In this document: positions 1 to 45,926 of the stretch, one piece after another
How positions within the stretch are numbered: the stretch's first letter is position 1
How the letters are laid out: every line of letters starts with the position of its first letter
Origin: a virus
DNA length: 45,926 nt
Direction: 5' to 3' (one strand)
IMG/VR virus record: IMGVR_UViG_3300029483_000015
Made by a program: the position numbers and the translations under genes
Notes under the pieces: generated by a model
The model's database searches: none
What the model saw: the letters and a program-made list of their open reading frames with translations, nothing else
Told to the model about the DNA's origin: nothing

Positions 1-99
1 ATCTTGAATCCTCTCACCCCGACCAGGATTCTTAAAAAGGTCGTCGCAAGACGGCCTTTTTTGTTGTGTCTAACTCTACAGGTCCCTTGCGGCTCTAGG
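1..99 (+). repeat. attL-type copy of the terminal direct repeat (identical to 45828-45926)
   Basis: Base-for-base identity by eye over all 99 nt. Contains hairpin GAATCCT-N12-AGGATTC (6-31) and a terminator hairpin (38-63). The repeat may extend beyond the window. Confidence 0.8.
38..63 (+). terminator. Rho-independent terminator inside the att repeat, probably the 3' end of the host target gene
   Basis: AGGTCGTC-GCAA-GACGGCCT stem-loop followed by TTTTTT. Confidence 0.6.
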
Positions 100-169
100 G
101 AAGCCGAGCGCCGTTTTGGCGCGTATGGGCGTGTCTGCCACTCTCAAACCTTGTGTACAGCTCTTGACG

Positions 170-245
170 GATGTCCACCAAGATGTACACCATAGAACCA
201 CGGTTCGCCAAAACGGCGAAATCTGATCGGATTTTTGGTGTACAT
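170..245. promoter_or_regulatory. Candidate integrase arm-type binding sites (GTACACCA family)
   Basis: GATGTCCACCA (170-180) and GATGTACACCA (182-192) in tandem, with an inverted copy TGGTGTACAT (236-245). The same 8-mer recurs twice next to the right repeat. Confidence 0.4.
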
Positions 246-265
246 CGGGAAAGGAGCCTACTGAG

Positions 266-1621
266 ATGCCTAGAGTTGCAGAGAGGATGACAGAAAAGCG
301 CCTGCGGAGCCTGACGAAAGGTTGCTCCTGCGGCGTCGTTCCCGGCCTTGAGGTGCGCGTGCGCACACTGGGCGACGGGAGCACAGCAAAGTACTTTCTC
401 CTTCGGGACCGCGCGACGGGAAAGGCGTACCAGATCGGGCAATACCCGAAAGTCTCGCTCTCCGATGCTTTCAAGACTGCGGCCGAATGGCGGGAAAAAA
501 TTAAGGCGGGGATTGATCCGGTTGCGGAGAGAAAAGCGCTGCGCATGTCTCTTCAGGCTGAAGAGCCCGCGCCTGCTGTTCTAACTGTCCGGGAGATGGT
601 CTACGGGTGGATTCGGTTCAATGAGGAGCGCGGGAGATGGAAGAACGCTCGCAAGCCGAAGGAGCGCGTATGGGATGGGTACTGCAACAACCACTTCTCG
701 CCGGACTTTCTTTCGATGCCGGCGAAGGACGTGACTGCTGAGCGTCTTTACGATGAGTTGGGGGAGAAGTGGCGCACCATGATCGATACGCCGGAGAGGA
801 TTCTGAGCGATATGCGGAACGCTTTCGACTGGGCGATGCGGCAGGAGATGATTCCCATAATGATGAATCCGGCCCGTGTCGCGGGCGGGAAGCTCGGCGA
901 TATGCTGTCCCTCGCTCGTCCCGAGGGCGGGCACGAACCTGCGCTGCCGCCTAAGCGCATGCCGGCTTTCTTCGCTGAACTGATGAAGCTCGTGCCGCGC
1001 AGTCAGTCCGCGCGCTGTCTGGCCTTTGCCATTCTCACGTCAGCCCGCAATTCGACCGCCAGAGAGGCCACGTGGGACGAGATTCAGCAGGACGATGAGG
1101 GCCAATGGTTCCACGTCATCCCGCGCGAGCGGATGAAAATGAAGTCCGACAAGATTCCTTTTGACCGGAAAACGCCTCTCTGCGCTCCGGCGAAAAGTCT
1201 TCTGGATACCGCTCCGCGCTTCCCGGGCGAAGGCCGCAACTTCATCTTCCCGAACATCAATCAGGGCAACTTATTGCCCTTCTCGCTTGATGCGGTTCGC
1301 TCTCTACTGAAGAGAATGCACGACAAGCAGCGGGCGATCGACGGCATAGGTTGGGTCGATCCGGAGCAAAAGGCGAAGGACGGCAAGCCGAGAATTGTCA
1401 CCCTTCACGGTCTGGCGCGGGCCACTTTCAACACGTGGGCGAAGGACGCGAAGGGTTATGGTCACAAGTCTTTCTCCCGCGACTTGCGGGAAAGCTGTCT
1501 CGATCACCGAAACGAGAGCTATCAGTGCGCCTATGACCGCGAGCAGGCTCTGGGCGACATGAGAGAGGTTTATGACGCTTGGGGAAAATATTGTTGTTCA
1601 ATGTTGACAACAACTCCCTAA
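266..1621 (+). CDS. int: Tyrosine integrase, P4-type
   Basis: 451 aa. The N-terminus (GLEVRVRTLGDGSTAKYFLLRDRATGKAYQIG) is typical of the P4-integrase arm-binding domain. C-terminal catalytic-domain motifs (TLHGLARATFNTWA, CAYDREQAL). Adjacent to att. GGAG before the ATG. Confidence 0.9.
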   Translation: MPRVAERMTEKRLRSLTKGCSCGVVPGLEVRVRTLGDGSTAKYFLLRDRATGKAYQIGQYPKVSLSDAFKTAAEWREKIKAGIDPVAERKALRMSLQAEEPAPAVLTVREMVYGWIRFNEERGRWKNARKPKERVWDGYCNNHFSPDFLSMPAKDVTAERLYDELGEKWRTMIDTPERILSDMRNAFDWAMRQEMIPIMMNPARVAGGKLGDMLSLARPEGGHEPALPPKRMPAFFAELMKLVPRSQSARCLAFAILTSARNSTAREATWDEIQQDDEGQWFHVIPRERMKMKSDKIPFDRKTPLCAPAKSLLDTAPRFPGEGRNFIFPNINQGNLLPFSLDAVRSLLKRMHDKQRAIDGIGWVDPEQKAKDGKPRIVTLHGLARATFNTWAKDAKGYGHKSFSRDLRESCLDHRNESYQCAYDREQALGDMREVYDAWGKYCCSMLTTTP

Positions 1622-1674
1622 GTGATATGATTTTACCTAATCAGTGAATTCGCTGATTCAAAGAGGAAAACAAG

Positions 1675-2034
1675 ATGAAGATTAGTGAGTATGGCAAGCT
1701 TGTCCGAAAAGGTCGGATAGATGCGGGCATAACCATGCTCGATATGGCAAAAAGCATGGGAGTTTCTCCATCTTTTCTCAGTGCAACTGAAGTCGGCACG
1801 AAGAAAATTTCCGACGATTTCCTGAATCGAGTGATCGAATTTTTCGCCTCCAAAGGAATCCACATCAGCGGTATTAGAGAAGCCGCTGACGTGTCAAACA
1901 AGGCGGTTTCTTTGGAGGGACTCTCTACCACTCAGCAATTCCTTGTCGCAGGGTTTGCTCGTGCAAATATGTCAAAAGATCAACTCGATGCCTTTGTAAA
2001 GTTATTAGCTGGCACAAAAAAGGAGGCTAAATGA
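1675..2034 (+). CDS. XRE-family helix-turn-helix regulator
   Basis: 119 aa. GKLVRKGRIDAGITMLDMAKSMGVSPSFLSATEVG is a classic HTH_XRE. RBS AGAGGAAAA upstream. Visibly AT-richer than the rest of the phage. Confidence 0.8.
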   Translation: MKISEYGKLVRKGRIDAGITMLDMAKSMGVSPSFLSATEVGTKKISDDFLNRVIEFFASKGIHISGIREAADVSNKAVSLEGLSTTQQFLVAGFARANMSKDQLDAFVKLLAGTKKEAK

Positions 2035-2552
2035 GTGGACACGGATACAAAGTACCCCCTCGATCCATTAGGAATATTCGGGAAATCGCTGAGGAAGTCC
2101 GCAAAATCGTAGGTGATCCGAGAAAAAATATAGGAATGTTTCTGGAAATCTTACTATTCCAGGGGAAGTTGGATGTGGTCGAGGATAACGATCGCCGGTT
2201 AGCACGGGATGTTGAGGCAGTTTTCATCCCAAATGATCAATGTATTCGCCTTAGAAACCGGGACTATGAGGCGGTAATAACCGGTTCAAACAGAAGATCT
2301 TTATTTACGTTCTGGCATGAGTTCGGTCATATGATCCTGGGGCATGAAAGAACATTCAATCGCGAAGAGTCACAAGAACATAAAGCGTATGAAGACTCTG
2401 AGTGGCAAGCCAACACTTTTGCTGGGGAAATTCTGATGCCGCTTCCAGTTATTGACGAAGAAAATTTGAAGACGCCAAACGTGATTGCGGAAAGGTTTGG
2501 TGTTTCTTACGCAGCTGCCACGTCTAGGCTAAGACAGCTGAAACGAATATGA
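2031..2552 (+). CDS. ImmA/IrrE-family (COG2856) zinc metallopeptidase
   Basis: 173 aa with the HEXXH motif (FWHEFGHMILGHE). ATGA overlap with the XRE gene. Confidence 0.8.
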   Translation: MSGHGYKVPPRSIRNIREIAEEVRKIVGDPRKNIGMFLEILLFQGKLDVVEDNDRRLARDVEAVFIPNDQCIRLRNRDYEAVITGSNRRSLFTFWHEFGHMILGHERTFNREESQEHKAYEDSEWQANTFAGEILMPLPVIDEENLKTPNVIAERFGVSYAAATSRLRQLKRI

Positions 2553-2848
2553 GAAAGGCGCTGAAGAAGTACCAATTCTGCAGCGCCTATAGGGTGTCGC
2601 GAGCGAGTCACCCTTTGATGTCGGTTTCAAGACTCCTTCATTATCAGTGTGAAGGTGCTCGGCGTCAAGCTCATAGCTCGCTCGTGGAGATTTGCCATAT
2701 GGCTCATCCCACGAAGAAGGCCCGAAAGGGCGTAATGAAGCTCGTGTTTTGCACTGTTTATCGTCATTGGCGTACAGGGAAGTTAATGCGAGCTTCTGAT
2801 TATGGCTACAAGGCTTGGCCGTTTAAGGTTAGAGTCCCTGTAGTTTAA
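2549..2848 (+). CDS. Hypothetical basic protein, translationally coupled to the ImmA-like gene
   Basis: 99-aa ORF whose ATG overlaps the ImmA stop (ATGA). It is the only ORF of 60 aa or more across this stretch. No recognisable domain. Confidence 0.35.
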   Translation: MRKALKKYQFCSAYRVSRASHPLMSVSRLLHYQCEGARRQAHSSLVEICHMAHPTKKARKGVMKLVFCTVYRHWRTGKLMRASDYGYKAWPFKVRVPVV

Positions 2849-2857
2849 CCGCAATAA

Positions 2858-2888
2858 CCCCGCCAGCACGACGCTGAGCGGGGTTTTG
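2858..2888. terminator. Hairpin terminator between convergent units
   Basis: CCCCGC-N14-GCGGGG followed by TTTTG. Lies between the plus-strand module and the stop of the minus-strand AlpA-like gene. Confidence 0.6.
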
Positions 2889-2889
2889 C

Positions 2890-3150
2890 TTACGCAGTTT
2901 CTTTCACTTGCTCCGTATGGTTGCCTATCAGTGGAGTGGTGGCGGGTTCAAGGTTTGCAACCCACTTTTGGATGTCTTCAGCTTTGAATCGAGCAACCTT
3001 AGGACCAAAGTAAACCGGTCGCGGGAAGGTGCCCAGCTTTACTAGTTTCCAGACGGTTGATGTTCCGATCCCACAGGAGGCTGCTACTTGTTTGACATCA
3101 AGCATCAATACCCCAATGGGAGATATGTCAGTAGTATTCCTAGCTCTCAT
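2890..3150 (-). CDS. alpA: AlpA-family DNA-binding protein (excisionase / prophage regulator)
   Basis: LDVKQVAASCGIGTSTVWKLVKLGTFPRPVYFGPKVARFKAEDIQKWV matches the AlpA/MerR-like HTH family. Start moved to the ATG at 3150, which has AAGGAG 8 nt upstream. Confidence 0.8.
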   Translation of the reverse strand: MRARNTTDISPIGVLMLDVKQVAASCGIGTSTVWKLVKLGTFPRPVYFGPKVARFKAEDIQKWVANLEPATTPLIGNHTEQVKETA

Positions 3151-3389
3151 TTTGTGATCTCCTTTTGTTCGTAGCAGCAAGATGAGCTTTCAGTGCCCTC
3201 ATCTTCGAGCTCTTTGATTCGTCTTTCAATTAACACGATGAATGCAATGGTGTTTTGAAGGGCTTCGCCTTCTTCGATCAGTTCTTCAGCCCGTTCTCTA
3301 CATACCTCGATGTCCGAGTAAGGCAGGCACAAACGTAGCCTGCTTCCTTGTTCTCTCAGTTCGTCGATGGTGAGTTCATTAAAGTCCAT
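3147..3389 (-). CDS. Hypothetical acidic protein
   Basis: 80-aa ORF in an operon with neighbouring genes. 4-nt overlap with the alpA-like start. Confidence 0.5.
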   Translation of the reverse strand: MDFNELTIDELREQGSRLRLCLPYSDIEVCRERAEELIEEGEALQNTIAFIVLIERRIKELEDEGTESSSCCYEQKEITK

Positions 3390-3410
3390 CGTTCTTCTCC
3401 GACTATTTCT

Positions 3411-3764
3411 TCAAAGCTCAGGTTTCTTCTTGTTTCCGCGCTTTCTATCAAGCTCACGCCGATAGAGCTCGGTTGCAGCGATTGCGATAGAACGTGCGCA
3501 GCTCTTTCGTGAAACCTCACGCCGGTGATCTCCTTCATGGATGAAGATCGCCATTCGAGTGAGCATCTCTGCAAGGATCGTCCAGAGGCCAGTATCGGCA
3601 GTCTTTTTTCCTCGCACCGCAGCTTTCATTTGCAAGACACTAAATTCCGTCACCAACAGCATTGCGTACATGTATTCACGCAATGCATCAGACTGGCTTG
3701 TCTCAGCGTCTTTTGCATACTGCGTTAGGGTTCTCAACGATGAGAGGGGGTAGTTGCTACTCAC
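3411..3764 (-). CDS. Hypothetical protein
   Basis: 117-aa ORF in the early-left operon. No motif recognised. Confidence 0.5.
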   Translation of the reverse strand: MSSNYPLSSLRTLTQYAKDAETSQSDALREYMYAMLLVTEFSVLQMKAAVRGKKTADTGLWTILAEMLTRMAIFIHEGDHRREVSRKSCARSIAIAATELYRRELDRKRGNKKKPEL

Positions 3765-3851
3765 TTTAAAAATCTCCGTATAGCTTCCTGCCCTACACCC
3801 TAGGAAGTCATTACGTTCGCCTCAGAGTGCAGGGCAGGAAAAGCGGTACGA

Positions 3852-4631
3852 TCAGACGTCTAAATATTTCTGAAGGAGGTTTTTGACGTCATCATCAATG
3901 ATTGGTTCTGGGGGTACGCCTGCTCGGACATGCTTCATCCAAAAGTCGAAGCACCGAGTAGCGATCATTTGAATGATCGATTCATTCCGGTCGACTGCGT
4001 AGATGCGAAAGTCTTGGCCGCCGATCAATACAGCGACATAACAAAGCTTTGCGGCAGTGACTGCCATGTACCACTGAACTTGTGTTTCGTAATAGAGCGG
4101 GATCTTGTGTTTGGAGGTGATCTCCCTCTTGATGATCTCTGCTTCTTGCGAAAGTCCCCAGTGTTCAGCCATCAAGGCATTCGCAGTCTTGCATTCGAGC
4201 AAGGTGTCTGTTGTCAGCATCAATTTTTGGACATTCCAGATTGACGCAGGATTTGTGAGGCGAACATCGGCAGAAATCCGGTGATTGATCACTGCTCTGT
4301 CGATGTTTGCTAGCGCCCACTGAGTTGGAGTGCTAGTACCTATGTAGTGATCGAGGTTAGAAGCAAGCTGGTGGTAGACGCGCTGAATCATGAATCCAGT
4401 TCGTTTTGAAAATTCTTGAGCCACGATGCTCTCAAGTTGAGTCCCCCAGTAAGCAGCCTCGCTAGGTGCTCGGTCCTCGGTGATTTCTGTGGTTTTCTCT
4501 CTGTAGATGTCAAGAGGAGTGCGGTATGGATTGATACCGAGAATTGCAGCAACATCAGATCCACCGATACCTTTTTGTCGAGCCTTAAGCCATTCAATCC
4601 GATTAGTCACGGTGCGCTCCGATGAAGGCAA
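3852..4631 (-). CDS. YqaJ-like recombination exonuclease
   Basis: RIEWLKARQKGIGGSDVAAILGINPYRTPLDIYREKT is the YqaJ/lambda-exo family N-terminal signature. 259 aa. Confidence 0.85.
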   Translation of the reverse strand: MPSSERTVTNRIEWLKARQKGIGGSDVAAILGINPYRTPLDIYREKTTEITEDRAPSEAAYWGTQLESIVAQEFSKRTGFMIQRVYHQLASNLDHYIGTSTPTQWALANIDRAVINHRISADVRLTNPASIWNVQKLMLTTDTLLECKTANALMAEHWGLSQEAEIIKREITSKHKIPLYYETQVQWYMAVTAAKLCYVAVLIGGQDFRIYAVDRNESIIQMIATRCFDFWMKHVRAGVPPEPIIDDDVKNLLQKYLDV

Positions 4632-4864
4632 AGAGAATCCAGGTGATGAGGTTTCTGAGCATGGTTGTTCTTAGCTTTGATGCGCCAATCAGGCAATAGA
4701 AGGAAGGAGTGAAGTCGCCACCGATTGCCGCAGGCACGCATAGTTCTCAGGTAATAGTGTTCGGCGCCGTCAGTCCAGAGATCCAAGCAGCGAGTGTTCG
4801 TCACTGGGTGAAGTCTCTTGGCCAGTTCCTTGGCGCGAGTGCCGAAGAAGTAGACGGGCTTCAT
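4607..4864 (-). CDS. Hypothetical protein
   Basis: 85-aa ORF overlapping its neighbours by a few codons. Confidence 0.4.
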   Translation of the reverse strand: MKPVYFFGTRAKELAKRLHPVTNTRCLDLWTDGAEHYYLRTMRACGNRWRLHSFLLLPDWRIKAKNNHAQKPHHLDSLCLHRSAP

Positions 4865-5043
4865 GCGGCATTCCTTTGAAAGAAAGCGAGGATGCGAGCG
4901 ATGAAGGTCTTTGAATGCGTCGGCGGCTGCGCAGCTTTTCTAGCTTTCTTTGCACGTGCTGACCGCGTTTTGATTGCTCTACGTGCATCACGACTCAATT
5001 CGTGCTTAGGGCGCCGATGTGGGTGGGAGGGAATACTCATCAT
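4861..5043 (-). CDS. Hypothetical small basic protein
   Basis: 60-aa ORF. ATGA-type overlap with the downstream gene. Confidence 0.35.
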   Translation of the reverse strand: MMSIPSHPHRRPKHELSRDARRAIKTRSARAKKARKAAQPPTHSKTFIARILAFFQRNAA

Positions 5044-5055
5044 GCAGGCTCCTCA

Positions 5056-5331
5056 TTACGCCCCGCGGGACTTGTAGAAATTGTGCCAATCCTGAACGAG
5101 TTGGTTGAATTCCTTGGTCTTGCTGATTTTTTTACTTAGCCACGATTCAAAATCCTCAAGTGAAGGATCTTTGACGCAGCGGCTGTACCATTGGTAAACG
5201 ATAATTGCCTCACGTCCGCGGGCTGCGATTGCTTCTTGGGTCGCTAATTCGAGTCTTGCGCCCAGAGCAACATTCAAAGCGGCGCCGCCAACTAAGTGTT
5301 GCAGCGCGGTGGTGATGACTTTGACGTTCAT
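5056..5331 (-). CDS. Hypothetical protein
   Basis: 91-aa ORF. GGAG-like sequence upstream of the start. Confidence 0.5.
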   Translation of the reverse strand: MNVKVITTALQHLVGGAALNVALGARLELATQEAIAARGREAIIVYQWYSRCVKDPSLEDFESWLSKKISKTKEFNQLVQDWHNFYKSRGA

Positions 5332-5342
5332 TGGCTGAACTC

Positions 5343-5504
5343 CTAAAAAAGTACGTAACCATTAAGAACTGCCCACTGCATGAGCAGGCAGAGTGAGATA
5401 CCGAGAGCGCTGATACCGGCGCCAGTCAGAAAGGCGCAGAAGATGATTGCGGTATCGCTGAACCCAGTACGTTCGTTGTGGCCGAGAAGTTTTTTCAACG
5501 TCAT
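5343..5504 (-). CDS. Small membrane protein (53 aa, below the ORF-track cutoff)
   Basis: Hand translation: MTLKKLLGHNERTGFSDTAIIFCAFLTGAGISALGISLCLLMQWAVLNGYVLF. One clear hydrophobic segment. Confidence 0.35.
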   Translation of the reverse strand: MTLKKLLGHNERTGFSDTAIIFCAFLTGAGISALGISLCLLMQWAVLNGYVLF

Positions 5505-5513
5505 GTCGTTCTC

Positions 5514-5550
5514 GGAAAAAAGAAAGGCCCCGGATTTCTCCGAGGCCTTG
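5514..5550 (-). terminator. Rho-independent terminator after the Rha-like gene
   Basis: Minus strand reads AAGGCCTCGG-AGAAAT-CCGGGGCCTT followed by TCTTTTTT. Confidence 0.6.
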
Positions 5551-5570
5551 AGGTTAGAAAAGTGTGTCAG

Positions 5571-6455
5571 TTACGCTGCCTGATGGCTCAGCCAGTGTTT
5601 GTAGCAAGGGAGCTCCTTGACGCTGTATCCGATCTTGTCGAGAGAGGACTCAAGGTTCGGCCAGTTGAAGTCGTGAACGGCTTCCCACATGGATGCAGCG
5701 TATGGCGAATCGACGCTCCGCAGGAATTCGACGTAGCGTTCAAGGTTTGCTCGGTGGAGGTAGCGCCACGTGTAGACGAGAGAAAGAAGCTTCTCCATGA
5801 AGTCAGCTTTCACGGTGTAGACCTTCGGCGGGATCGGCTCGTCGTGATAAGTGGCAGCCTCGATGCGCTTCATCTGAGCCTTTTCATGCTCGATGCATTC
5901 TTCACGCGTCATGATTTTGACTGACTGGATGAAGGAGATTGCGGCCTCGAAGTCTTTTTCGAGAATCCGCTTGTAGCTGGGGACGTTGAAATGATTTTTC
6001 AGCGCCGAGTAAATCGTTTGATAGTTGATCCCGTAGCCTTCGGAGCGGCGGCCTACTGCTCTTTGGATTTCGCGTTGCTGTGCGTCGGTGATATATGCCG
6101 GAGCGGGAGGATTCTTCAGCGCCTGTTCCATCCGCTCGAACTCATCGTAGAAAGCACACTTGAATTCGAGCGCCTTAGCACCGGTAAAGCCCATAGCCAA
6201 TAGACAGAAGCCCTTGCGATCCATCCAGTACGCAGGAACCTTTCGAGTAGCACCCTTGTCGTTCAGACTGACTGTTTCTGAGTATCGCGCAAAATTGCGT
6301 AATACTTGAAGTTCTTGATTTTTTGCAATTAGGTCATCTACCGCGCGAACTACGTCGCTGTGCTTTTTGCCAAAGTATTCTGCAACTTTGAAGCTGGACG
6401 TAACCGCACGGCCTTCAACCACACGGAAGGCATTTTGAACAATGTTCTGAGCCAT
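5571..6455 (-). CDS. Rha-family phage regulatory protein / antirepressor
   Basis: The N-terminus (RAVTSSFKVAEYFGKKHSDVVRAVDDL ... WMDRKGFCLLAMGFTGAKALEFKCAFYDEF) matches the Phage_pRha family. The central ITDAQQREIQRAV..YKRILEKDFEAAISFI resembles the ORF6C-type antirepressor domain. Start set at the ATG at 6455, which has AAGGAG upstream. Confidence 0.8.
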   Translation of the reverse strand: MAQNIVQNAFRVVEGRAVTSSFKVAEYFGKKHSDVVRAVDDLIAKNQELQVLRNFARYSETVSLNDKGATRKVPAYWMDRKGFCLLAMGFTGAKALEFKCAFYDEFERMEQALKNPPAPAYITDAQQREIQRAVGRRSEGYGINYQTIYSALKNHFNVPSYKRILEKDFEAAISFIQSVKIMTREECIEHEKAQMKRIEAATYHDEPIPPKVYTVKADFMEKLLSLVYTWRYLHRANLERYVEFLRSVDSPYAASMWEAVHDFNWPNLESSLDKIGYSVKELPCYKHWLSHQAA

Positions 6456-6678
6456 TGTGAACTCCTTTACATATTTGATTAATCGCCCCTTTTGAGAGGG
6501 CGGCCAAGCGCTCAAAACCGTGTAAAGGCGGCGGGCATATTTCCCTTTCGGGTTTTTTATTAGCCTCACGCTCAGCCATGAGCTGAGCTATCCGCGCCCA
6601 TAGGGCTACAGATACAAAAAAATCCGCATGACTGACAGGGCGGAATCCGCTTTACAGGTGTTTTGAGCACCTGAGCGC

Positions 6679-6707
6679 AGTATGCCCGAATCTGCAAGCG
6701 ATGTCAA
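6679..6707 (-). promoter_or_regulatory. Candidate sigma70 promoter for the Rha / early-left operon
   Basis: Minus strand reads TTGACA-17 nt-CATACT. Confidence 0.4.
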
Positions 6708-6813
6708 AATTCAGGTTCAAGCCGCCTCCCGGAGCGTGCCTTGCATGGGGGCGCGGCATTCTTGGAATAAATGCCGGGGAAGCGGCCTGAAGCTGGGCTC
6801 TCATAGGAGAGCA

Positions 6814-6847
6814 TGAAAAAGCCCCCGCACCTTTCGGTACGAGGGCC
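6814..6847 (-). terminator. Rho-independent terminator ending the pL-like operon
   Basis: Minus strand reads GCCCTCGTACC-GAAA-GGTGCGGGGGC followed by TTTTT. Confidence 0.55.
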
Positions 6848-6866
6848 TGATTGTTCGCGTCAGCGG

Positions 6867-6962
6867 TTAGTGACGATGCTTTGGGGGAAGACCGCGAAGT
6901 AGGTACAGGGCGAATGCCGCACCGATTACGCCAAAGATGGCTACTAGCGTCCATAAGTCCAT
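6867..6962 (-). CDS. Tiny membrane peptide (31 aa)
   Basis: Hand translation: MDLWTLVAIFGVIGAAFALYLLRGLPPKHRH. Starts 2 nt after the stop of the upstream gene. Confidence 0.3.
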   Translation of the reverse strand: MDLWTLVAIFGVIGAAFALYLLRGLPPKHRH

Positions 6963-6964
6963 GT

Positions 6965-7171
6965 TCATCGCTCCAAAAGGTATGTGAGTAAGAGGCTGAC
7001 CGCCAAGAACCCCAGTCCAATCAACGCCCCTTGGAAGTTGTACTGGAAAAGCCCTAAGGCCAGACCTGCAACACCTACTTTCTCATAGATGTCGGCGATC
7101 CTTTTCACTAGAGCCCGTTTTTGATTGTCAGTAAGTGTCACGTCGTATCCCCGTGTGTCTCTGCAATCCAT
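6965..7171 (-). CDS. Small membrane protein
   Basis: 68 aa with a hydrophobic C-terminal half (VGVAGLALGLFQYNFQGALIGLGFLAVSLLLTYLL). Confidence 0.5.
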   Translation of the reverse strand: MDCRDTRGYDVTLTDNQKRALVKRIADIYEKVGVAGLALGLFQYNFQGALIGLGFLAVSLLLTYLLER

Positions 7172-7182
7172 TATACGAAAAG

Positions 7183-7231
7183 CCCACCTCAGCCCGCTCT
7201 TGAGAATGGGCTGAAGTTGGCCTTCTCCCTC
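7183..7231. promoter_or_regulatory. Box-plus-hairpin element, copy 1
   Basis: Hairpin CCCACCTCAGCCC..GGGCTGAAGTTGG followed by TTGGCCTTCTCCCTC. See copies 2 and 3. Confidence 0.5.
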
Positions 7232-7298
7232 TGGGGTAAGCTGAACTTGTCGCGGCTCTCACATTGCGACTTTGTTCAACTACCTCAGAGGAGAAAAC

Positions 7299-7598
7299 AT
7301 GAGTGTTTATGACGTGCTTGCTCAAGCGATTGAGGAGCGCCGGGTGGTGACATTCACATACGATGGATTCCTGCGCGTCGTTGAGCCTTTCTTGCTCGGC
7401 ACCACCACCGCAGGGCGTCCCGCGCTGCGCGCTTACCAAACAGCAGGCGGTAGCAGGTCAGGCACAGTGCCCGGGTGGCATCTGTTCTCGCTTGGCAAAA
7501 TCGTTGGCCTAACCACATGCCAAAAGCAATTCTCCGGTGAGCGACCGCTCTACAACCCCGCTGACGAAGGTATGCAATCCATCGGCGTTCATATTTAG
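7299..7598 (+). CDS. Small WYL-like (SH3/Sm-like beta-barrel) protein, paralog 1
   Basis: 99 aa. RVVEPFLLG..LRAYQ..GGSRSG..WHLFSLGKI follows the RxVxP / aromatic-L-x-A / W-x-F-x-L-x-x-I pattern of WYL domains. GAGGAG RBS. Start chosen at the ATG at 7299. Confidence 0.6.
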   Translation: MSVYDVLAQAIEERRVVTFTYDGFLRVVEPFLLGTTTAGRPALRAYQTAGGSRSGTVPGWHLFSLGKIVGLTTCQKQFSGERPLYNPADEGMQSIGVHI

Positions 7599-7617
7599 CC
7601 TGAGCGCCGCAGTTACA

Positions 7618-7647
7618 CGGCCCCGGCGGAAGCGCGGGGCCGTTGTG
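7618..7647 (+). terminator. Hairpin after paralog 1
   Basis: CGGCCCCG..CGGGGCCG followed by TTGTG (weak U-tract). Confidence 0.4.
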
Positions 7648-7702
7648 AACTGCACAATCGCTGTCGTGTTGAATCATTAAATAGTCCTCTTAAAAGACTC
7701 AC

Positions 7703-7746
7703 TACTGCGCCAGGGAAGACAGACGCAGTAATTGGCCTTTTCCCTC
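7703..7746. promoter_or_regulatory. Box-plus-hairpin element, copy 2
   Basis: Hairpin TACTGCG-N14-CGCAGTA followed by ATTGGCCTTTTCCCTC. Confidence 0.5.
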
Positions 7747-7817
7747 CTCGGGTGAGATGATTGAATCGTCGAGGCTCGTCACGTTTCGACGCTTTGTCAA
7801 CTACCCAAGGAGAGAAA

Positions 7818-8102
7818 ATGAATGAGGTGTATGAGACTCTAAAGAGTGCTCTTTTGTTGAGAAAGGTTGTTTCCTTTGATTACAAGGGGCATATTCGAAT
7901 CGTTTCCCCATATATCCTCGGGCTCAACAAGCTGATGGGTTATCAGAGCGATGGAGGGAGTAATTCTGGCCGTCTTGGGGTCCCAAAGTATTTTGAGATT
8001 CATTTAATTGCCAATGTCCGAATTGTCGAAGGAACTTACGTCGTTCCCCCGCACCTGCCACAAGAAAAAACTCTGGCCAAATTCGAAAAACCGCTTTATT
8101 GA
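7818..8102 (+). CDS. Small WYL-like protein, paralog 2
   Basis: 94 aa. Aligns with paralog 1 (VY..L..A...R.VV.F.Y.G..R.V.P..LG ... YQ..GGS.SG ... F ... I ... KPLY). AAGGAG RBS. AT-richer than paralog 1. Confidence 0.6.
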   Translation: MNEVYETLKSALLLRKVVSFDYKGHIRIVSPYILGLNKLMGYQSDGGSNSGRLGVPKYFEIHLIANVRIVEGTYVVPPHLPQEKTLAKFEKPLY

Positions 8103-8271
8103 CGTCTCCGGCTTCGTGAGCGTGAGCGTTGTCTAAGCTCCAGATCGCATATTCAATCGTATCTCTGCATTCCATGAGCTCCTTCCGTGCGAGCTCAATT
8201 TTGCTGTTGCTCAGTTCATGCTGAACGAGAGAGAGTGCATTTGTGAGTGTGCTGCGTGCTGTTTTTGTCAT
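7924..8271 (-). CDS. Hypothetical protein (doubtful)
   Basis: 115-aa ORF. The N-terminal ~55 aa look protein-like, but the 3' half overlaps paralog 2 on the other strand. Confidence 0.25.
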   Translation of the reverse strand: MTKTARSTLTNALSLVQHELSNSKIELARKELMECRDTIEYAIWSLDNAHAHEAGDVNKAVFRIWPEFFLVAGAGERRKFLRQFGHWQLNESQNTLGPQDGQNYSLHRSDNPSAC

Positions 8272-8371
8272 ATCGCCACCTTAAAAGGTCAGACGGCGGT
8301 CACCTCTCGGTGCGATCATTGGAAAGTCGGAACCAACGACGTTTTCAATAACCTACACCGGGAGGTGACCA

Positions 8372-8551
8372 ATGACTGAAGTGAAAAAAGAAGAGAAAAC
8401 TCTTGAAGAACGCCTTGCGGCGCTCGAGAAAAAGGTCGAAGAGCTTGAGAAAAAACTTGAGGATCGACCGACTAAATCCGAGGTTTCTCAGGAAATCAAT
8501 TACCGCACGAAGAACTTTGCGGTTCGCACTGCGGCAGGACGGATCCACTAA
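8372..8551 (+). CDS. Small coiled-coil protein (59 aa)
   Basis: Hand translation: MTEVKKEEKTLEERLAALEKKVEELEKKLEDRPTKSEVSQEINYRTKNFAVRTAAGRIH. GGAGG lies 6 nt before the ATG. Confidence 0.35.
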   Translation: MTEVKKEEKTLEERLAALEKKVEELEKKLEDRPTKSEVSQEINYRTKNFAVRTAAGRIH

Positions 8552-8906
8552 TGCGATCGATCAAGTTATGAGCTGATCGGTTGAATCTGTCCAAGCAGCG
8601 TCGCGCTTCTTCAATGTCTTTGGGGAGCGCGCGCTGCTTCGCGGCCAGGGCGACGACTTCATCAATTGCGTTGATGTCACTCCAAATTTGAATCCATTCA
8701 TCCATAAGCTTTCGATCAAATTCCATCTCGTTCTCCTGTGAAAAGTCTGTGAAAGCGTCATCGGTGCAACGAACTGCTTCGCCCATGATCGGATAGCAAA
8801 CAGCATCGAATGCGGCATAGGCGGCCGCCAGCGCATAGATGATCCGAGCATCTTCTTCTGTGATCGGTGTAACGATAAGGCGGCCGTCTTCGATGTCTAC
8901 CTTCAT
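8496..8906 (-). CDS. Hypothetical protein, first gene after the pL-like promoter (the position N occupies in lambda)
   Basis: 136-aa ORF with an AGGAGG RBS. No motif recognised. Confidence 0.55.
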   Translation of the reverse strand: MKVDIEDGRLIVTPITEEDARIIYALAAAYAAFDAVCYPIMGEAVRCTDDAFTDFSQENEMEFDRKLMDEWIQIWSDINAIDEVVALAAKQRALPKDIEEARRCLDRFNRSAHNLIDRISGSVLPQCEPQSSSCGN

Positions 8907-8930
8907 AAATCCTCCTAAAAATAGCCCACA

Positions 8931-8973
8931 GAAGCGCTCTCAAAAGAAAGCGCTTCAATTGGCCCTCTCCCTC
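8931..8973. promoter_or_regulatory. Box-plus-hairpin element, copy 3
   Basis: Hairpin GAAGCGCT-N10-AGCGCTTC followed by AATTGGCCCTCTCCCTC. Confidence 0.5.
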
Positions 8974-9166
8974 GCCGATGGTCTGAACCAACTCCCGGCG
9001 GGGGAGATTCACTGCTCAGGTCTGCCCGTGTGCGTTTTTGTCCGCTCGGCGGGAGGTACTAGCTCCGCGCCTTGAAGGCTTTCCTTCGCCCGTCTGACTA
9101 ATCATCATCCGGTGCCCCTCCCAGCTTCCGGCCGGGGGAGGGAGATATCGGCCTATATGTGTGCCG

Positions 9167-9217
9167 ATAGATGTGACTATAAACATGTCTATCATCAATG
9201 TCAATAGGTGTAGCTAT
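9167..9217 (-). promoter_or_regulatory. pL-like promoter with two operators (OL)
   Basis: Minus strand reads TTGACA (9199-9204), 17 nt, TATAGT (9176-9181). ATAG-N6-CTAT palindromes at 9167-9180 and 9204-9217 overlap the -10 and abut the -35. Confidence 0.55.
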
Positions 9218-9227
9218 ACAAGCATGT

Positions 9228-9256
9228 ATAAAAAAGCCCGTATAGGTAACGGGCTA
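9228..9256 (-). terminator. Terminator after the repressor gene
   Basis: Minus strand reads AGCCCG-N9-CGGGCT followed by TTTTTT. Confidence 0.55.
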
Positions 9257-9275
9257 AGGAAGGTTCAGGGGCATT

Positions 9276-9986
9276 CTATCGTCTTCGCCGATATGACCGC
9301 CGGTGTTCAACCATAACGCCAATGACGGCAAGTCCTTCTGTGCGCGAGTTGTATATTGGATAGTCCTCATTAAGTGGGATCAATTCGAAGATTTCATTCC
9401 CATATTCGTCATATCCGCGGGGACGATATTTTTTGAAGGTTGTTTCCATGTCATCTGAGAACTTACTGCCCCTTGTAGCAATCACAAAATCACCAGGCAT
9501 CGGATGAATAGTAGGGTCAATGACGATGATGTCTCCCTCTCGGAAATCTGGTTCCATCGAACTTCCAATAACCTTGAGGGCGTAGCAATCGTCGGGCAGG
9601 TCCATGTCTACCCAAATGAAATCTCCGCTTTCGATTGCTGCCTGTCTAGCGGCAATTTGCCCTGTTGACGTGGGATCTCCAGCCTGTATATATGAAAGGA
9701 TGGGAATCCTTTTCATCCTCCCACGAATAGGCTCAACATTGCTTTGATTAGCGGGAAGCTGGTCGTTTGATACAAGAGGGTCTCCTACGCCATTAACGAT
9801 CCAGTTTTGATTGAGAGGCAATTTGGAGCAAATAGCAAGAGCCGGAGCGGACTTCATGTTTTTCGTCTTGCCCGACACCCAACTTGCCACAGAGGGCTGC
9901 TTGATGCCCGCCAACGTGGCTAACTCCGATTGCGAGATATGGAAGTGCTGAAGCACCCAAGAGATTCTTTCTGAAAGCGTTGTCAT
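9276..9986 (-). CDS. cI: CI-type repressor (HTH plus S24 LexA-like autopeptidase)
   Basis: N-terminal HTH (ISQSELATLAGIKQPSVASWVSG). C-terminal S24 motifs (ALKVIGSSMEPDFREGDIIVIDP, GDFVIA ... FKKY). ATG at 9986 chosen, with no obvious SD. Confidence 0.85.
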   Translation of the reverse strand: MTTLSERISWVLQHFHISQSELATLAGIKQPSVASWVSGKTKNMKSAPALAICSKLPLNQNWIVNGVGDPLVSNDQLPANQSNVEPIRGRMKRIPILSYIQAGDPTSTGQIAARQAAIESGDFIWVDMDLPDDCYALKVIGSSMEPDFREGDIIVIDPTIHPMPGDFVIATRGSKFSDDMETTFKKYRPRGYDEYGNEIFELIPLNEDYPIYNSRTEGLAVIGVMVEHRRSYRRRR

Positions 9987-10078
9987 GATAGACAAGCCTA
10001 TCGGTTAGCGTGAACGGAATGTCTATTACTTGTGATATAGTTACTTCTATCACTATCTATAAATGTAAAGAGACACCT
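9987..10078. promoter_or_regulatory. Divergent immunity control region (OR) with two ATAG-N6-CTAT operators
   Basis: Operators at 9988-10001 (within the perfect palindrome GATAGACAAGCCTATC) and 10037-10050. AT-rich, lying between the cI and cro-like starts. Confidence 0.55.
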
Positions 10079-10306
10079 ATGGCAAAACAGAGCAATCTGC
10101 GTGCAACTGCGATCGCTCGCGATCTCGTTCGCGAGGTCGGTAGTCAAAGGAAGACCGCCGAACTTGTGGGTGTGAAGCAGCCGTCAGTATTTGCATGGAC
10201 AAAAAACGGGCTCACAGCGACTCGTGAAAACGATCTTCGATTCCGCTTTCCAGAACTTCGGGTCTGGAAGCGTTACCCGCCGCTTACCTCTGCTGAGGCC
10301 AACTGA
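10079..10306 (+). CDS. cro: Cro-like / YdaS-family HTH protein
   Basis: 75 aa. VGSQRKTAELVGVKQPSVFAWTKNG HTH. Divergent from cI. Confidence 0.65.
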   Translation: MAKQSNLRATAIARDLVREVGSQRKTAELVGVKQPSVFAWTKNGLTATRENDLRFRFPELRVWKRYPPLTSAEAN

Positions 10307-10545
10307 TGTTCATTCGTCCAGAACTTCGCAAGGGCGATATCGATGTTCGCGTGAAGGCCCCCAAGGATCTTGTCGATAAAGTCGACCTGATCTCTCTTGC
10401 GCTTGGTCTGACGCGGCAGGACATCGTGCTTGTTGCTCTGGATGCCTACCTTAATGAAACGCTGGCAGTAGCAAGAGTACTGAATCAAGTCGAGGCATCG
10501 CAACGGAATTCAAACGGCGTCATAACGGCAGGAGATGCGCGATGA
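10306..10545 (+). CDS. Ribbon-helix-helix-like protein (the position CII occupies in lambda)
   Basis: 79 aa. IDVRVKAPKDLVDKVDLISLALGLTRQDIVLVALDAYLNE fits the Arc/CopG RHH pattern. Confidence 0.5.
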   Translation: MFIRPELRKGDIDVRVKAPKDLVDKVDLISLALGLTRQDIVLVALDAYLNETLAVARVLNQVEASQRNSNGVITAGDAR

Positions 10546-11504
10546 GTTATGCCGCAGAGAGATGGGCCAGGGCGCAGAGGGTAGGTAATGCCCGCGCTAA
10601 ACAAGTACTTGTAGAGCTTGCGAATTGCCACAACGGCAAAACGGGCAAGTGCACTCCGGGCATCAAGTACCTCCATGAGGTAACTGAGCTCAAGGAAGAC
10701 ACGATTTCTACCGCGACAAATTTCCTGCAGTCGAAAGGCTTCATCAAGAAGACGTACGTGGCTGTCGAAAAAGGCCGCGCAATCAGCTACGAACTTCTCG
10801 GCTTCAATCCTCAGGAATGGGAACGGAAAAAAACTGAGGATAGCACCGAAAACGGGTTGACCCAAAACCGGGGTAACCCCGAAAGCGTGGGTCCCCCCGA
10901 AACCGGGGCGACGGATAGCCCCGAAAACGGGGGGACGGGTACCCCCGAATTCGGGGGTGAAACAGGGAATAAGAACAGGGAAAGGAACAGGGAAGTTAAC
11001 AGTGCTTCTATGCGCACTTCCGGAACTTCGGCGGCTCTCGCCGCCGTCGCATCTGCGCAAGCGCAGACGCCCTATCCCGAAGACTTCGACCAGTCTCTTT
11101 TCGAGGAAGCGATGCTCGCGACACAAGACAGTGAGCAGGCTCCTGAGGCTCTCCCTGATCCCGACGCTGACTTGCCCCCAAAGAAGCAGCGGAGATCTCA
11201 GCAGCCGAGAGTGCCCTTTCCGGAAACGCTCCCTGATGACTGGGCAGAGGCAGCAAAGATCGCCAGACCGGACATAGATCCGCAGCGCGTCTTCCTCAAA
11301 CTTCGAGCGCGCTACGCGCCCACAACTACAAAGAAAACCCTCGCGACTTGGAAGCGCGAGTTCATGAATTGGATCGGAAAGGAGTTCGCATATGACAACC
11401 GCTATCGGAGCAGCGCTCAAAAGCCTCAGCGGACGCTTGGCGCAACAGACACGCGAAGTCTCAACCACCGAAACTTCGGGAAGTGGGCGTCGCACGCAGT
11501 ATGA
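10542..11504 (+). CDS. Replication initiator (lambda O-like organisation)
   Basis: N-terminal winged-helix-like region (AKQVLVELANCHNGKTGKCTPGIKYLHEVTELKEDTISTATNFLQSKGFI). The central linker is encoded by iterons. Lies upstream of the helicase-loader gene. Confidence 0.65.
   Translation: MSYAAERWARAQRVGNARAKQVLVELANCHNGKTGKCTPGIKYLHEVTELKEDTISTATNFLQSKGFIKKTYVAVEKGRAISYELLGFNPQEWERKKTEDSTENGLTQNRGNPESVGPPETGATDSPENGGTGTPEFGGETGNKNRERNREVNSASMRTSGTSAALAAVASAQAQTPYPEDFDQSLFEEAMLATQDSEQAPEALPDPDADLPPKKQRRSQQPRVPFPETLPDDWAEAAKIARPDIDPQRVFLKLRARYAPTTTKKTLATWKREFMNWIGKEFAYDNRYRSSAQKPQRTLGATDTRSLNHRNFGKWASHAV
10845..10995. repeat. Candidate origin: six palindromic iterons plus three AACAGGGA repeats inside the initiator gene
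   Basis: CC(C/A)(C/A)GAA(A/T)NCGGGG-type units start near 10845, 10861, 10877, 10895, 10919 and 10943. They are followed by GAAACAGGGAATAAGAACAGGGAAAGGAACAGGGAAG. Confidence 0.6.
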
Positions 11505-12225
11505 AACGCAGTGGGGTGAATGCCCGAAGCACGGACGCTATAAGGCTTACTGGGTCGATGACGGCGGCACCTTCCACTACGACACCTGTCCCGGCTGCCG
11601 CCGTCAGGCTGAGGTCGCCAGGTCGCTCGAGATTGCCATCCCTCCGCGCTTCCGCGGCGTCACCGTCGCTTCCTTCGAGTGCTTCTCCGAGCCGATGAAG
11701 CGCGCCAAGGAGTCCATCGTCGCCTGGGGGCGTGAGGCCGATGTCTCCATCGCACGCGGCCGCTCATTCATCTTCACGGGCGACGCTGGCACCGGCAAAA
11801 CGCATATGGGCGCGGCGCTCGTCGCGCTTGCTCTCCGCTCGGCCTACACGGCCAAGATGCTCACGGCCTCCGAGCTCATCTCGTCCATCTGCCAGACCTA
11901 CGACAAGGCTCCCGGCAGCGCTGAGAGCACGGCCTCGGTGAAGCAGGCGTACTTCGACCTTGACCTCCTCGTCATCGACGAGCTGGGGCGCTCGCCTGTC
12001 TCCGCTCACGGCGCAGACCTCCTTTTCGAGGTCATCAATCGGCGCTACGAGCAGTGCCGACCCACTGTGCTCATCAGCAATCTCCCGCTCGTGGCCGACG
12101 GAGACGGCCTTTCCATCACGTCCCTTATCGGCGACGCCGCTGTCTCCCGGCTTCTCGACGGCGGCAGGGTCATCGCCTTCGACTGGGAAGACTATCGCCG
12201 GCGCGAGAAAAAGGAGGCGGCCTGA
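11392..12225 (+). CDS. DnaC/IstB-like AAA+ helicase loader
   Basis: Walker A (FTGDAGTGKTHMG), Walker B (DLLVIDELG), and an N-terminal Cys4 motif (CPKHG..CPGC). AAGGAG RBS. The start overlaps the initiator gene by 113 nt. Confidence 0.8.
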   Translation: MTTAIGAALKSLSGRLAQQTREVSTTETSGSGRRTQYETQWGECPKHGRYKAYWVDDGGTFHYDTCPGCRRQAEVARSLEIAIPPRFRGVTVASFECFSEPMKRAKESIVAWGREADVSIARGRSFIFTGDAGTGKTHMGAALVALALRSAYTAKMLTASELISSICQTYDKAPGSAESTASVKQAYFDLDLLVIDELGRSPVSAHGADLLFEVINRRYEQCRPTVLISNLPLVADGDGLSITSLIGDAAVSRLLDGGRVIAFDWEDYRRREKKEAA

Positions 12226-12300
12226 GATGCGGTCAGCGCTTCTTCTTCCGAGCCAGAACGCGTTGGATCAGCCGGACGACCTTCATCATGAGGGAGCGAC

Positions 12301-12603
12301 ATGAGTGAGTGTCTTCGCTGCCGCAACTGCGCACCGCTCGAGCCGCTGCCGAAAGGCGATCCGCTTCGCCTCCACAGAGGCCAGTGGGGGTTGCTCGCCA
12401 GAGGCCTCGTCTACTGCTCTCTCCCCGGGGAGATCAGCGGATACAAGCGATTTCGCTCCGTCGAGTCCGTGGACTACTGCGAGCACTTCGAGCCCGAGCC
12501 CGATGCCGACCGCATAGCACGCCGCTTTGAAACCGTCCGAATCCTCCGCGCCGCTTTCGACCAATGGCGCAAAGAACTTCAATCAAAGGCCAAAACGAAA
12601 TGA
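12301..12603 (+). CDS. Hypothetical protein (Cys-rich N-terminus)
   Basis: 100-aa ORF with GAGGGAG upstream. Confidence 0.5.
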   Translation: MSECLRCRNCAPLEPLPKGDPLRLHRGQWGLLARGLVYCSLPGEISGYKRFRSVESVDYCEHFEPEPDADRIARRFETVRILRAAFDQWRKELQSKAKTK

Positions 12604-12917
12604 CGCTCAAGAAAGTCACCCGTCTCATGTCCATCGATCCGCCTTCCAAGGAACACACGCCGAAGCGCCCGCCTTTCACTTTCACTGAGGTGGACATCGA
12701 CGACATCTCCACCTATCCGCCTGAAGGCGCCGCGCTCTTCTTCGTCCTAAAAGAAGGGGCCTGGGATTGCTTCTACGGGGAACGTCGAGGCTTCACTGTC
12801 TTCTCCGACCTCTATCCCCACCTAAAGTTCAAGCTCGATTCCGTTCTCGCTTGGGCACCAGCTGGCTTTACCGCTTCCGAAGCGTACGACCGCGAAGTTC
12901 GCAAAATCCGTAGATAA
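12600..12917 (+). CDS. Hypothetical protein
   Basis: 105 aa from the ATG at 12600 (ATGA overlap with the upstream stop). Confidence 0.5.
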   Translation: MTLKKVTRLMSIDPPSKEHTPKRPPFTFTEVDIDDISTYPPEGAALFFVLKEGAWDCFYGERRGFTVFSDLYPHLKFKLDSVLAWAPAGFTASEAYDREVRKIRR

Positions 12918-12920
12918 AAA

Positions 12921-13361
12921 ATGCTCACCCCCGAACGCTACGACATGAAAATTTGCATCCCCGGAAAGCCCCAAGGAAAAGCACGCCCTCGGTTTACGCG
13001 CGCAGGACGCGCATACACGCCTTCGAGTACTCGGGAGTATGAAAACCTTATCCGCCTGCAGGCATCGCGCTGTATGGCCTCTAGCGCACCAATTGAGGGA
13101 CCCGTAAGCGTCACAATCGTCGCGCACTTCGCCCCGCCTTCCTCATACTCGAAAAAGCGCCGCGAGGCCTGCCTATCCGGATGCGAAAAGCCCGCTAAAA
13201 AGCCCGACCTAGACAACGTCGTTAAGGCTGTTCTAGACGGCATGAACGGAATCATCTTCAGGGACGATTCTCAAGTAGTGCAGATAACCGCCTCAAAGAC
13301 TTACGGCGCATCCGAGCAGGTTTCCGTCTATATCGCCGAGGAGGGAAAGGCCGATGATTGA
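12921..13361 (+). CDS. rusA: RusA-family Holliday junction resolvase
   Basis: IPGKPQGKARPRFT..AYTPSSTREYE and KPDLDNVVKAVLDGMNGIIFRDDSQV are RusA signatures. Confidence 0.85.
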   Translation: MLTPERYDMKICIPGKPQGKARPRFTRAGRAYTPSSTREYENLIRLQASRCMASSAPIEGPVSVTIVAHFAPPSSYSKKRREACLSGCEKPAKKPDLDNVVKAVLDGMNGIIFRDDSQVVQITASKTYGASEQVSVYIAEEGKADD

Positions 13362-13761
13362 TCCCTCTTTCCGCGCACGCCTTCATAACTGGTCGCGATA
13401 TATCAAAGCCGCTTCGGAACCGTCCGATACGTCTTCTACATACCGCGCTATGGAGGCCCTTAGGCTTTTCGGGCCCTCTAAACCAGCAGAGGAAGAGCGC
13501 AAGGGGAAAAACTCCCGGCCCATTGACCGCATTGACGCTGAAAAGCTTTGCAAGGCTTATGCGGGGCCGTGGCTATCAACGGGAGAGAAAAACTTGCTAG
13601 CCCAACTCTACGGCTTTGGAATTTCCCCCCGCGCTTATGCCCGCCAAATACGAGTGCATGTACGCTTTCTTATCTCCCAGCATGACTTAATCATCCGAAA
13701 GTTTCAGCTCATTGTCGAAAAACGATTTGACGGCCTTGACGGGAAAACATTAACGCAATAA
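13354..13761 (+). CDS. Putative late-gene regulator (Q-antiterminator position)
   Basis: 135-aa ORF directly after rusA. It is followed by a short non-coding stretch ending in a strong terminator. The call rests on position only. Confidence 0.3.
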   Translation: MIDPSFRARLHNWSRYIKAASEPSDTSSTYRAMEALRLFGPSKPAEEERKGKNSRPIDRIDAEKLCKAYAGPWLSTGEKNLLAQLYGFGISPRAYARQIRVHVRFLISQHDLIIRKFQLIVEKRFDGLDGKTLTQ

Positions 13762-13844
13762 ACTTCCATTCAAATTTAGATCTAGTCCGCACTGCGAGTA
13801 AATGTTCCCTGTGGGAGCCTTAGTCGTACCCGGAAGGAACGTGA

Positions 13845-13874
13845 AGCCCGATCTGAAGAGACCGGGCTTTTTTG
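13845..13874 (+). terminator. Rho-independent terminator (tR'-like) before the late operon
   Basis: AGCCCG-N12-CGGGCT followed by TTTTTT. Confidence 0.6.
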
Positions 13875-13908
13875 ATGCCGGAATAAGTAGCGTCGAAATA
13901 CATAACAT

Positions 13909-13937
13909 TTGCAAAAATGCTAACCTCATGGTAGAAT
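13909..13937 (+). promoter_or_regulatory. Near-consensus sigma70 promoter of hicAB
   Basis: TTGCAA, 17 nt, TAGAAT, with an extended -10 TG. Confidence 0.6.
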
Positions 13938-13966
13938 ATTCACGTGTTCAACCAATAGAGGAGATC

Positions 13967-14164
13967 ATGAAGCAAAGTGAATTTCTTCGGTGGCTTAAGT
14001 CGAGAGGCGTTGAGGTCACCCACGGAACCAGACACCTTCGCCTGAGAGTCCCGGGGAACCCAAAAACGCAAACCATGCCTCGACACCCCGGCGCAGAGAT
14101 GAATGAAAGTATCCGCAAGGACATCATTCGCGATCTTGGCCTGAAGGAAGTCTCTAAGAAATAA
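13967..14164 (+). CDS. hicA: HicA mRNA-interferase toxin
   Basis: 65 aa. MKQSEFLRWLKSRGVEVTHGTRHLRL...MPRHPGAEMNESIRKDIIRDLGL matches the HicA family. GAGGAG RBS. Confidence 0.85.
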   Translation: MKQSEFLRWLKSRGVEVTHGTRHLRLRVPGNPKTQTMPRHPGAEMNESIRKDIIRDLGLKEVSKK

Positions 14165-14218
14165 AACACACCCCCGCCTTAGCCGGCGGGGCTTGCTGCA
14201 TGATCGTATGTCTGACAA

Positions 14219-14644
14219 ATGTCAAATTTCGATTTTCCATGCCGCTTTGAAAAGCTTAAGGACGGCACTGAGATTGTTCGTTGCCGGGATCTGCCCGAAC
14301 TTCTGTCATATTCCGTGGATGGCGAGCCTCTTGAAAATTGGGCCCGTTATGCCGTCGAGGATTGTGTCGAGTTCCGTATTAAAGATGGAGAACTTATTCC
14401 GGAGGCGTCACCTGCGCTTCCCGGTGAATATGTTGTTCATCTGAGCGCAAATCAGGTTGCAAAAATTCTGCTTTCAAATGCGATGGCGCGCGATGGTGTT
14501 TCTCGCGTCGAACTCGCTAAGAAGGCCGAACTGAAGCTTCCTGAAGTGACGCGGATTCTCGACGTTCGCCATCCTACGAAGATCGACCGTATTGAGGCCA
14601 CTCTTCGGTCACTCGGCCATAGGCTTCAGCTGTCGATTGCCTAA
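14219..14644 (+). CDS. hicB: HicB antitoxin (HicB fold plus C-terminal HTH)
   Basis: 141 aa directly after hicA. The C-terminal LSNAMARDGVSRVELAKKAELKLPEVTRIL is an HTH. Confidence 0.8.
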   Translation: MSNFDFPCRFEKLKDGTEIVRCRDLPELLSYSVDGEPLENWARYAVEDCVEFRIKDGELIPEASPALPGEYVVHLSANQVAKILLSNAMARDGVSRVELAKKAELKLPEVTRILDVRHPTKIDRIEATLRSLGHRLQLSIA

Positions 14645-14705
14645 AATCAAACCAGGACCGAACCAGCTTTTCACTTTGCTTCACTGGTTCCGGGTCCTGA
14701 GCACA

Positions 14706-14741
14706 AGGGCTTCTCTCCGGAGAGGCCCTTTTCTTTTTGGG
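14706..14741 (+). terminator. Terminator after hicB, preceded by a second long hairpin at 14653-14699
   Basis: GGGCTTCTC-TCCGGA-GAGGCCC followed by TTTTCTTTTT. Confidence 0.55.
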
Positions 14742-14783
14742 GTAGGACGATGCCTGAAGTTCCACAAAAGAAAAGGAGGTGCT

Positions 14784-15284
14784 ATGGCATCAAAACCGAA
14801 CGCCTCCAAGGGCGGAAGACCATCAACCTATACGCCGGAGCTTGCGGAGAGAATCTGTGATTTGATTCGTGAAGGCAAGTCAGAGCGTCAGATTTGCAAG
14901 ATGCCTGGCATGCCGGATGCGGTAACTCTTCGCAGATGGAAAGACACCAATCCAGAGTTTTGCACTCACTCCGCGCGCGCGCGCGAAGCAAGCGCCGAGA
15001 AGTTCAACGATGAATTGCTTGAGCTTCAAGCAAATTTGAACAATGAACTGCAGACGCGATTGCTGAACGGCGATGACTTTCCGAAGGGAACTGTTGAAGC
15101 CTTCAAGGTGCTGATGCAGGAGAAGGCTCGCCAGATTTCGTGGCGTGATGATTCGCGCTACGGCGATCGCAAGACCGTGAAGATTCAGAGCGACACGCCT
15201 GATCTTTCCACGATCGACATGGAAAAGCTCAAGGCCGCAAGAGAGTTGCTGTATGACGAGACTCCCGACACTGATCGAACTTGA
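14784..15284 (+). CDS. terS: Terminase small subunit
   Basis: GGRPSTYTPELAERICDLIREGKSERQICKMPGMPDAVTLRRWKDTNPEFCTHSARAREASAEKF is the common TerS HTH family. AAAGGAGG RBS. Overlaps the terL start. Confidence 0.8.
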   Translation: MASKPNASKGGRPSTYTPELAERICDLIREGKSERQICKMPGMPDAVTLRRWKDTNPEFCTHSARAREASAEKFNDELLELQANLNNELQTRLLNGDDFPKGTVEAFKVLMQEKARQISWRDDSRYGDRKTVKIQSDTPDLSTIDMEKLKAARELLYDETPDTDRT

Positions 15285-17637
15285 TCAGGAGATTGCGCGG
15301 CGCAGCCTGTCCGAGTTCTGCAAGATGGCATGGCACGTGCTCGAGCCTGCTACACCGATCAAGTGGGGGTGGGCGCTCGATGCAATGTGCGAGCATCTCG
15401 AGGCAGTGCATAACGGCCAGATCAAGCGCCTTCTGATGAACGTTCCGCCGGGCATGATGAAATCACTGCTCACTGGCGTCTTCTTTCCTGCTTGGGAATG
15501 GGGCGCAGGCGGAAATCCTTCTCTGCGATATCTGACAACTGCGCATAAGGAAGACCTCGCAATCCGAGACAACCTGAAGTGTCGACGCTTGATCTCCTCC
15601 GATTGGTATCAGGAGCGATGGAGCGTCGAACTGTGCGGCGACCAGAACGCAAAGAAGAAGTTCGAAAACACGGCTACTGGCTTTCGTGAGTCTATGGCTT
15701 TCCGAAGCCTCACTGGCTCTCGAGGCGACCGCATCATCATCGACGACCCGCTGAGCGTAGACGACGCCTTTTCAGAGGCCGCGCTCTCCGCTGCGGAGCA
15801 GACCTTCCTAGAGGCCGTTCCGTCCCGTGTGAACAACCAGGACTCGGCGATCATCGTCATCATGCAAAGGTTGCACGAGCGCGATACGGCCGGGATCATC
15901 CTGAGCCGCCAGCTGGGCTATGAGCACCTGATGCTCCCAATGCGCTTCGAGCCGGAGCGCCGGTGCGCGACATGCATCGGCTTCACGGACCCGCGCACTG
16001 AGGACGGAGAGCTACTCTTCCCGGAGCGCTTCTCCGAAGCGCAAGTCTCCGAGATGGAGCGAACGATGGGCTCTTTCGCGACGGCCGGCCAGCTTCAGCA
16101 GAGACCGATGCCGCGCGGCGGTGGGCTCTTCAAGTCCGACTGGATTCAGCACTGGGACAAGCTCCCGGAGCGCTTCGACGCGGCCGTTATCTCGTGGGAT
16201 ATGACTTTTAAAGAGTCCGCGACATCCGACTTCGTGGTCGGGCAGGTGTGGGGACGAAAGGACGGCGCTTTCTACCTCGTCGACCAGTTCCGGGGACGCT
16301 GGGACTTTGTGAAGTCGCTCGAGCAGTTCGTCGCGGCGGCAAACAAGTACCCGCGCGTGACTCGCAAGCTCGTGGAAGACAAAGCGAACGGGTCGGCGAT
16401 CATCGCGACGCTCAAGAAAAAAGTGTCGGGCATCATCCCGATCACGCCAAAAGAAAGCAAGGAAGCCCGAGCGAACGCAGTTACGACGCTCTGGGAGGCC
16501 CGGAACGTCTATCTGCCGCCTCCGGACCGATACCCGTGGGTGGCGCAGGACTTCATCCCTGAGCTCCTCGCATTCCCGTCTGGCGCTCACGACGACCAAT
16601 GCTTTGCGGCCGGGACTCTGATCGCCACGCCGTGGGGCGACCGCCCTATCGAAAGCCTTAAGGCCGGAGACCACGTCATCACCCCGATGGGGATTAAGCG
16701 AGTCTTGGTTGCCGGGATGACCGGCGAGGCCGAGACGATCACGAAGTACGGCATCACGGCGACAAAGGATCATCCTTTCCTAACAAGGAACGGGCGTTTC
16801 AAGGCTTTCTGTCAAGTTACGGAGAACGAATGCTTGGGGTTGACACTTCGCCAAATGACCGAGGCGAGCATCCTAATCTCGTCCAGTTCGACGGCATCAC
16901 GTATCGGCTTCTATCGAAAGGCCGGTATTACCTCAGCCAGTCAACCACGAACGAGGGGCGGAAAGGCGCGAAAGGCCTGCACGTCGCTATCTGGGAGAAA
17001 TACTCTGGGCAAAAAGTCCCTCCCGGCTGGGAGGTTCACCATAAGGACGGCAACCCGTTTAACAACGAATTCAGCAACCTTGATTGTCTATCGCGCAGCG
17101 AACACAGTAAGACGATCAATCGCAAGACTGAAAGGGTTCGCCGAAACCTTGACCGGATCAGGCCTCTCGCGTCCGCTTGGCACAGAAGTGAGGCTGGACG
17201 CGCTTGGCACAGGGAGCACGCGAAGCAACCCAAGTCCAAGCAAGAATGCAACTGCCTCTGTTGCGGGAAGCCCTTCCTCGCAAAAAGAGCTGACGCCAAG
17301 TATTGCTCTAGGAAATGCGAAGTCAAATACCGTTACGACAACGATGCGAGGCCAGAAGAACGGGCCTGCGTGGTCTGCGGAGCAAACTTCACGGCTCTCG
17401 TCGGCCCGTACCGGAAGAGAACTGCTGTCACGTGCAGTAGAAAGTGCCGGGGCATCTGGCGAGTTCGGAAGCAGGCAGCCAGTCTTCAATCTGATGATTG
17501 AGGACGCGCACTGCTTCTATGCCAACGGTCTTCTCGTTCACAACTGCGACGCGATGACCCAGGCATTGACGGATCTAAATAAGCACAGCGGCTTGCATAT
17601 CGATCCGACGAATCTAGCTTACTTACTTGGACGGTAG
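15253..17637 (+). CDS. terL: Terminase large subunit precursor containing an intein
   Basis: The 794-codon ORF has an N-terminal ATPase and a C-terminal nuclease (..AHDDQ / CDAMTQALTDL). It is interrupted by a Hint-type insert at 16600-17544. The predicted spliced product is 479 aa. Confidence 0.85.
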   Translation: MTRLPTLIELDQEIARRSLSEFCKMAWHVLEPATPIKWGWALDAMCEHLEAVHNGQIKRLLMNVPPGMMKSLLTGVFFPAWEWGAGGNPSLRYLTTAHKEDLAIRDNLKCRRLISSDWYQERWSVELCGDQNAKKKFENTATGFRESMAFRSLTGSRGDRIIIDDPLSVDDAFSEAALSAAEQTFLEAVPSRVNNQDSAIIVIMQRLHERDTAGIILSRQLGYEHLMLPMRFEPERRCATCIGFTDPRTEDGELLFPERFSEAQVSEMERTMGSFATAGQLQQRPMPRGGGLFKSDWIQHWDKLPERFDAAVISWDMTFKESATSDFVVGQVWGRKDGAFYLVDQFRGRWDFVKSLEQFVAAANKYPRVTRKLVEDKANGSAIIATLKKKVSGIIPITPKESKEARANAVTTLWEARNVYLPPPDRYPWVAQDFIPELLAFPSGAHDDQCFAAGTLIATPWGDRPIESLKAGDHVITPMGIKRVLVAGMTGEAETITKYGITATKDHPFLTRNGRFKAFCQVTENECLGLTLRQMTEASILISSSSTASRIGFYRKAGITSASQPRTRGGKARKACTSLSGRNTLGKKSLPAGRFTIRTATRLTTNSATLIVYRAANTVRRSIARLKGFAETLTGSGLSRPLGTEVRLDALGTGSTRSNPSPSKNATASVAGSPSSQKELTPSIALGNAKSNTVTTTMRGQKNGPAWSAEQTSRLSSARTGRELLSRAVESAGASGEFGSRQPVFNLMIEDAHCFYANGLLVHNCDAMTQALTDLNKHSGLHIDPTNLAYLLGR
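16600..17544 (+). other. Intein (315 codons) within terL
   Basis: Starts CFAAGTLIATPWGDRPIESLKAGDHV, has block B TKDH, and ends VFNLMIEDAHCFYANGLLVHN followed by Cys+1. Confidence 0.8.
16830..17501 (+). CDS. HNH endonuclease ORF nested in the intein in the +2 frame
   Basis: 223 aa. GLHVAIWEKYSGQKVPPGWEVHHKDGNPFNNEFSNLDCLSRSEH is an HNH_3-type motif. Two CxxC..CSRKC repeats. GGAG lies 5 nt before the ATG. Confidence 0.75.
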   Translation: MLGVDTSPNDRGEHPNLVQFDGITYRLLSKGRYYLSQSTTNEGRKGAKGLHVAIWEKYSGQKVPPGWEVHHKDGNPFNNEFSNLDCLSRSEHSKTINRKTERVRRNLDRIRPLASAWHRSEAGRAWHREHAKQPKSKQECNCLCCGKPFLAKRADAKYCSRKCEVKYRYDNDARPEERACVVCGANFTALVGPYRKRTAVTCSRKCRGIWRVRKQAASLQSDD

Positions 17638-17646
17638 GCACAACTC

Positions 17647-17889
17647 ATGCAACCTGAACTGACGTTACGCGCTTGGGGCGCTTTGATCATCTTGTATGCC
17701 ATAGGCGCGTCGGTGGCCATATTCGCAATTGCAAAGGCAGTTGAGGCCGTTGTCGACTTGGTCGGGCATGTGCGGTGGCAGGCCGCAAGGCGCCGCGTTT
17801 TCCGCCGATTCCTGAGCGAATGGCGCAAAGTGGAGATTAAGCATTGTGAGCAAGAAGAAAAGAAAGACGGCGAAAGCCCAAGCGCCTAA
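17647..17889 (+). CDS. Small membrane protein
   Basis: 80 aa with an N-terminal TM segment (WGALIILYAIGASVAIFAIA). Confidence 0.45.
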   Translation: MQPELTLRAWGALIILYAIGASVAIFAIAKAVEAVVDLVGHVRWQAARRRVFRRFLSEWRKVEIKHCEQEEKKDGESPSA

Positions 17890-19450
17890 CGGCAATTTCC
17901 TCGCGCAGGCAAAGCGCATCGCCGCGCTTGAGGAGATCGACCGCACGCTACGCACGCCGCCGCAAGCCACTCAGCTCTTCGAGACGGTCGAGAAGGTGAG
18001 GGAGCGTTTCGCCCCTCCGGTGACTCTCGGGGTGTCTGAAAAAGAGCGCCTAGCGCAAGATGAGGCACTTTCTGACGCGGGCTTTTATGGCGCCATTCAT
18101 CGCAGCCTTCAGCAGCACGGCTACGAGCTCGGGCAGTACCCAGTGACCTCTTTCGTCGGTTACGGCGCGCTTCAGCAGATCGCGCAGAACGGCATGATCC
18201 GTGCCTGCGTGCAGACCGTTGCGGATGATATTACCCGCGAGTGGATTACGATCACGGGCGATGACGCGGAGGCTGTTGAGGAGATTCAGACACTTCAAGA
18301 AAAGAAGTACCACCTACGCAAGCTCTTTCATGAGGCCGCAACACTAACCGGATACATGGGCGGGGCTTTTATCTACGTCGACACCGGCACGGAAAATCCC
18401 GAGTTGCCCCTGCGCTACTCAAACGAAAGCGCAGAGCTACAGCCGGGTACGAAGCTCCGGTTTGTCGTGGTCGATCCTGTGAACGTATCGCCTGGCGACT
18501 ACAACGCCATCGACCCGCTCAAGCCCGACTACCTCAAGCCCCGCTACTTCTGGGTGCTGGGAACGAAGGTGCATGAGTCGCGCCTGCTTAGGCTTTTTGA
18601 CAATCCGCCGCCGACGCTTCTGCGACCGGCATACAACTTCCTCGGCATTCCGCAGGCTCAGATCCTCTGGGACTACGTGATGCACTGGAATCAGTGCCGG
18701 GTCTATACGGCCGACTTGGTGCGCAAGGTCTCGCTTCTCGTTTTCCAGACGAGCACGGATGACATCTTCAACTCGCCTAACGGGGTGCAGTTGTTCGACA
18801 TCCGCATGAAGGCGCTTCAGCGCTATCGCGATAACAACGCCGTGTTCGTCTGCGACAAGGAAGGCGAAAGCGTGATGAACGTGCAAACGTCAATTGCGGG
18901 CTGTACGGACGTCGTGCGCCAGTCGCTCGAGATGATTGCGTCGATCAACCGCACGCCTGCCGTGAAGCTCTTGGGCATCAGTCCTAGCGGCTTCAACGCA
19001 ACGGGCGAAAGCGATATTCGTAACTACTACGATTACATTCGTTCCAAGCAAGAGCTGCGTCGCGAAGCAATTAACACTTGCTTAGAGGCAATCGAACTAG
19101 TCGAAATGGGGAGCATCAATTCGAATATCTCCTTCGACTTCAACGAATTGAGCAAGGAAGATGAAGCCAGCGCGGCCATGACCGCTCAGACGCGCGCAGG
19201 CGCTCTTGCAACGCTTGCACAAGTTCAGGCAATCAGCGCAGAGGAAATGCGCGAAGCGGTCAAGAAAGAGCCGGCGATGCACTTGGGCTTTTTGAGTGAC
19301 GAGGTGCCCGAAGGGGAGCCTGAGGATATCGAGGGCTTGCTTGGCGCGCTTCAGCAGGCTACGACCGCAGTGGCAGAACCTGCTCCAGCATCGAACCCGC
19401 CCGACGAATCGCGGCAACTGCTTCAGTCCCTAGGTGGCTTGAATGGCTAA
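17846..19450 (+). CDS. Portal protein
   Basis: 534 aa directly after the terminase. The region FVGYGALQQIAQNGMIRACVQTVADDITREW resembles DUF1073-type portals. GTG start. Confidence 0.75.
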   Translation: MSKKKRKTAKAQAPNGNFLAQAKRIAALEEIDRTLRTPPQATQLFETVEKVRERFAPPVTLGVSEKERLAQDEALSDAGFYGAIHRSLQQHGYELGQYPVTSFVGYGALQQIAQNGMIRACVQTVADDITREWITITGDDAEAVEEIQTLQEKKYHLRKLFHEAATLTGYMGGAFIYVDTGTENPELPLRYSNESAELQPGTKLRFVVVDPVNVSPGDYNAIDPLKPDYLKPRYFWVLGTKVHESRLLRLFDNPPPTLLRPAYNFLGIPQAQILWDYVMHWNQCRVYTADLVRKVSLLVFQTSTDDIFNSPNGVQLFDIRMKALQRYRDNNAVFVCDKEGESVMNVQTSIAGCTDVVRQSLEMIASINRTPAVKLLGISPSGFNATGESDIRNYYDYIRSKQELRREAINTCLEAIELVEMGSINSNISFDFNELSKEDEASAAMTAQTRAGALATLAQVQAISAEEMREAVKKEPAMHLGFLSDEVPEGEPEDIEGLLGALQQATTAVAEPAPASNPPDESRQLLQSLGGLNG

Positions 19451-20363
19451 ACGCATCAAGACGATCCCCGCGATCGAGCCGAATGCCGGGCTCAAGGCGG
19501 CCTTGCAAAAGCGGCTGATTGCTCTCATTGAGAAACAGACGCGCGAGGCAACGGCCGAGCTCCTGCGCAACCTGATCGATTCGGGCTGCTTCACGCAGCC
19601 TGTCGAGACGGTTGTACAGGACGCCGCACTGTGGGGACGCAAAGAGAAAAAGATCATAGATGAGGCGATACGCGCTTTCAAAGCGTCTAATCCCGCCGAT
19701 GCCGCTCGAAAGCTTGACCTGAGTCTCGCCGAGAAGATGGCGCGGTGGATGATTCACGCGGGAGAAAGCGCAAAGCTCGTCTCGGGATGGTTTGTCCGCG
19801 CAATGGCGCAAAACGTGACAGCGAGCCAGCGGCGTGCGCTGATACGCGCGGGCATCACTCCTACTCTGCTCAAAGAAAAGTGGACGATCCCTATCGTCAA
19901 GAATCGACACATGGCGCCGAGCACAGCAAAAGCGTTGCCGGGGATTGTGGACGGCATGACGGGGCTCATCACCAAAATGCAGGCGGATGACCTCGCCAGA
20001 GTGCGAGAGACGATTACACGCGGCCTCTACGAGGGTCAGAGTCTGGGAGAGATCGAAAGCGTGCTGAAAGCCTCTAAGGGCTTCACGGAGACCCGTGCCA
20101 AGCGAGTTGCGCTTGATCAGTCGATCAAAGTCAGTCAGGGCATCCAACGCGGCAACGCCGAGGCATTGGGCATCAAGCACGCGGTATGGGTTCACGTCCC
20201 GGGGCGGTATTCATCACGCGAGACGCATGTCGCAATGGACGGCAAACGCTTCGACCTTTCCGAGGGGCTTTACGACCCGGCTGTAGGCCAGAACGTAACG
20301 CCCGGGTTGTTGCCGTTTTGCCGATGCATTTTCCGTCTAGATATATCGGACATTATCAAATGA
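19443..20363 (+). CDS. Head morphogenesis protein (Mu F / SPP1 gp7-like)
   Basis: C-terminal VWVHVPGRYSSRETHVAMDGKRFDLSEGLYDP...PGLLPFCRC matches the Mu F family. Confidence 0.8.
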   Translation: MAKRIKTIPAIEPNAGLKAALQKRLIALIEKQTREATAELLRNLIDSGCFTQPVETVVQDAALWGRKEKKIIDEAIRAFKASNPADAARKLDLSLAEKMARWMIHAGESAKLVSGWFVRAMAQNVTASQRRALIRAGITPTLLKEKWTIPIVKNRHMAPSTAKALPGIVDGMTGLITKMQADDLARVRETITRGLYEGQSLGEIESVLKASKGFTETRAKRVALDQSIKVSQGIQRGNAEALGIKHAVWVHVPGRYSSRETHVAMDGKRFDLSEGLYDPAVGQNVTPGLLPFCRCIFRLDISDIIK

Positions 20364-21808
20364 ACAACGACCGCTATTTACTTGCCCTAGATGCCGAGAG
20401 CGTGAGGAGGTATGACAATAACGGGAACCTCCATGTCGCCGTCTCGCACTTGACCAAAGCGCAGGTGCGACCGTACTACGGGCATGAGGTGCCTGACTGG
20501 GAGCGCTTGAGGCTCGATCCGCAGAAGATCTATCGCGGATACTGCCCGCCAGAGGAACTGAGCAAGCCCGAGACGATCGAGAGCACGAACGGCATCCCGA
20601 TTCAGCTCAACCATCATCCAGACTACGCAGACGCGCCGCAGATCAAAACGCGCGTCGGCTCCACTGGGACAGACGGCGCATTTAGAGCGCCGTACCTAGA
20701 CAACTCGCTGCACTTCACTGTTGAGGATGCAATCAAGCGCATCGTCGATGGGTCGATGCGTGAGTTGTCTCTTTCGTACAGATATACCCCTGACTTCACC
20801 CCCGGCAAGACGCCGGACGGCGAAGACTATGACTTCGTTATGCGTGACATTACCGCCAACCATGTTGCGCTGGTGGAGCAGGGCCGCGCGGGGCGCGATG
20901 TGTTGGTGCAAGACAGTCACTTAAGAGAGGCTCAACCTATGGACGTGACGGAAAAGAACGCGGCTCCCGTAGCCGCAGCTGACGGCGATCCTGCCGTCGA
21001 GAAGAAGGAGGTGGCACTTGCTGACGCAATCGCCGCTGCCGCCAATGGAATCAAAGACCTGCATGAGCAGGACGAGGAGGGAAATGTGGTCGACAAGCCC
21101 GCTGAAGAGGCGCAAGCCGCTGACGAGGACAAGGACGCAGCCATCAAGCGAATCATCGCCGAAATGGTTTCCAAGGGCATGAAACCCGAGGATGCCGAAG
21201 GCTTTGCCGACGCGCTCAAGGGGCTCGCCTATACCGAAGCCGAAGCCGAAGACGATGAGATCGAGCTCGGGGAAGACGACGGCGAAGGGGGCGAAAAGCC
21301 CGCCGAAGATAACGACGAATGCGCTCAGCTCATTCAGGACGGTCTGAAGGCCTGCGGCTACGACGAGGAGCCTGAAGAGTTCCAGAAGGCCTTTGCCGAG
21401 GGTGTTCGCTACGGCGAAAGGAAGGAAAAGACCGAGCCTGAAAAGCTCGATCGTGAGCATGAATCCGAGGGCGAAGAACGCGCACTGGGGCAGGACGCCG
21501 CGCTTAAGCGCGTCGAACGCCGCATCGCTCGACGCTTTACGGCAATGGATGAGTGCGCTCAGACGCTCGGTCGCGTCCGCTTCAATGCCTACGACTCTGC
21601 CGAAGGCGTCTATTTGGCCGCTCTCAAGCAGGAAGGTGTAAGCATCAAGGGCGTTCGTCCCGAAGCCGCCCGCGCCGCTTATCTCGCTTTCATGGCCGGC
21701 AAGAAGGTCTCTGCCAAGCGCTCGCTCGCACAGGACGCCCAGCTCAAGACGGGCAAGGCCGACTCCATTCTCTCCACTAAGCTTTCTCAAATCAAGAAGG
21801 GGTATTAA
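20360..21808 (+). CDS. Scaffold / prohead-processing protein (DUF2213-like N-terminus, acidic centre)
   Basis: 482 aa from the ATG at 20360. N-terminal domain (GIPIQLNHHPD..ELSLSYRY..ANHVALVEQGRAG), then a long D/E/A-rich region. Confidence 0.65.
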   Translation: MNNDRYLLALDAESVRRYDNNGNLHVAVSHLTKAQVRPYYGHEVPDWERLRLDPQKIYRGYCPPEELSKPETIESTNGIPIQLNHHPDYADAPQIKTRVGSTGTDGAFRAPYLDNSLHFTVEDAIKRIVDGSMRELSLSYRYTPDFTPGKTPDGEDYDFVMRDITANHVALVEQGRAGRDVLVQDSHLREAQPMDVTEKNAAPVAAADGDPAVEKKEVALADAIAAAANGIKDLHEQDEEGNVVDKPAEEAQAADEDKDAAIKRIIAEMVSKGMKPEDAEGFADALKGLAYTEAEAEDDEIELGEDDGEGGEKPAEDNDECAQLIQDGLKACGYDEEPEEFQKAFAEGVRYGERKEKTEPEKLDREHESEGEERALGQDAALKRVERRIARRFTAMDECAQTLGRVRFNAYDSAEGVYLAALKQEGVSIKGVRPEAARAAYLAFMAGKKVSAKRSLAQDAQLKTGKADSILSTKLSQIKKGY

Positions 21809-21810
21809 TC

Positions 21811-22383
21811 ATGGGTTTTCAGGCAGTTGTTAAGACTGATCCTGCCGTCGGCATCGCCGGTCAGGAAGTGAATCCGAAGCAGGCCGTTTACACGGCTTTC
21901 AACTATGTCTCCGACGGCACCGTTCAGGCAGGTACTTTCTGCTTTGCTACGGCGCTCAAGGGCAACGTTACGGGTGAAACGAACGTGGTCTCCCTCAAGG
22001 GTACGTCCGTTGCCAAGCCCGTCGGTTTTGTTGAACGTGACGTCATCGCTACGATTCCGACGCTCACTGCTGACGCGTCGCAGGTTTATCCGCAGGGTGT
22101 CTGCCCGCCGATCGCTATTCGCGGTCAGTTCTATGCTGTCGCTACGGGCACGGCTACCGAAGGTCAGTCAGTGCTGTGCGATCCGACCACGGGTGTCATT
22201 ACGTATGGTGCCGCCGGTGCTACGAACGACACAGGTTGGCGAGTGGTTTTCCCCCGCGGCGTCAAGACGATCGCCGAGGGTGACACGGTGATCTATCAGA
22301 ACTTTGGCGTGACGGTTGCGACTGGCGCAATGGCCGCCGCTCTCGCTGACTTTGCTAAGGTTGACGAGGCCTCCGCAGGCTAA
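21811..22383 (+). CDS. Head structural protein (possible decoration / cement protein)
   Basis: 190 aa between the scaffold and capsid genes. The call rests on position. Confidence 0.45.
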   Translation: MGFQAVVKTDPAVGIAGQEVNPKQAVYTAFNYVSDGTVQAGTFCFATALKGNVTGETNVVSLKGTSVAKPVGFVERDVIATIPTLTADASQVYPQGVCPPIAIRGQFYAVATGTATEGQSVLCDPTTGVITYGAAGATNDTGWRVVFPRGVKTIAEGDTVIYQNFGVTVATGAMAAALADFAKVDEASAG

Positions 22384-22397
22384 GGAGGTTTGGGCTT

Positions 22398-23087
22398 ATG
22401 GCTTACTCTCCTACGTCGTGGAAACGCGGCGACATCATCACTGCCGAGAAGCTAAACAAGGTCGAGACAGGACTGCAGGCCGTTGCCAGCGTTGACATTC
22501 AGTCTGCGCAGGCAACGACGCTCGCCGCCGGGGCTCCTGCAACTGCTGTCATCGAGGGTGGCGTTCTGAAGCTCGGCATCCCTCGCGGCCAGACGGGCGC
22601 GCAGGGTGCCGCCGGTGCTCAGGGTGCCAAGGGCGATAAGGGCGACACTGGTGCACAGGGCGCTAAGGGTGAAACGGGCGCTACGCCTACGATTACCGCC
22701 ACGGCCACTGTTGACGCCACCGTCGGCACGCCCAAGGTCACGGTAAGCAAGGGCGGCACGACGACCGCGCCGACGTTTACCTTTGCCTTCACGGGGCTCA
22801 AAGGCGCAACGGGTGCTCAGGGTGTCGCGGGTGCGACTGGGGCTAAAGGCGAACGAGGCGCGGCTGGGGCGGCGGGCAAGAATGGCTCTTGCTTCCGTGT
22901 CTCAGCAACCGCTCTCGCTGATAGCCAGACGGGCATTGCCGCAACGGCGCTCACGCCTACCAACGCGCAACTTCCCTACGCCGTCGGCGACATCGTGCTG
23001 GACGCAACGACGAAAAAGCTTTACGCGATCACGGCGGCGAGTGGTGGAACGTGCTCTATCGGCACCGCGCTTGCAACGCTTCCCTAA
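22398..23087 (+). CDS. Collagen-like repeat protein in the head module
   Basis: Two uninterrupted G-X-Y runs (GQTGAQGAAGAQGAKGDKGDTGAQGAKGETGAT and GLKGATGAQGVAGATGAKGERGAAGAAGKNGS). GGAGG RBS. Confidence 0.75.
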   Translation: MAYSPTSWKRGDIITAEKLNKVETGLQAVASVDIQSAQATTLAAGAPATAVIEGGVLKLGIPRGQTGAQGAAGAQGAKGDKGDTGAQGAKGETGATPTITATATVDATVGTPKVTVSKGGTTTAPTFTFAFTGLKGATGAQGVAGATGAKGERGAAGAAGKNGSCFRVSATALADSQTGIAATALTPTNAQLPYAVGDIVLDATTKKLYAITAASGGTCSIGTALATLP

Positions 23088-23129
23088 ACAAACTATTTGG
23101 AGGAGTGGCCTTTGTGATGAGCAAAGGCC

Positions 23130-24200
23130 ATGAAAATTCATATGGATCAAAACTTTCTGAATGCCAAGGCGCGCGGCATCGAGGCTCCGTACGCCGTCGG
23201 CTTTATGCCGTTCGATGAAAAGGACGGTCGCATCGTTCTCAAGAACATCAACCGCGACCAGCTCGCACAGGATGCCGCGCTTTCCACGCAGCCGAATGTC
23301 GGCGCGCCCGCGGCCCTCTACACGTACGTCGACCCGCGCATCATTGATGTGCTCTTCGGTGTCACGAATGCCACGAAGTTCTTTGACAAGACGCTCGTTG
23401 GTTCCTTTACGCAGGACTACGCGACCTTCAGCGTGGAAGAGGTGGCAGGTCAGGTCTCGCCGTACAACGACTTCGCGAACGGCACGAGCACTGACGTCAA
23501 CTACAACTTCCCGGTTCGTCAGAACTTCCGTTATCAGACGACGATTAAGTACGGCGATCTCGAAACGGCGAAGCTCGCCGAGGCCAACGTCAATCTCCCC
23601 GCTCGCAAGCAGAACGCGGCCGCTCAGATCATTGCCCGAGCTGAAAACAAGTTCCAGCTCTACGGCGTTGCGGGCATGGAAATCTACGGCATGCTCAATG
23701 ATCCGAACATCCCGGGATCGATTTCTCCGGTGTCGGTCAATAGCAAATCTACGTGGGCTGAAAAGATCGCGGCCGACCCGAACAACGCGGCCACGCTCGT
23801 TTTCAATGACGTGAACAAACTGTGGCAGGAACTGACTGCTAACAATGGCGGTCATCTTGACGTGAACGCCCCGATTGTTCTGGGCATCTCCAACAAGATG
23901 ATTGGCTACCTGACTCAGCCGAACCAGTTTGGCAAGACGGCCAAGGTCATGCTGCAGGAAAACTATCCGAACATCGAAATCGTTCAGCTTCCCGAGCTCT
24001 CTACGGCCTCCGGTGAAATGCTTTACATGACGGTCAAGGAAGTGTATGGCGACGAGACGGGCTTCTCCGCCTTCTCCCGCGCCTTCGGCCTCGGTCGCCT
24101 GATCGCGCATGAATCCAGCTTCACGCAGAAGGCCACGGCCGGCACGTGGGGTTGCGTGATTCGCCGCCCGAGCCTCGTTGCGACTATGGTCGGCATCTAA
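23130..24200 (+). CDS. Major capsid protein (DUF2184-like, HK97 fold expected)
   Basis: 356 aa. Position and size fit, followed by a hairpin. The N-terminal region resembles the DUF2184 capsid family. Confidence 0.75.
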   Translation: MKIHMDQNFLNAKARGIEAPYAVGFMPFDEKDGRIVLKNINRDQLAQDAALSTQPNVGAPAALYTYVDPRIIDVLFGVTNATKFFDKTLVGSFTQDYATFSVEEVAGQVSPYNDFANGTSTDVNYNFPVRQNFRYQTTIKYGDLETAKLAEANVNLPARKQNAAAQIIARAENKFQLYGVAGMEIYGMLNDPNIPGSISPVSVNSKSTWAEKIAADPNNAATLVFNDVNKLWQELTANNGGHLDVNAPIVLGISNKMIGYLTQPNQFGKTAKVMLQENYPNIEIVQLPELSTASGEMLYMTVKEVYGDETGFSAFSRAFGLGRLIAHESSFTQKATAGTWGCVIRRPSLVATMVGI

Positions 24201-24291
24201 AACTCGCAGGCCGTCACGAACGGCCTTTATCTCCACGGCGGGGCGGGTTCACGCCTGCCCTGCCCAAACTCTTGTCACGAATAGGTTTTTT

Positions 24292-24768
24292 ATGGCTCGC
24301 ACTACTCGTACTCGTAAGACTTCCGCTCTCGGCACCACGGGCATTATTGCCGACACCGCTGAGCAGGAAGCAAAGAAGGTTTCTGACATCGCAGGCGATG
24401 AGATCATTTACATTGCCTGCGGCATGCCCCTCGGGCTCAAGTTTGATGACGTTGACAATGGCAATGGTGGCACGAAAACCGTTGTTTTCCCCGGGGTTAA
24501 TCACGCGCTAAGGGGGCAGGCTAAAGGCGTGCTCCTCGGCGCAGGGAACGCCGTCCTGGTGGGCGTAGCACGCCGAGACTGGGAGGACATCAAGCGCAAA
24601 CATGGTGGCGAGCGCGCCTTCACCGCCATGCCCCCGCTCCTCTGGGAGATGAGGAGCGAGAAGGAATTCAAGGCGCGCCGCGATGAGATTGCCGAGATGC
24701 GCACGGGCGTCGAGCCTGTCGATCCGGCTTCGGTCGGCGTTGAGAAGGTAAAAGACATCGAGGCATAA
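24292..24768 (+). CDS. Hypothetical structural protein
   Basis: 158 aa from the ATG at 24292. Confidence 0.5.
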   Translation: MARTTRTRKTSALGTTGIIADTAEQEAKKVSDIAGDEIIYIACGMPLGLKFDDVDNGNGGTKTVVFPGVNHALRGQAKGVLLGAGNAVLVGVARRDWEDIKRKHGGERAFTAMPPLLWEMRSEKEFKARRDEIAEMRTGVEPVDPASVGVEKVKDIEA

Positions 24769-24770
24769 AA

Positions 24771-25196
24771 ATGGACGTATCGCTTGATATTGAAGAATTC
24801 CGCTCATGGTTCCCGGGGCTGACAGAGACCGTCATCAATGATGTGCTCTTGGGTGTGCTGTGGGATCAGGTGGGGGCGATTGTCGGCACGACTGACGCAG
24901 ATAGCTTTGCCCCGTTCGAACCTGATGCGACGCCCCCAGTGCTCGAGCGTAAAGTGCTTCTCTATTACGCGCTGTGCCATATGGCCACGCTCTCTACGCG
25001 CGGCGATCAGCCCGGTCGCGTGGCCAGTGCATCAGAAGGCTCGGTGTCGTCATCCTTCGATCTCATCAAGAGCAACTCGCAGTCCGCGCAGTGGTGGAAT
25101 CAGACGCCCTGTGGGTCTACGTATTGGATGATGACGGGCAAATACCGTCTCGGAGGACGCCTGTACGTCTCTGACAACTATCACCCGTGGGGGTAA
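24771..25196 (+). CDS. Head-tail connector protein (DUF4054-like)
   Basis: 141 aa. Called from position and the motif LLYYALCHMATLS..GRVASASEGSVS. Confidence 0.5.
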   Translation: MDVSLDIEEFRSWFPGLTETVINDVLLGVLWDQVGAIVGTTDADSFAPFEPDATPPVLERKVLLYYALCHMATLSTRGDQPGRVASASEGSVSSSFDLIKSNSQSAQWWNQTPCGSTYWMMTGKYRLGGRLYVSDNYHPWG

Positions 25197-25813
25197 TGAT
25201 GGGCATCAAGGTTGACGCAGGCAAGGTGACGCAAAGGCTTGAGGGCCTCGCCAAACGGTACGGGAATCGTGCCGCGAAAGTGGTCGAGGTCGGGGTGACT
25301 GACGCAAGCATTGCCGAATACGCGCAGTACGTTGAGTTCGGCTGGGCTCAGCGCGTCACGCCGAAGCAATCGCTTTTCCTGAGTGGTGCCATTGGACGCC
25401 CGGTGCCCCTAAGTGATCGGGGGCGCCCGGACTTCAGCAAGGCGGCCATCAAGCCGGGGACGGCATTAGTAAATCCGCCCCGACCGTTCCTGCGAGGGAC
25501 GCTCGTTGCCGAGCAAGAAAAATGGAAGGGCGTGCTGAAGAAGGCGCTACAGGGGTTGCAAGACCCTGCGTCTGCTCTGACTGTACTAGGCACTGTCGCC
25601 GCACAAGACGTGCAAGCAACCATTGCAAGTGGCGGGACGACAAAGGAAAAGTTCCAAGAGCGCGCGCCGCTCACGATGGAGCTTTACGCCGCGCAGTCTG
25701 CAGGGCGTAAGACTGGGGGAAAAAACCACTCGTCGAAAGCCAGTTCCGACACGACGCAGCCGATGGTTTTGTCGGGGGCGTTGCTTCACTCAATCGCCTT
25801 TGAGGTCAAGTAA
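25196..25813 (+). CDS. Head completion / neck protein
   Basis: 205 aa. ATG overlaps the upstream stop (TAATG). Confidence 0.45.
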   Translation: MMGIKVDAGKVTQRLEGLAKRYGNRAAKVVEVGVTDASIAEYAQYVEFGWAQRVTPKQSLFLSGAIGRPVPLSDRGRPDFSKAAIKPGTALVNPPRPFLRGTLVAEQEKWKGVLKKALQGLQDPASALTVLGTVAAQDVQATIASGGTTKEKFQERAPLTMELYAAQSAGRKTGGKNHSSKASSDTTQPMVLSGALLHSIAFEVK

Positions 25814-25847
25814 ACATGAGCTTCAGGGTTGAGAATCGGGGAGTTGT

Positions 25848-26273
25848 ATGGGGCTGAATTTACATGCAGTGGTACGCGGATCGATCAATGCGATCCACCC
25901 GGATGAGGAAGTTCAGCTACTTCACTCAACGGGCTCAGTGCCAGATGAAAATGGCTTTGCCGCGCCGCAGTACGAGCGCACTATGGGCGTTATGGCGCAG
26001 GTGCAGAGCGAGGGCGATGCGGCGCTGTTTCATGCTGACATGGCGGGGGCTAATTCGATCGTGCGTAAGTTCTACCTATTCGCCCCGAAGGACTTTGCAA
26101 AACAGACCGCAGGCATCTTTCGTCCGCTCTCCCGCGCAGGGGATTACATCCTGCGTAAGGACGGGACTGTATGGGCTGTAGATGCGGTTCTAGAAAATTT
26201 TTCAGGCGTCAACTGGTTGAGTGTGCGCGCTACGCTTCAGCTAAGCCCGCCGCAGGGGATTGTATGGTTATGA
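25848..26273 (+). CDS. Neck / tail completion protein
   Basis: 141-aa ORF in the connector block. Confidence 0.45.
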   Translation: MGLNLHAVVRGSINAIHPDEEVQLLHSTGSVPDENGFAAPQYERTMGVMAQVQSEGDAALFHADMAGANSIVRKFYLFAPKDFAKQTAGIFRPLSRAGDYILRKDGTVWAVDAVLENFSGVNWLSVRATLQLSPPQGIVWL

Positions 26274-26839
26274 TGCAAAGCCCTCCTACGCGCTCTACGA
26301 TCGTCTCCGATGAGACGGTCTACAAGGCCGTCAAAGACTTCGAGTTGCTGATGATGTCCGGCCTTGAGGCTACGCACGTCATCGCGGGAAATCAAAACAA
26401 CCTTTCTCTGCCGGACTCGCGCGATTACGTCGTTAATACGATCATCGCGCACCGTGAGATCGGGACGCCCGTCGAGGCCTATGAGTGGGACACGGCGACT
26501 CAGAAAATGGACGCCGTGGTCTCTAGATTGGTCGAGATGAGCGTTCAAGTCGACGTCTATAGCGATCATCCTGAAACTGCCCGTATGCGCGCAGAATCGG
26601 TCGCGACGGTGGCCAGAACGGTGTCAGGCTGCGACTTCTTTCAGAAGTACGGCCTATCCAGTCTCTACGCCGATGACGTTCGCAATACAACCGTGGTGGT
26701 AGATGAAAATCAGTTCGTTCAGCGATGGACGACGACGCTTCACATCACCTACACGCACGTCGTCAGGCTTGATGTTGAAAGCACTGATGCCGTGCATGTC
26801 GGCGTGCATAACGTCGATGTGCGATTCCCGCCGCGCTGA
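26270..26839 (+). CDS. Neck / tail terminator-like protein
   Basis: 189 aa from the ATG at 26270 (ATGA overlap). Confidence 0.45.
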   Translation: MMQSPPTRSTIVSDETVYKAVKDFELLMMSGLEATHVIAGNQNNLSLPDSRDYVVNTIIAHREIGTPVEAYEWDTATQKMDAVVSRLVEMSVQVDVYSDHPETARMRAESVATVARTVSGCDFFQKYGLSSLYADDVRNTTVVVDENQFVQRWTTTLHITYTHVVRLDVESTDAVHVGVHNVDVRFPPR

Positions 26840-26868
26840 TGTGCATTGTCTAATTAACTTACCCAAGG

Positions 26869-26893
26869 AGCGCCCTGCAGAGGCGCTTTTTTA
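26869..26893 (+). terminator. Hairpin with U-tract before the sheath gene
   Basis: AGCGCC-N7-GGCGCT followed by TTTTTT. Confidence 0.5.
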
Positions 26894-26908
26894 TTGGAGG
26901 ATATCCAT

Positions 26909-28411
26909 ATGTCTTTGCCTGCATCCCGCATCGTTGCGGTCTCTCCGCGCGTAATCAGCGGCGGCGGTAGCGATCTTGAAACCAATGGGCTCCTGCTCAC
27001 GAAGAACACGGTTCTACCCGCCGGTACGCCTGCGGTAGCCTTTTCGTCGACGTCGGATGTGTCTGCCATGTTCGGAGCCGAGGCCGAAGAGACGGCTTTT
27101 GCTCAGCAGTACTTCGGCGGCGTGCAGAACCAGCAGAGCGCACCGAAGTCTCTTGTGATCGCACGCCGTGTCACCGAGGCTGACGGCGCTTGGATTCGCG
27201 GCGGCGAGCTTTCCGTTACGCTCGAAGCCCTGAAGAAAATCACTGACGGCTCTTTCAAGATTAGCGTCGGCGGTCAGGAAAAGAAGGCCGCTTCGATCGA
27301 TCTCTCCTCTGCTACTTCGCTCTCTGATGCCGCGACGATAATTGCTACGGCGATCTCAGACGTCAAGGGCACGTACGACAGCAATCTCAACGCCTTCACG
27401 TTTACGACGGACACGAAGGGCAAGGCTGCAACGATTGGCTACGCCTCTAAGTCCGACAGCGGCACTGACCTCAGCGAAATGCTCGGCCTGACGCAGGCCG
27501 CAGGCGCAGTCGTCTCTCAGGGTGTTGATGCCATGACCGAGGCGGACAACATGGAAGCCGTCTGCGCCGTCACGCGAAACTGGGTGGGCTTTACGACCCT
27601 CTGGGAGGCCGAGCTTGAAGAAATTGAAGCTCTTGCCGCGTGGGCGGACATCTACGACGACTTCGTTTACTTCCCGTGGTCTAGCGACAAGAATCTTGAA
27701 AGCACGCTGACGGCTTCGAACGGCGCGCTTGCAAAGATTGTTGATAAGTACGACGTCGTAGTCCCGATCTACTTCCCGACGTGGGGACTTTCCGCTATGG
27801 CAATGGCCTGCGGCGCTTCTATCGCTTGGAACCGCACGCAGGGCATGAAGACGTGGTTTGCCAAGTACGCCTCCGGCCTTTCCCCGAACGTTCTCGAGGA
27901 ATCCGTTGCGAACGCGCTTGAGAGCAACCGCATCAACTTCATCGGCCAGTACGCTACGCGTAACGATCAGTTCCAGTTCTTCAACCGCGGAACGCTCTCT
28001 AGCGACTTCTACGGCTTTGTTGACGTGCTCTATGGCTCGATCTATCTGCGCTCCGCGATCCAGACGAGCTGCATGTCTGGCTTCAAGAACGTCAACCGAG
28101 TACCGTACAACGCCGCAGGCGAGGCACTGATTCGCGCGTGGTGCCAGGATCCGATTAACCGCTGCATCAATAACGGCGTGATTGACGCCGGTCTCGCACT
28201 CAATGAATCGCAGAAGGCGCAGATCATGCAGGAGACGGGCGACGACGGCGAGGACGTGATTCGAGCGATCACCTCTAAGGGCTATTGGCTCGGCATCACC
28301 CTGCCCGATGCCGCAGGTCGTGCGAACCGCGAAGCGCCTTCCGTGACAATCTTCTACGCGTATGCGGGAAGCGTTCAGGCTCTTTCCGCAGAAGTGATTG
28401 CAGTTATCTAG
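26909..28411 (+). CDS. Tail sheath protein (DUF3383-like)
   Basis: 500 aa. The N-terminus MSLPASRIVAVSPRVISGGGSDLETNGLLLT is typical of the DUF3383 sheath family. GGAGG RBS. The tube gene follows. Confidence 0.75.
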   Translation: MSLPASRIVAVSPRVISGGGSDLETNGLLLTKNTVLPAGTPAVAFSSTSDVSAMFGAEAEETAFAQQYFGGVQNQQSAPKSLVIARRVTEADGAWIRGGELSVTLEALKKITDGSFKISVGGQEKKAASIDLSSATSLSDAATIIATAISDVKGTYDSNLNAFTFTTDTKGKAATIGYASKSDSGTDLSEMLGLTQAAGAVVSQGVDAMTEADNMEAVCAVTRNWVGFTTLWEAELEEIEALAAWADIYDDFVYFPWSSDKNLESTLTASNGALAKIVDKYDVVVPIYFPTWGLSAMAMACGASIAWNRTQGMKTWFAKYASGLSPNVLEESVANALESNRINFIGQYATRNDQFQFFNRGTLSSDFYGFVDVLYGSIYLRSAIQTSCMSGFKNVNRVPYNAAGEALIRAWCQDPINRCINNGVIDAGLALNESQKAQIMQETGDDGEDVIRAITSKGYWLGITLPDAAGRANREAPSVTIFYAYAGSVQALSAEVIAVI

Positions 28412-28467
28412 TGAACATCATCGGCCCTGACGGTTTGACCGTTGGGGCCTCTTTTTAGGGGCATAAA

Positions 28468-28899
28468 ATGGCCAGCTCTAATTTTGACGTCACGTCCGCG
28501 AACGCCCAGCTCGTTCTTACTGTAGATGAGCTTTACCCGTCCGGCATTCAGCTTCAGCAGTTCAGCGCCGACGGCATTTTCTCCAGCGACTCGATCGAGA
28601 TGGCGGAAACGCGTCGCTCTGTCGATGGATACATGGTGGCAGGCGTGATCAAGAACATTTCGTCTGTGACGCTCACGCTCGAAGCCTCCTCTCCGTCTGC
28701 CTCTGCGCTTGAGTATGTGCGCGATTGCATGGAGGCGAACGATAAGCCGTATGAATGCACTCTAACGTGCTACATCCCTTCGCTGGGGGTCACGCGCACG
28801 TTCGTGAAGGGCGTTCTCAAGAGCGCTCCTCCGATGTCGGCGGCGTCTCGCACGATGCAGCCGACGCAGTGGGGCTTTGACTTTGAGCGCGTGCTGTAA
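28468..28899 (+). CDS. Tail tube protein (DUF3277-like)
   Basis: 143 aa directly after the sheath gene. Confidence 0.65.
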   Translation: MASSNFDVTSANAQLVLTVDELYPSGIQLQQFSADGIFSSDSIEMAETRRSVDGYMVAGVIKNISSVTLTLEASSPSASALEYVRDCMEANDKPYECTLTCYIPSLGVTRTFVKGVLKSAPPMSAASRTMQPTQWGFDFERVL

Positions 28900-28908
28900 G
28901 GAGGAGCG

Positions 28909-29331
28909 ATGGACATCTCTAAGCTTGAAGTGCAGGACGGTACGACGCTCAAGAGCTTCACGATTACGCCCATGTCGGCTTACAAGGCCGAGCAGTGGAT
29001 GTATCGCGCGGCTTTTGCCATGGGACGTAACGTTGACGACATTCAGCAGGTTTTCAGCGACAAGCCCGCGGATTTGCTGAAGACCATCCTCACGATTCCC
29101 TACGACGAGGCACGCCCTCTGCTTGACGATCTCCTTTCGTGCTGCACGCTTGTGCAGGGCAATGCGCTGCGCCGCCTCGAAGGTGAGTCCGCGTGCGCCG
29201 TCATCGAGAGCCCGTTGACGCTTACGAAGCTCAGGATTGAATCACTTCGCCGGAACTTCGGTTTTTTCTTCGATGGCGACGCCTTGAAGTCCCTTATGCC
29301 GCAAAGTACCGAAACGCCTGCCTCAAAGTAA
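28909..29331 (+). CDS. Tail assembly chaperone
   Basis: 140 aa between the tube and tape-measure genes. Confidence 0.55.
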   Translation: MDISKLEVQDGTTLKSFTITPMSAYKAEQWMYRAAFAMGRNVDDIQQVFSDKPADLLKTILTIPYDEARPLLDDLLSCCTLVQGNALRRLEGESACAVIESPLTLTKLRIESLRRNFGFFFDGDALKSLMPQSTETPASK

Positions 29332-29336
29332 AGGGC

Positions 29337-29519
29337 GTGGCGTCCTTTGCGAATGTTCCCAAAATCTGCGGCGCGATTGTCGCCGCAGGTTTGGCCAGTA
29401 TGGTCGAACTCAAAGAAAAATTGACGCTCGAGGAGGCCTATGAGCTCCTCGAGGTTTTAGAGCTCCGCAACTACCATTCGTGGCTCGCACAACAAAGGCT
29501 AGAGAAAGAAAATGGCTAG
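29337..29519 (+). CDS. Second small chaperone-position ORF
   Basis: 60 aa with a GTG start. Overlaps the tape-measure start. No slippery site seen. Confidence 0.35.
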   Translation: MASFANVPKICGAIVAAGLASMVELKEKLTLEEAYELLEVLELRNYHSWLAQQRLEKENG

Positions 29520-31479
29520 TGTAGTAGACAGACTCGTAATCGCTCTCGGCCTTGACAGCGAGGAGCTGAACAAAGGACTCGAGAACGCGTCCAAGGCCGT
29601 CTCGGACCTCGGCAAGCGGATGGAAGTGAGCAGCGCCGAAATCGATCAGATGGCAGCCAGCGCGTCCAAGTCGACGCTTATGCTCGGCGGAGTCTCTGAT
29701 GAGGTGGCTGAGCGCATTATGGCGATCGGAACGGCAGGGCAGAAGGCCTCGCTCATCACCGGGCGCGCCATGGATGATCTGGCAGGTCGCATGGGAAAGC
29801 TCGGCACGCTTTTCAAGCGGGTAGTTGCGCCATTCGTCGCGGTCTTTTCGGGCCAGCAGCTCTTTCAGAATCTTTCTCAGATGGGCGAGAGTCTCGACAT
29901 TCTGAGTGAGAGAACGGGCGTTGCCACAGACAAGATCGACGCGTGGGCGAAGGCTAATCGTGATGCCGGCGGTAGCGAGGAGGCATTCAAAAGCGCACTT
30001 GAGTCGTGGATAGTAGACAAGCGCCGCTCAGCGGATGAGTTTTTCCGCATGGGCGAGGCCGTCAAGGGCATGACCGATCAGCAGGCATCGCACTTTTTGA
30101 ATGCGATGGGGCTGAGTCAGGATGCGGCCGCAGTCTTTACTAAGTTCAAGGACAGCGCGACCGATGCGGCCGAGGCATACAAGGGCGTCGCCTTCACACC
30201 GGAACAGGCAAAAGCCGTGCGCGAGATGAACATCCGTTGGCGGCAGTTCACGGATCAGGCGCAGGCTCTCGCCAACATGCTCGCCGTTACCGTGCTCCCG
30301 GTCGTGAACAAGGTGCTAAAGGCGATCGGCGACGGCGTTGCCTTCGTCAGAGAGCACAGCCGCGCAGTCAAGCTCGTTTTGGCGGGTGTCGGGACTGTTC
30401 TGGCCGCCACTTATGGGCGGTCGATCATTCAGGCGATCACGGCATCGTCGACGTTCTTCAAGGTGCTCAAGAGCGGTCAGGGCATCATGGCAGCGCTCAA
30501 CGCGACGATGCTCGCGAACCCCGTGGCCGTCGTAACGGCCGCTGTGGTTGCTCTCGCGCTAGCTTTCGATGATCTCTTCGCTTTCATTCGGGGCGGGAAC
30601 TCGATTCTCGGCCGCTTCCTGAGCTTTATCGGCGTATCTGATGAAAGGATTCAGGCGATCCGCGAGACCTGTCAGGAATGGCTTGACGCCCTCATCAATC
30701 TCCCGGCTGAAGCCGTCAAGGCTCTCGGCGAATTGTGGGACGCGATCAAGTCAATCGGCAGCTCCTTCAAAGAGGGCGTGGCGGATTTCTTCGGCGGTGT
30801 CGGTGAGTTCTTCGCCTCCCTGCCGGATCGCGTAGCCGGTTCGATCGAGCAAACGATTGAGGCTGTTGGCGCACTGGGTGACGCTATAGGAGACGCAATT
30901 GAACGCGGGATACAGTCTGCCATTGATTGGGCGATGAGCTCGTTCAAGGCGTTGGTCGACCAACTTAGCGCGTGGATTTCTGATGCTCTCGATATTGGCG
31001 GGAAGATCAAGGGCGCGGCATCAGGCGTCGTGGACTCTGCCAAGGGCGTCATCAAGGATACTTTCGGCGGCATTGCGGACTTTTTCTCGGGGAACGATAG
31101 CGACGAGAAGGGGGCGGAAGCTCCGGTGCGGGCAAACGATCCGAAGATCGTTCGTGTCAAGTACGATGCTCCGGTTGCCTACGCCGGCATGCCATCGCAG
31201 GAAAGCTCTTCCGACACGCTCGCTCGATTAGGCGATGCGCTTTCGGGCTTCTTCAGTGAGACGCCTATGCAGGCAACTGTCGGGAGCTTTGCGGCGGCTA
31301 AGTCTGCAAGCGCAGGCCCGGGCGTGACGAACGACATGCAGATTCAGGTGACAAACAACATTCAGACGAATGGCAACCCTGAGGCCGTCGGGCAGGCCGT
31401 TGGCGGCGCGATGGACAATGCGTTGAGCCGTCGAAATCGCATGCTTGTGGCAGCGCAGTCAGGCGTAATTTCAAAGTGA
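29512..31479 (+). CDS. Tape measure protein
   Basis: 655 aa. Alpha-helical and Ala-rich with central hydrophobic segments. Canonical position. Confidence 0.8.
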   Translation: MASVVDRLVIALGLDSEELNKGLENASKAVSDLGKRMEVSSAEIDQMAASASKSTLMLGGVSDEVAERIMAIGTAGQKASLITGRAMDDLAGRMGKLGTLFKRVVAPFVAVFSGQQLFQNLSQMGESLDILSERTGVATDKIDAWAKANRDAGGSEEAFKSALESWIVDKRRSADEFFRMGEAVKGMTDQQASHFLNAMGLSQDAAAVFTKFKDSATDAAEAYKGVAFTPEQAKAVREMNIRWRQFTDQAQALANMLAVTVLPVVNKVLKAIGDGVAFVREHSRAVKLVLAGVGTVLAATYGRSIIQAITASSTFFKVLKSGQGIMAALNATMLANPVAVVTAAVVALALAFDDLFAFIRGGNSILGRFLSFIGVSDERIQAIRETCQEWLDALINLPAEAVKALGELWDAIKSIGSSFKEGVADFFGGVGEFFASLPDRVAGSIEQTIEAVGALGDAIGDAIERGIQSAIDWAMSSFKALVDQLSAWISDALDIGGKIKGAASGVVDSAKGVIKDTFGGIADFFSGNDSDEKGAEAPVRANDPKIVRVKYDAPVAYAGMPSQESSSDTLARLGDALSGFFSETPMQATVGSFAAAKSASAGPGVTNDMQIQVTNNIQTNGNPEAVGQAVGGAMDNALSRRNRMLVAAQSGVISK

Positions 31480-31483
31480 GGAA

Positions 31484-31981
31484 ATGATGGCCGAAGTTTG
31501 GGCAATCGTTGACGAGAATGCGCGGCCGTTCTGCGGCTACACGGCACTTGATGGATTCGAGGACAACTCTACAGCCAATGTTCCGACGGAGCCGCAGGAA
31601 AACGGGGCGTTATACGCTTATGACAAAGTGCCTCAGCCGTCCGAGTGTTCTGTCAGCCTCCTTTTCTCTGGCGACTATCAGGCACAGCAGGAAGCCGTTT
31701 CCAGGCTCGAGTCCTACCGGTGCGGTGTGCAGCTCTTTCGCATCCTAACGCCCTCTAAGGTGTATAGCCGCATGGCTGTCGTGTCGTACGGCTATACACG
31801 CTCGGCAACGAACGGAGCTAACGCGCTTGAAATCCATGTTGATTTCCGAGAGGTGCAATCGGCAAAGGTCGGCGGGGCGTCTGTTGCGTGGGCACCCAAG
31901 AGCGCCAATGCAGCGAACAAGGTGCAGACGGGGCAGGCGCAAGGGGGCCTCGTTGCCGATCTCTTTTCGCGAGGAAGATGA
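31484..31981 (+). CDS. Tail / baseplate assembly protein
   Basis: 165 aa directly after the tape-measure gene. Confidence 0.5.
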   Translation: MMAEVWAIVDENARPFCGYTALDGFEDNSTANVPTEPQENGALYAYDKVPQPSECSVSLLFSGDYQAQQEAVSRLESYRCGVQLFRILTPSKVYSRMAVVSYGYTRSATNGANALEIHVDFREVQSAKVGGASVAWAPKSANAANKVQTGQAQGGLVADLFSRGR

Positions 31982-32298
31982 TGATACGCATACCACTGCA
32001 GACGCTTCCTAATCAGGAGTTTTCCATCGTCCTTGATGGGCAAAACTGCGTTATAAATCTGCGGCAGATGGGCGGCTTTTTGTATCTCACGCTAACGGCT
32101 GATGAGGTCAAGATTTGCGACAGCCACGTGTGCCGCACGATGTCGCCTATCCCCGTGTGGAATACGCCTGATTTCACAGGCAGGCTTTTCTTTCTTGACA
32201 GCGGTGGAAAATCCGCATCGCCTCAATACGATGCACTGGGCGACCGCTTTACGCTCAACTACGCGACGGAAGAAGAATGGCGAGCACTTACAGCTTAA
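31978..32298 (+). CDS. Baseplate-associated small protein
   Basis: 106 aa from the ATG at 31978 (ATGATG overlap). Confidence 0.45.
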   Translation: MMIRIPLQTLPNQEFSIVLDGQNCVINLRQMGGFLYLTLTADEVKICDSHVCRTMSPIPVWNTPDFTGRLFFLDSGGKSASPQYDALGDRFTLNYATEEEWRALTA

Positions 32299-33134
32299 AG
32301 GACATCCGAGTAACAATTACTCTTGACAAGAGCGGTGTGAACAACCAGCACACCTTCCAAGGCTTTGCCACGAATGTAGCAATCTCAAAGACGGGGGGCG
32401 TGGATTTCGCGACGGCGCAGGTTGAGATTTACGGCCTGTCGCTCGACACCATGGGGCAATTGACGACACTCGCCTTCAAGCCTCTCGGTCGTAGGTGGAA
32501 TGCGATAGAGATCGCGGCCGGTGAGCAGGGGCAGGAGTTGCCTGTGATTTTTCGCGGGTGCGTCACGGTTGCATACGCCGATCTCAACGGTTCGAGCCCC
32601 GTGCTCAAGATAGAAGCGCAGGTTGGCGCATACCCGCTCCTCGAGCCCGCGTCGACTGTGAGCGTGCAGGGGTCTCAGGACGTCGGGGACTTTATCAAGT
32701 CTCAGAGTGCGCAGGCGGGGTTCGAGTATCAAAACGACGGTGTGCAGGCAACGGTTTCTGACATGACGGTCTACGGAGACCCGATCACAAAGATGAAAAC
32801 GGTTGCGAATGCCGCAGGCGCGGACATCATCTTTGATGACGACAAGACGATCGTTGTGCCGAAGGACGGCGTAAGGCGTGCAGAAGGCGGCGTGCCCGTT
32901 GTCTCTGCTGACACAGGGATGATTGGGTATCCGACGTTTACGAACACGGGCATCCAGTGCAGGACGTTTTTCCGTCCAGAGCTACGAGTGGCGGCGGCGG
33001 TGAGCGTGCAGACGATCGTCCCTCATGCTTCTGGCGTATGGAAGATCACTCAGCTTCAACATTCTTTGAGCGCGCACAACCCTGGGGCGAGTTCTTGGGA
33101 AACGTCCTTTGATGGCATGTGGTTAGGAGAATGA
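32277..33134 (+). CDS. Baseplate hub-like protein
   Basis: 285 aa preceding the spike gene. Confidence 0.5.
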   Translation: MASTYSLKDIRVTITLDKSGVNNQHTFQGFATNVAISKTGGVDFATAQVEIYGLSLDTMGQLTTLAFKPLGRRWNAIEIAAGEQGQELPVIFRGCVTVAYADLNGSSPVLKIEAQVGAYPLLEPASTVSVQGSQDVGDFIKSQSAQAGFEYQNDGVQATVSDMTVYGDPITKMKTVANAAGADIIFDDDKTIVVPKDGVRRAEGGVPVVSADTGMIGYPTFTNTGIQCRTFFRPELRVAAAVSVQTIVPHASGVWKITQLQHSLSAHNPGASSWETSFDGMWLGE

Positions 33135-33135
33135 G

Positions 33136-33906
33136 ATGTCAGAGTACGCACAGCCGCAGAACGCGTTTACATCGGGCTCACAAATCAACGTCCTGGATTT
33201 TCTGATTCGCTCGGTCATCAAGGGCATGGTCAATACCGCGATTCCCGTGCGAGTGGACACGATCACGCGTCCCGGTGATGGTGCGGGCGCAGGGTACCTG
33301 AGCGCGACGCCGCTAGTCAAGATGCGAAGTGCGTCCGGCGAGGCGCTCGAGCCTGTCTCCATTCCTAAGCTCAGGTGGTTTCGGCTTCAGCACGGCACGG
33401 CCGCGTTAATCTGCGACCCGAAACCAGGCGACGTCGGCCTAGCCGTCTTCGCACAGCAGGACGTATCCACGCTCACGGGCGGGAGCGACGCGGTGCAACC
33501 GGGTAGCTTTAGATGCTATGACATGAGCGATGGGTTTTACTTTGGCGGTTTCTGGGGGCAGACGCCGACAACTTTCGTCAGGGTCGAAGACACTGGGGAC
33601 ATAACAATTACGGCACCGAAAACCGTGACGATCAATACGAACGTGGAGACGATCAACGCGAAATCATCGTGCACCGTCAACACGGCTACGGCGACGATCA
33701 ATGCGAGCTCCAATTGCAAGATCGACACCCCCACGACCCACATCACGGGCACGCTGAAGGTTGATGGAAAAATCACAGGCTCGGGCGGCCTAGCAGTCTC
33801 AGGTGGCGGCGGGGCTACGGTTTCGGGTGATGTTGTGGCAGATGGAATCAGCCTAAAGGGTCATGTTCATACCTGCCCAGACGGCACAACCAGCGCGCCA
33901 AAGTAA
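33136..33906 (+). CDS. Baseplate central spike (gpV / Mu gp45-like)
   Basis: An N-terminal OB-like region, then beta-helix repeats (TVTINTNVETINAKSSCTVNTATATINASSNCKIDTPTTHITG), ending in KGHVHTCPDG (apex HxH). Confidence 0.65.
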   Translation: MSEYAQPQNAFTSGSQINVLDFLIRSVIKGMVNTAIPVRVDTITRPGDGAGAGYLSATPLVKMRSASGEALEPVSIPKLRWFRLQHGTAALICDPKPGDVGLAVFAQQDVSTLTGGSDAVQPGSFRCYDMSDGFYFGGFWGQTPTTFVRVEDTGDITITAPKTVTINTNVETINAKSSCTVNTATATINASSNCKIDTPTTHITGTLKVDGKITGSGGLAVSGGGGATVSGDVVADGISLKGHVHTCPDGTTSAPK

Positions 33907-33935
33907 TCTAAACAATTTTCTTTAAAGGTTCGCAT

Positions 33936-34304
33936 ATGACGCATACAGCCTACACAGCAGAGCTTTCGTCAGAGTGGGACTTACAGCTTGACGGGAACGG
34001 AAATGTGGCGATGATTCGAGAAGCCCCGGCGATCTTGCAAAACGTGTGCAACGAGGGGCGACTCTTCTATCACGATGCGGTCTTCCGATGGGATCAGGGT
34101 ATAAAGTGGTTTGAGGACCAGATCGCCCAGCCGATTCAGGAGGCCGTCACGACCGAGGATCTGCGAACGGCGGCGTCAAGCGTCCCTGGCGTGCTCTCGG
34201 TGAACTCAGTGACGCTCAAGACGCTGGACCCGGCGACGAGAACGCTGAGCGCAGAGATCGAAATCACAACCGAAGGCGGTACGAATGGCAGAGCTGAAAT
34301 TTGA
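33936..34304 (+). CDS. Baseplate wedge protein (gpW / gp25-like position)
   Basis: 122 aa preceding the J-like gene. Confidence 0.5.
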   Translation: MTHTAYTAELSSEWDLQLDGNGNVAMIREAPAILQNVCNEGRLFYHDAVFRWDQGIKWFEDQIAQPIQEAVTTEDLRTAASSVPGVLSVNSVTLKTLDPATRTLSAEIEITTEGGTNGRAEI

Positions 34305-35502
34305 TCCACGGTCCGGCGTAGTCGTGCCGACGACCCAAGAGGTCCGCGACGATATCGCGTCTGGCCTGCAGGAGGCTTTCAAGACCAAAGACGGCGATCC
34401 CCCGCTGAACGTCGATCCGTCCTCCCCGATGGGGCAGGTCGCGGACATCATCACGACCGAGGCGGCGGCGAAGAACTCCGAAGTGGCCTTTCTGGCGAAC
34501 CAATTGAACCCGCGCACGGCAACGGGCATCTGGCTCGACGCGCTCGCGGCGCTCTACGGCCTCACGCGGCACGTCTCCGAGCCGACCGTCGTCGTCTGCA
34601 CCTGCACGGGCCTCCGGGGGACGGTGATCCCATACGGGGCGATCGTGCAGGATACTCAGGGCCATCAGCTCCGGCACAGCGTTGGCGGTGGCGTGACGAT
34701 CCCGGACTCCGGCTCCGTCGAGACGACCTTTTCGGCCGTCGAGCACGGAGCTATCGAGATCGGACCGGGCACGGTGACGCAGATCGTAACCGTGATAGCG
34801 GGCTGGGATAGCGTGACGAACGCCGCCGCGGGCGTCACGGGCCGCGTCGCAGAGCCGGACGGCGAGCTGCTGAATCGCATGATCGAGAGCTATGCAGTCA
34901 ACGCCAACGGGACCGTAGCGAACGTCCAGGCGAACCTCTCTGAGCTCGACGGCGTCCTCGACTGCGTGGTCCTCGAAAACTACACGAACCAGCCGCAACA
35001 GCAGTACGGCATCACCTTGACGGCGCACAGCATCGCGGTATGCATCGTGGGCGGCGACGACGAGGCCATCGCCGAGACGATCTTCCAGCGCAAGAGCGCC
35101 GGATGCGGGACGGTCGGAACGACGCAGGTGAACTACGTGGACACGGAGCACTTCAACGCCTCATACACGTACAACATCGTGAGGCCGACGGCGGTTGCTC
35201 TCAAGATCCAGGTGACTTTCTTCGCCGATAGTATGGACGCTGAGACTCAGTCGAAGGTCAAGAAAGCGCTCATCTCGGACTTCCTCGGCGAGCTCTCGAA
35301 TCCGCGCGTGAAGCTGGCGACTACGGTCTACGCGAGCCGCTTCTATCGATGCATCCAGAGCGTCACGGACAGCCCGATCAATCAAATACTCCTCGGACTC
35401 AATAACAGGGGGCTGGCGACGTCCATCGATGTGCCCGCGGACGAAAGTCCTACGCTCAGCGAGGAGACCATTTCGCTAGTCTTCGGAGGCCGACATGGCT
35501 GA
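34285..35502 (+). CDS. Baseplate J-like protein
   Basis: 405 aa. Size, position and the region TGIWLDALAALYGLTR fit the baseplate J family. Confidence 0.65.
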   Translation: MAELKFDPRSGVVVPTTQEVRDDIASGLQEAFKTKDGDPPLNVDPSSPMGQVADIITTEAAAKNSEVAFLANQLNPRTATGIWLDALAALYGLTRHVSEPTVVVCTCTGLRGTVIPYGAIVQDTQGHQLRHSVGGGVTIPDSGSVETTFSAVEHGAIEIGPGTVTQIVTVIAGWDSVTNAAAGVTGRVAEPDGELLNRMIESYAVNANGTVANVQANLSELDGVLDCVVLENYTNQPQQQYGITLTAHSIAVCIVGGDDEAIAETIFQRKSAGCGTVGTTQVNYVDTEHFNASYTYNIVRPTAVALKIQVTFFADSMDAETQSKVKKALISDFLGELSNPRVKLATTVYASRFYRCIQSVTDSPINQILLGLNNRGLATSIDVPADESPTLSEETISLVFGGRHG

Positions 35503-36127
35503 TACTCAGACTTGGCAAGACATCCTCGACGTCGATGACGTGCGCGACGAGGCCGACTTCGCGGACATGACGACGGACGCCATTCAGTCTCAGTACGCGC
35601 ACGCGAAGCGCATCCGTGGCGTCGCGGAGAAGGTTCGGCAGGAGATCGACGCAACACAAGATATGGTGGATTTGCACGGCATGGTCGCGGACATGCAGAC
35701 CGCGCAGGGCGTCTATCTTGATTGGTGGGGTCAGCGCGTCGGCGTGGACCGGCTTCTGAAAGTCAAGGGCGAGTGGTGCCGCTTCGATGATGATTACTAC
35801 CGCTTTCTGCTCCTCTATCGAGCGCGATGCAACCTCGCCAACGCAACGGTCTCGACGATGAACAACATGCTGTCGCAACTGACAGATACTCGGGTATTCG
35901 TAGTCGACTATCAGAACATGTCGATTCAAAGCATCGTCGTTATCGGCACCATCAGCGATCTCCAAGCGCAGATCCTTCAAACCTACGGACTGCTGAACCG
36001 GCCCGCTGGCGTGCTGACGAACTTTCTTATCATTTACCCGGACGAGAAGATCTTCGGCTTCGCCGGGCAGGATCTGCAACCCTTTGACTTTGGGGTATTT
36101 AACCCCGGGCGAACGATTGAAACGTGA
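35495..36127 (+). CDS. Baseplate / fibre-attachment protein (DUF2612-like)
   Basis: 210 aa following the J-like gene. Confidence 0.5.
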   Translation: MADTQTWQDILDVDDVRDEADFADMTTDAIQSQYAHAKRIRGVAEKVRQEIDATQDMVDLHGMVADMQTAQGVYLDWWGQRVGVDRLLKVKGEWCRFDDDYYRFLLLYRARCNLANATVSTMNNMLSQLTDTRVFVVDYQNMSIQSIVVIGTISDLQAQILQTYGLLNRPAGVLTNFLIIYPDEKIFGFAGQDLQPFDFGVFNPGRTIET

Positions 36128-36155
36128 TTCACTCAGCGCGAAGCCACGTAGCGAG

Positions 36156-36199
36156 AAAAAAGCAAACCCCGCAAGGTTCGCGGCCTTAGCGGGGTTTTT
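36156..36199 (+). terminator. Conserved terminator, family copy 1 (near-identical to 39437-39481)
   Basis: AAAAAAGCAAACCCCGC-AAGGTTCGCGGCCTTA-GCGGGGTTTTT. Confidence 0.65.
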
Positions 36200-36226
36200 C
36201 TTGACCACCTTCTGGACAGGTGCTCA

Positions 36227-36367
36227 ATGGAACCAATTTTAGAGCTAGTGAGGGCCCCCTATATGGCTCAAGAACTACCTTTCTCGATATACGTTATCGC
36301 TTATGCGGTGGCGATCTTGGTAACCGCAAAGGCGGTTAGGGCTATCAAAGAGCTTTGGAAAAAGTAA
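36227..36367 (+). CDS. Mini-ORF a: 46-aa single-TM peptide
   Basis: Hand translation: MEPILELVRAPYMAQELPFSIYVIAYAVAILVTAKAVRAIKELWKK. Followed by hairpin AACCCCAC..GCGGGGTT (36366-36400). Confidence 0.35.
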   Translation: MEPILELVRAPYMAQELPFSIYVIAYAVAILVTAKAVRAIKELWKK

Positions 36368-36424
36368 ACCCCACAGGTGTAGCGGCCTGCGGGGTTGTTT
36401 GTACCTCAACTCACCTGAGGACAT

Positions 36425-36589
36425 ATGGATATTTTACCTTCATTTGACTTGGTGAGACTTATGACGACGCCTGATCTTCCGCTCTACGGTCAGCTTTTCG
36501 CCTATGGCATCGGGCTTGCCGGAATCGGTATCGGCCTCAAACAAATAGTCGGAGCTATCTCGCAGATTCTTGAGTGGTTTCGGAAATAG
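36425..36589 (+). CDS. Mini-ORF b: 54-aa single-TM peptide
   Basis: Hand translation: MDILPSFDLVRLMTTPDLPLYGQLFAYGIGLAGIGIGLKQIVGAISQILEWFRK. The stop abuts the terminator. Confidence 0.35.
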   Translation: MDILPSFDLVRLMTTPDLPLYGQLFAYGIGLAGIGIGLKQIVGAISQILEWFRK

Positions 36590-36626
36590 CAAACCCCGCA
36601 GGGAGTGACGGTCTTGCGGGGTTTTT
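36589..36626 (+). terminator. Conserved terminator, family copy 3
   Basis: GCAAACCCCGCA-N13-TGCGGGGTTTTT. Confidence 0.6.
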
Positions 36627-36650
36627 CGTATCTGATGAAGAGGATCAGAC

Positions 36651-36806
36651 ATGAAGATTTTACTGGAGATCAATCGGGAGGTGCGGATGTTGCTGAGCGA
36701 AAAGAATCTGCCGGCTCATGGCAAGGCGGCCGCTTGGGTGCTTGTCGCTTTGGTCGCGGCTGTAGCCTTTGCCATTGTGTGCTTTGGAATTAGCTTGCTG
36801 AAATAG
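36651..36806 (+). CDS. Mini-ORF c: 51-aa single-TM peptide
   Basis: Hand translation: MKILLEINREVRMLLSEKNLPAHGKAAAWVLVALVAAVAFAIVCFGISLLK. GAAGAGGA RBS. Confidence 0.4.
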   Translation: MKILLEINREVRMLLSEKNLPAHGKAAAWVLVALVAAVAFAIVCFGISLLK

Positions 36807-36843
36807 CAAACCCCGCTGACGTGCAGGCCAAGCGGGGCTTTTA
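36806..36843 (+). terminator. Conserved terminator, family copy 4
   Basis: GCAAACCCCGC-N15-GCGGGGCTTTT. Confidence 0.55.
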
Positions 36844-36899
36844 TTGATCACCTTCACTGCGGGCGATCCATAGAAACAATTTTACTTCAGGTAATTGGC

Positions 36900-36986
36900 G
36901 TGCTGATTTTGTGCGGCATTGCCGGTTTTACGGCTTTGACTGCTGGTCTTGCCGTTCTCGTTTGGAAGAGAGTGTTCAAAGAATGA
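36900..36986 (+). CDS. Mini-ORF d: ~28-aa hydrophobic peptide (very tentative)
   Basis: GTG start. Hand translation: LILCGIAGFTALTAGLAVLVWKRVFKE. The stop overlaps the fibre gene ATG (ATGA). Confidence 0.2.
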   Translation: MLILCGIAGFTALTAGLAVLVWKRVFKE

Positions 36987-38047
36987 GCAAATATCCACCT
37001 CATCTTTTGTCGTGCCCAATTGCCCAAAACGGCGACAAGGCCGCAGTCCCTGTGACGGCTCAGGAAGCCGGTGCGGGGCGACTCAGTCAAGAAGAAGGCT
37101 GGGGGGCATGGAACTCCCGCCCTATCGGTGAGGGCGGCATCCCGCCGAAACGCGAAGACTTTAACTCCGTACTGAATTTGCTTTCGTCCTTTTTGGTTTA
37201 CTACCAGCAAGGCGGGGTCATGAAGTACTCCGCCTCACTTGACTATGAGCCGGGCAATGAAATCTTCTCCGCCACGGGTACGAAGTGCCGGTGCCTCGTA
37301 GCGAACGGCCCCAACACCGCAAAGGGTGTAGTCGCTCCCGGATCGGATAAGACTGTATGGAAGAACCTTGATGCGCCATCCGTTATCGCCGGTCAGATCA
37401 CGCCTTTCTACAACTGTCGGCTCGGCGGCTCTGACGGTCGCCGCCTGATCCCGTGGGGCGAGAGCGTCGCCGACGAGCGGTACGTACTTTGCGACGGCGG
37501 CACAGACGGCTTGGGCGGGAACGTCCCGAACCTGATGGATAAGTTCCTCCTGCCGAGCACGGTCGCGCAGGCGGGACAGACGGGAGGTAGCCTCAACCTC
37601 TCGATCCCGGGCGTGACCGTCAACGGCACGGTCGGGGAGACGGTGCTTACGGTCGAGCAGATGCCCGCGCACACGCACACAGGCAGTTCATCGACTGCGG
37701 GCGCGCATACGCACACTCGCGGCACGATGGAGATTACAGGCGCGATCCCCGTGGACGATCACAAGATCCGCTATGTCGAGGGGGCCTTTTATCAAAACGG
37801 GAACTATTCCAACTGCGACAACCGCGACTCAGAAAACGACTCTCCTCGCGCGTCCTTTGCGGCTTCGAGAACGTGGTCCGGGGAAACGTCGTCTGGCGGC
37901 TCGCACTCGCACACGATGAATCTAAACTCGACCGGTGGCGGGCAGGGGCATACGCACACAATCACGAGCTCATCCGAAGCGCAGACGCTCACGCTAGACC
38001 GTCCGCCTTTCTATCGTCTCGCTTATTTTGTCAAACTGCCGGAGTAG
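36983..38047 (+). CDS. Tail fibre protein with a collar domain and four HxH motifs
   Basis: 354 aa from the ATG at 36983. Collar-like LIPWGESVADERYVLCDGGTDGLGGNVPNLMDKFLLPS. HTHTGSS, AHTHTRG, SHSHTMN and GHTHTIT repeats. Confidence 0.7.
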   Translation: MSKYPPHLLSCPIAQNGDKAAVPVTAQEAGAGRLSQEEGWGAWNSRPIGEGGIPPKREDFNSVLNLLSSFLVYYQQGGVMKYSASLDYEPGNEIFSATGTKCRCLVANGPNTAKGVVAPGSDKTVWKNLDAPSVIAGQITPFYNCRLGGSDGRRLIPWGESVADERYVLCDGGTDGLGGNVPNLMDKFLLPSTVAQAGQTGGSLNLSIPGVTVNGTVGETVLTVEQMPAHTHTGSSSTAGAHTHTRGTMEITGAIPVDDHKIRYVEGAFYQNGNYSNCDNRDSENDSPRASFAASRTWSGETSSGGSHSHTMNLNSTGGGQGHTHTITSSSEAQTLTLDRPPFYRLAYFVKLPE

Positions 38048-38053
38048 TAAGGC

Positions 38054-39337
38054 ATGGCATCAAAAGAATTTCATTTCCATTACGTCAAAACGCCGACCGG
38101 AGCAATAAGTGGGCAGTCTGTCCTTACGCAGACAGAGGACGCGATCAATGACCTCGGCGACTATATGTTCGAGGCTACGGGCGACGCGACCGAGGCGTTG
38201 AATAAGGCTACTGAAGCGCTCAACACGGCGAATACGGCTCAGCAAAATGCGGCCGAGGCGCTCTCTACTGCGAATTCTGCGATTGGTAAGGTCAACACCT
38301 TAACCGCGACCGTCAATTCGTTTGATGGTCGCATCAAAAAGGCTGAGAGCAACGCGGCTAATGCCGTCACTGCGGCGACTGAGGCATCTAATAATGCCTC
38401 TCAGGCAGTCACAACGGCCAATTCTGCGCTTAATACGGCTCAGCAGGCCGTCACGACGGCCAATGCCGCGAAGACGATGGCTCAGAATGCAAGCACTGCG
38501 GCTACTCAGGCCGTGGGCACGGCCGGCGCGGCGAATGCGACGGCGGAAGAGGCGAAGAAGATTGCTCGGCAGGCCGTGACCGACACGGACGGCATCCGCG
38601 AAGAAATCAATCAGAACATGGCCGTGATGACCCAAAAGGTAACCGAGGCCACGACGCAAGCGCAGAACTCCGCGTCCTCCGCCGCCCAATCACAGGCCAA
38701 TAGTGACCTTTCTAAGCGGTGGGCGACATGGACGACGGGCGTAGAGACCGAAGGCGGCACGGACTACACCGTCGCCGATGACGGCTATTCGTCCAAGTGG
38801 AATGCTCAGCTCGCTCAGGCATGGGCGGTGAAGACTGACGGCAAGGTGACGGAAAACAACCTGCCCGATGGAGCTGAGATCGACTACTCGGCAAAGTACT
38901 ACGCTCAGCAGTCGCAGGCTAGCGCAACAGCGGCGGACGCCTCTGAAGCCTCTGCGCTCTCTTCGAAGACCGCGGCGGCATCGAGTGCGGCGGCGGCCAA
39001 GACGTCTGAGACAAATGCCGCCAATTCTGCATCTGCGGCTAATACTTCAAAGATAGCGGCGGCAGGCAGTGCTACTACTGCAAGCACGAAGGCAACGGAG
39101 TCGTCTGCTTCTGCGCAAAAAGCGAAGGACTGGGCTTCAAAAGAGGGCGGCCCGGTTGAAGGCGAAGGCGCTACAGCAGAGTATTCTGCGAAGTATTACG
39201 CGCAACAAGCGAATCAGAGCAATAGCGTGAAGTACGTTGCTCAGACGCTTACGACTGAAGAGCAGTTGCAGGCTCGAACGAACATCGGAATGACGACACT
39301 AAGTAATTCCGAAATCGATGCCTTGTTTAGCGCCTAA
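38054..39337 (+). CDS. Tail fibre protein (Ala-rich coiled repeats)
   Basis: 427 aa with repeated (T/N)AxxxAxxAxxTANSA-type heptad-like units. Ends ..LSNSEIDALFSA. Confidence 0.7.
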   Translation: MASKEFHFHYVKTPTGAISGQSVLTQTEDAINDLGDYMFEATGDATEALNKATEALNTANTAQQNAAEALSTANSAIGKVNTLTATVNSFDGRIKKAESNAANAVTAATEASNNASQAVTTANSALNTAQQAVTTANAAKTMAQNASTAATQAVGTAGAANATAEEAKKIARQAVTDTDGIREEINQNMAVMTQKVTEATTQAQNSASSAAQSQANSDLSKRWATWTTGVETEGGTDYTVADDGYSSKWNAQLAQAWAVKTDGKVTENNLPDGAEIDYSAKYYAQQSQASATAADASEASALSSKTAAASSAAAAKTSETNAANSASAANTSKIAAAGSATTASTKATESSASAQKAKDWASKEGGPVEGEGATAEYSAKYYAQQANQSNSVKYVAQTLTTEEQLQARTNIGMTTLSNSEIDALFSA

Positions 39338-39338
39338 G

Positions 39339-39419
39339 TTGAAGCTCCCCCGTTTAAAAACGGAGGATTCACCATGACACTCTCAAGGTTGTTTTCAGGG
39401 GGCAAAGCCGCCTGAGCGT
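39339..39419 (+). repeat. 80-bp repeat element, copy 1
   Basis: TTGAAGCTCCCCCGTTTAAAAACGGAGGATTCACCATGACACTCTCAAGG..TTTTCAGGGGGCAAAGCCGCCTGAGCGT. Near-identical to 42843-42922. Confidence 0.7.
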
Positions 39420-39436
39420 CACCCAATCAATTGCAC

Positions 39437-39481
39437 AAAAAAGCAAACCCCGCAAGGTTCACGGCCTTAGCGGGGTTTTTT
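39437..39481 (+). terminator. Conserved terminator, family copy 5
   Basis: AAAAAAGCAAACCCCGCAAGGTTCACGGCCTTAGCGGGGTTTTTT. Differs from 36156-36199 by about one base. Confidence 0.65.
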
Positions 39482-39495
39482 CAAGAGGAAAAGAC

Positions 39496-40098
39496 ATGGC
39501 TGGATATTTGGATGCGTCGGGTCTCAAACATTTCAAGAGGAAAAACGACGCTACATATCTTGGCAAGCAGGAGAAGGCGGCTTCGGCGAAGGTCGCAGAC
39601 TCAGTCGTTTGGGAGAACGTTTCCGGGAGGCCGGATCTATCTGCATTAATTCCGCCCGGCACGATCATCCACTACGCCGGGCGCACGGTCCCGAGCGGCT
39701 GGCTCATCTGCAACGGCGCGAATGTGAGCCGAACCGACTACGCGGCCCTTTTCGCGGCTATCGGTACGATCTACGGTGCCGGCAACGGGTCGACAACCTT
39801 TGGCCTGCCGAATTTGAACGGTCGCTTCTTCGAAGGCACAACGTACACTGGTTCTGTCGGCACTTACTACTCAGCTGGGTTACCGAATATAAGTGGAGAA
39901 TATCAGGGTGGGGACGGTCTTAACTTGTATTCTTCCGGCGCCTTTGGATTCGTAAAAGAATCCGGTTCTCAAATAACCGGTGGCAGTTATAAGTTAGATA
40001 TTGGTGATTTCAAAGCTTCTAGAAGCTCATCTGTATTCGGCTCGTCTAGTGGAGTTCAACCCCCGTCTATGGCGCTCCTTCCATGTATCAAATTTTGA
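39496..40098 (+). CDS. Tail-collar fibre protein, the expressed locus of the shufflon (constant part plus cassette A)
   Basis: 200 aa. Collar domain PPGTIIHYAGRTVPSGWLICNGANVSRTDYAALFAAIGTIYGAGNGSTTFGLPNLNGRFFEG. Crossover motif at 39883-39896. C-terminus VQPPSMALLPCIKF. Confidence 0.8.
   Translation: MAGYLDASGLKHFKRKNDATYLGKQEKAASAKVADSVVWENVSGRPDLSALIPPGTIIHYAGRTVPSGWLICNGANVSRTDYAALFAAIGTIYGAGNGSTTFGLPNLNGRFFEGTTYTGSVGTYYSAGLPNISGEYQGGDGLNLYSSGAFGFVKESGSQITGGSYKLDIGDFKASRSSSVFGSSSGVQPPSMALLPCIKF
39883..39896 (+). repeat. Shufflon crossover site 1 (in the expressed gene)
   Basis: CCGAATATAAGTGG, encoding P-N-I-S-G. Confidence 0.6.
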
Positions 40099-40303
40099 TA
40101 CACACAAGTAACGCCATGCTTGGCGGCTGAACCGACGAAGAAGAACCGTAAATCGAAGATGATTTAGCCGCATTTATGTACATGTTGGTGCCGTTGTCCG
40201 CTCCGCCCCCAGGCCCCCTTGTAGTTTCGCTTTTGTACAAAGCTCCGGCTTCAGCAAGGCCTCCCCACGCGTAAGCCATATTGATGTTACCTGTGATATT
40301 CGG
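40088..40303 (-). other. Silent fibre-tip cassette B (71 codons, no start context)
   Basis: Minus strand reads PNITGNINMAYAWGGLAEAG...SSIYGSSSSVQPPSMALLVCIKI-stop. A stop lies 5 codons upstream of the site. Confidence 0.7.
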
Positions 40304-40322
40304 GCAGACCGAATATCACAGG
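40290..40322. repeat. Shufflon crossover sites 2 (-) and 3 (+): perfect 14-bp inverted repeat with a 5-bp spacer
   Basis: CCTGTGATATTCGG-GCAGA-CCGAATATCACAGG. Confidence 0.65.
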
Positions 40323-40560
40323 ATCATTCAATGCACGTCAATATTCAGGGCCGGAACGTTACGGACCTCTTTTAGACTGTGTTGGATTTATGTATGAATC
40401 CTCGAATGATCAAAGTTCAGGCGCCGCTATAACGTGTACTACAACCTATGGCGGCCAGCGCTATTACAAAATGTCGGCCTCAAGATCTTCGTCTACTTTT
40501 GGCTCTTCTTCAGGCGTTCAACCACCAAGCATTGCCCTGATACCTTGTATCAAAATTTGA
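40309..40560 (+). other. Silent fibre-tip cassette C (83 codons)
   Basis: Reads PNITGSFNARQYSGPERYGPLLDCVGFMYESSNDQSSGAAITCTTTYGGQRYYKMSASRSSSTFGSSSGVQPPSIALIPCIKI-stop. A stop lies 4 codons upstream. Confidence 0.7.
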
Positions 40561-40780
40561 TACAGGGGAGTAGCGCCATCGATGGAGGTTGAACGGTTGT
40601 ACTGTTGCCGAAGATTTCGTTAGCACCAGAAGCGTCTAATTCCAAACGGAAATTTGAACCATTGCTATTACCACCATAAGCTTTATCACCTACATTAACG
40701 GGCTTGAGCGCCCCATTTTGTTTATAAAGTAAGCCGTTCCAAGGCGTAGGTAATTTATTGATTTGACCCGTTATATTCGG
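40550..40780 (-). other. Silent fibre-tip cassette D (76 codons)
   Basis: Minus strand reads PNITGQINKLPTPWNGLLYKQNGALKPVNVGDKAYGGNSNGSNFRLELDASGANEIFGNSTTVQPPSMALLPCIKF-stop. TGA TGA lie immediately upstream of the site. Confidence 0.7.
40767..40780 (-). repeat. Shufflon crossover site 4
   Basis: Plus strand reads CCCGTTATATTCGG, which is CCGAATATAACGGG on the minus strand. Confidence 0.6.
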
Positions 40781-40865
40781 TCATCAAAAGCACGTTTCTA
40801 GACCTGCGTTTTATAGCTGTAGAACATAGGGCTAGGCACATGCTTCTCGATCGATTAGATCGGCT

Positions 40866-42029
40866 CTAGTGCTTTGCAGGATCAAGGATCTCGTCGACTA
40901 GACAGGCTTTTCGGGCACAGTCCTCGATGAAAGCGCTCCAACGCGTCATTACAGGCGTCCTTGCGGCCAAGTAGTCACTGCGCTGATATGCGCGCGATAC
41001 GGCTGTTCCTGAGACGTGCGAAAGGCACGCTTCTGCGACCTCAAAGGGCGTTTCGTGGTCAGCGAGCCATGAACGCGCGATTGAGCGCAGACCGTGCGCT
41101 ACAAGCTTTCCGGAAAGGTCTGTTGAGTGCAGATGCTTCGCTAGAGCTTGCGCGCTGACGTGCTTACCAGTCTGCTTGGCTGCAAAGATGAAATCTGAGC
41201 GCGGGTGCGGAGAGAGCCTCTGTTCTGCGTTAATGAGCGTTTGCATGAAAGCCGTGATCGGCACGCGATGAGCGCGACCTTTTTTCATCTCGACAGCTGG
41301 GATCGTGAGCACGTCCGCCTCGATCCACGACTTGCGAAGCTTTGCGTTTTCGCCTGGTCGAAGCATCGAGCAGAGTGAGAAAAGAAAGAGCACGCGCATG
41401 CGTGCGGGAGCGTCCTTCATCGTCTCCATGACGAGCGGGAGTTCGCGCCACGGCGGTGCCGGCATAGGTTTAACGATGGGCGCCGCAAAGACGCGGCTTA
41501 CTCGATCGATAGGGTTGTGCTGGATGTATCCGGCGCAGACAGCTAAATCCATGATCTCTCGCGTTCGCATTAGAACCCGCTTGAGTGTGGCTTGATGGCC
41601 TTCGGCTTCGATGTGCCGGACGGTGGCAATGACAAGAGGAGCGGTGATCTCATCGAGCTGACGGCGACCGAGGGGGGAGATGACATAACGCTCAAGGCGG
41701 CGCTTTTCGTCCATGTAGGAGGTGATTCTGCCGCGCTTGAGATTGCACCACAGGCGGAAGGCGTCTGAAAGGACGTATCCACGGGGCGGCTCCTGCCCCA
41801 ACTCCTTCCGCTTTCTGCGGGCCAGTTGCCGGGCCTGCATCAGAGAGACCTCGGGCCATCGTCCGAGGCTCAGATCAGTAACACTGCCTCCGTAGGAAAT
41901 GCGGAGACACCAACTTTTGACCCCCGAGGGGTGAACCCGAAGGGTGAGGCCGTGGCCATCGGTCACGGTGTATCGCTTTTCACGCGGTCGCAAGGCCGCA
42001 ATTTTTCTTGTAGAGAGGTTTTTCGACAT
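40866..42029 (-). CDS. Second tyrosine recombinase (candidate shufflon invertase)
   Basis: 387 aa from the ATG at 42029. P4-integrase-like N-terminus (LRPREKRYTVTDGHGLTLRVHPSGVKSWCLR). Catalytic motifs LRPGE, VAHGLRSIARSW, CLSHV and RAYQRSDY. Lies 85 bp from cassette D. Confidence 0.85.
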   Translation of the reverse strand: MSKNLSTRKIAALRPREKRYTVTDGHGLTLRVHPSGVKSWCLRISYGGSVTDLSLGRWPEVSLMQARQLARRKRKELGQEPPRGYVLSDAFRLWCNLKRGRITSYMDEKRRLERYVISPLGRRQLDEITAPLVIATVRHIEAEGHQATLKRVLMRTREIMDLAVCAGYIQHNPIDRVSRVFAAPIVKPMPAPPWRELPLVMETMKDAPARMRVLFLFSLCSMLRPGENAKLRKSWIEADVLTIPAVEMKKGRAHRVPITAFMQTLINAEQRLSPHPRSDFIFAAKQTGKHVSAQALAKHLHSTDLSGKLVAHGLRSIARSWLADHETPFEVAEACLSHVSGTAVSRAYQRSDYLAARTPVMTRWSAFIEDCARKACLVDEILDPAKH

Positions 42030-42798
42030 GAAGCCCAATGAGATCAAAGAAATCCCGCACGTCGATGAGGACGGCTACTTTGATGGCATGGTGACCTGCA
42101 TGGCCGACGCGAAGGGCTCGCTGATGCTCGGCGCGGACTGCTATGACATCGCCGCCCCCGAAGACGATGGGAAGCACTTTTTCAAGCTGTCTGCCGACAA
42201 AAATGGCTGGGTGGCGGAAGCTATTCCGCAAACAGTCGAGGAATGCGTCGGCATCGTGCTCGATCATCACAAACAGACGGAAAGAATTCACAAACTCCGC
42301 ACGGCTTTCGATGAGCTCACGAAGAACTCGACGACCTATCGCCTGGTCCAAGACCCGGAAACGAATGCCCGCTCGATCGAAAAGATTCCGGAACAGACTG
42401 TTGAGGAAGCGCGCTCCGAGAAGATGCGGGCCCTCGACTCTGCCTTTACGTCTTGGTATGAGGACGGCGCGACACTAAAGTCTTCTCTGGGCTTCGAAGC
42501 CGACTCGGACTCCCGCGCCATGCAGGACGTGAACGGCCTAGTCACGGCGGAGGAATCTTCGGCCGCCTTCGTGGACACGGAGAGCGGGGGCGGTCTGATC
42601 TTCATGGACGCCAACAACGTTGGGCATCAAGTCAGTATTGACCAGCTCAAGACTCTGCAGCTCGAAATTATTCAGGCTGGACAGGCAGCCTATCAGGAAA
42701 AGTGGAAGTTGCGCGACGCGATTGAAAAGGCGAAGACGAAAGAGGAGCTGGAAAAGATCGTCATCGCCTTCCATCCGGTTGACTTCTCGACGAAGTGA
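42028..42798 (+). CDS. Tail fibre assembly / chaperone-like protein (DUF4376-like C-terminus)
   Basis: 256 aa from the ATG at 42028. The C-terminal FMDANNVGHQVSIDQLKTLQLEIIQAGQAAYQEKWKLRDAIEKAKTKEELEKI fits the fibre-assembly family pattern. Confidence 0.55.
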   Translation: MKPNEIKEIPHVDEDGYFDGMVTCMADAKGSLMLGADCYDIAAPEDDGKHFFKLSADKNGWVAEAIPQTVEECVGIVLDHHKQTERIHKLRTAFDELTKNSTTYRLVQDPETNARSIEKIPEQTVEEARSEKMRALDSAFTSWYEDGATLKSSLGFEADSDSRAMQDVNGLVTAEESSAAFVDTESGGGLIFMDANNVGHQVSIDQLKTLQLEIIQAGQAAYQEKWKLRDAIEKAKTKEELEKIVIAFHPVDFSTK

Positions 42799-42980
42799 TG
42801 TGGCGCTATCTGAAGCAGGTGCTCATCGCCTTTGATCAGCTCTTGAAGCTCCCCCGTTTAAAAACGGAGGATTCACTATGACACTCTCAAGGCTTTTTCA
42901 GGGGGCAATGCCGCCTGAACGTTGATGGGCTCGTCATTGCCGTCATTATTGCGGCGTGGCTGATCGGCAAGAGGCGTTAA
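42798..42980 (+). pseudogene. Small TM-protein ORF interrupted in frame by repeat copy 2
   Basis: MWRYLKQVLIAFDQLL.. runs into the element and meets TGA. Downstream, the same frame continues ..NVDGLVIAVIIAAWLIGKRR-stop. ATG overlaps the upstream stop (TGATG). Confidence 0.3.
42843..42922 (+). repeat. 80-bp repeat element, copy 2
   Basis: Differs from copy 1 by a few substitutions and one small indel. Confidence 0.7.
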
Positions 42981-43036
42981 GCCGCAGGGATCGTTCTTCT
43001 TCGGGAGTTCGGCCCCTCTTGCTATCTGTCTGCTCA

Positions 43037-43062
43037 GGCCCGCCAATGCGCGGGCTTTTTTT
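43037..43062 (+). terminator. Rho-independent terminator
   Basis: GCCCGC-CAAT..GCGGGC followed by TTTTTTT. Confidence 0.6.
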
Positions 43063-43620
43063 ATGGGTGAATTGATGCTCTATGTGAAATGGATATGTCT
43101 GTTACCGCTGAGCTTCGTCATGGCGGTCGTTGGGAGGCTGCTCGCGCCGATCCTGCCGTTCTTCGCGAAGTCAGACGGCTATCTGCCCTCGTGGCTTTCG
43201 TGGTTTCAGACGCCTGACAACCCTCTTGATGGCGACAAAGGCCATTGGGAGCGCTGGCCGGGTACCTCGGCGTGGGCCACCTACAGACGACGGGTTGCGT
43301 GGCTTCTCCGGAACGTCTGCTACGGCTTCGATATCTCGGTGCTCGGGCAGAAGACTAAGCCGGGAGACTGGCTCGACATGGACGGGCAGGAAGGCGTGTC
43401 CGATCAGCCTTACGGAAAGTCCGGCTACTGGCTTAAGCGCGTCTATCGCGGCGAAAAGCTGGCCTGCTGGCACCTCTATGTCATCCGGCAGTGGAGCTTA
43501 CTGCCGTCGAAGTGCCTGCGCATTTCAATGGGATGGAAGCTCTTCAGCTTTGACGGCTTGAAAGAGGAGACGCATCAGCTCACCTGCTATTGCAACCCTT
43601 TAAAAACTTTCAAACAGTAA
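43063..43620 (+). CDS. Membrane-anchored hypothetical protein (moron position before lysis genes)
   Basis: 185 aa. N-terminal TM segment, then LPSWLSWFQTPDNPLDGDKGHWERW, a motif I recall from a conserved phage family of unknown function. Confidence 0.55.
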   Translation: MGELMLYVKWICLLPLSFVMAVVGRLLAPILPFFAKSDGYLPSWLSWFQTPDNPLDGDKGHWERWPGTSAWATYRRRVAWLLRNVCYGFDISVLGQKTKPGDWLDMDGQEGVSDQPYGKSGYWLKRVYRGEKLACWHLYVIRQWSLLPSKCLRISMGWKLFSFDGLKEETHQLTCYCNPLKTFKQ

Positions 43621-43630
43621 GGAGGTCGTT

Positions 43631-43855
43631 ATGACTAAGGAAGGAGTTCTCGCCAAGCTCAAGGAGCTCGGTCTCGACGTGAACGGCGCAACGGAAGAAG
43701 TGATCCAGAAGGCGCAGGCGTGGCTTGAAGACCAGAAGGCTCAGCTCGACACCGAGACGCGCCGCAAGGTGCGCGCTTTCTGGATCGGCGTCACTGCCGT
43801 GGGCATTGTCCTCGGCATCGCTGCAGGCTGGTTCGGGCGCTCCATGATCGGGTGA
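43631..43855 (+). CDS. Tail-anchored small membrane protein (possible holin partner)
   Basis: 74 aa with a C-terminal TM segment (FWIGVTAVGIVLGIAAGWF). AAGGAGG RBS. Confidence 0.5.
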   Translation: MTKEGVLAKLKELGLDVNGATEEVIQKAQAWLEDQKAQLDTETRRKVRAFWIGVTAVGIVLGIAAGWFGRSMIG

Positions 43856-43859
43856 CGCC

Positions 43860-44357
43860 ATGCACTCGCTTCTACCGGTAGGGGCGGAGGCGGCGTGGAT
43901 AAAGATAGGTGCGGTATTGGGGGTGATCTGGGGGGCGACTCTTGAGAGTGTTGCCCCCTTGGTCTATTGGTATCTGGCCTTCATGGCGGCCGACCTTCTC
44001 ACCGGGATATGGGCCGCCTGCCGGACCGGGACTTTCAGCTCAAAGCGCCTTAGCTTTGGGATGGCGAAGAAGGGACTTGCCTTTTTCATCATCACGCTTG
44101 CGCACGGGATCGACGTGAGCTTCTGGTTCGTGCTCCACGACATGCCACTTTTTCAAAGCGTGACGCTCTGCGCCTATGCCTGCGGCGAATTCGGCTCGAT
44201 CGTCGAAAACATCGAGCGGGCGGGTTTCGGAGATGCACTGCCTCCAGTCCTCAAGAAACTTTTCTTGTCGCTTGAGAAGCGCCTTGAGAATGCCGTGGAC
44301 TCCAAGCTCGATCAGATCGGGCTTGATGATGAGGAGAAAGACAAGAAGACCAAATAG
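43860..44357 (+). CDS. Holin (phage_holin_4_1-like)
   Basis: 165 aa with multiple TM segments. Motifs AADLLTGIWAA..SSKRLSFGMAKKG and GEFGSIVENIERAG fit this holin family. Confidence 0.7.
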   Translation: MHSLLPVGAEAAWIKIGAVLGVIWGATLESVAPLVYWYLAFMAADLLTGIWAACRTGTFSSKRLSFGMAKKGLAFFIITLAHGIDVSFWFVLHDMPLFQSVTLCAYACGEFGSIVENIERAGFGDALPPVLKKLFLSLEKRLENAVDSKLDQIGLDDEEKDKKTK

Positions 44358-44393
44358 CAAAAGCCGCTCGGGAGCGAACCGGGCGGCTTTTTT
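44357..44393 (+). terminator. Terminator, lysis-region family copy 1
   Basis: GCAAAAGCCGCTCGGGAGCGAACCGGGCGGCTTTTTT. Confidence 0.6.
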
Positions 44394-44431
44394 GTTCTTT
44401 ACGAACATGAATTAGCAAGAGGATTGTACCA

Positions 44432-44647
44432 ATGAACACTGAAGAGCGCATAGCTCGCCTGGAAGGTTTTATGAACAAGTTTGAGGAAGAGCGTATTCGA
44501 AGTGAAGAGCGAACTCGCATAGAAATCGAACTTGCGGAGGCGCGACTAAAGAAGATGCGTCGCATGTGGGAGTTCTTCAAGGTAGTACTGAGCCCGATCA
44601 TTGCCGCCGTTGTGACGGCAATAGTCATGCAGTACATACAAAAATGA
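44432..44647 (+). CDS. Tail-anchored coiled-coil membrane protein
   Basis: 71 aa with a C-terminal TM segment (VVLSPIIAAVVTAIVMQYI). Confidence 0.5.
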   Translation: MNTEERIARLEGFMNKFEEERIRSEERTRIEIELAEARLKKMRRMWEFFKVVLSPIIAAVVTAIVMQYIQK

Positions 44648-44659
44648 AAATCAGAATAC

Positions 44660-44696
44660 GCAAAAGCCGCTCGGAGGCGAACCGGGCGGCTTTTTT
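44660..44696 (+). terminator. Terminator, lysis-region family copy 2
   Basis: GCAAAAGCCGCTCGGAGGCGAACCGGGCGGCTTTTTT. Nearly identical to copy 1. Confidence 0.6.
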
Positions 44697-44719
44697 ATAG
44701 GCAATTGTTTCGAGGGCCT

Positions 44720-44884
44720 ATGGGAGACATTTTAAATGCTTTGAAGATCGGAGAGCTCATGACTGCAGATGATTTGACATGGCAGGCGACGGCCATCCTG
44801 GTCGTCCTCATCGCTTTCGGTGTTGCCGTCGTCGCGTGCGTCGCCGGGAAGGCCGTGAAGATTTGGCGTGATGCTCTGAAGTGA
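44720..44884 (+). CDS. Small single-TM protein (54 aa)
   Basis: Hand translation: MGDILNALKIGELMTADDLTWQATAILVVLIAFGVAVVACVAGKAVKIWRDALK. Confidence 0.4.
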   Translation: MGDILNALKIGELMTADDLTWQATAILVVLIAFGVAVVACVAGKAVKIWRDALK

Positions 44885-44890
44885 GGGACT

Positions 44891-45304
44891 ATGACCGCTC
44901 GAGGAATTCGGAACAACAACCCGGGGAATCTCCGGCACGGGGAAGACTGGCTCGGACTTGCTCCGGTGCAGGATGATCAGAATTTCTGCACATTTACAGA
45001 AATGCACTTTGGTGTGAGGGCGCTCCTGAAAACCCTTCGCACCTACGTAGAGAAGCGAGGATGCGACACCGTGAGCAAAATCATCACCCGATGGGCTCCG
45101 GAAAATGAAAACGATACGGCCTCATATGTGCTTCATGTCGCGACGGCCTGCCGCCGTGATCCCGATGAAGGTCTGAACTTCGAGGCCGACCCGCTCCTCT
45201 ATCTGGACATCGCGAAGGCGATCGCCCGACATGAGTGCGGCGTCGATGCTGAAGCGATCACGGATGATGCGTGGGAAGTGGGCCTCAAGGAGGCCGGGCT
45301 GTGA
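44891..45304 (+). CDS. Putative endolysin (RNNNPGN-motif peptidoglycan hydrolase family)
   Basis: 137 aa. GIRNNNPGNLRHGEDWLGL...FGVRALLKTLRTY...ITRWAPENENDT. Lies between the holin and spanins. Confidence 0.55.
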   Translation: MTARGIRNNNPGNLRHGEDWLGLAPVQDDQNFCTFTEMHFGVRALLKTLRTYVEKRGCDTVSKIITRWAPENENDTASYVLHVATACRRDPDEGLNFEADPLLYLDIAKAIARHECGVDAEAITDDAWEVGLKEAGL

Positions 45305-45711
45305 CCTATCTGAAGATCGCGGGCGCACTGCTTGCGGTGCTTCTGGCTTTCGGAGGCGGCTATCGCTATGCCGCCGCGCTTTACGAAAAGGACGCGGCGG
45401 AGCTTCGGGAAGCCGAGGCCGTTGCCCGTGCCGATATGGGGAGGAAGCAATATGCGAAGATGGTTGAAGCGCTGGACGCTCTTGCCGGCCTGCGCGGTGA
45501 GCTTGCCGATGCTCGCGCTGATGCTGAACGGGTGCGCCGCGCCGCCGAGGTACGTGAGCGAAGAGCCAGCGCCTCTGCCTGCGGTGCTGAGCGAGCCGCA
45601 GTCTCCGCGTGCGAAGGACTTCTCAGAGAAAGTGTCGGACTTCTCGCGGAGGGTCGAGGACTACTTCAGGAAACAGCCGGAGTTCACGACGCCGCAATAG
45701 GGGTGAAGTAG
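45301..45711 (+). CDS. Rz: Inner-membrane spanin (Rz-like)
   Basis: 136 aa from the GTG at 45301. N-terminal TM segment (IAGALLAVLLAFGGGY), then a charged coiled-coil region. Confidence 0.7.
   Translation: MTYLKIAGALLAVLLAFGGGYRYAAALYEKDAAELREAEAVARADMGRKQYAKMVEALDALAGLRGELADARADAERVRRAAEVRERRASASACGAERAAVSACEGLLRESVGLLAEGRGLLQETAGVHDAAIGVK
45452..45700 (+). CDS. Rz1: Outer-membrane lipoprotein spanin (Rz1-like) embedded in Rz
   Basis: 82 aa in the +1 frame. Lipobox LALMLNGC. Pro-rich. GGAGGAAG RBS. Confidence 0.7.
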   Translation: MRRWLKRWTLLPACAVSLPMLALMLNGCAAPPRYVSEEPAPLPAVLSEPQSPRAKDFSEKVSDFSRRVEDYFRKQPEFTTPQ

Positions 45712-45767
45712 CTCTATACTTTTTTGGGCGGATGTTTCCTGCCGAAACAGTCCTAGCAACTGTCCTA

Positions 45768-45788
45768 AGTACACCAAGAAGTACACCA
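45768..45788 (+). promoter_or_regulatory. Candidate integrase arm-type sites, right side
   Basis: AGTACACCA twice in tandem (45768-45776 and 45780-45788). Shares the GTACACCA core with the left-arm sites. Confidence 0.4.
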
Positions 45789-45827
45789 CCGTGACAGGTG
45801 CATTTTGAAATCGGTGTGAGAGAAGCT

Positions 45828-45926
45828 ATCTTGAATCCTCTCACCCCGACCAGGATTCTTAAAAAGGTCGTCGCAAGACGGCCTTTTTTGTTGTGTCTAA
45901 CTCTACAGGTCCCTTGCGGCTCTAGG
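45828..45926 (+). repeat. attR-type copy of the terminal direct repeat
   Basis: Identical to 1-99. Confidence 0.8.

Follow-up and report, generated by a model that had tools for sequence, protein, structure and literature searches.

A phage large-terminase intein carrying a predicted HNH homing endonuclease gene in a second reading frame

In the window, the 45,926-nt stretch of viral DNA analysed here (IMG/VR record IMGVR_UViG_3300029483_000015), the large terminase gene terL contains an insert that we interpret, with a probability of roughly 0.8, as a mobile two-gene parasite consisting of an intein and a separately translated homing endonuclease. The nuclease ORF lies between the two splicing lobes of the intein, on the same (+) strand as all features described below and in another reading frame. 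A first-pass annotation had described this arrangement; its coordinates, motifs, GGAG spacing and 479-residue remainder were all correct on re-check, and its interpretation as a whole is partly supported.

terL is one continuous ORF of 794 codons (15253–17637). The N-extein (15253–16599, 449 codons) ends in the nuclease motif H446-D447-D448, invariant in a terL alignment of 22 sequences, followed by Q449, and the C-extein (17545–17637) starts with Cys+1, continues as DAMTQALTDL and comprises 30 codons and a stop. Profile searches matched the exteins to Terminase_6C and TIGR01630 (both on the N-extein), and taking out insert codons 450–764 leaves 479 residues. The insert is, by its sequence, a true class-1 intein of 315 codons in the terL frame (16600–17544), beginning with CFAAGTLIATPWGD, whose Cys1 codon is at 16600, and ending in ANGLLVHN followed by Cys (junction 17544/17545). 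The N-terminal splicing lobe (16600–16829, ~75 residues) contains block A (CFAAGT) and block B (TKDH, intein residues T55–H58, 16762–16773), and intein residues 1–32 matched Hint_2 (34.7 bits; cut-off 28.4). The C-terminal lobe (17473–17544, ~25 residues) contains blocks F and G (PVFNLMIEDAHCFYANGLLVHN) and matched TIGR01443 (intein_Cterm; 24.7 bits; cut-off 15.6), so the terL intein first recognised from its motifs is upheld by profiles. A block A nucleophile, TxxH, a His-Asn|Cys junction and an uninterrupted in-frame host ORF are thus all found, and no canonical splice residue is missing. In a predicted model, beta strands occur at host residues 456–518 in the N lobe, which is conserved in relatives, and at 741–754 in the C lobe. 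From the intact motifs, the position beside the invariant HDD of an essential gene and the existence of cultured phages with the same layout, we infer that the intein splices.

The ORF between the lobes, a predicted HNH homing endonuclease of 223 residues (16830–17501), is in frame terL+2, equivalent to terL−1. Its ATG falls in host codon 526, 76 codons past Cys1, and its stop in host codon 750, 14 codons ahead of the splice junction; positions 17473–17501 are shared by the C lobe and the disordered tail and stop of the nuclease. The ORF matched HNH_3 with 50.5 bits (cut-off 24.8; 1.6e-13) and PHROG 15471 (3e-37); HNH_3 was its only Pfam match at E ≤ 0.1, with no match to Endonuclease_7. The HNH_3 match arose solely in this frame, in agreement with the earlier view of the nuclease as a separate ORF and unlike a canonical bifunctional intein, in which the endonuclease is part of the intein polypeptide. 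The Pfam family HNH_3 includes phage homing nucleases. In the catalytic core (16974–17108, residues 49–93), H51, H70, H71, D73 and N79 were invariant among 49 HNH sequences and H92 was conserved in at least 90%. Two CxxC...CxxxC zinc-ribbon-like modules follow (17253–17447; C142/C145/C159/C163 and C180/C183/C202/C206), with all eight cysteines invariant in 49 sequences and paired beta hairpins in the AF2 model, which has a pLDDT of 91.4 and gave no significant structural match in Foldseek. The C-terminal half, which we take to be two zinc ribbons, is presumably unlike the DNA-binding modules of I-HmuI. The latter (PDB 1U3E), to which the core aligns, was the best sequence match among solved structures, though a weak one covering the HNH core alone (E 0.007).

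Nucleases of the I-HmuI type belong to phage group I introns, and an intron is the typical home of such HNH_3 enzymes; moreover, some HNH insertions are out of frame and lack splicing domains (PMC11855218). The insert might accordingly be an HNH-bearing group I intron that is removed at the RNA level, or might never be removed at all, as is thought for phage ShiLan. Yet blocks A, B, F and G, Cys1, His-Asn and Cys+1 lie exactly at the insert ends, an Rfam search over 16000–18000 returned no match at E ≤ 1, and the open terL frame, unnecessary for an intron, is maintained. The insert also sits one residue past the invariant HDD motif, where its retention would probably disrupt the site. Both possibilities are extremely improbable on these grounds.

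A Shine-Dalgarno-like GGAG (16821–16824) stands 5 nt 5′ of the HNH ATG. G-rich motifs of this kind were found ~4–11 nt 5′ of the ATG in 13 of 13 loci checked, being clear (GGAG, GGAGGA or GAGGAGG) in the window clade and L022 and weaker G-runs in L005, L018, L019, L020 and L021. Across the loci checked, the nearest upstream stop in the HNH frame is 3–135 nt from the ATG (3–12 nt in several lineages), the HNH stop is always TGA, and it precedes the intein C-terminal junction by 12–30 codons (13–20 in most). These data bear on whether the nuclease might be made by programmed −1 ribosomal frameshifting, as an N-extein–IntN–HNH fusion instead of a free protein. The HNH frame is indeed terL−1 in 94 of 95 nested loci, and in the window no stop interrupts it over the 135 nt that precede the ATG. 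Other lineages, however, have a stop in this frame just 3, 6 or 12 nt before the ATG, too near for a conserved shift site to fit in between. Every lineage checked has the ATG with its G-rich motif, and split and free-standing relatives carry the same protein as an ordinary gene, which makes frameshifting very improbable.

In the terL frame, the DNA that encodes the nuclease specifies an overprinted intein linker (16831–17472, host residues ~527–740) of ~215 residues, 60% S/T/A/G/R with a pI of 11.8, stop-free and without predicted fold. Profile searches of this middle part matched no family, and pLDDT was below 50 over host residues 527–741 in the AF2 precursor model; because that model is poor overall (mean pLDDT 52.6, from a 22-sequence alignment), the description as a disordered linker is of low confidence. 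Over the HNH ORF there are no stops in the terL frame and 15 in the third frame, a two-frame pattern beyond chance that recurs in 73 non-redundant related loci. None of these 73 nested loci has a host-frame stop where synonymous shuffles expect a mean of 2.4 (median P 0.036 per locus), a test whose strength comes from many related and phylogenetically non-independent loci, the window alone giving P = 0.10. Split and free-standing relatives have 3–15 stops in the equivalent frame, matching the shuffle expectation, and L130, with its HNH in the other relative frame, is stop-free there too (13.3 expected, P < 5e-5). The stop-free terL frame described in the first-pass annotation thus holds generally, with the exception of L030 (protein P0175; one contig), in which an HNH-synonymous change makes a TAA in the terL frame, so that broken copies exist or the change is a sequencing error.

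Substitutions in insert-bearing homologues, which that annotation had singled out as a check, also distinguish the two frames. Differences per site reach 0.5 at HNH codon position 3 and 0.17–0.26 at positions 1 and 2, and relatives share 60–74% identity in HNH but 33–46% in the linker, which evolves freely without acquiring stops. To judge from these patterns, the HNH protein is under purifying selection and the terL frame is constrained merely to lack a stop codon. The locus thus offers a clear example from nature of asymmetrically constrained overprinting, one frame being kept for its protein and the other for the absence of stops. Decayed nucleases are common in inteins and L030 shows such a decayed arrangement, so one could suppose that the HNH is an inactive relic in a vertically inherited mini-intein, its ORF still open merely through youth. 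This is unlikely given the position-3 bias and the higher identity in the HNH frame, the invariance of the catalytic His/Asp/Asn and the eight Cys, the confidently predicted HNH fold, the start codon and G-rich motif in all lineages checked, an ORF that stays intact across divergence to about 30% identity, and the occurrence of filled and empty alleles side by side among terL genes 95–98% identical, described below.

Of the 154 sequences examined, namely the window and 153 fetched loci, 95 have the nested layout; these represent many TerL families and environments, with HNH identity falling to about 30% and the same relative frame in all but one. The cultured phages phiCDHM19, TJE1 and Highwayman carry a nested terL and are viable with it. 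Hosts of the family are phages of Proteobacteria, Firmicutes and Actinobacteria, together with a contig binned with an archaeal MAG, and the HNH gene is always inside or adjoining terL. An HNH-family member accompanies a split-intein, 'fractured' terL in Lactobacillus phage CL2, L103, L104, L110, L116, L123 and L141, and stands free beside terL in PAE1 and Shemara, both arrangements bearing out the suggested kinship to free-standing HNH genes and split inteins. Most cases of splitting come from AT-rich genomes, in which keeping a second frame open is costly. In tblastn searches with the window or TJE1 HNH, 19 records matched most of the query and no SEA-PHAGES actinophage was present among the best 40 of 501 records. 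No in-frame HNH–intein fusion was found among 135 HNH homologues (nearly all ~130–270 aa, and all ≤363 aa) or the 154 sequences, and in-frame fusions of this HNH family appear to be nonexistent.

This distribution bears on two points. The frame changes close to both nuclease ends, as it would if two compensating indels, through an assembly or sequencing artefact, had displaced the in-frame HNH of a canonical intein, and a single window is insufficient to exclude this. The comparative data already refute the idea, making it vanishingly improbable: the two-frame layout recurs in about 40 near-identical 794-aa proteins among the matches listed, from many samples, in the diverged nested sequences and in finished genomes of cultured phages; an in-frame version is absent from the homologues and sequences above; and HNH-frame stops precede the ATG by 3–135 nt. 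The same data leave the first-pass picture of a rare or transient 'unbroken intermediate' unsupported, because nesting is an old and stable state that nearly always uses one and the same relative frame.

Presence and absence of the insert among close relatives point to mobility. Proteins of 794 aa matching the spliced TerL at 96–98% identity number about 40 among the matches listed, several of them found on 26–35 contigs each, and intein-less alleles of exactly 479 aa match it at 95–97%, natural confirmation that removing the insert gives a normal TerL. Filled and empty alleles thus coexist patchily among terL genes that are 95–98% identical. Of two intein-less phages, L031 shares 98% identity with the window as far as 16596 and L149 has 98.3% identical DNA from 17547 onward, both alignments ending within 3 nt of the intein. 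The intein-less phages that the window matches differ between its left and right flanks, a picture that general mosaic recombination at the nuclease gene, and not classical homing with short co-conversion tracts, could also give. Empty alleles (...GCTCACGATGACACCATCGACGCGATG...) read DDT-IDAMS where filled terL has DDQ-CDAM; the residues at −1, +1 and +5 therefore move together with the intein, and the seamless DDQ-CDAM junction that had been predicted was borne out in the precise absence of the insert but not in the residues themselves. On a larger scale, the HNH and splicing lobes are 45–55% identical inside TerLs that are merely 10–20% identical and that fall in three Pfam terminase families.

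L031 and L149 also speak to whether the HNH has been domesticated for the benefit of the phage, as an HK97-type packaging accessory, a role the first-pass annotation had offered as an alternative, or as a superinfection-exclusion nuclease. Its invariable position in or adjoining terL would fit such a role, and terminase-associated HNH proteins that have zinc ribbons and are encoded beside the terminase are known (PMC3592412). Yet an accessory of this kind would be present throughout the phage lineage, and neither of these sister phages, despite near-identical flanks, has an intein or an HNH gene in the terS–terL–portal block, so that HNH is probably dispensable for packaging. In the window phage, terS is of the Sf6 type and the head genes are Mu-F/P22-like. 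These gene types suggest headful rather than cos packaging, which, like the patchy distribution among close TerL alleles, does not favour an HK97-type function. We consider domestication quite unlikely; HNH may still confer a competitive benefit in mixed infection.

Under the reading we prefer, that of a mobile intein with its own nuclease gene, ribosomes starting at the terL ATG would read through to give a 794-aa precursor, in which the N lobe (~75 residues) and C lobe (~25) would fold together around the ~215-residue unstructured basic loop and excise themselves, yielding a 479-aa TerL with its nuclease active site (HDD...DA) restored. Internal initiation at the GGAG/ATG of 16830, in the −1 frame, would produce the 223-aa HNH with its two zinc ribbons. 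On co-infection, HNH would cut or nick intein-less terL near the HDD-T|I-DA site, and repair off the intein-bearing copy would transfer intein, nuclease and adjacent codons.

Actinobacteriophage inteins with a nuclease in a separate frame were reported by Gosselin, Arsenault and Gogarten in 2025, who propose that they originate from a free-standing nuclease gene invading an intein (bioRxiv 10.1101/2025.01.02.630785). Like the window, these have a complete host-frame intein, often in terL, whose splicing blocks enclose a same-strand nuclease ORF in 'frame 3 relative to the intein' (the window's relative frame too), and an in-frame middle part without predicted structure. They differ in that the same-strand nuclease is endonuclease VII-like (IPR004211) with its catalytic core at residues 1–67, whereas that of the window is of the HNH_3 type, has its core at residues 49–93 and carries two zinc ribbons, and is set apart by this description; and the architecture, called rare by those authors, is here the majority state of a nuclease family. 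The novelty first claimed thus does not extend to the separate-frame layout, whose first report, in 2025, concerned actinophages and other nucleases, but the HNH_3 version with two zinc ribbons is new here. The fractured genes of Dassa et al. (2009), one of them a terminase, are split inteins whose halves are separated by a free-standing homing endonuclease gene (PMC2677866); they share with the window a free-standing-type nuclease gene at the intein endonuclease site and a nuclease ORF whose 3′ end overlaps the start of the C-terminal intein part. In the window, by contrast, the host gene is unbroken and the intein contiguous, fractured genes being found among its relatives, and the nucleases of Dassa et al. 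are GIY-YIG or Vsr-like, HNH being merely predicted there as possible. In ShiLan, where the DNA methylase of a mycobacteriophage contains a 'hidden' HNH out of frame (Arsenault et al., 2025; PMC11855218), an HNH ORF is likewise overprinted on an insertion that is stop-free in the host frame, with a patchy, homing-like distribution, and the translation mode of the nuclease is a question in both. The ShiLan insertion lacks a splicing domain and is presumed to remain part of the protein, whereas full intein blocks flank the nuclease in the window, and the ShiLan ORF starts at GTG with no detectable ribosome-binding site, compared to the ATG and G-rich motif in the lineages checked here. With canonical bifunctional inteins (in-frame HNH or LAGLIDADG) the window shares a nuclease between blocks B and F, an essential host gene entered at a conserved active-site motif, and coexisting empty and filled alleles, but its nuclease is outside the intein polypeptide.

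Gene callers give either terL or HNH at such loci, not both, and overlook the small IntC ORFs, so terminase annotations and terL-based phylogenies of these phages are often wrong. The origin of intein nucleases and of split inteins is an old question that has been answered mostly by models. Those for nuclease acquisition and split-intein origin are reportedly due to Derbyshire and Belfort (1998) and Dassa et al. (2009). Here one nuclease family displays three proposed stages, free-standing (PAE1, Shemara), nested (window, phiCDHM19, TJE1, Highwayman) and split (CL2). At about even odds, selection has maintained the out-of-frame state over long times as the final form of a large clade of 'bipartite' mobile inteins specific to terL, in which splicing domain and nuclease would stay two proteins encoded on one stretch of DNA, and not as a passage to an in-frame fusion. 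In that case, the proposed pathways by which a nuclease gene invades an intein and an intein splits would both be represented at every stage within one family, cultured phages included. Since several members are cultured, splicing, internal initiation, target cleavage and homing are directly testable.

The large-terminase gene terL reads as a single ORF of 794 codons on the + strand (15253–17637), both in the ORF list and in the raw sequence, and its translation places a 315-residue intein at terL codons 450–764 (16600–17544), directly after ...FPSGAHDDQ. The intein starts CFAAGTLIATPWGD, carries TKDH at its residues 55–58 and ends ANGLLVHN, followed by Cys. In profile searches the exteins matched Terminase_6C and TIGR01630, insert residues 1–32 matched Hint_2 (34.7 bits, over the curated cut-off) and the final 23 insert residues matched the intein C-terminal model TIGR01443 (intein_Cterm; 24.7 bits, over cut-off), with no family matched in the terL frame by the ~215 residues between the two splicing lobes. 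Overprinted on the intein is a 223-codon ORF (16830–17501, +; phase terL+2, equal to terL−1) for an HNH_3 endonuclease (50.5 bits), which also matches PHROG 15471 'HNH endonuclease' (3e-37). It runs from an ATG in host codon 526, 5 nt after a GGAG at 16821–16824, to a stop in host codon 750. In the terL frame, this DNA yields a linker composed to 60% of S/T/A/G/R, with a pI of 11.8, and the GC content of the insert (0.53–0.58) is slightly below that of the adjacent extein (0.60–0.64). The anatomy drawn up in the first-pass annotation was exact, with the intein N and C models matching the terL frame and HNH_3 the other. Between terL and the portal gene, and overlapping the portal start, lies an 80-codon hydrophobic ORF (17647–17889, +) with no PHROG match; ORFs of 62–80 codons were called at the equivalent position in four related loci (L001, L002, L006 and the intein-less L149).

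A layout of this kind could in principle arise from two compensating sequencing errors, and its distribution among relatives bears directly on this. Among the matches listed for the computationally spliced 479-aa TerL were ~40 proteins of exactly 794 aa at 96–98% identity, several of them each seen on 26–35 contigs, and more diverged insert-bearing alleles (72–90% identity, 793–800 aa). Searching proteins with the terL-frame intein (315 aa) returned a single weak match and so gave no diverse intein set. From two viral-contig scans, one genome-contig scan, contig look-ups and GenBank phage records, with up to 80 IMG/VR and up to 35 GTDB loci from the scans, we examined 154 sequences (153 fetched loci and the window). 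The nested layout, in which the intein is contiguous, its N and C splicing lobes can both be recognised and an HNH ORF lies in another frame, was present in 95 of the 154, and in 94 of these 95 the host frame was HNH+1, like the window. The terL frame was open across the entire HNH ORF even in L002, L006 and L005, related loci whose HNH proteins are 73%, 73% and 60% identical to that of the window. No in-frame intein–HNH fusion occurred among the 154 sequences, and none of 135 HNH matches exceeded 363 aa. Compensating errors therefore cannot account for the layout. The feature is genuine, was described correctly and departs from the canonical intein plan. Nor is the arrangement a fleeting evolutionary stage, as its earlier reading as an unbroken intermediate had implied.

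Two kinds of selection act on the overprinted DNA. When eight HNH ORFs were aligned by codon (pairs with 60–74% protein identity), the fraction of differing sites was 0.39–0.61 at HNH codon position 3 (~0.5 in most pairs), as against 0.19–0.32 at position 1 and 0.13–0.24 at position 2, and the identical DNA read in the terL frame was merely 32–52% identical across those pairs. Thus, the nuclease is the conserved protein and the linker a passenger. That passenger nevertheless stays open: over the HNH ORF, the window and eleven relatives have no stop in the terL frame and 9–21 in the third frame. When synonymous codons were permuted within each HNH ORF, these twelve loci averaged 1.3–2.7 terL-frame stops, with probabilities of none of 0.02–0.21 per locus. 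Because this test is weak for any single locus, the window included (P = 0.10), we also had to compare split and free-standing relatives across the family, and such non-nested members are a better control than the within-gene shuffle. They carry 3–15 stops in the equivalent frame, as expected from shuffling, whereas among 73 non-redundant nested loci all 72 with host frame HNH+1 have none, against a mean expectation of 2.4; log10 P sums to −112 over nested loci, which are, however, related to one another and hence not independent. The lowest GC content among nested loci is 28%, and the set includes the C. difficile phage phiCDHM19. The sole nested locus with host frame HNH+2, L130 (HNH at 2947–3456 inside a host ORF at 1359–3650), has no stop in its host frame, against 13.3 expected (P < 5e-5), and 13 in the usual frame. 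L042 and L044, to which it is most closely related, have the usual frame, so the frame must have switched or a second invasion taken place. The sole terL-frame stop among close relatives is in L030, where GTC>GTA at 2140–2142 (window 17323–17325) is silent in HNH and creates a TAA at the equivalent of 17324, truncating TerL at 690 aa (P0175). Whether L030 is a dead copy or a sequencing error, it shows that terL-frame stop mutations do arise and are otherwise absent. Apart from L030, the insert-bearing homologues show the stop avoidance and substitution patterns that the first-pass annotation had proposed to look for.

The predicted folds divide along the same lines. The AlphaFold2 model of the HNH protein (mean pLDDT 91.4, from a 49-sequence alignment) comprises an N-terminal beta sheet, the HNH core, a helical hairpin and two zinc-ribbon-like hairpin pairs, and H51, H70, H71, D73, N79 and eight cysteines are invariant. 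By sequence, the sole solved structure matched was I-HmuI, an intron-encoded nicking homing endonuclease, over the HNH core only (E = 0.007). Foldseek gave no match to the HNH model in the PDB at E ≤ 0.001 and, the model being elongated (pTM 0.54), only the I-HmuI sequence match stands. The model of the 794-aa precursor, which served solely as a contrast, was poor (mean pLDDT 52.6), with beta strands at the N lobe (456–518) and C lobe (741–754) and pLDDT below 50 over 527–741. From this contrast, the structured core of the nuclease is predicted to overlap the unstructured part of the intein; intein block F is overlapped only by the low-confidence HNH tail, the last ~10 codons ending in TGA. 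As for expression signals, all 13 lineages inspected have an ATG with a G-rich Shine–Dalgarno-like motif ~4–11 nt upstream, clear (GGAG, GGAGGA or GAGGAGG) in the clade of the window and in L022 and a weaker G-run in L005, L018, L019, L020 and L021. In several lineages an HNH-frame stop lies 3–12 nt upstream of the ATG, which makes independent initiation more likely than a −1 frameshift fusion. No sigma-70-like promoter was found on the + strand within the insert, and no RNA family matched it.

The intein is polymorphic among close relatives. Intein-less terL alleles of exactly 479 aa exist at 95–97% identity (P0121, P0124 and others), and among the spliced-TerL matches listed filled and empty alleles are intermixed over the full identity range of 98%–72%. 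Such alleles had been predicted, with a seamless DDQ–CDAM junction, but the junction is not quite seamless: they read ...AHDDT-IDAMSQAL..., against ...AHDDQ-[intein]-CDAMTQAL... in the window, and the empty site of the intein-less loci L031 and L149 reads ...GCTCACGATGACACCATCGACGCGATGAGCCAG.... Residues −1, +1 and +5 differ between empty and filled alleles and therefore travel with the insert. L031 is 98% identical to the window over 13813–16596 and loses megablast-level similarity downstream of the insert, where its C-extein is ~77% identical by ungapped comparison; L149 is 98.3% identical, without gaps, over 17547–20137 and just 82% upstream. Both alignments break off no more than 3 nt from an end of the intein (16599/16600 and 17544/17545), and the window is therefore a mosaic with the insert as its junction. 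This is what homing with co-conversion would predict, and, more broadly, what recombination started by a nuclease at this position would predict; the mosaic does not separate the two. The same intein-less loci bear on the suggestion that the nested HNH doubles as an accessory packaging factor of the HK97 type. We disfavour this idea, as neither L031 nor L149 has an HNH gene in its terS–terL–portal block and the packaging module is Sf6/P22/Mu-F-like. Microbacterium phage terminases that match terL DNA just 5′ of the insert lack the intein (Terij) and reflect ordinary TerL conservation. A HicA/HicB toxin–antitoxin pair lies directly 5′ of terS in L005 (907–1564) and L031 (1644–2321), and in Terij a HicA-like annotation adjoins the terminase.

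Within the family as a whole, 64 non-redundant nested loci have N-exteins that are TerLs of three Pfam types (Terminase_6N/6C, Terminase_3/3C and T7-type), often just 9–25% identical to that of the window. The intein lies 16–60 residues from the TerL C-terminus in all but two loci, where this distance is longer, and usually follows an (H)DD, D..NH or EDH motif and precedes (C/S)-x-D-A-x-R-Y or CDA; we take this motif to be the last metal-binding motif of the TerL RNase H-like nuclease domain. Mean between-locus identity is 37% for HNH and 39% for the splicing lobes, compared to 21% for the last 200 extein residues, and in some pairs intein and HNH are 45–55% identical while the host TerLs are 10–20% identical. 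These values speak for movement between unrelated terminases, or at a minimum for lobes and nuclease having been inherited together. Source contigs were binned with Nitrospiraceae, Gammaproteobacteria, Ktedonobacterales, Sedimentisphaerales and a Thermoplasmatales archaeon MAG, among others. The same Pfam scan matched Intein_splicing to four of the 64 N-exteins and LAGLIDADG_3 to two, suggesting that some terL genes have an additional, canonical intein upstream of the nested one; five loci (L069, L076, L113, L136 and L143) have host ORFs of 1113–1194 aa with unusually long N-exteins.

Viable cultured phages carry the nested layout too, namely Clostridium phage phiCDHM19 (terL of 799 aa), Tetrasphaera phage TJE1 (728 aa) and Acinetobacter phage Highwayman (760 aa), all three genes being annotated plainly as terminase. 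Lactobacillus phage CL2 (L150, NC_028835) is split into a TerL–IntN ORF, an HNH ORF and an IntC–C-extein ORF. The last, unannotated at 2487–2771, codes for the intein C lobe and the TerL C-extein (...DVYNMEVESHHNFAVDGGFIVHN|CMDATRY...) and overlaps the annotated HNH gene at its 3′ end, so that terL of CL2 is a fractured gene with a split intein that is absent from the GenBank record. About a dozen metagenomic relatives, mostly AT-rich, are split likewise, and mean GC is 0.34–0.37 in the two clearest split classes versus 0.47 in nested loci. The HNH gene is free-standing in Pseudomonas phage PAE1, between terL and portal, and in Salmonella phage Shemara, on the opposite strand. Three relatives with split or free-standing arrangements (L147, L150 and L151) were checked for group I introns, and none was found. 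In L151 (Exiguobacterium phage vB_EauM-23, MH844558; 765–2940) the same HNH gene apparently interrupts terL, whose N part ends ...EDKNNHSMAA* and is followed by an ORF containing ...NQCDATRYAMEM, with no recognisable intein lobes and no Rfam intron match. A distant HNH relative (24% identity) underlies features annotated 'hedgehog/hint domain protein' and 'terminase large subunit' in the cultured Vibrio phages 1.238.A, 1.238.B and 1.245.O (H66–H70; e.g. NC_055735, 5905–6534), which probably represent another nested or split case.

The closest precedent is a preprint on actinobacteriophage inteins, which describes nucleases on the antisense strand of inteins and reports for the first time a nuclease of endonuclease VII-like type placed 'in frame 3 relative to the intein', frequently within terL; its authors consider such inteins rare and propose that they originated by invasion by free-standing nuclease genes (10.1101/2025.01.02.630785, 2025). 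The window shares this architecture and even the relative frame, and is set apart by the description of its nuclease, an HNH_3 protein with two zinc ribbons and no Endonuclease_7 match in the profile search; no SEA-PHAGES actinophage was among the best 40 of 501 tblastn records. The ShiLan insertion (PMC11855218) has an out-of-frame HNH but no splicing domain, and the split version is represented by the 'fractured genes' of Dassa et al. (PMC2677866), whose nucleases are GIY-YIG or Vsr-like. A paper on crAss-like phages mentions TerL inteins but not the HNH, and the literature searched yielded nothing specific on this element in phiCDHM19, phiCD119, TJE1 or PAE1 or on overprinting or alternative reading frames in inteins, nor any paper that connects these phages, or the present arrangement, with an intein. 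The arrangement is thus best filed with the recently described out-of-frame-nuclease inteins and is not categorically new. What appears to be new is the use of the HNH_3 two-zinc-ribbon family in this role and the size and breadth of that family, the relative frame that hardly varies, the quantitative evidence that stops are avoided, and the coexistence of free-standing, nested and split states within one nuclease family. The best-supported reading combines read-through and splicing with an internally initiated homing HNH: translation through terL would give a precursor that splices to the 479-aa TerL, initiation at 16830 would release the free nuclease, and this nuclease may target intein-less terL alleles of co-infecting phages, into which the whole insert would then be copied.

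Follow-up and report, generated by a model that had tools for sequence, protein, structure and literature searches.

A probable shufflon exchanging the tip of a small tail fibre in a temperate phage of Sutterella

Our analysis of IMGVR_UViG_3300029483_000015, a stretch of 45,926 nt (45.9 kb) of viral DNA that is referred to in its entirety as the window and that belongs to a temperate phage of Sutterella, a gut bacterium, points to a working multiple-inversion system (shufflon) by which a small tail fibre similar to T4 gp12 changes its receptor-binding head, a reading to which we assign a probability of roughly 80%. Four sites of alternating orientation (+, -, +, -) head alternative 3' segments behind a single constant 5' part, and in otherwise identical genomes the order and orientation of these segments differ between assemblies.

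The fibre gene, its cassettes and their head sites

The small tail fibre gene (39496-40098, plus strand) encodes a 200-aa protein in which residues 55-111 match the Collar domain (PF07484, E 2e-24). Its constant part (39496-39882, plus strand, 129 codons) consists of an N-terminal attachment region and a T4 gp12-type collar domain, and a profile built from 81 homologues matched structures of short and long fibres (8KEC, 1OCY, 1PDI, and 5IV5), T4 gp12 among them, over residues 42-151. In the alignment with T4 gp12 (1OCY), the switch point falls on the PNVNG motif directly after the collar, which indicates that the swapped piece is the distal head domain.

The currently expressed tip, cassette A (39883-40098, plus strand), has 71 codons and a stop, and is followed by three silent cassettes. 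Cassette B (40088-40303, minus strand) runs for 71 codons and a stop from PNITGN to VQPPSMALLVCIKI, cassette C (40309-40560, plus strand) for 83 codons and a stop from PNITGS to VQPPSIALIPCIKI, and cassette D (40550-40780, minus strand) for 76 codons and a stop from PNITGQ to VQPPSMALLPCIKF. All three are alternative 3' ends with no promoter or start codon, and they are shut off by upstream stops, which lie four codons away for B and C and directly upstream, as a pair, for D. The tips form convergent pairs, A with B and C with D, whose 3' ends overlap tail to tail by 11 nt in each case, and their last ~25 residues are conserved (...VQPPSxALLPCIK[FI]). A spacer of 85 bp (40781-40865) separates the array from the stop codon of the adjacent recombinase gene and is the source of the stop codons that close D; in relatives this spacer measures 73-112 bp, and it contains an element resembling an inverted repeat. 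An earlier note on this DNA had described three promoterless, start-less alternative fibre ends after 39496-40098, with every version open for 71-83 codons and ending in a common peptide and the silent copies closed 0-5 codons upstream, and the translations bear out each of these points.

Every tip opens with the site CCGAAYATMASNGG. Site 1 lies within the expressed gene (39883-39896, plus strand; CCGAATATAAGTGG, encoding P-N-I-S-G), and motif matches place site 2 at the head of B (40290-40303, minus strand), site 3 at the head of C (40309-40322, plus strand), and site 4 at the head of D (40767-40780, minus strand). A search of the 45.9 kb for CCGAATATMA returned exactly four matches, at 39883 (+), 40303 (-), 40309 (+), and 40780 (-), against 0.06 expected, and none of 100 shuffles reached four; these are the same cassette heads at which the earlier note had placed its sites. 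We likewise confirmed its observation that sites 2 and 3 are perfect inverted copies of each other over 14 bp, set 5 bp apart (40304-40308, GCAGA), and in relatives the spacer between head-to-head sites is 1, 2, or 5 bp long and unconserved in sequence.

The recombination site is constrained at the DNA level, synonymous positions included. Across 55 cassette families, the Pro codon of the site is CCG in 53 (genome baseline 53%, P ~1e-12), the Ile codon is ATT in none (baseline 27%), and position 10 is A in 54, even where the encoded residue is T, S, or R. The flanks upstream of the sites are unconserved, and conservation is restricted to the cassette side of the core, in agreement with the one-sided conservation reported before. 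Flanks switch partner exactly at site positions 1-10, and position 9 (A/C) is the sole variable base among six 213-nt copies of one cassette.

In the mechanism that we propose, a site-specific recombinase would carry out strand exchange between two opposed sites, in their first ~10 bp, and thereby invert the DNA between them; we infer the exact cleavage positions within the site. A single inversion would suffice to join B or D to the constant part, C would require two, and the conserved tip ends would keep each chimera compatible with the remainder of the fibre. By exchanging tips, the phage can probably alter the range of bacteria to which it attaches. If so, Sutterella prophages, which are common in the human gut, would gain a fast and reversible change of adsorption specificity, and such host-range switching would be relevant to phage-host dynamics and to the interpretation of gut viromes. 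A compact system of multiple inversions, with sites of at most 14 bp and cassettes of ~220 bp, is also attractive for synthetic combinatorial switches, and the at least 55 natural tip families on one scaffold are a resource for retargeting phages or tailocins.

The neighbouring recombinase and the integrase

The gene beyond the spacer, Rec (40866-42029, minus strand), encodes a tyrosine recombinase of 387 aa with the architecture of P4/CP4-57 integrases, namely arm-binding (Arm-DNA-bind_3, 4.7e-16), central (Phage_int_M, 5.4e-14), and catalytic (Phage_integrase, 2.8e-14) Pfam domains. The N-terminal domain matches PDB 3JTZ, and the arm-binding domain is retained in homologues at 77% and 50% identity. 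The R-K-H-R-H-Y residues that Rec shares with these integrases (R224, K249, H312, R315, H338, and Y348) are invariant across nine homologues, so that the recombinase described in the earlier note, 387 aa long, with intact motifs and 85 bp past D, stands as described. Rec diverges from a DUF4376 gene (42028-42798, plus strand; Pfam DUF4376, 1.6e-8) whose start codon overlaps that of Rec, and for whose product a role in fibre assembly is our guess. The order DUF4376, Rec, cassettes, and fibre holds for Rec identities of 50-100%, and a module of fibre collar, cassettes, Rec, DUF4376, and lysis genes occurs in two unrelated tail backbones, one E217/Pam3-like and one Mu-like; an unrelated prophage with a Mu-like tail is 96-97% identical to the constant part of the window fibre from 39652 onward.

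We examined the linkage of Rec to the array in loci found in three ways (via Rec, via the fibre, and via the head-to-head site pattern), and in every contig with enough flank a Rec homologue (50-100% identity) adjoins a cassette array. Judging from this invariant linkage, Rec is most likely the shufflon invertase, a homologue of P4-family integrases that would have been recruited for inversion. To our knowledge, no integrase with an arm domain is known to act as an invertase. If Rec does so on asymmetric sites of ~14 bp, it would represent a way of controlling directionality that is new among tyrosine recombinases, and a clear case of an integrase recruited to a new role. We more tentatively suggest, as a possibility somewhat short of even odds, that an arm-bearing P4-family integrase has been domesticated as a multi-site invertase and forms, together with the cassettes, a host-range module that is portable and travels between unrelated myophage tails.

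The window also encodes a second intact tyrosine recombinase, which the earlier note had overlooked. This protein, Int (266-1621, plus strand, 451 aa), is a probable integrase with Arm-DNA-bind_3 and Phage_int_M domains and with R261, H381, R385, H414, and Y423 conserved in its homologues, and integration at attP is probably its task. Positions 1-99 of the window recur at 45828-45926 (a 99-bp terminal repeat of 100% identity, corresponding to a circular assembly overlap), and the stretch from 45001 through the end to 37 aligns collinearly (98-99% identity) with the right ends of prophages beside host coaE (L101, L102, L104, and L041). Homology with integrated prophages stops at ~37, which defines the attP region (1-37) and leaves Int ~230 bp from the mapped phage/host junction. 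In two other contigs (L023 and L025), a second, distantly related integrase (26-27% identical to Rec by tblastn) lies directly beside tRNA-Ser, and Rec is located 3.7 kb further inward. Rec differs from P4/CP4-57-type integrases in being internal to the prophage while another integrase serves attP, and we rejected it as the integrase of the element itself, given the junction at ~37 beside Int, the existence of lineages in which Rec is deleted, and an NCBIfam PRK09692 score of 180 bits where the cut-off is 434.

The complete P4-type architecture of Rec, arm-binding domain included, and its nearest annotated relatives, prophage and island integrases at 31-34% identity, would also fit a different division of labour, in which the cassettes invert through an enzyme acting in trans, either a host invertase or Int, and Rec is a nearby enzyme for an unrelated att site. 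There is precedent for invertases that act in trans, such as Mpi in Bacteroides (PMC6109161), and we saw no sign that the site sequence covaries with Rec lineage, its position 6 (T/C) varying without pattern. Nevertheless, we consider this explanation unlikely. It does not account for the presence of Rec beside the array in every assessable contig over 50-100% identity and two unrelated backbones, nor for its location 4.9 kb inside the right junction of lysogens, never at a prophage boundary, while the attP of the window adjoins Int and bears no resemblance to CCGAATATMA. In addition, three contigs in which Rec is deleted after codon ~76 (L031-L033) keep only one complete tip, so the loss of Rec is accompanied by the loss of the silent cassettes. 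The phage itself also lacks a serine recombinase, as had been stated earlier: no Resolvase or Recombinase Pfam match (PF00239, PF07508) was found among the 81 six-frame ORFs of at least 130 aa in the window, tblastn with Hin and gamma-delta resolvase gave no match in the phage, and the motif YxRVSTxxQ was absent from it.

Cassette orders among related phages

Inversions were deduced from differences between assemblies rather than within one culture. Relative to the window, contig L027 carries a 476-bp segment that is inverted at 99.6% identity between collinear flanks of 99.1-99.4%, and the inversion is bounded by sites 40309-40322 and 40767-40780. The same pair of cassettes, C and D, is inverted in two lysogens (L103 and L105), giving the order A B D C as in L027. 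Reshuffling was also observed in a single sister prophage at a single chromosomal site, with an identical Rec protein, recovered from six samples (L041-L046). Four cassette orders occur among these (6+7-8+9-, 6+7-9+8-, 8+9-7+6-, and 9+8-6+7-), each of the four cassettes is expressed somewhere, and head-site inversions alone suffice to reach all four states. In the comparison of L041 with L045, the 11.1-kb left flank and the permuted cassettes are both 100% identical. The earlier note had reasoned that B or D could be installed by one inversion and C by two, and had proposed comparing related prophages for permuted cassette order; inversions at the sites it predicted and permuted orders were both found in these phages.

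Public data agree with this picture, as A, B, C, and D are each fused to the constant part in some called full-length protein. Among the 120 best fibre homologues, D is the commonest expressed tip (45), followed by A (18), B (1), and C (1), and ~20 further tip families are joined at the same site-1 junction. With C as the expressed tip, the fibre has 212 aa. Cassette B is found at 98.6-100% identity elsewhere in the array in L001 and L027, C is 100% identical in L002 and L027 in a position and orientation opposite to those in the window, and D joins a 99%-identical constant part in L005 and L021, an arrangement likewise seen in L001, L002, and L009.

Not all of the variation can be assigned to inversion. 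The tail-to-tail partner of D differs among related phages (C, B, 3, or 12), and since such changes cannot be produced by head-site inversion, a second process, such as homologous exchange within the conserved 3' ends, also acts. The arrangement in L002 resembles a deletion between directly repeated sites, indicating that the system is not strictly limited to inversion, and phages with 97-100% identical Rec hold 2, 4, 6, or 8 cassettes. Rec may act on the cassettes in an integron-like manner as well, excising and integrating them, which would explain both of these observations.

The changed partners, a mosaic 3' block in one cassette type, and the inverted repetition of the conserved 3' ends (75% identity over 40-110 nt) could be taken further, to mean that the cassettes are paralogous leftovers whose orders arose through homologous (RecA-type) recombination between their ends. 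We regard this as very unlikely, because the breakpoints of all recent events fall in the 10-17-bp head sites, which are poor substrates for homologous recombination, and not in the longer 3' repeats. Leftovers are also difficult to reconcile with the constraint on synonymous site positions, with cassettes that are intact and protein-identical across the samples of L041-L046, and with the systematic upstream stops and missing starts of the silent copies. It is hardly credible that short inverted repeats misled the assemblers into the differing arrangements, for although many contigs break in or beside the array or Rec (for example, L018, L020, L021, L030, L053, L067, and L076-L079), which is the expected product of heterogeneity within a sample, the identical repeats of 10-17 bp are far below assembler k-mers, the same alternative orders recur across independent samples and assemblers, and each arrangement contains a complete in-frame fibre gene. 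For assembly and annotation, it is relevant that contigs break at the shufflon locus and that fibre genes differ between phages that are otherwise identical.

Comparison with known inversion systems

The closest counterpart is Rin, a predicted tyrosine invertase acting on a shufflon of phage receptor-binding proteins in prophages of Bifidobacterium breve and B. longum (Mavrich et al. 2018; PMC6109161), which has also been reported in prophages of Eggerthella lenta (PMC8778435). The window system is thus not the first phage shufflon with a tyrosine recombinase, and the novelty implied in the earlier note, which had missed this precedent, was overstated. In both cases, a phage tyrosine recombinase gene flanks alternative C-terminal cassettes of a receptor-binding protein, a short asymmetric repeat lies at each cassette head, orders are permuted among prophages (for Rin, among prophages and virions), and a separate canonical integrase is located elsewhere. 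By description, however, Rin is armless and XerD-like, while in Rec the N-terminal domain is arm-binding and the central domain is of the P4 type. The 11-bp rix site (TTCCCTAACCC) and the window site (CCGAAYATMASNGG) are different on inspection, and the hosts and targets also differ, namely Actinobacteria and TP901-1-type receptor-binding proteins of siphophages for Rin, and Sutterellaceae myophages and a gp12-type collar fibre here. The convergent, overlapping cassette pairs with a conserved C-terminal peptide are not a feature of Rin. What is new here is the combination of a Gram-negative myophage, a gp12-like collar fibre, convergent cassette pairs, and a P4-type, arm-bearing recombinase that is unrelated to Rci.

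The Rci shufflon of R64 and other IncI plasmids resembles the window locus in its multiple inversions, in having a tyrosine recombinase beside the array (with the role of Rec inferred), in sites that lie in coding sequence at the boundary of constant and variable parts with one conserved side, and in the choice among alternative C-termini of an adhesin. The likeness to Rci that was drawn earlier therefore holds for function and for the one-sided site, but not for descent: we rejected Rec as a relative of R64 Rci (L100:27006-28157), as BLASTP gave 27% identity over 59 aa (E 0.037), and Rci has only the catalytic Pfam domain, without the arm and Phage_int_M domains of Rec. The R64 sites are 19-bp sfx repeats and differ in sequence from that of the window, and their target is the tip of a conjugative pilus (pilV) rather than a phage fibre with a Collar domain. 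Relatives of the window also include at least one deletion-type product (L002), unlike R64.

In the switches of Mu (Gin), P1 (Cin), e14 (Pin), and p15B (Min), inversion likewise swaps the C-terminal part of a fibre, which determines host range there, behind a constant N-terminal part, and the six-site shufflon of p15B Min also gives multiple inversions. We rejected a serine switch of this type, since the Pfam, tblastn, and motif searches revealed no serine recombinase in the phage. The sites of serine invertases are 26-bp imperfect palindromes, in contrast to the asymmetric site of the window, and the window cassettes (about 215-250 bp) are much smaller than the segments of the serine switches and contain no tail-fibre assembly gene. 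A programmed inversion in Pectobacterium brasiliense (Milman et al. 2023; PMC9881135) also acts on a protein with a PF07484 tail-collar domain, but by description this PilV/phage-tail-collar fusion belongs to a pilus, with the N-terminus of PilV, and not to a phage fibre.

Fibre tips and silent cassettes

A fibre protein of 200 aa with a tail-collar domain is encoded at 39496-40098. When a profile of 81 homologues was compared with the PDB, residues 42-151 aligned with known structures of both short and long tail fibres, among them the receptor-binding fragment of T4 gp12 (1OCY), and the fibre motif P-N-I-S/T-G, just past the collar, is the counterpart of P-N-V-N-G in gp12. An AlphaFold2 model built on the alignment of these 81 sequences was too poor to use (mean pLDDT 37, pTM 0.20). 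Our translations of the three extra segments downstream of the gene agreed with the earlier note, which had described them as alternative versions of its 3' end. The expressed tip, cassette A, occupies 39883-40098 on the plus strand (71 codons), and the silent ones are B (40088-40303, minus strand, 71 codons), C (40309-40560, plus strand, 83 codons), and D (40550-40780, minus strand, 76 codons). All four begin with P-N-I-S/T-G and end in VQPPS(M/I)AL(L/I)(P/V)CIK(F/I) and a stop codon; the silent cassettes have no usable start at their heads, and stop codons 0-4 codons before the head close each of them. A and B form one convergent pair and C and D another, with 3' ends that overlap by 11 nt. 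The window contains four copies of the sequence CCGAATATMA, against an expectation of 0.06, and all are at the cassette heads (sites 1-4, numbered along the window). A gap of 5 bp separates sites 2 and 3, which, as had been observed, match perfectly as a 14-bp inverted repeat.

A promoter scan around the locus returned nothing above chance. A 14-nt exact direct repeat, TTTCAAGAGGAAAA, which would be unlikely by chance in 1.5 kb, is present at 39479-39492 and 39531-39544, with the first copy across the fibre gene's ribosome-binding region and the second at codons 12-16. A G+C-rich hairpin (AAGCAAACCCCGCAAGGTTC.CGGCCTTAGCGGGGTTTTT), terminator-like on both strands, is found at 36162-36193 and again at 39443-39464, preceding both a cluster of small ORFs and the shufflon fibre gene. 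This cluster (36227-36806, plus strand), between the baseplate and fibre genes, consists of three tandem ORFs (46, 54, and 51 aa), all of which encode a hydrophobic segment and are followed by a hairpin; no family was assigned to them.

Cassette orders among relatives

Cassettes were mapped in all of the 33 viral contigs that we fetched via Rec, the tyrosine recombinase beside the array. Read from the recombinase side, the order in the window is D+ C- B+ A-, with A expressed, and that in a contig with a 99.7% identical Rec (L027) is C+ D- B+ A-. What distinguishes them is an inverted segment of 476 bp (99.6% identity) whose flanks are collinear at 99.1-99.4% identity, and the two alignments overlap solely in 26-nt imperfect repeats that include sites 3 and 4. 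The L027 order also occurs in two lysogens with an identical fibre protein (L103 and L105), and the same expressed tip is accompanied by arrays of six or eight cassettes in the lysogens L101, L102, and L104. D is expressed on a 99%-identical constant part in L005 and L021, and other cassette combinations were found in L001-L004 and L009. The clearest case is a single prophage, recovered from six samples (L041-L046), always next to secA ... zapD, coaE of the host and always with an identical Rec protein: it carries its four cassettes in four orders, and every cassette is expressed somewhere. Between L041 and L045, the 11.1-kb left flank is 100% identical, and the cassettes, themselves 100% identical, are permuted. 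The orders in this prophage are interconvertible by head-site inversions, and tail-to-tail pairs stay joined, as the mechanism predicts. The reading of the array as a shufflon, put forward in the earlier note, thus has strong comparative support from inversion at the sites and from permuted cassette orders in related prophages (L027, L103, and L105, and again L041-L046). Assembly artefact and RecA-driven rearrangement were weighed as alternatives, and neither was accepted as the main cause of the differing orders.

Among the best 120 full-length fibre homologues, some 20 tip families share one junction to the constant part, and all four window tips are represented (A in 18, D in 45, and B and C in one each). 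Because B, C, and D are all found as the expressed end of full-length fibres, the silent cassettes are live alternatives rather than decayed copies.

Some features are left over by simple inversion. The tail-to-tail partner of D varies among related phages (C, B, or the relatives' cassettes 3 and 12), and one cassette has a mosaic 3' block, so the conserved 3' ends must undergo exchange as well, over longer periods. Arrays of 2, 4, 6, or 8 cassettes occur in phages whose Rec is 97-100% identical, and L002 matches L027 except that it lacks precisely the stretch between two sites in direct orientation. Judging from these comparisons, site-specific deletion or insertion probably also happens, behaviour that might be expected of an integrase-type enzyme; the variable cassette number and L002 are the basis for an integron-like reading of Rec.

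A distant relative (L073:4560-10624), with a 50% identical Rec and the same gene order, has approximately 3 kb of cassettes, at least eight of them silent. These end in ...TV(R/Q)P..L..Y.LIRY, and the shared core is limited to CCGAATA.

Assignment of the two tyrosine recombinases

The phage lacks a serine recombinase, as had been claimed: a Pfam scan of every six-frame ORF of 130 aa or more (81 in all) gave no Resolvase or Recombinase match, tblastn of the window with Hin and gamma-delta resolvase gave no match, and a serine-recombinase motif scan of the window was negative. It encodes two tyrosine recombinases, Int and Rec. Int (266-1621) has all catalytic residues, with box II as a conserved HG(L/C/I)AR variant. 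Rec (40866-42029; 387 aa) is intact, with R224, K249, H312, R315, H338, and Y348 invariant, and comprises arm-binding, central, and catalytic domains. Its N-terminal domain matches a CP4-like integrase fragment (3JTZ), and the arm-binding domain is conserved down to 50% identity.

The 99-bp exact terminal repeat (1-99 = 45828-45926) indicates that the window is a circularly closed assembly, and it represents a complete circular temperate myophage of approximately 45.8 kb with tail genes of the E217/Pam3 type. The hosts are Sutterellaceae (Sutterella wadsworthensis, Sutterella sp., and Duodenibacillus). We placed attP via prophage junctions, comparing the circularised window with integrated prophages: homology spans the lysis genes and ends at approximately position 37, at which point the host sequence adjoining coaE takes over. 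This puts attP at approximately 1-37, with Int about 230 bp away; in lysogens, Rec is 4.9 kb inside the element. In one variant (L103), the prophage lies next to greA rather than coaE, and the homology stops at 45693. The possibility that 5-25 is a tRNA 3' fragment was dropped, as neither ARAGORN nor Rfam reported a tRNA and the fetched loci gave no match.

Loci combining Rec and an array were reached in three ways, via Rec, via the fibre, and via the head-to-head site pattern. Rec homologues of 50%-100% identity adjoin a cassette array in every contig with enough flank, the gene order DUF4376 gene, Rec, cassettes, fibre is constant across them, and no array without Rec was found among the loci retrieved. 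Two distant cassette-less fibres (L068 and L069) have no Rec nearby. Given the lack of a serine recombinase, the invariant linkage of Rec to the array, and the location of Int at attP, we believe that Rec is likely the shufflon invertase, with a probability of roughly 0.8.

Three independent contigs (L031:4055-4800, L032:2710-3452, and L033:6001-6833) share a deletion that runs from about Rec codon 76 into the middle of a cassette and retain one complete tip and a fragment, a naturally "locked" lineage which indicates that Rec is dispensable for the phage. Rec has a premature stop at L008:3950-5083 and a frameshift at L019:6001-7153, with intact arrays in both; these lesions may reflect either errors in sequencing or a recent loss of function. 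An inverted-repeat element, CTAGCCC...GGGCTAG in one lineage and GGGGCTTG...CAAGCCCC in another, lies in the spacer that separates the stop codon of Rec from the first cassette (40781-40865; 73-112 bp in relatives). RNAalifold gave only three pairs for this stem-loop on a poor alignment of the two lineages, and the element may act as an accessory site or form a conserved hairpin.

Recombination site and known systems

We measured constraint at the site on 55 cassette families from all loci. At position 3, the third base of the Pro codon, CCG is used in 53 of 55, compared with 53% of Pro codons in the genome (P ~1e-12). At position 9, the third base of the Ile codon, A or C is found in 54 of 55 and ATT never, ATT making up 27% of the genome's Ile codons. 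Position 10 is A in 54/55, though the residue varies between T, S, and R, and positions 13-14 are GG. There is no conservation upstream of position 1, which bears out the one-sided core described earlier. Together, the bias at positions 3, 9, and 10 and the unconserved upstream flank show that the site is constrained as DNA and asymmetric. The gap between head-to-head sites is 1, 2, or 5 bp. The partner switch of flanks falls within positions 1-10, and position 9 is the sole variable base among six 213-nt copies of one cassette, which fits a base in or beside the strand-exchange region. No pattern of covariation was seen between Rec lineage and position 6 (T/C). In a Sutterella wadsworthensis assembly (L039:6089-6394, plus strand), the Rec-proximal silent cassette D has an additional 75 bp that duplicate the constant region's end; the addition starts at the collar's own site-like CCGAATATGG (LPNMGGRF), hinting that this pseudo-site was used as a crossover point.

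The serine-invertase switches Gin, Cin, Pin, and Min have the same function but differ in enzyme class, site type, and the content of the invertible DNA. The R64 plasmid shufflon shares with this system an adjacent tyrosine recombinase, asymmetric sites in coding sequence, and multiple inversions; however, Rec and R64 Rci (NC_005014) are unrelated beyond the catalytic core (E 0.037), and Rci is without the arm and central domains that Rec has. The closest precedent is the Rin shufflon of Bifidobacterium and Eggerthella prophages (PMC6109161, PMC8778435), although Rin is armless, whereas Rec keeps its arm domain, and uses a different site in unrelated phages and hosts. In a systematic screen for inversion targets, tail-fibre genes were enriched as targets and integrases and DUF2612 proteins as their neighbours, and a PilV/tail-collar shufflon was found (Milman et al. 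2023, PMC9881135). The window also encodes a DUF2612 baseplate protein. We found no published description of this Sutterella system, which is a new variant within the shufflons and not a new category.

No close relatives were found among GenBank phages, where DNA matches were limited to the collar domain and Rec matches were at most 33% identical. The region 39652-45383, which takes in the collar domain, cassettes, Rec, DUF4376, and lysis genes, recurs at 90-98% identity in L039, a prophage with a Mu-like tail, which indicates that the module travels as a unit.

Elsewhere in the genome, the terminase large subunit (794 aa; 15253-17637, plus strand) has an apparent intein: its ORF group matched Hint_2 (3e-8) and HNH_3 (1.7e-13) in addition to Terminase_6C, and the translation ...AHDDQ|CFAAGTLIATP...LLVHN|CDAMTQ... 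has typical intein boundaries. In the early region, a full-length match to sRNA-Xcc1 (Rfam RF02221; 70.6 bits, gathering score 53) at 6494-6577 on the minus strand overlaps the start of a Rha-family regulator gene (5571-6569).
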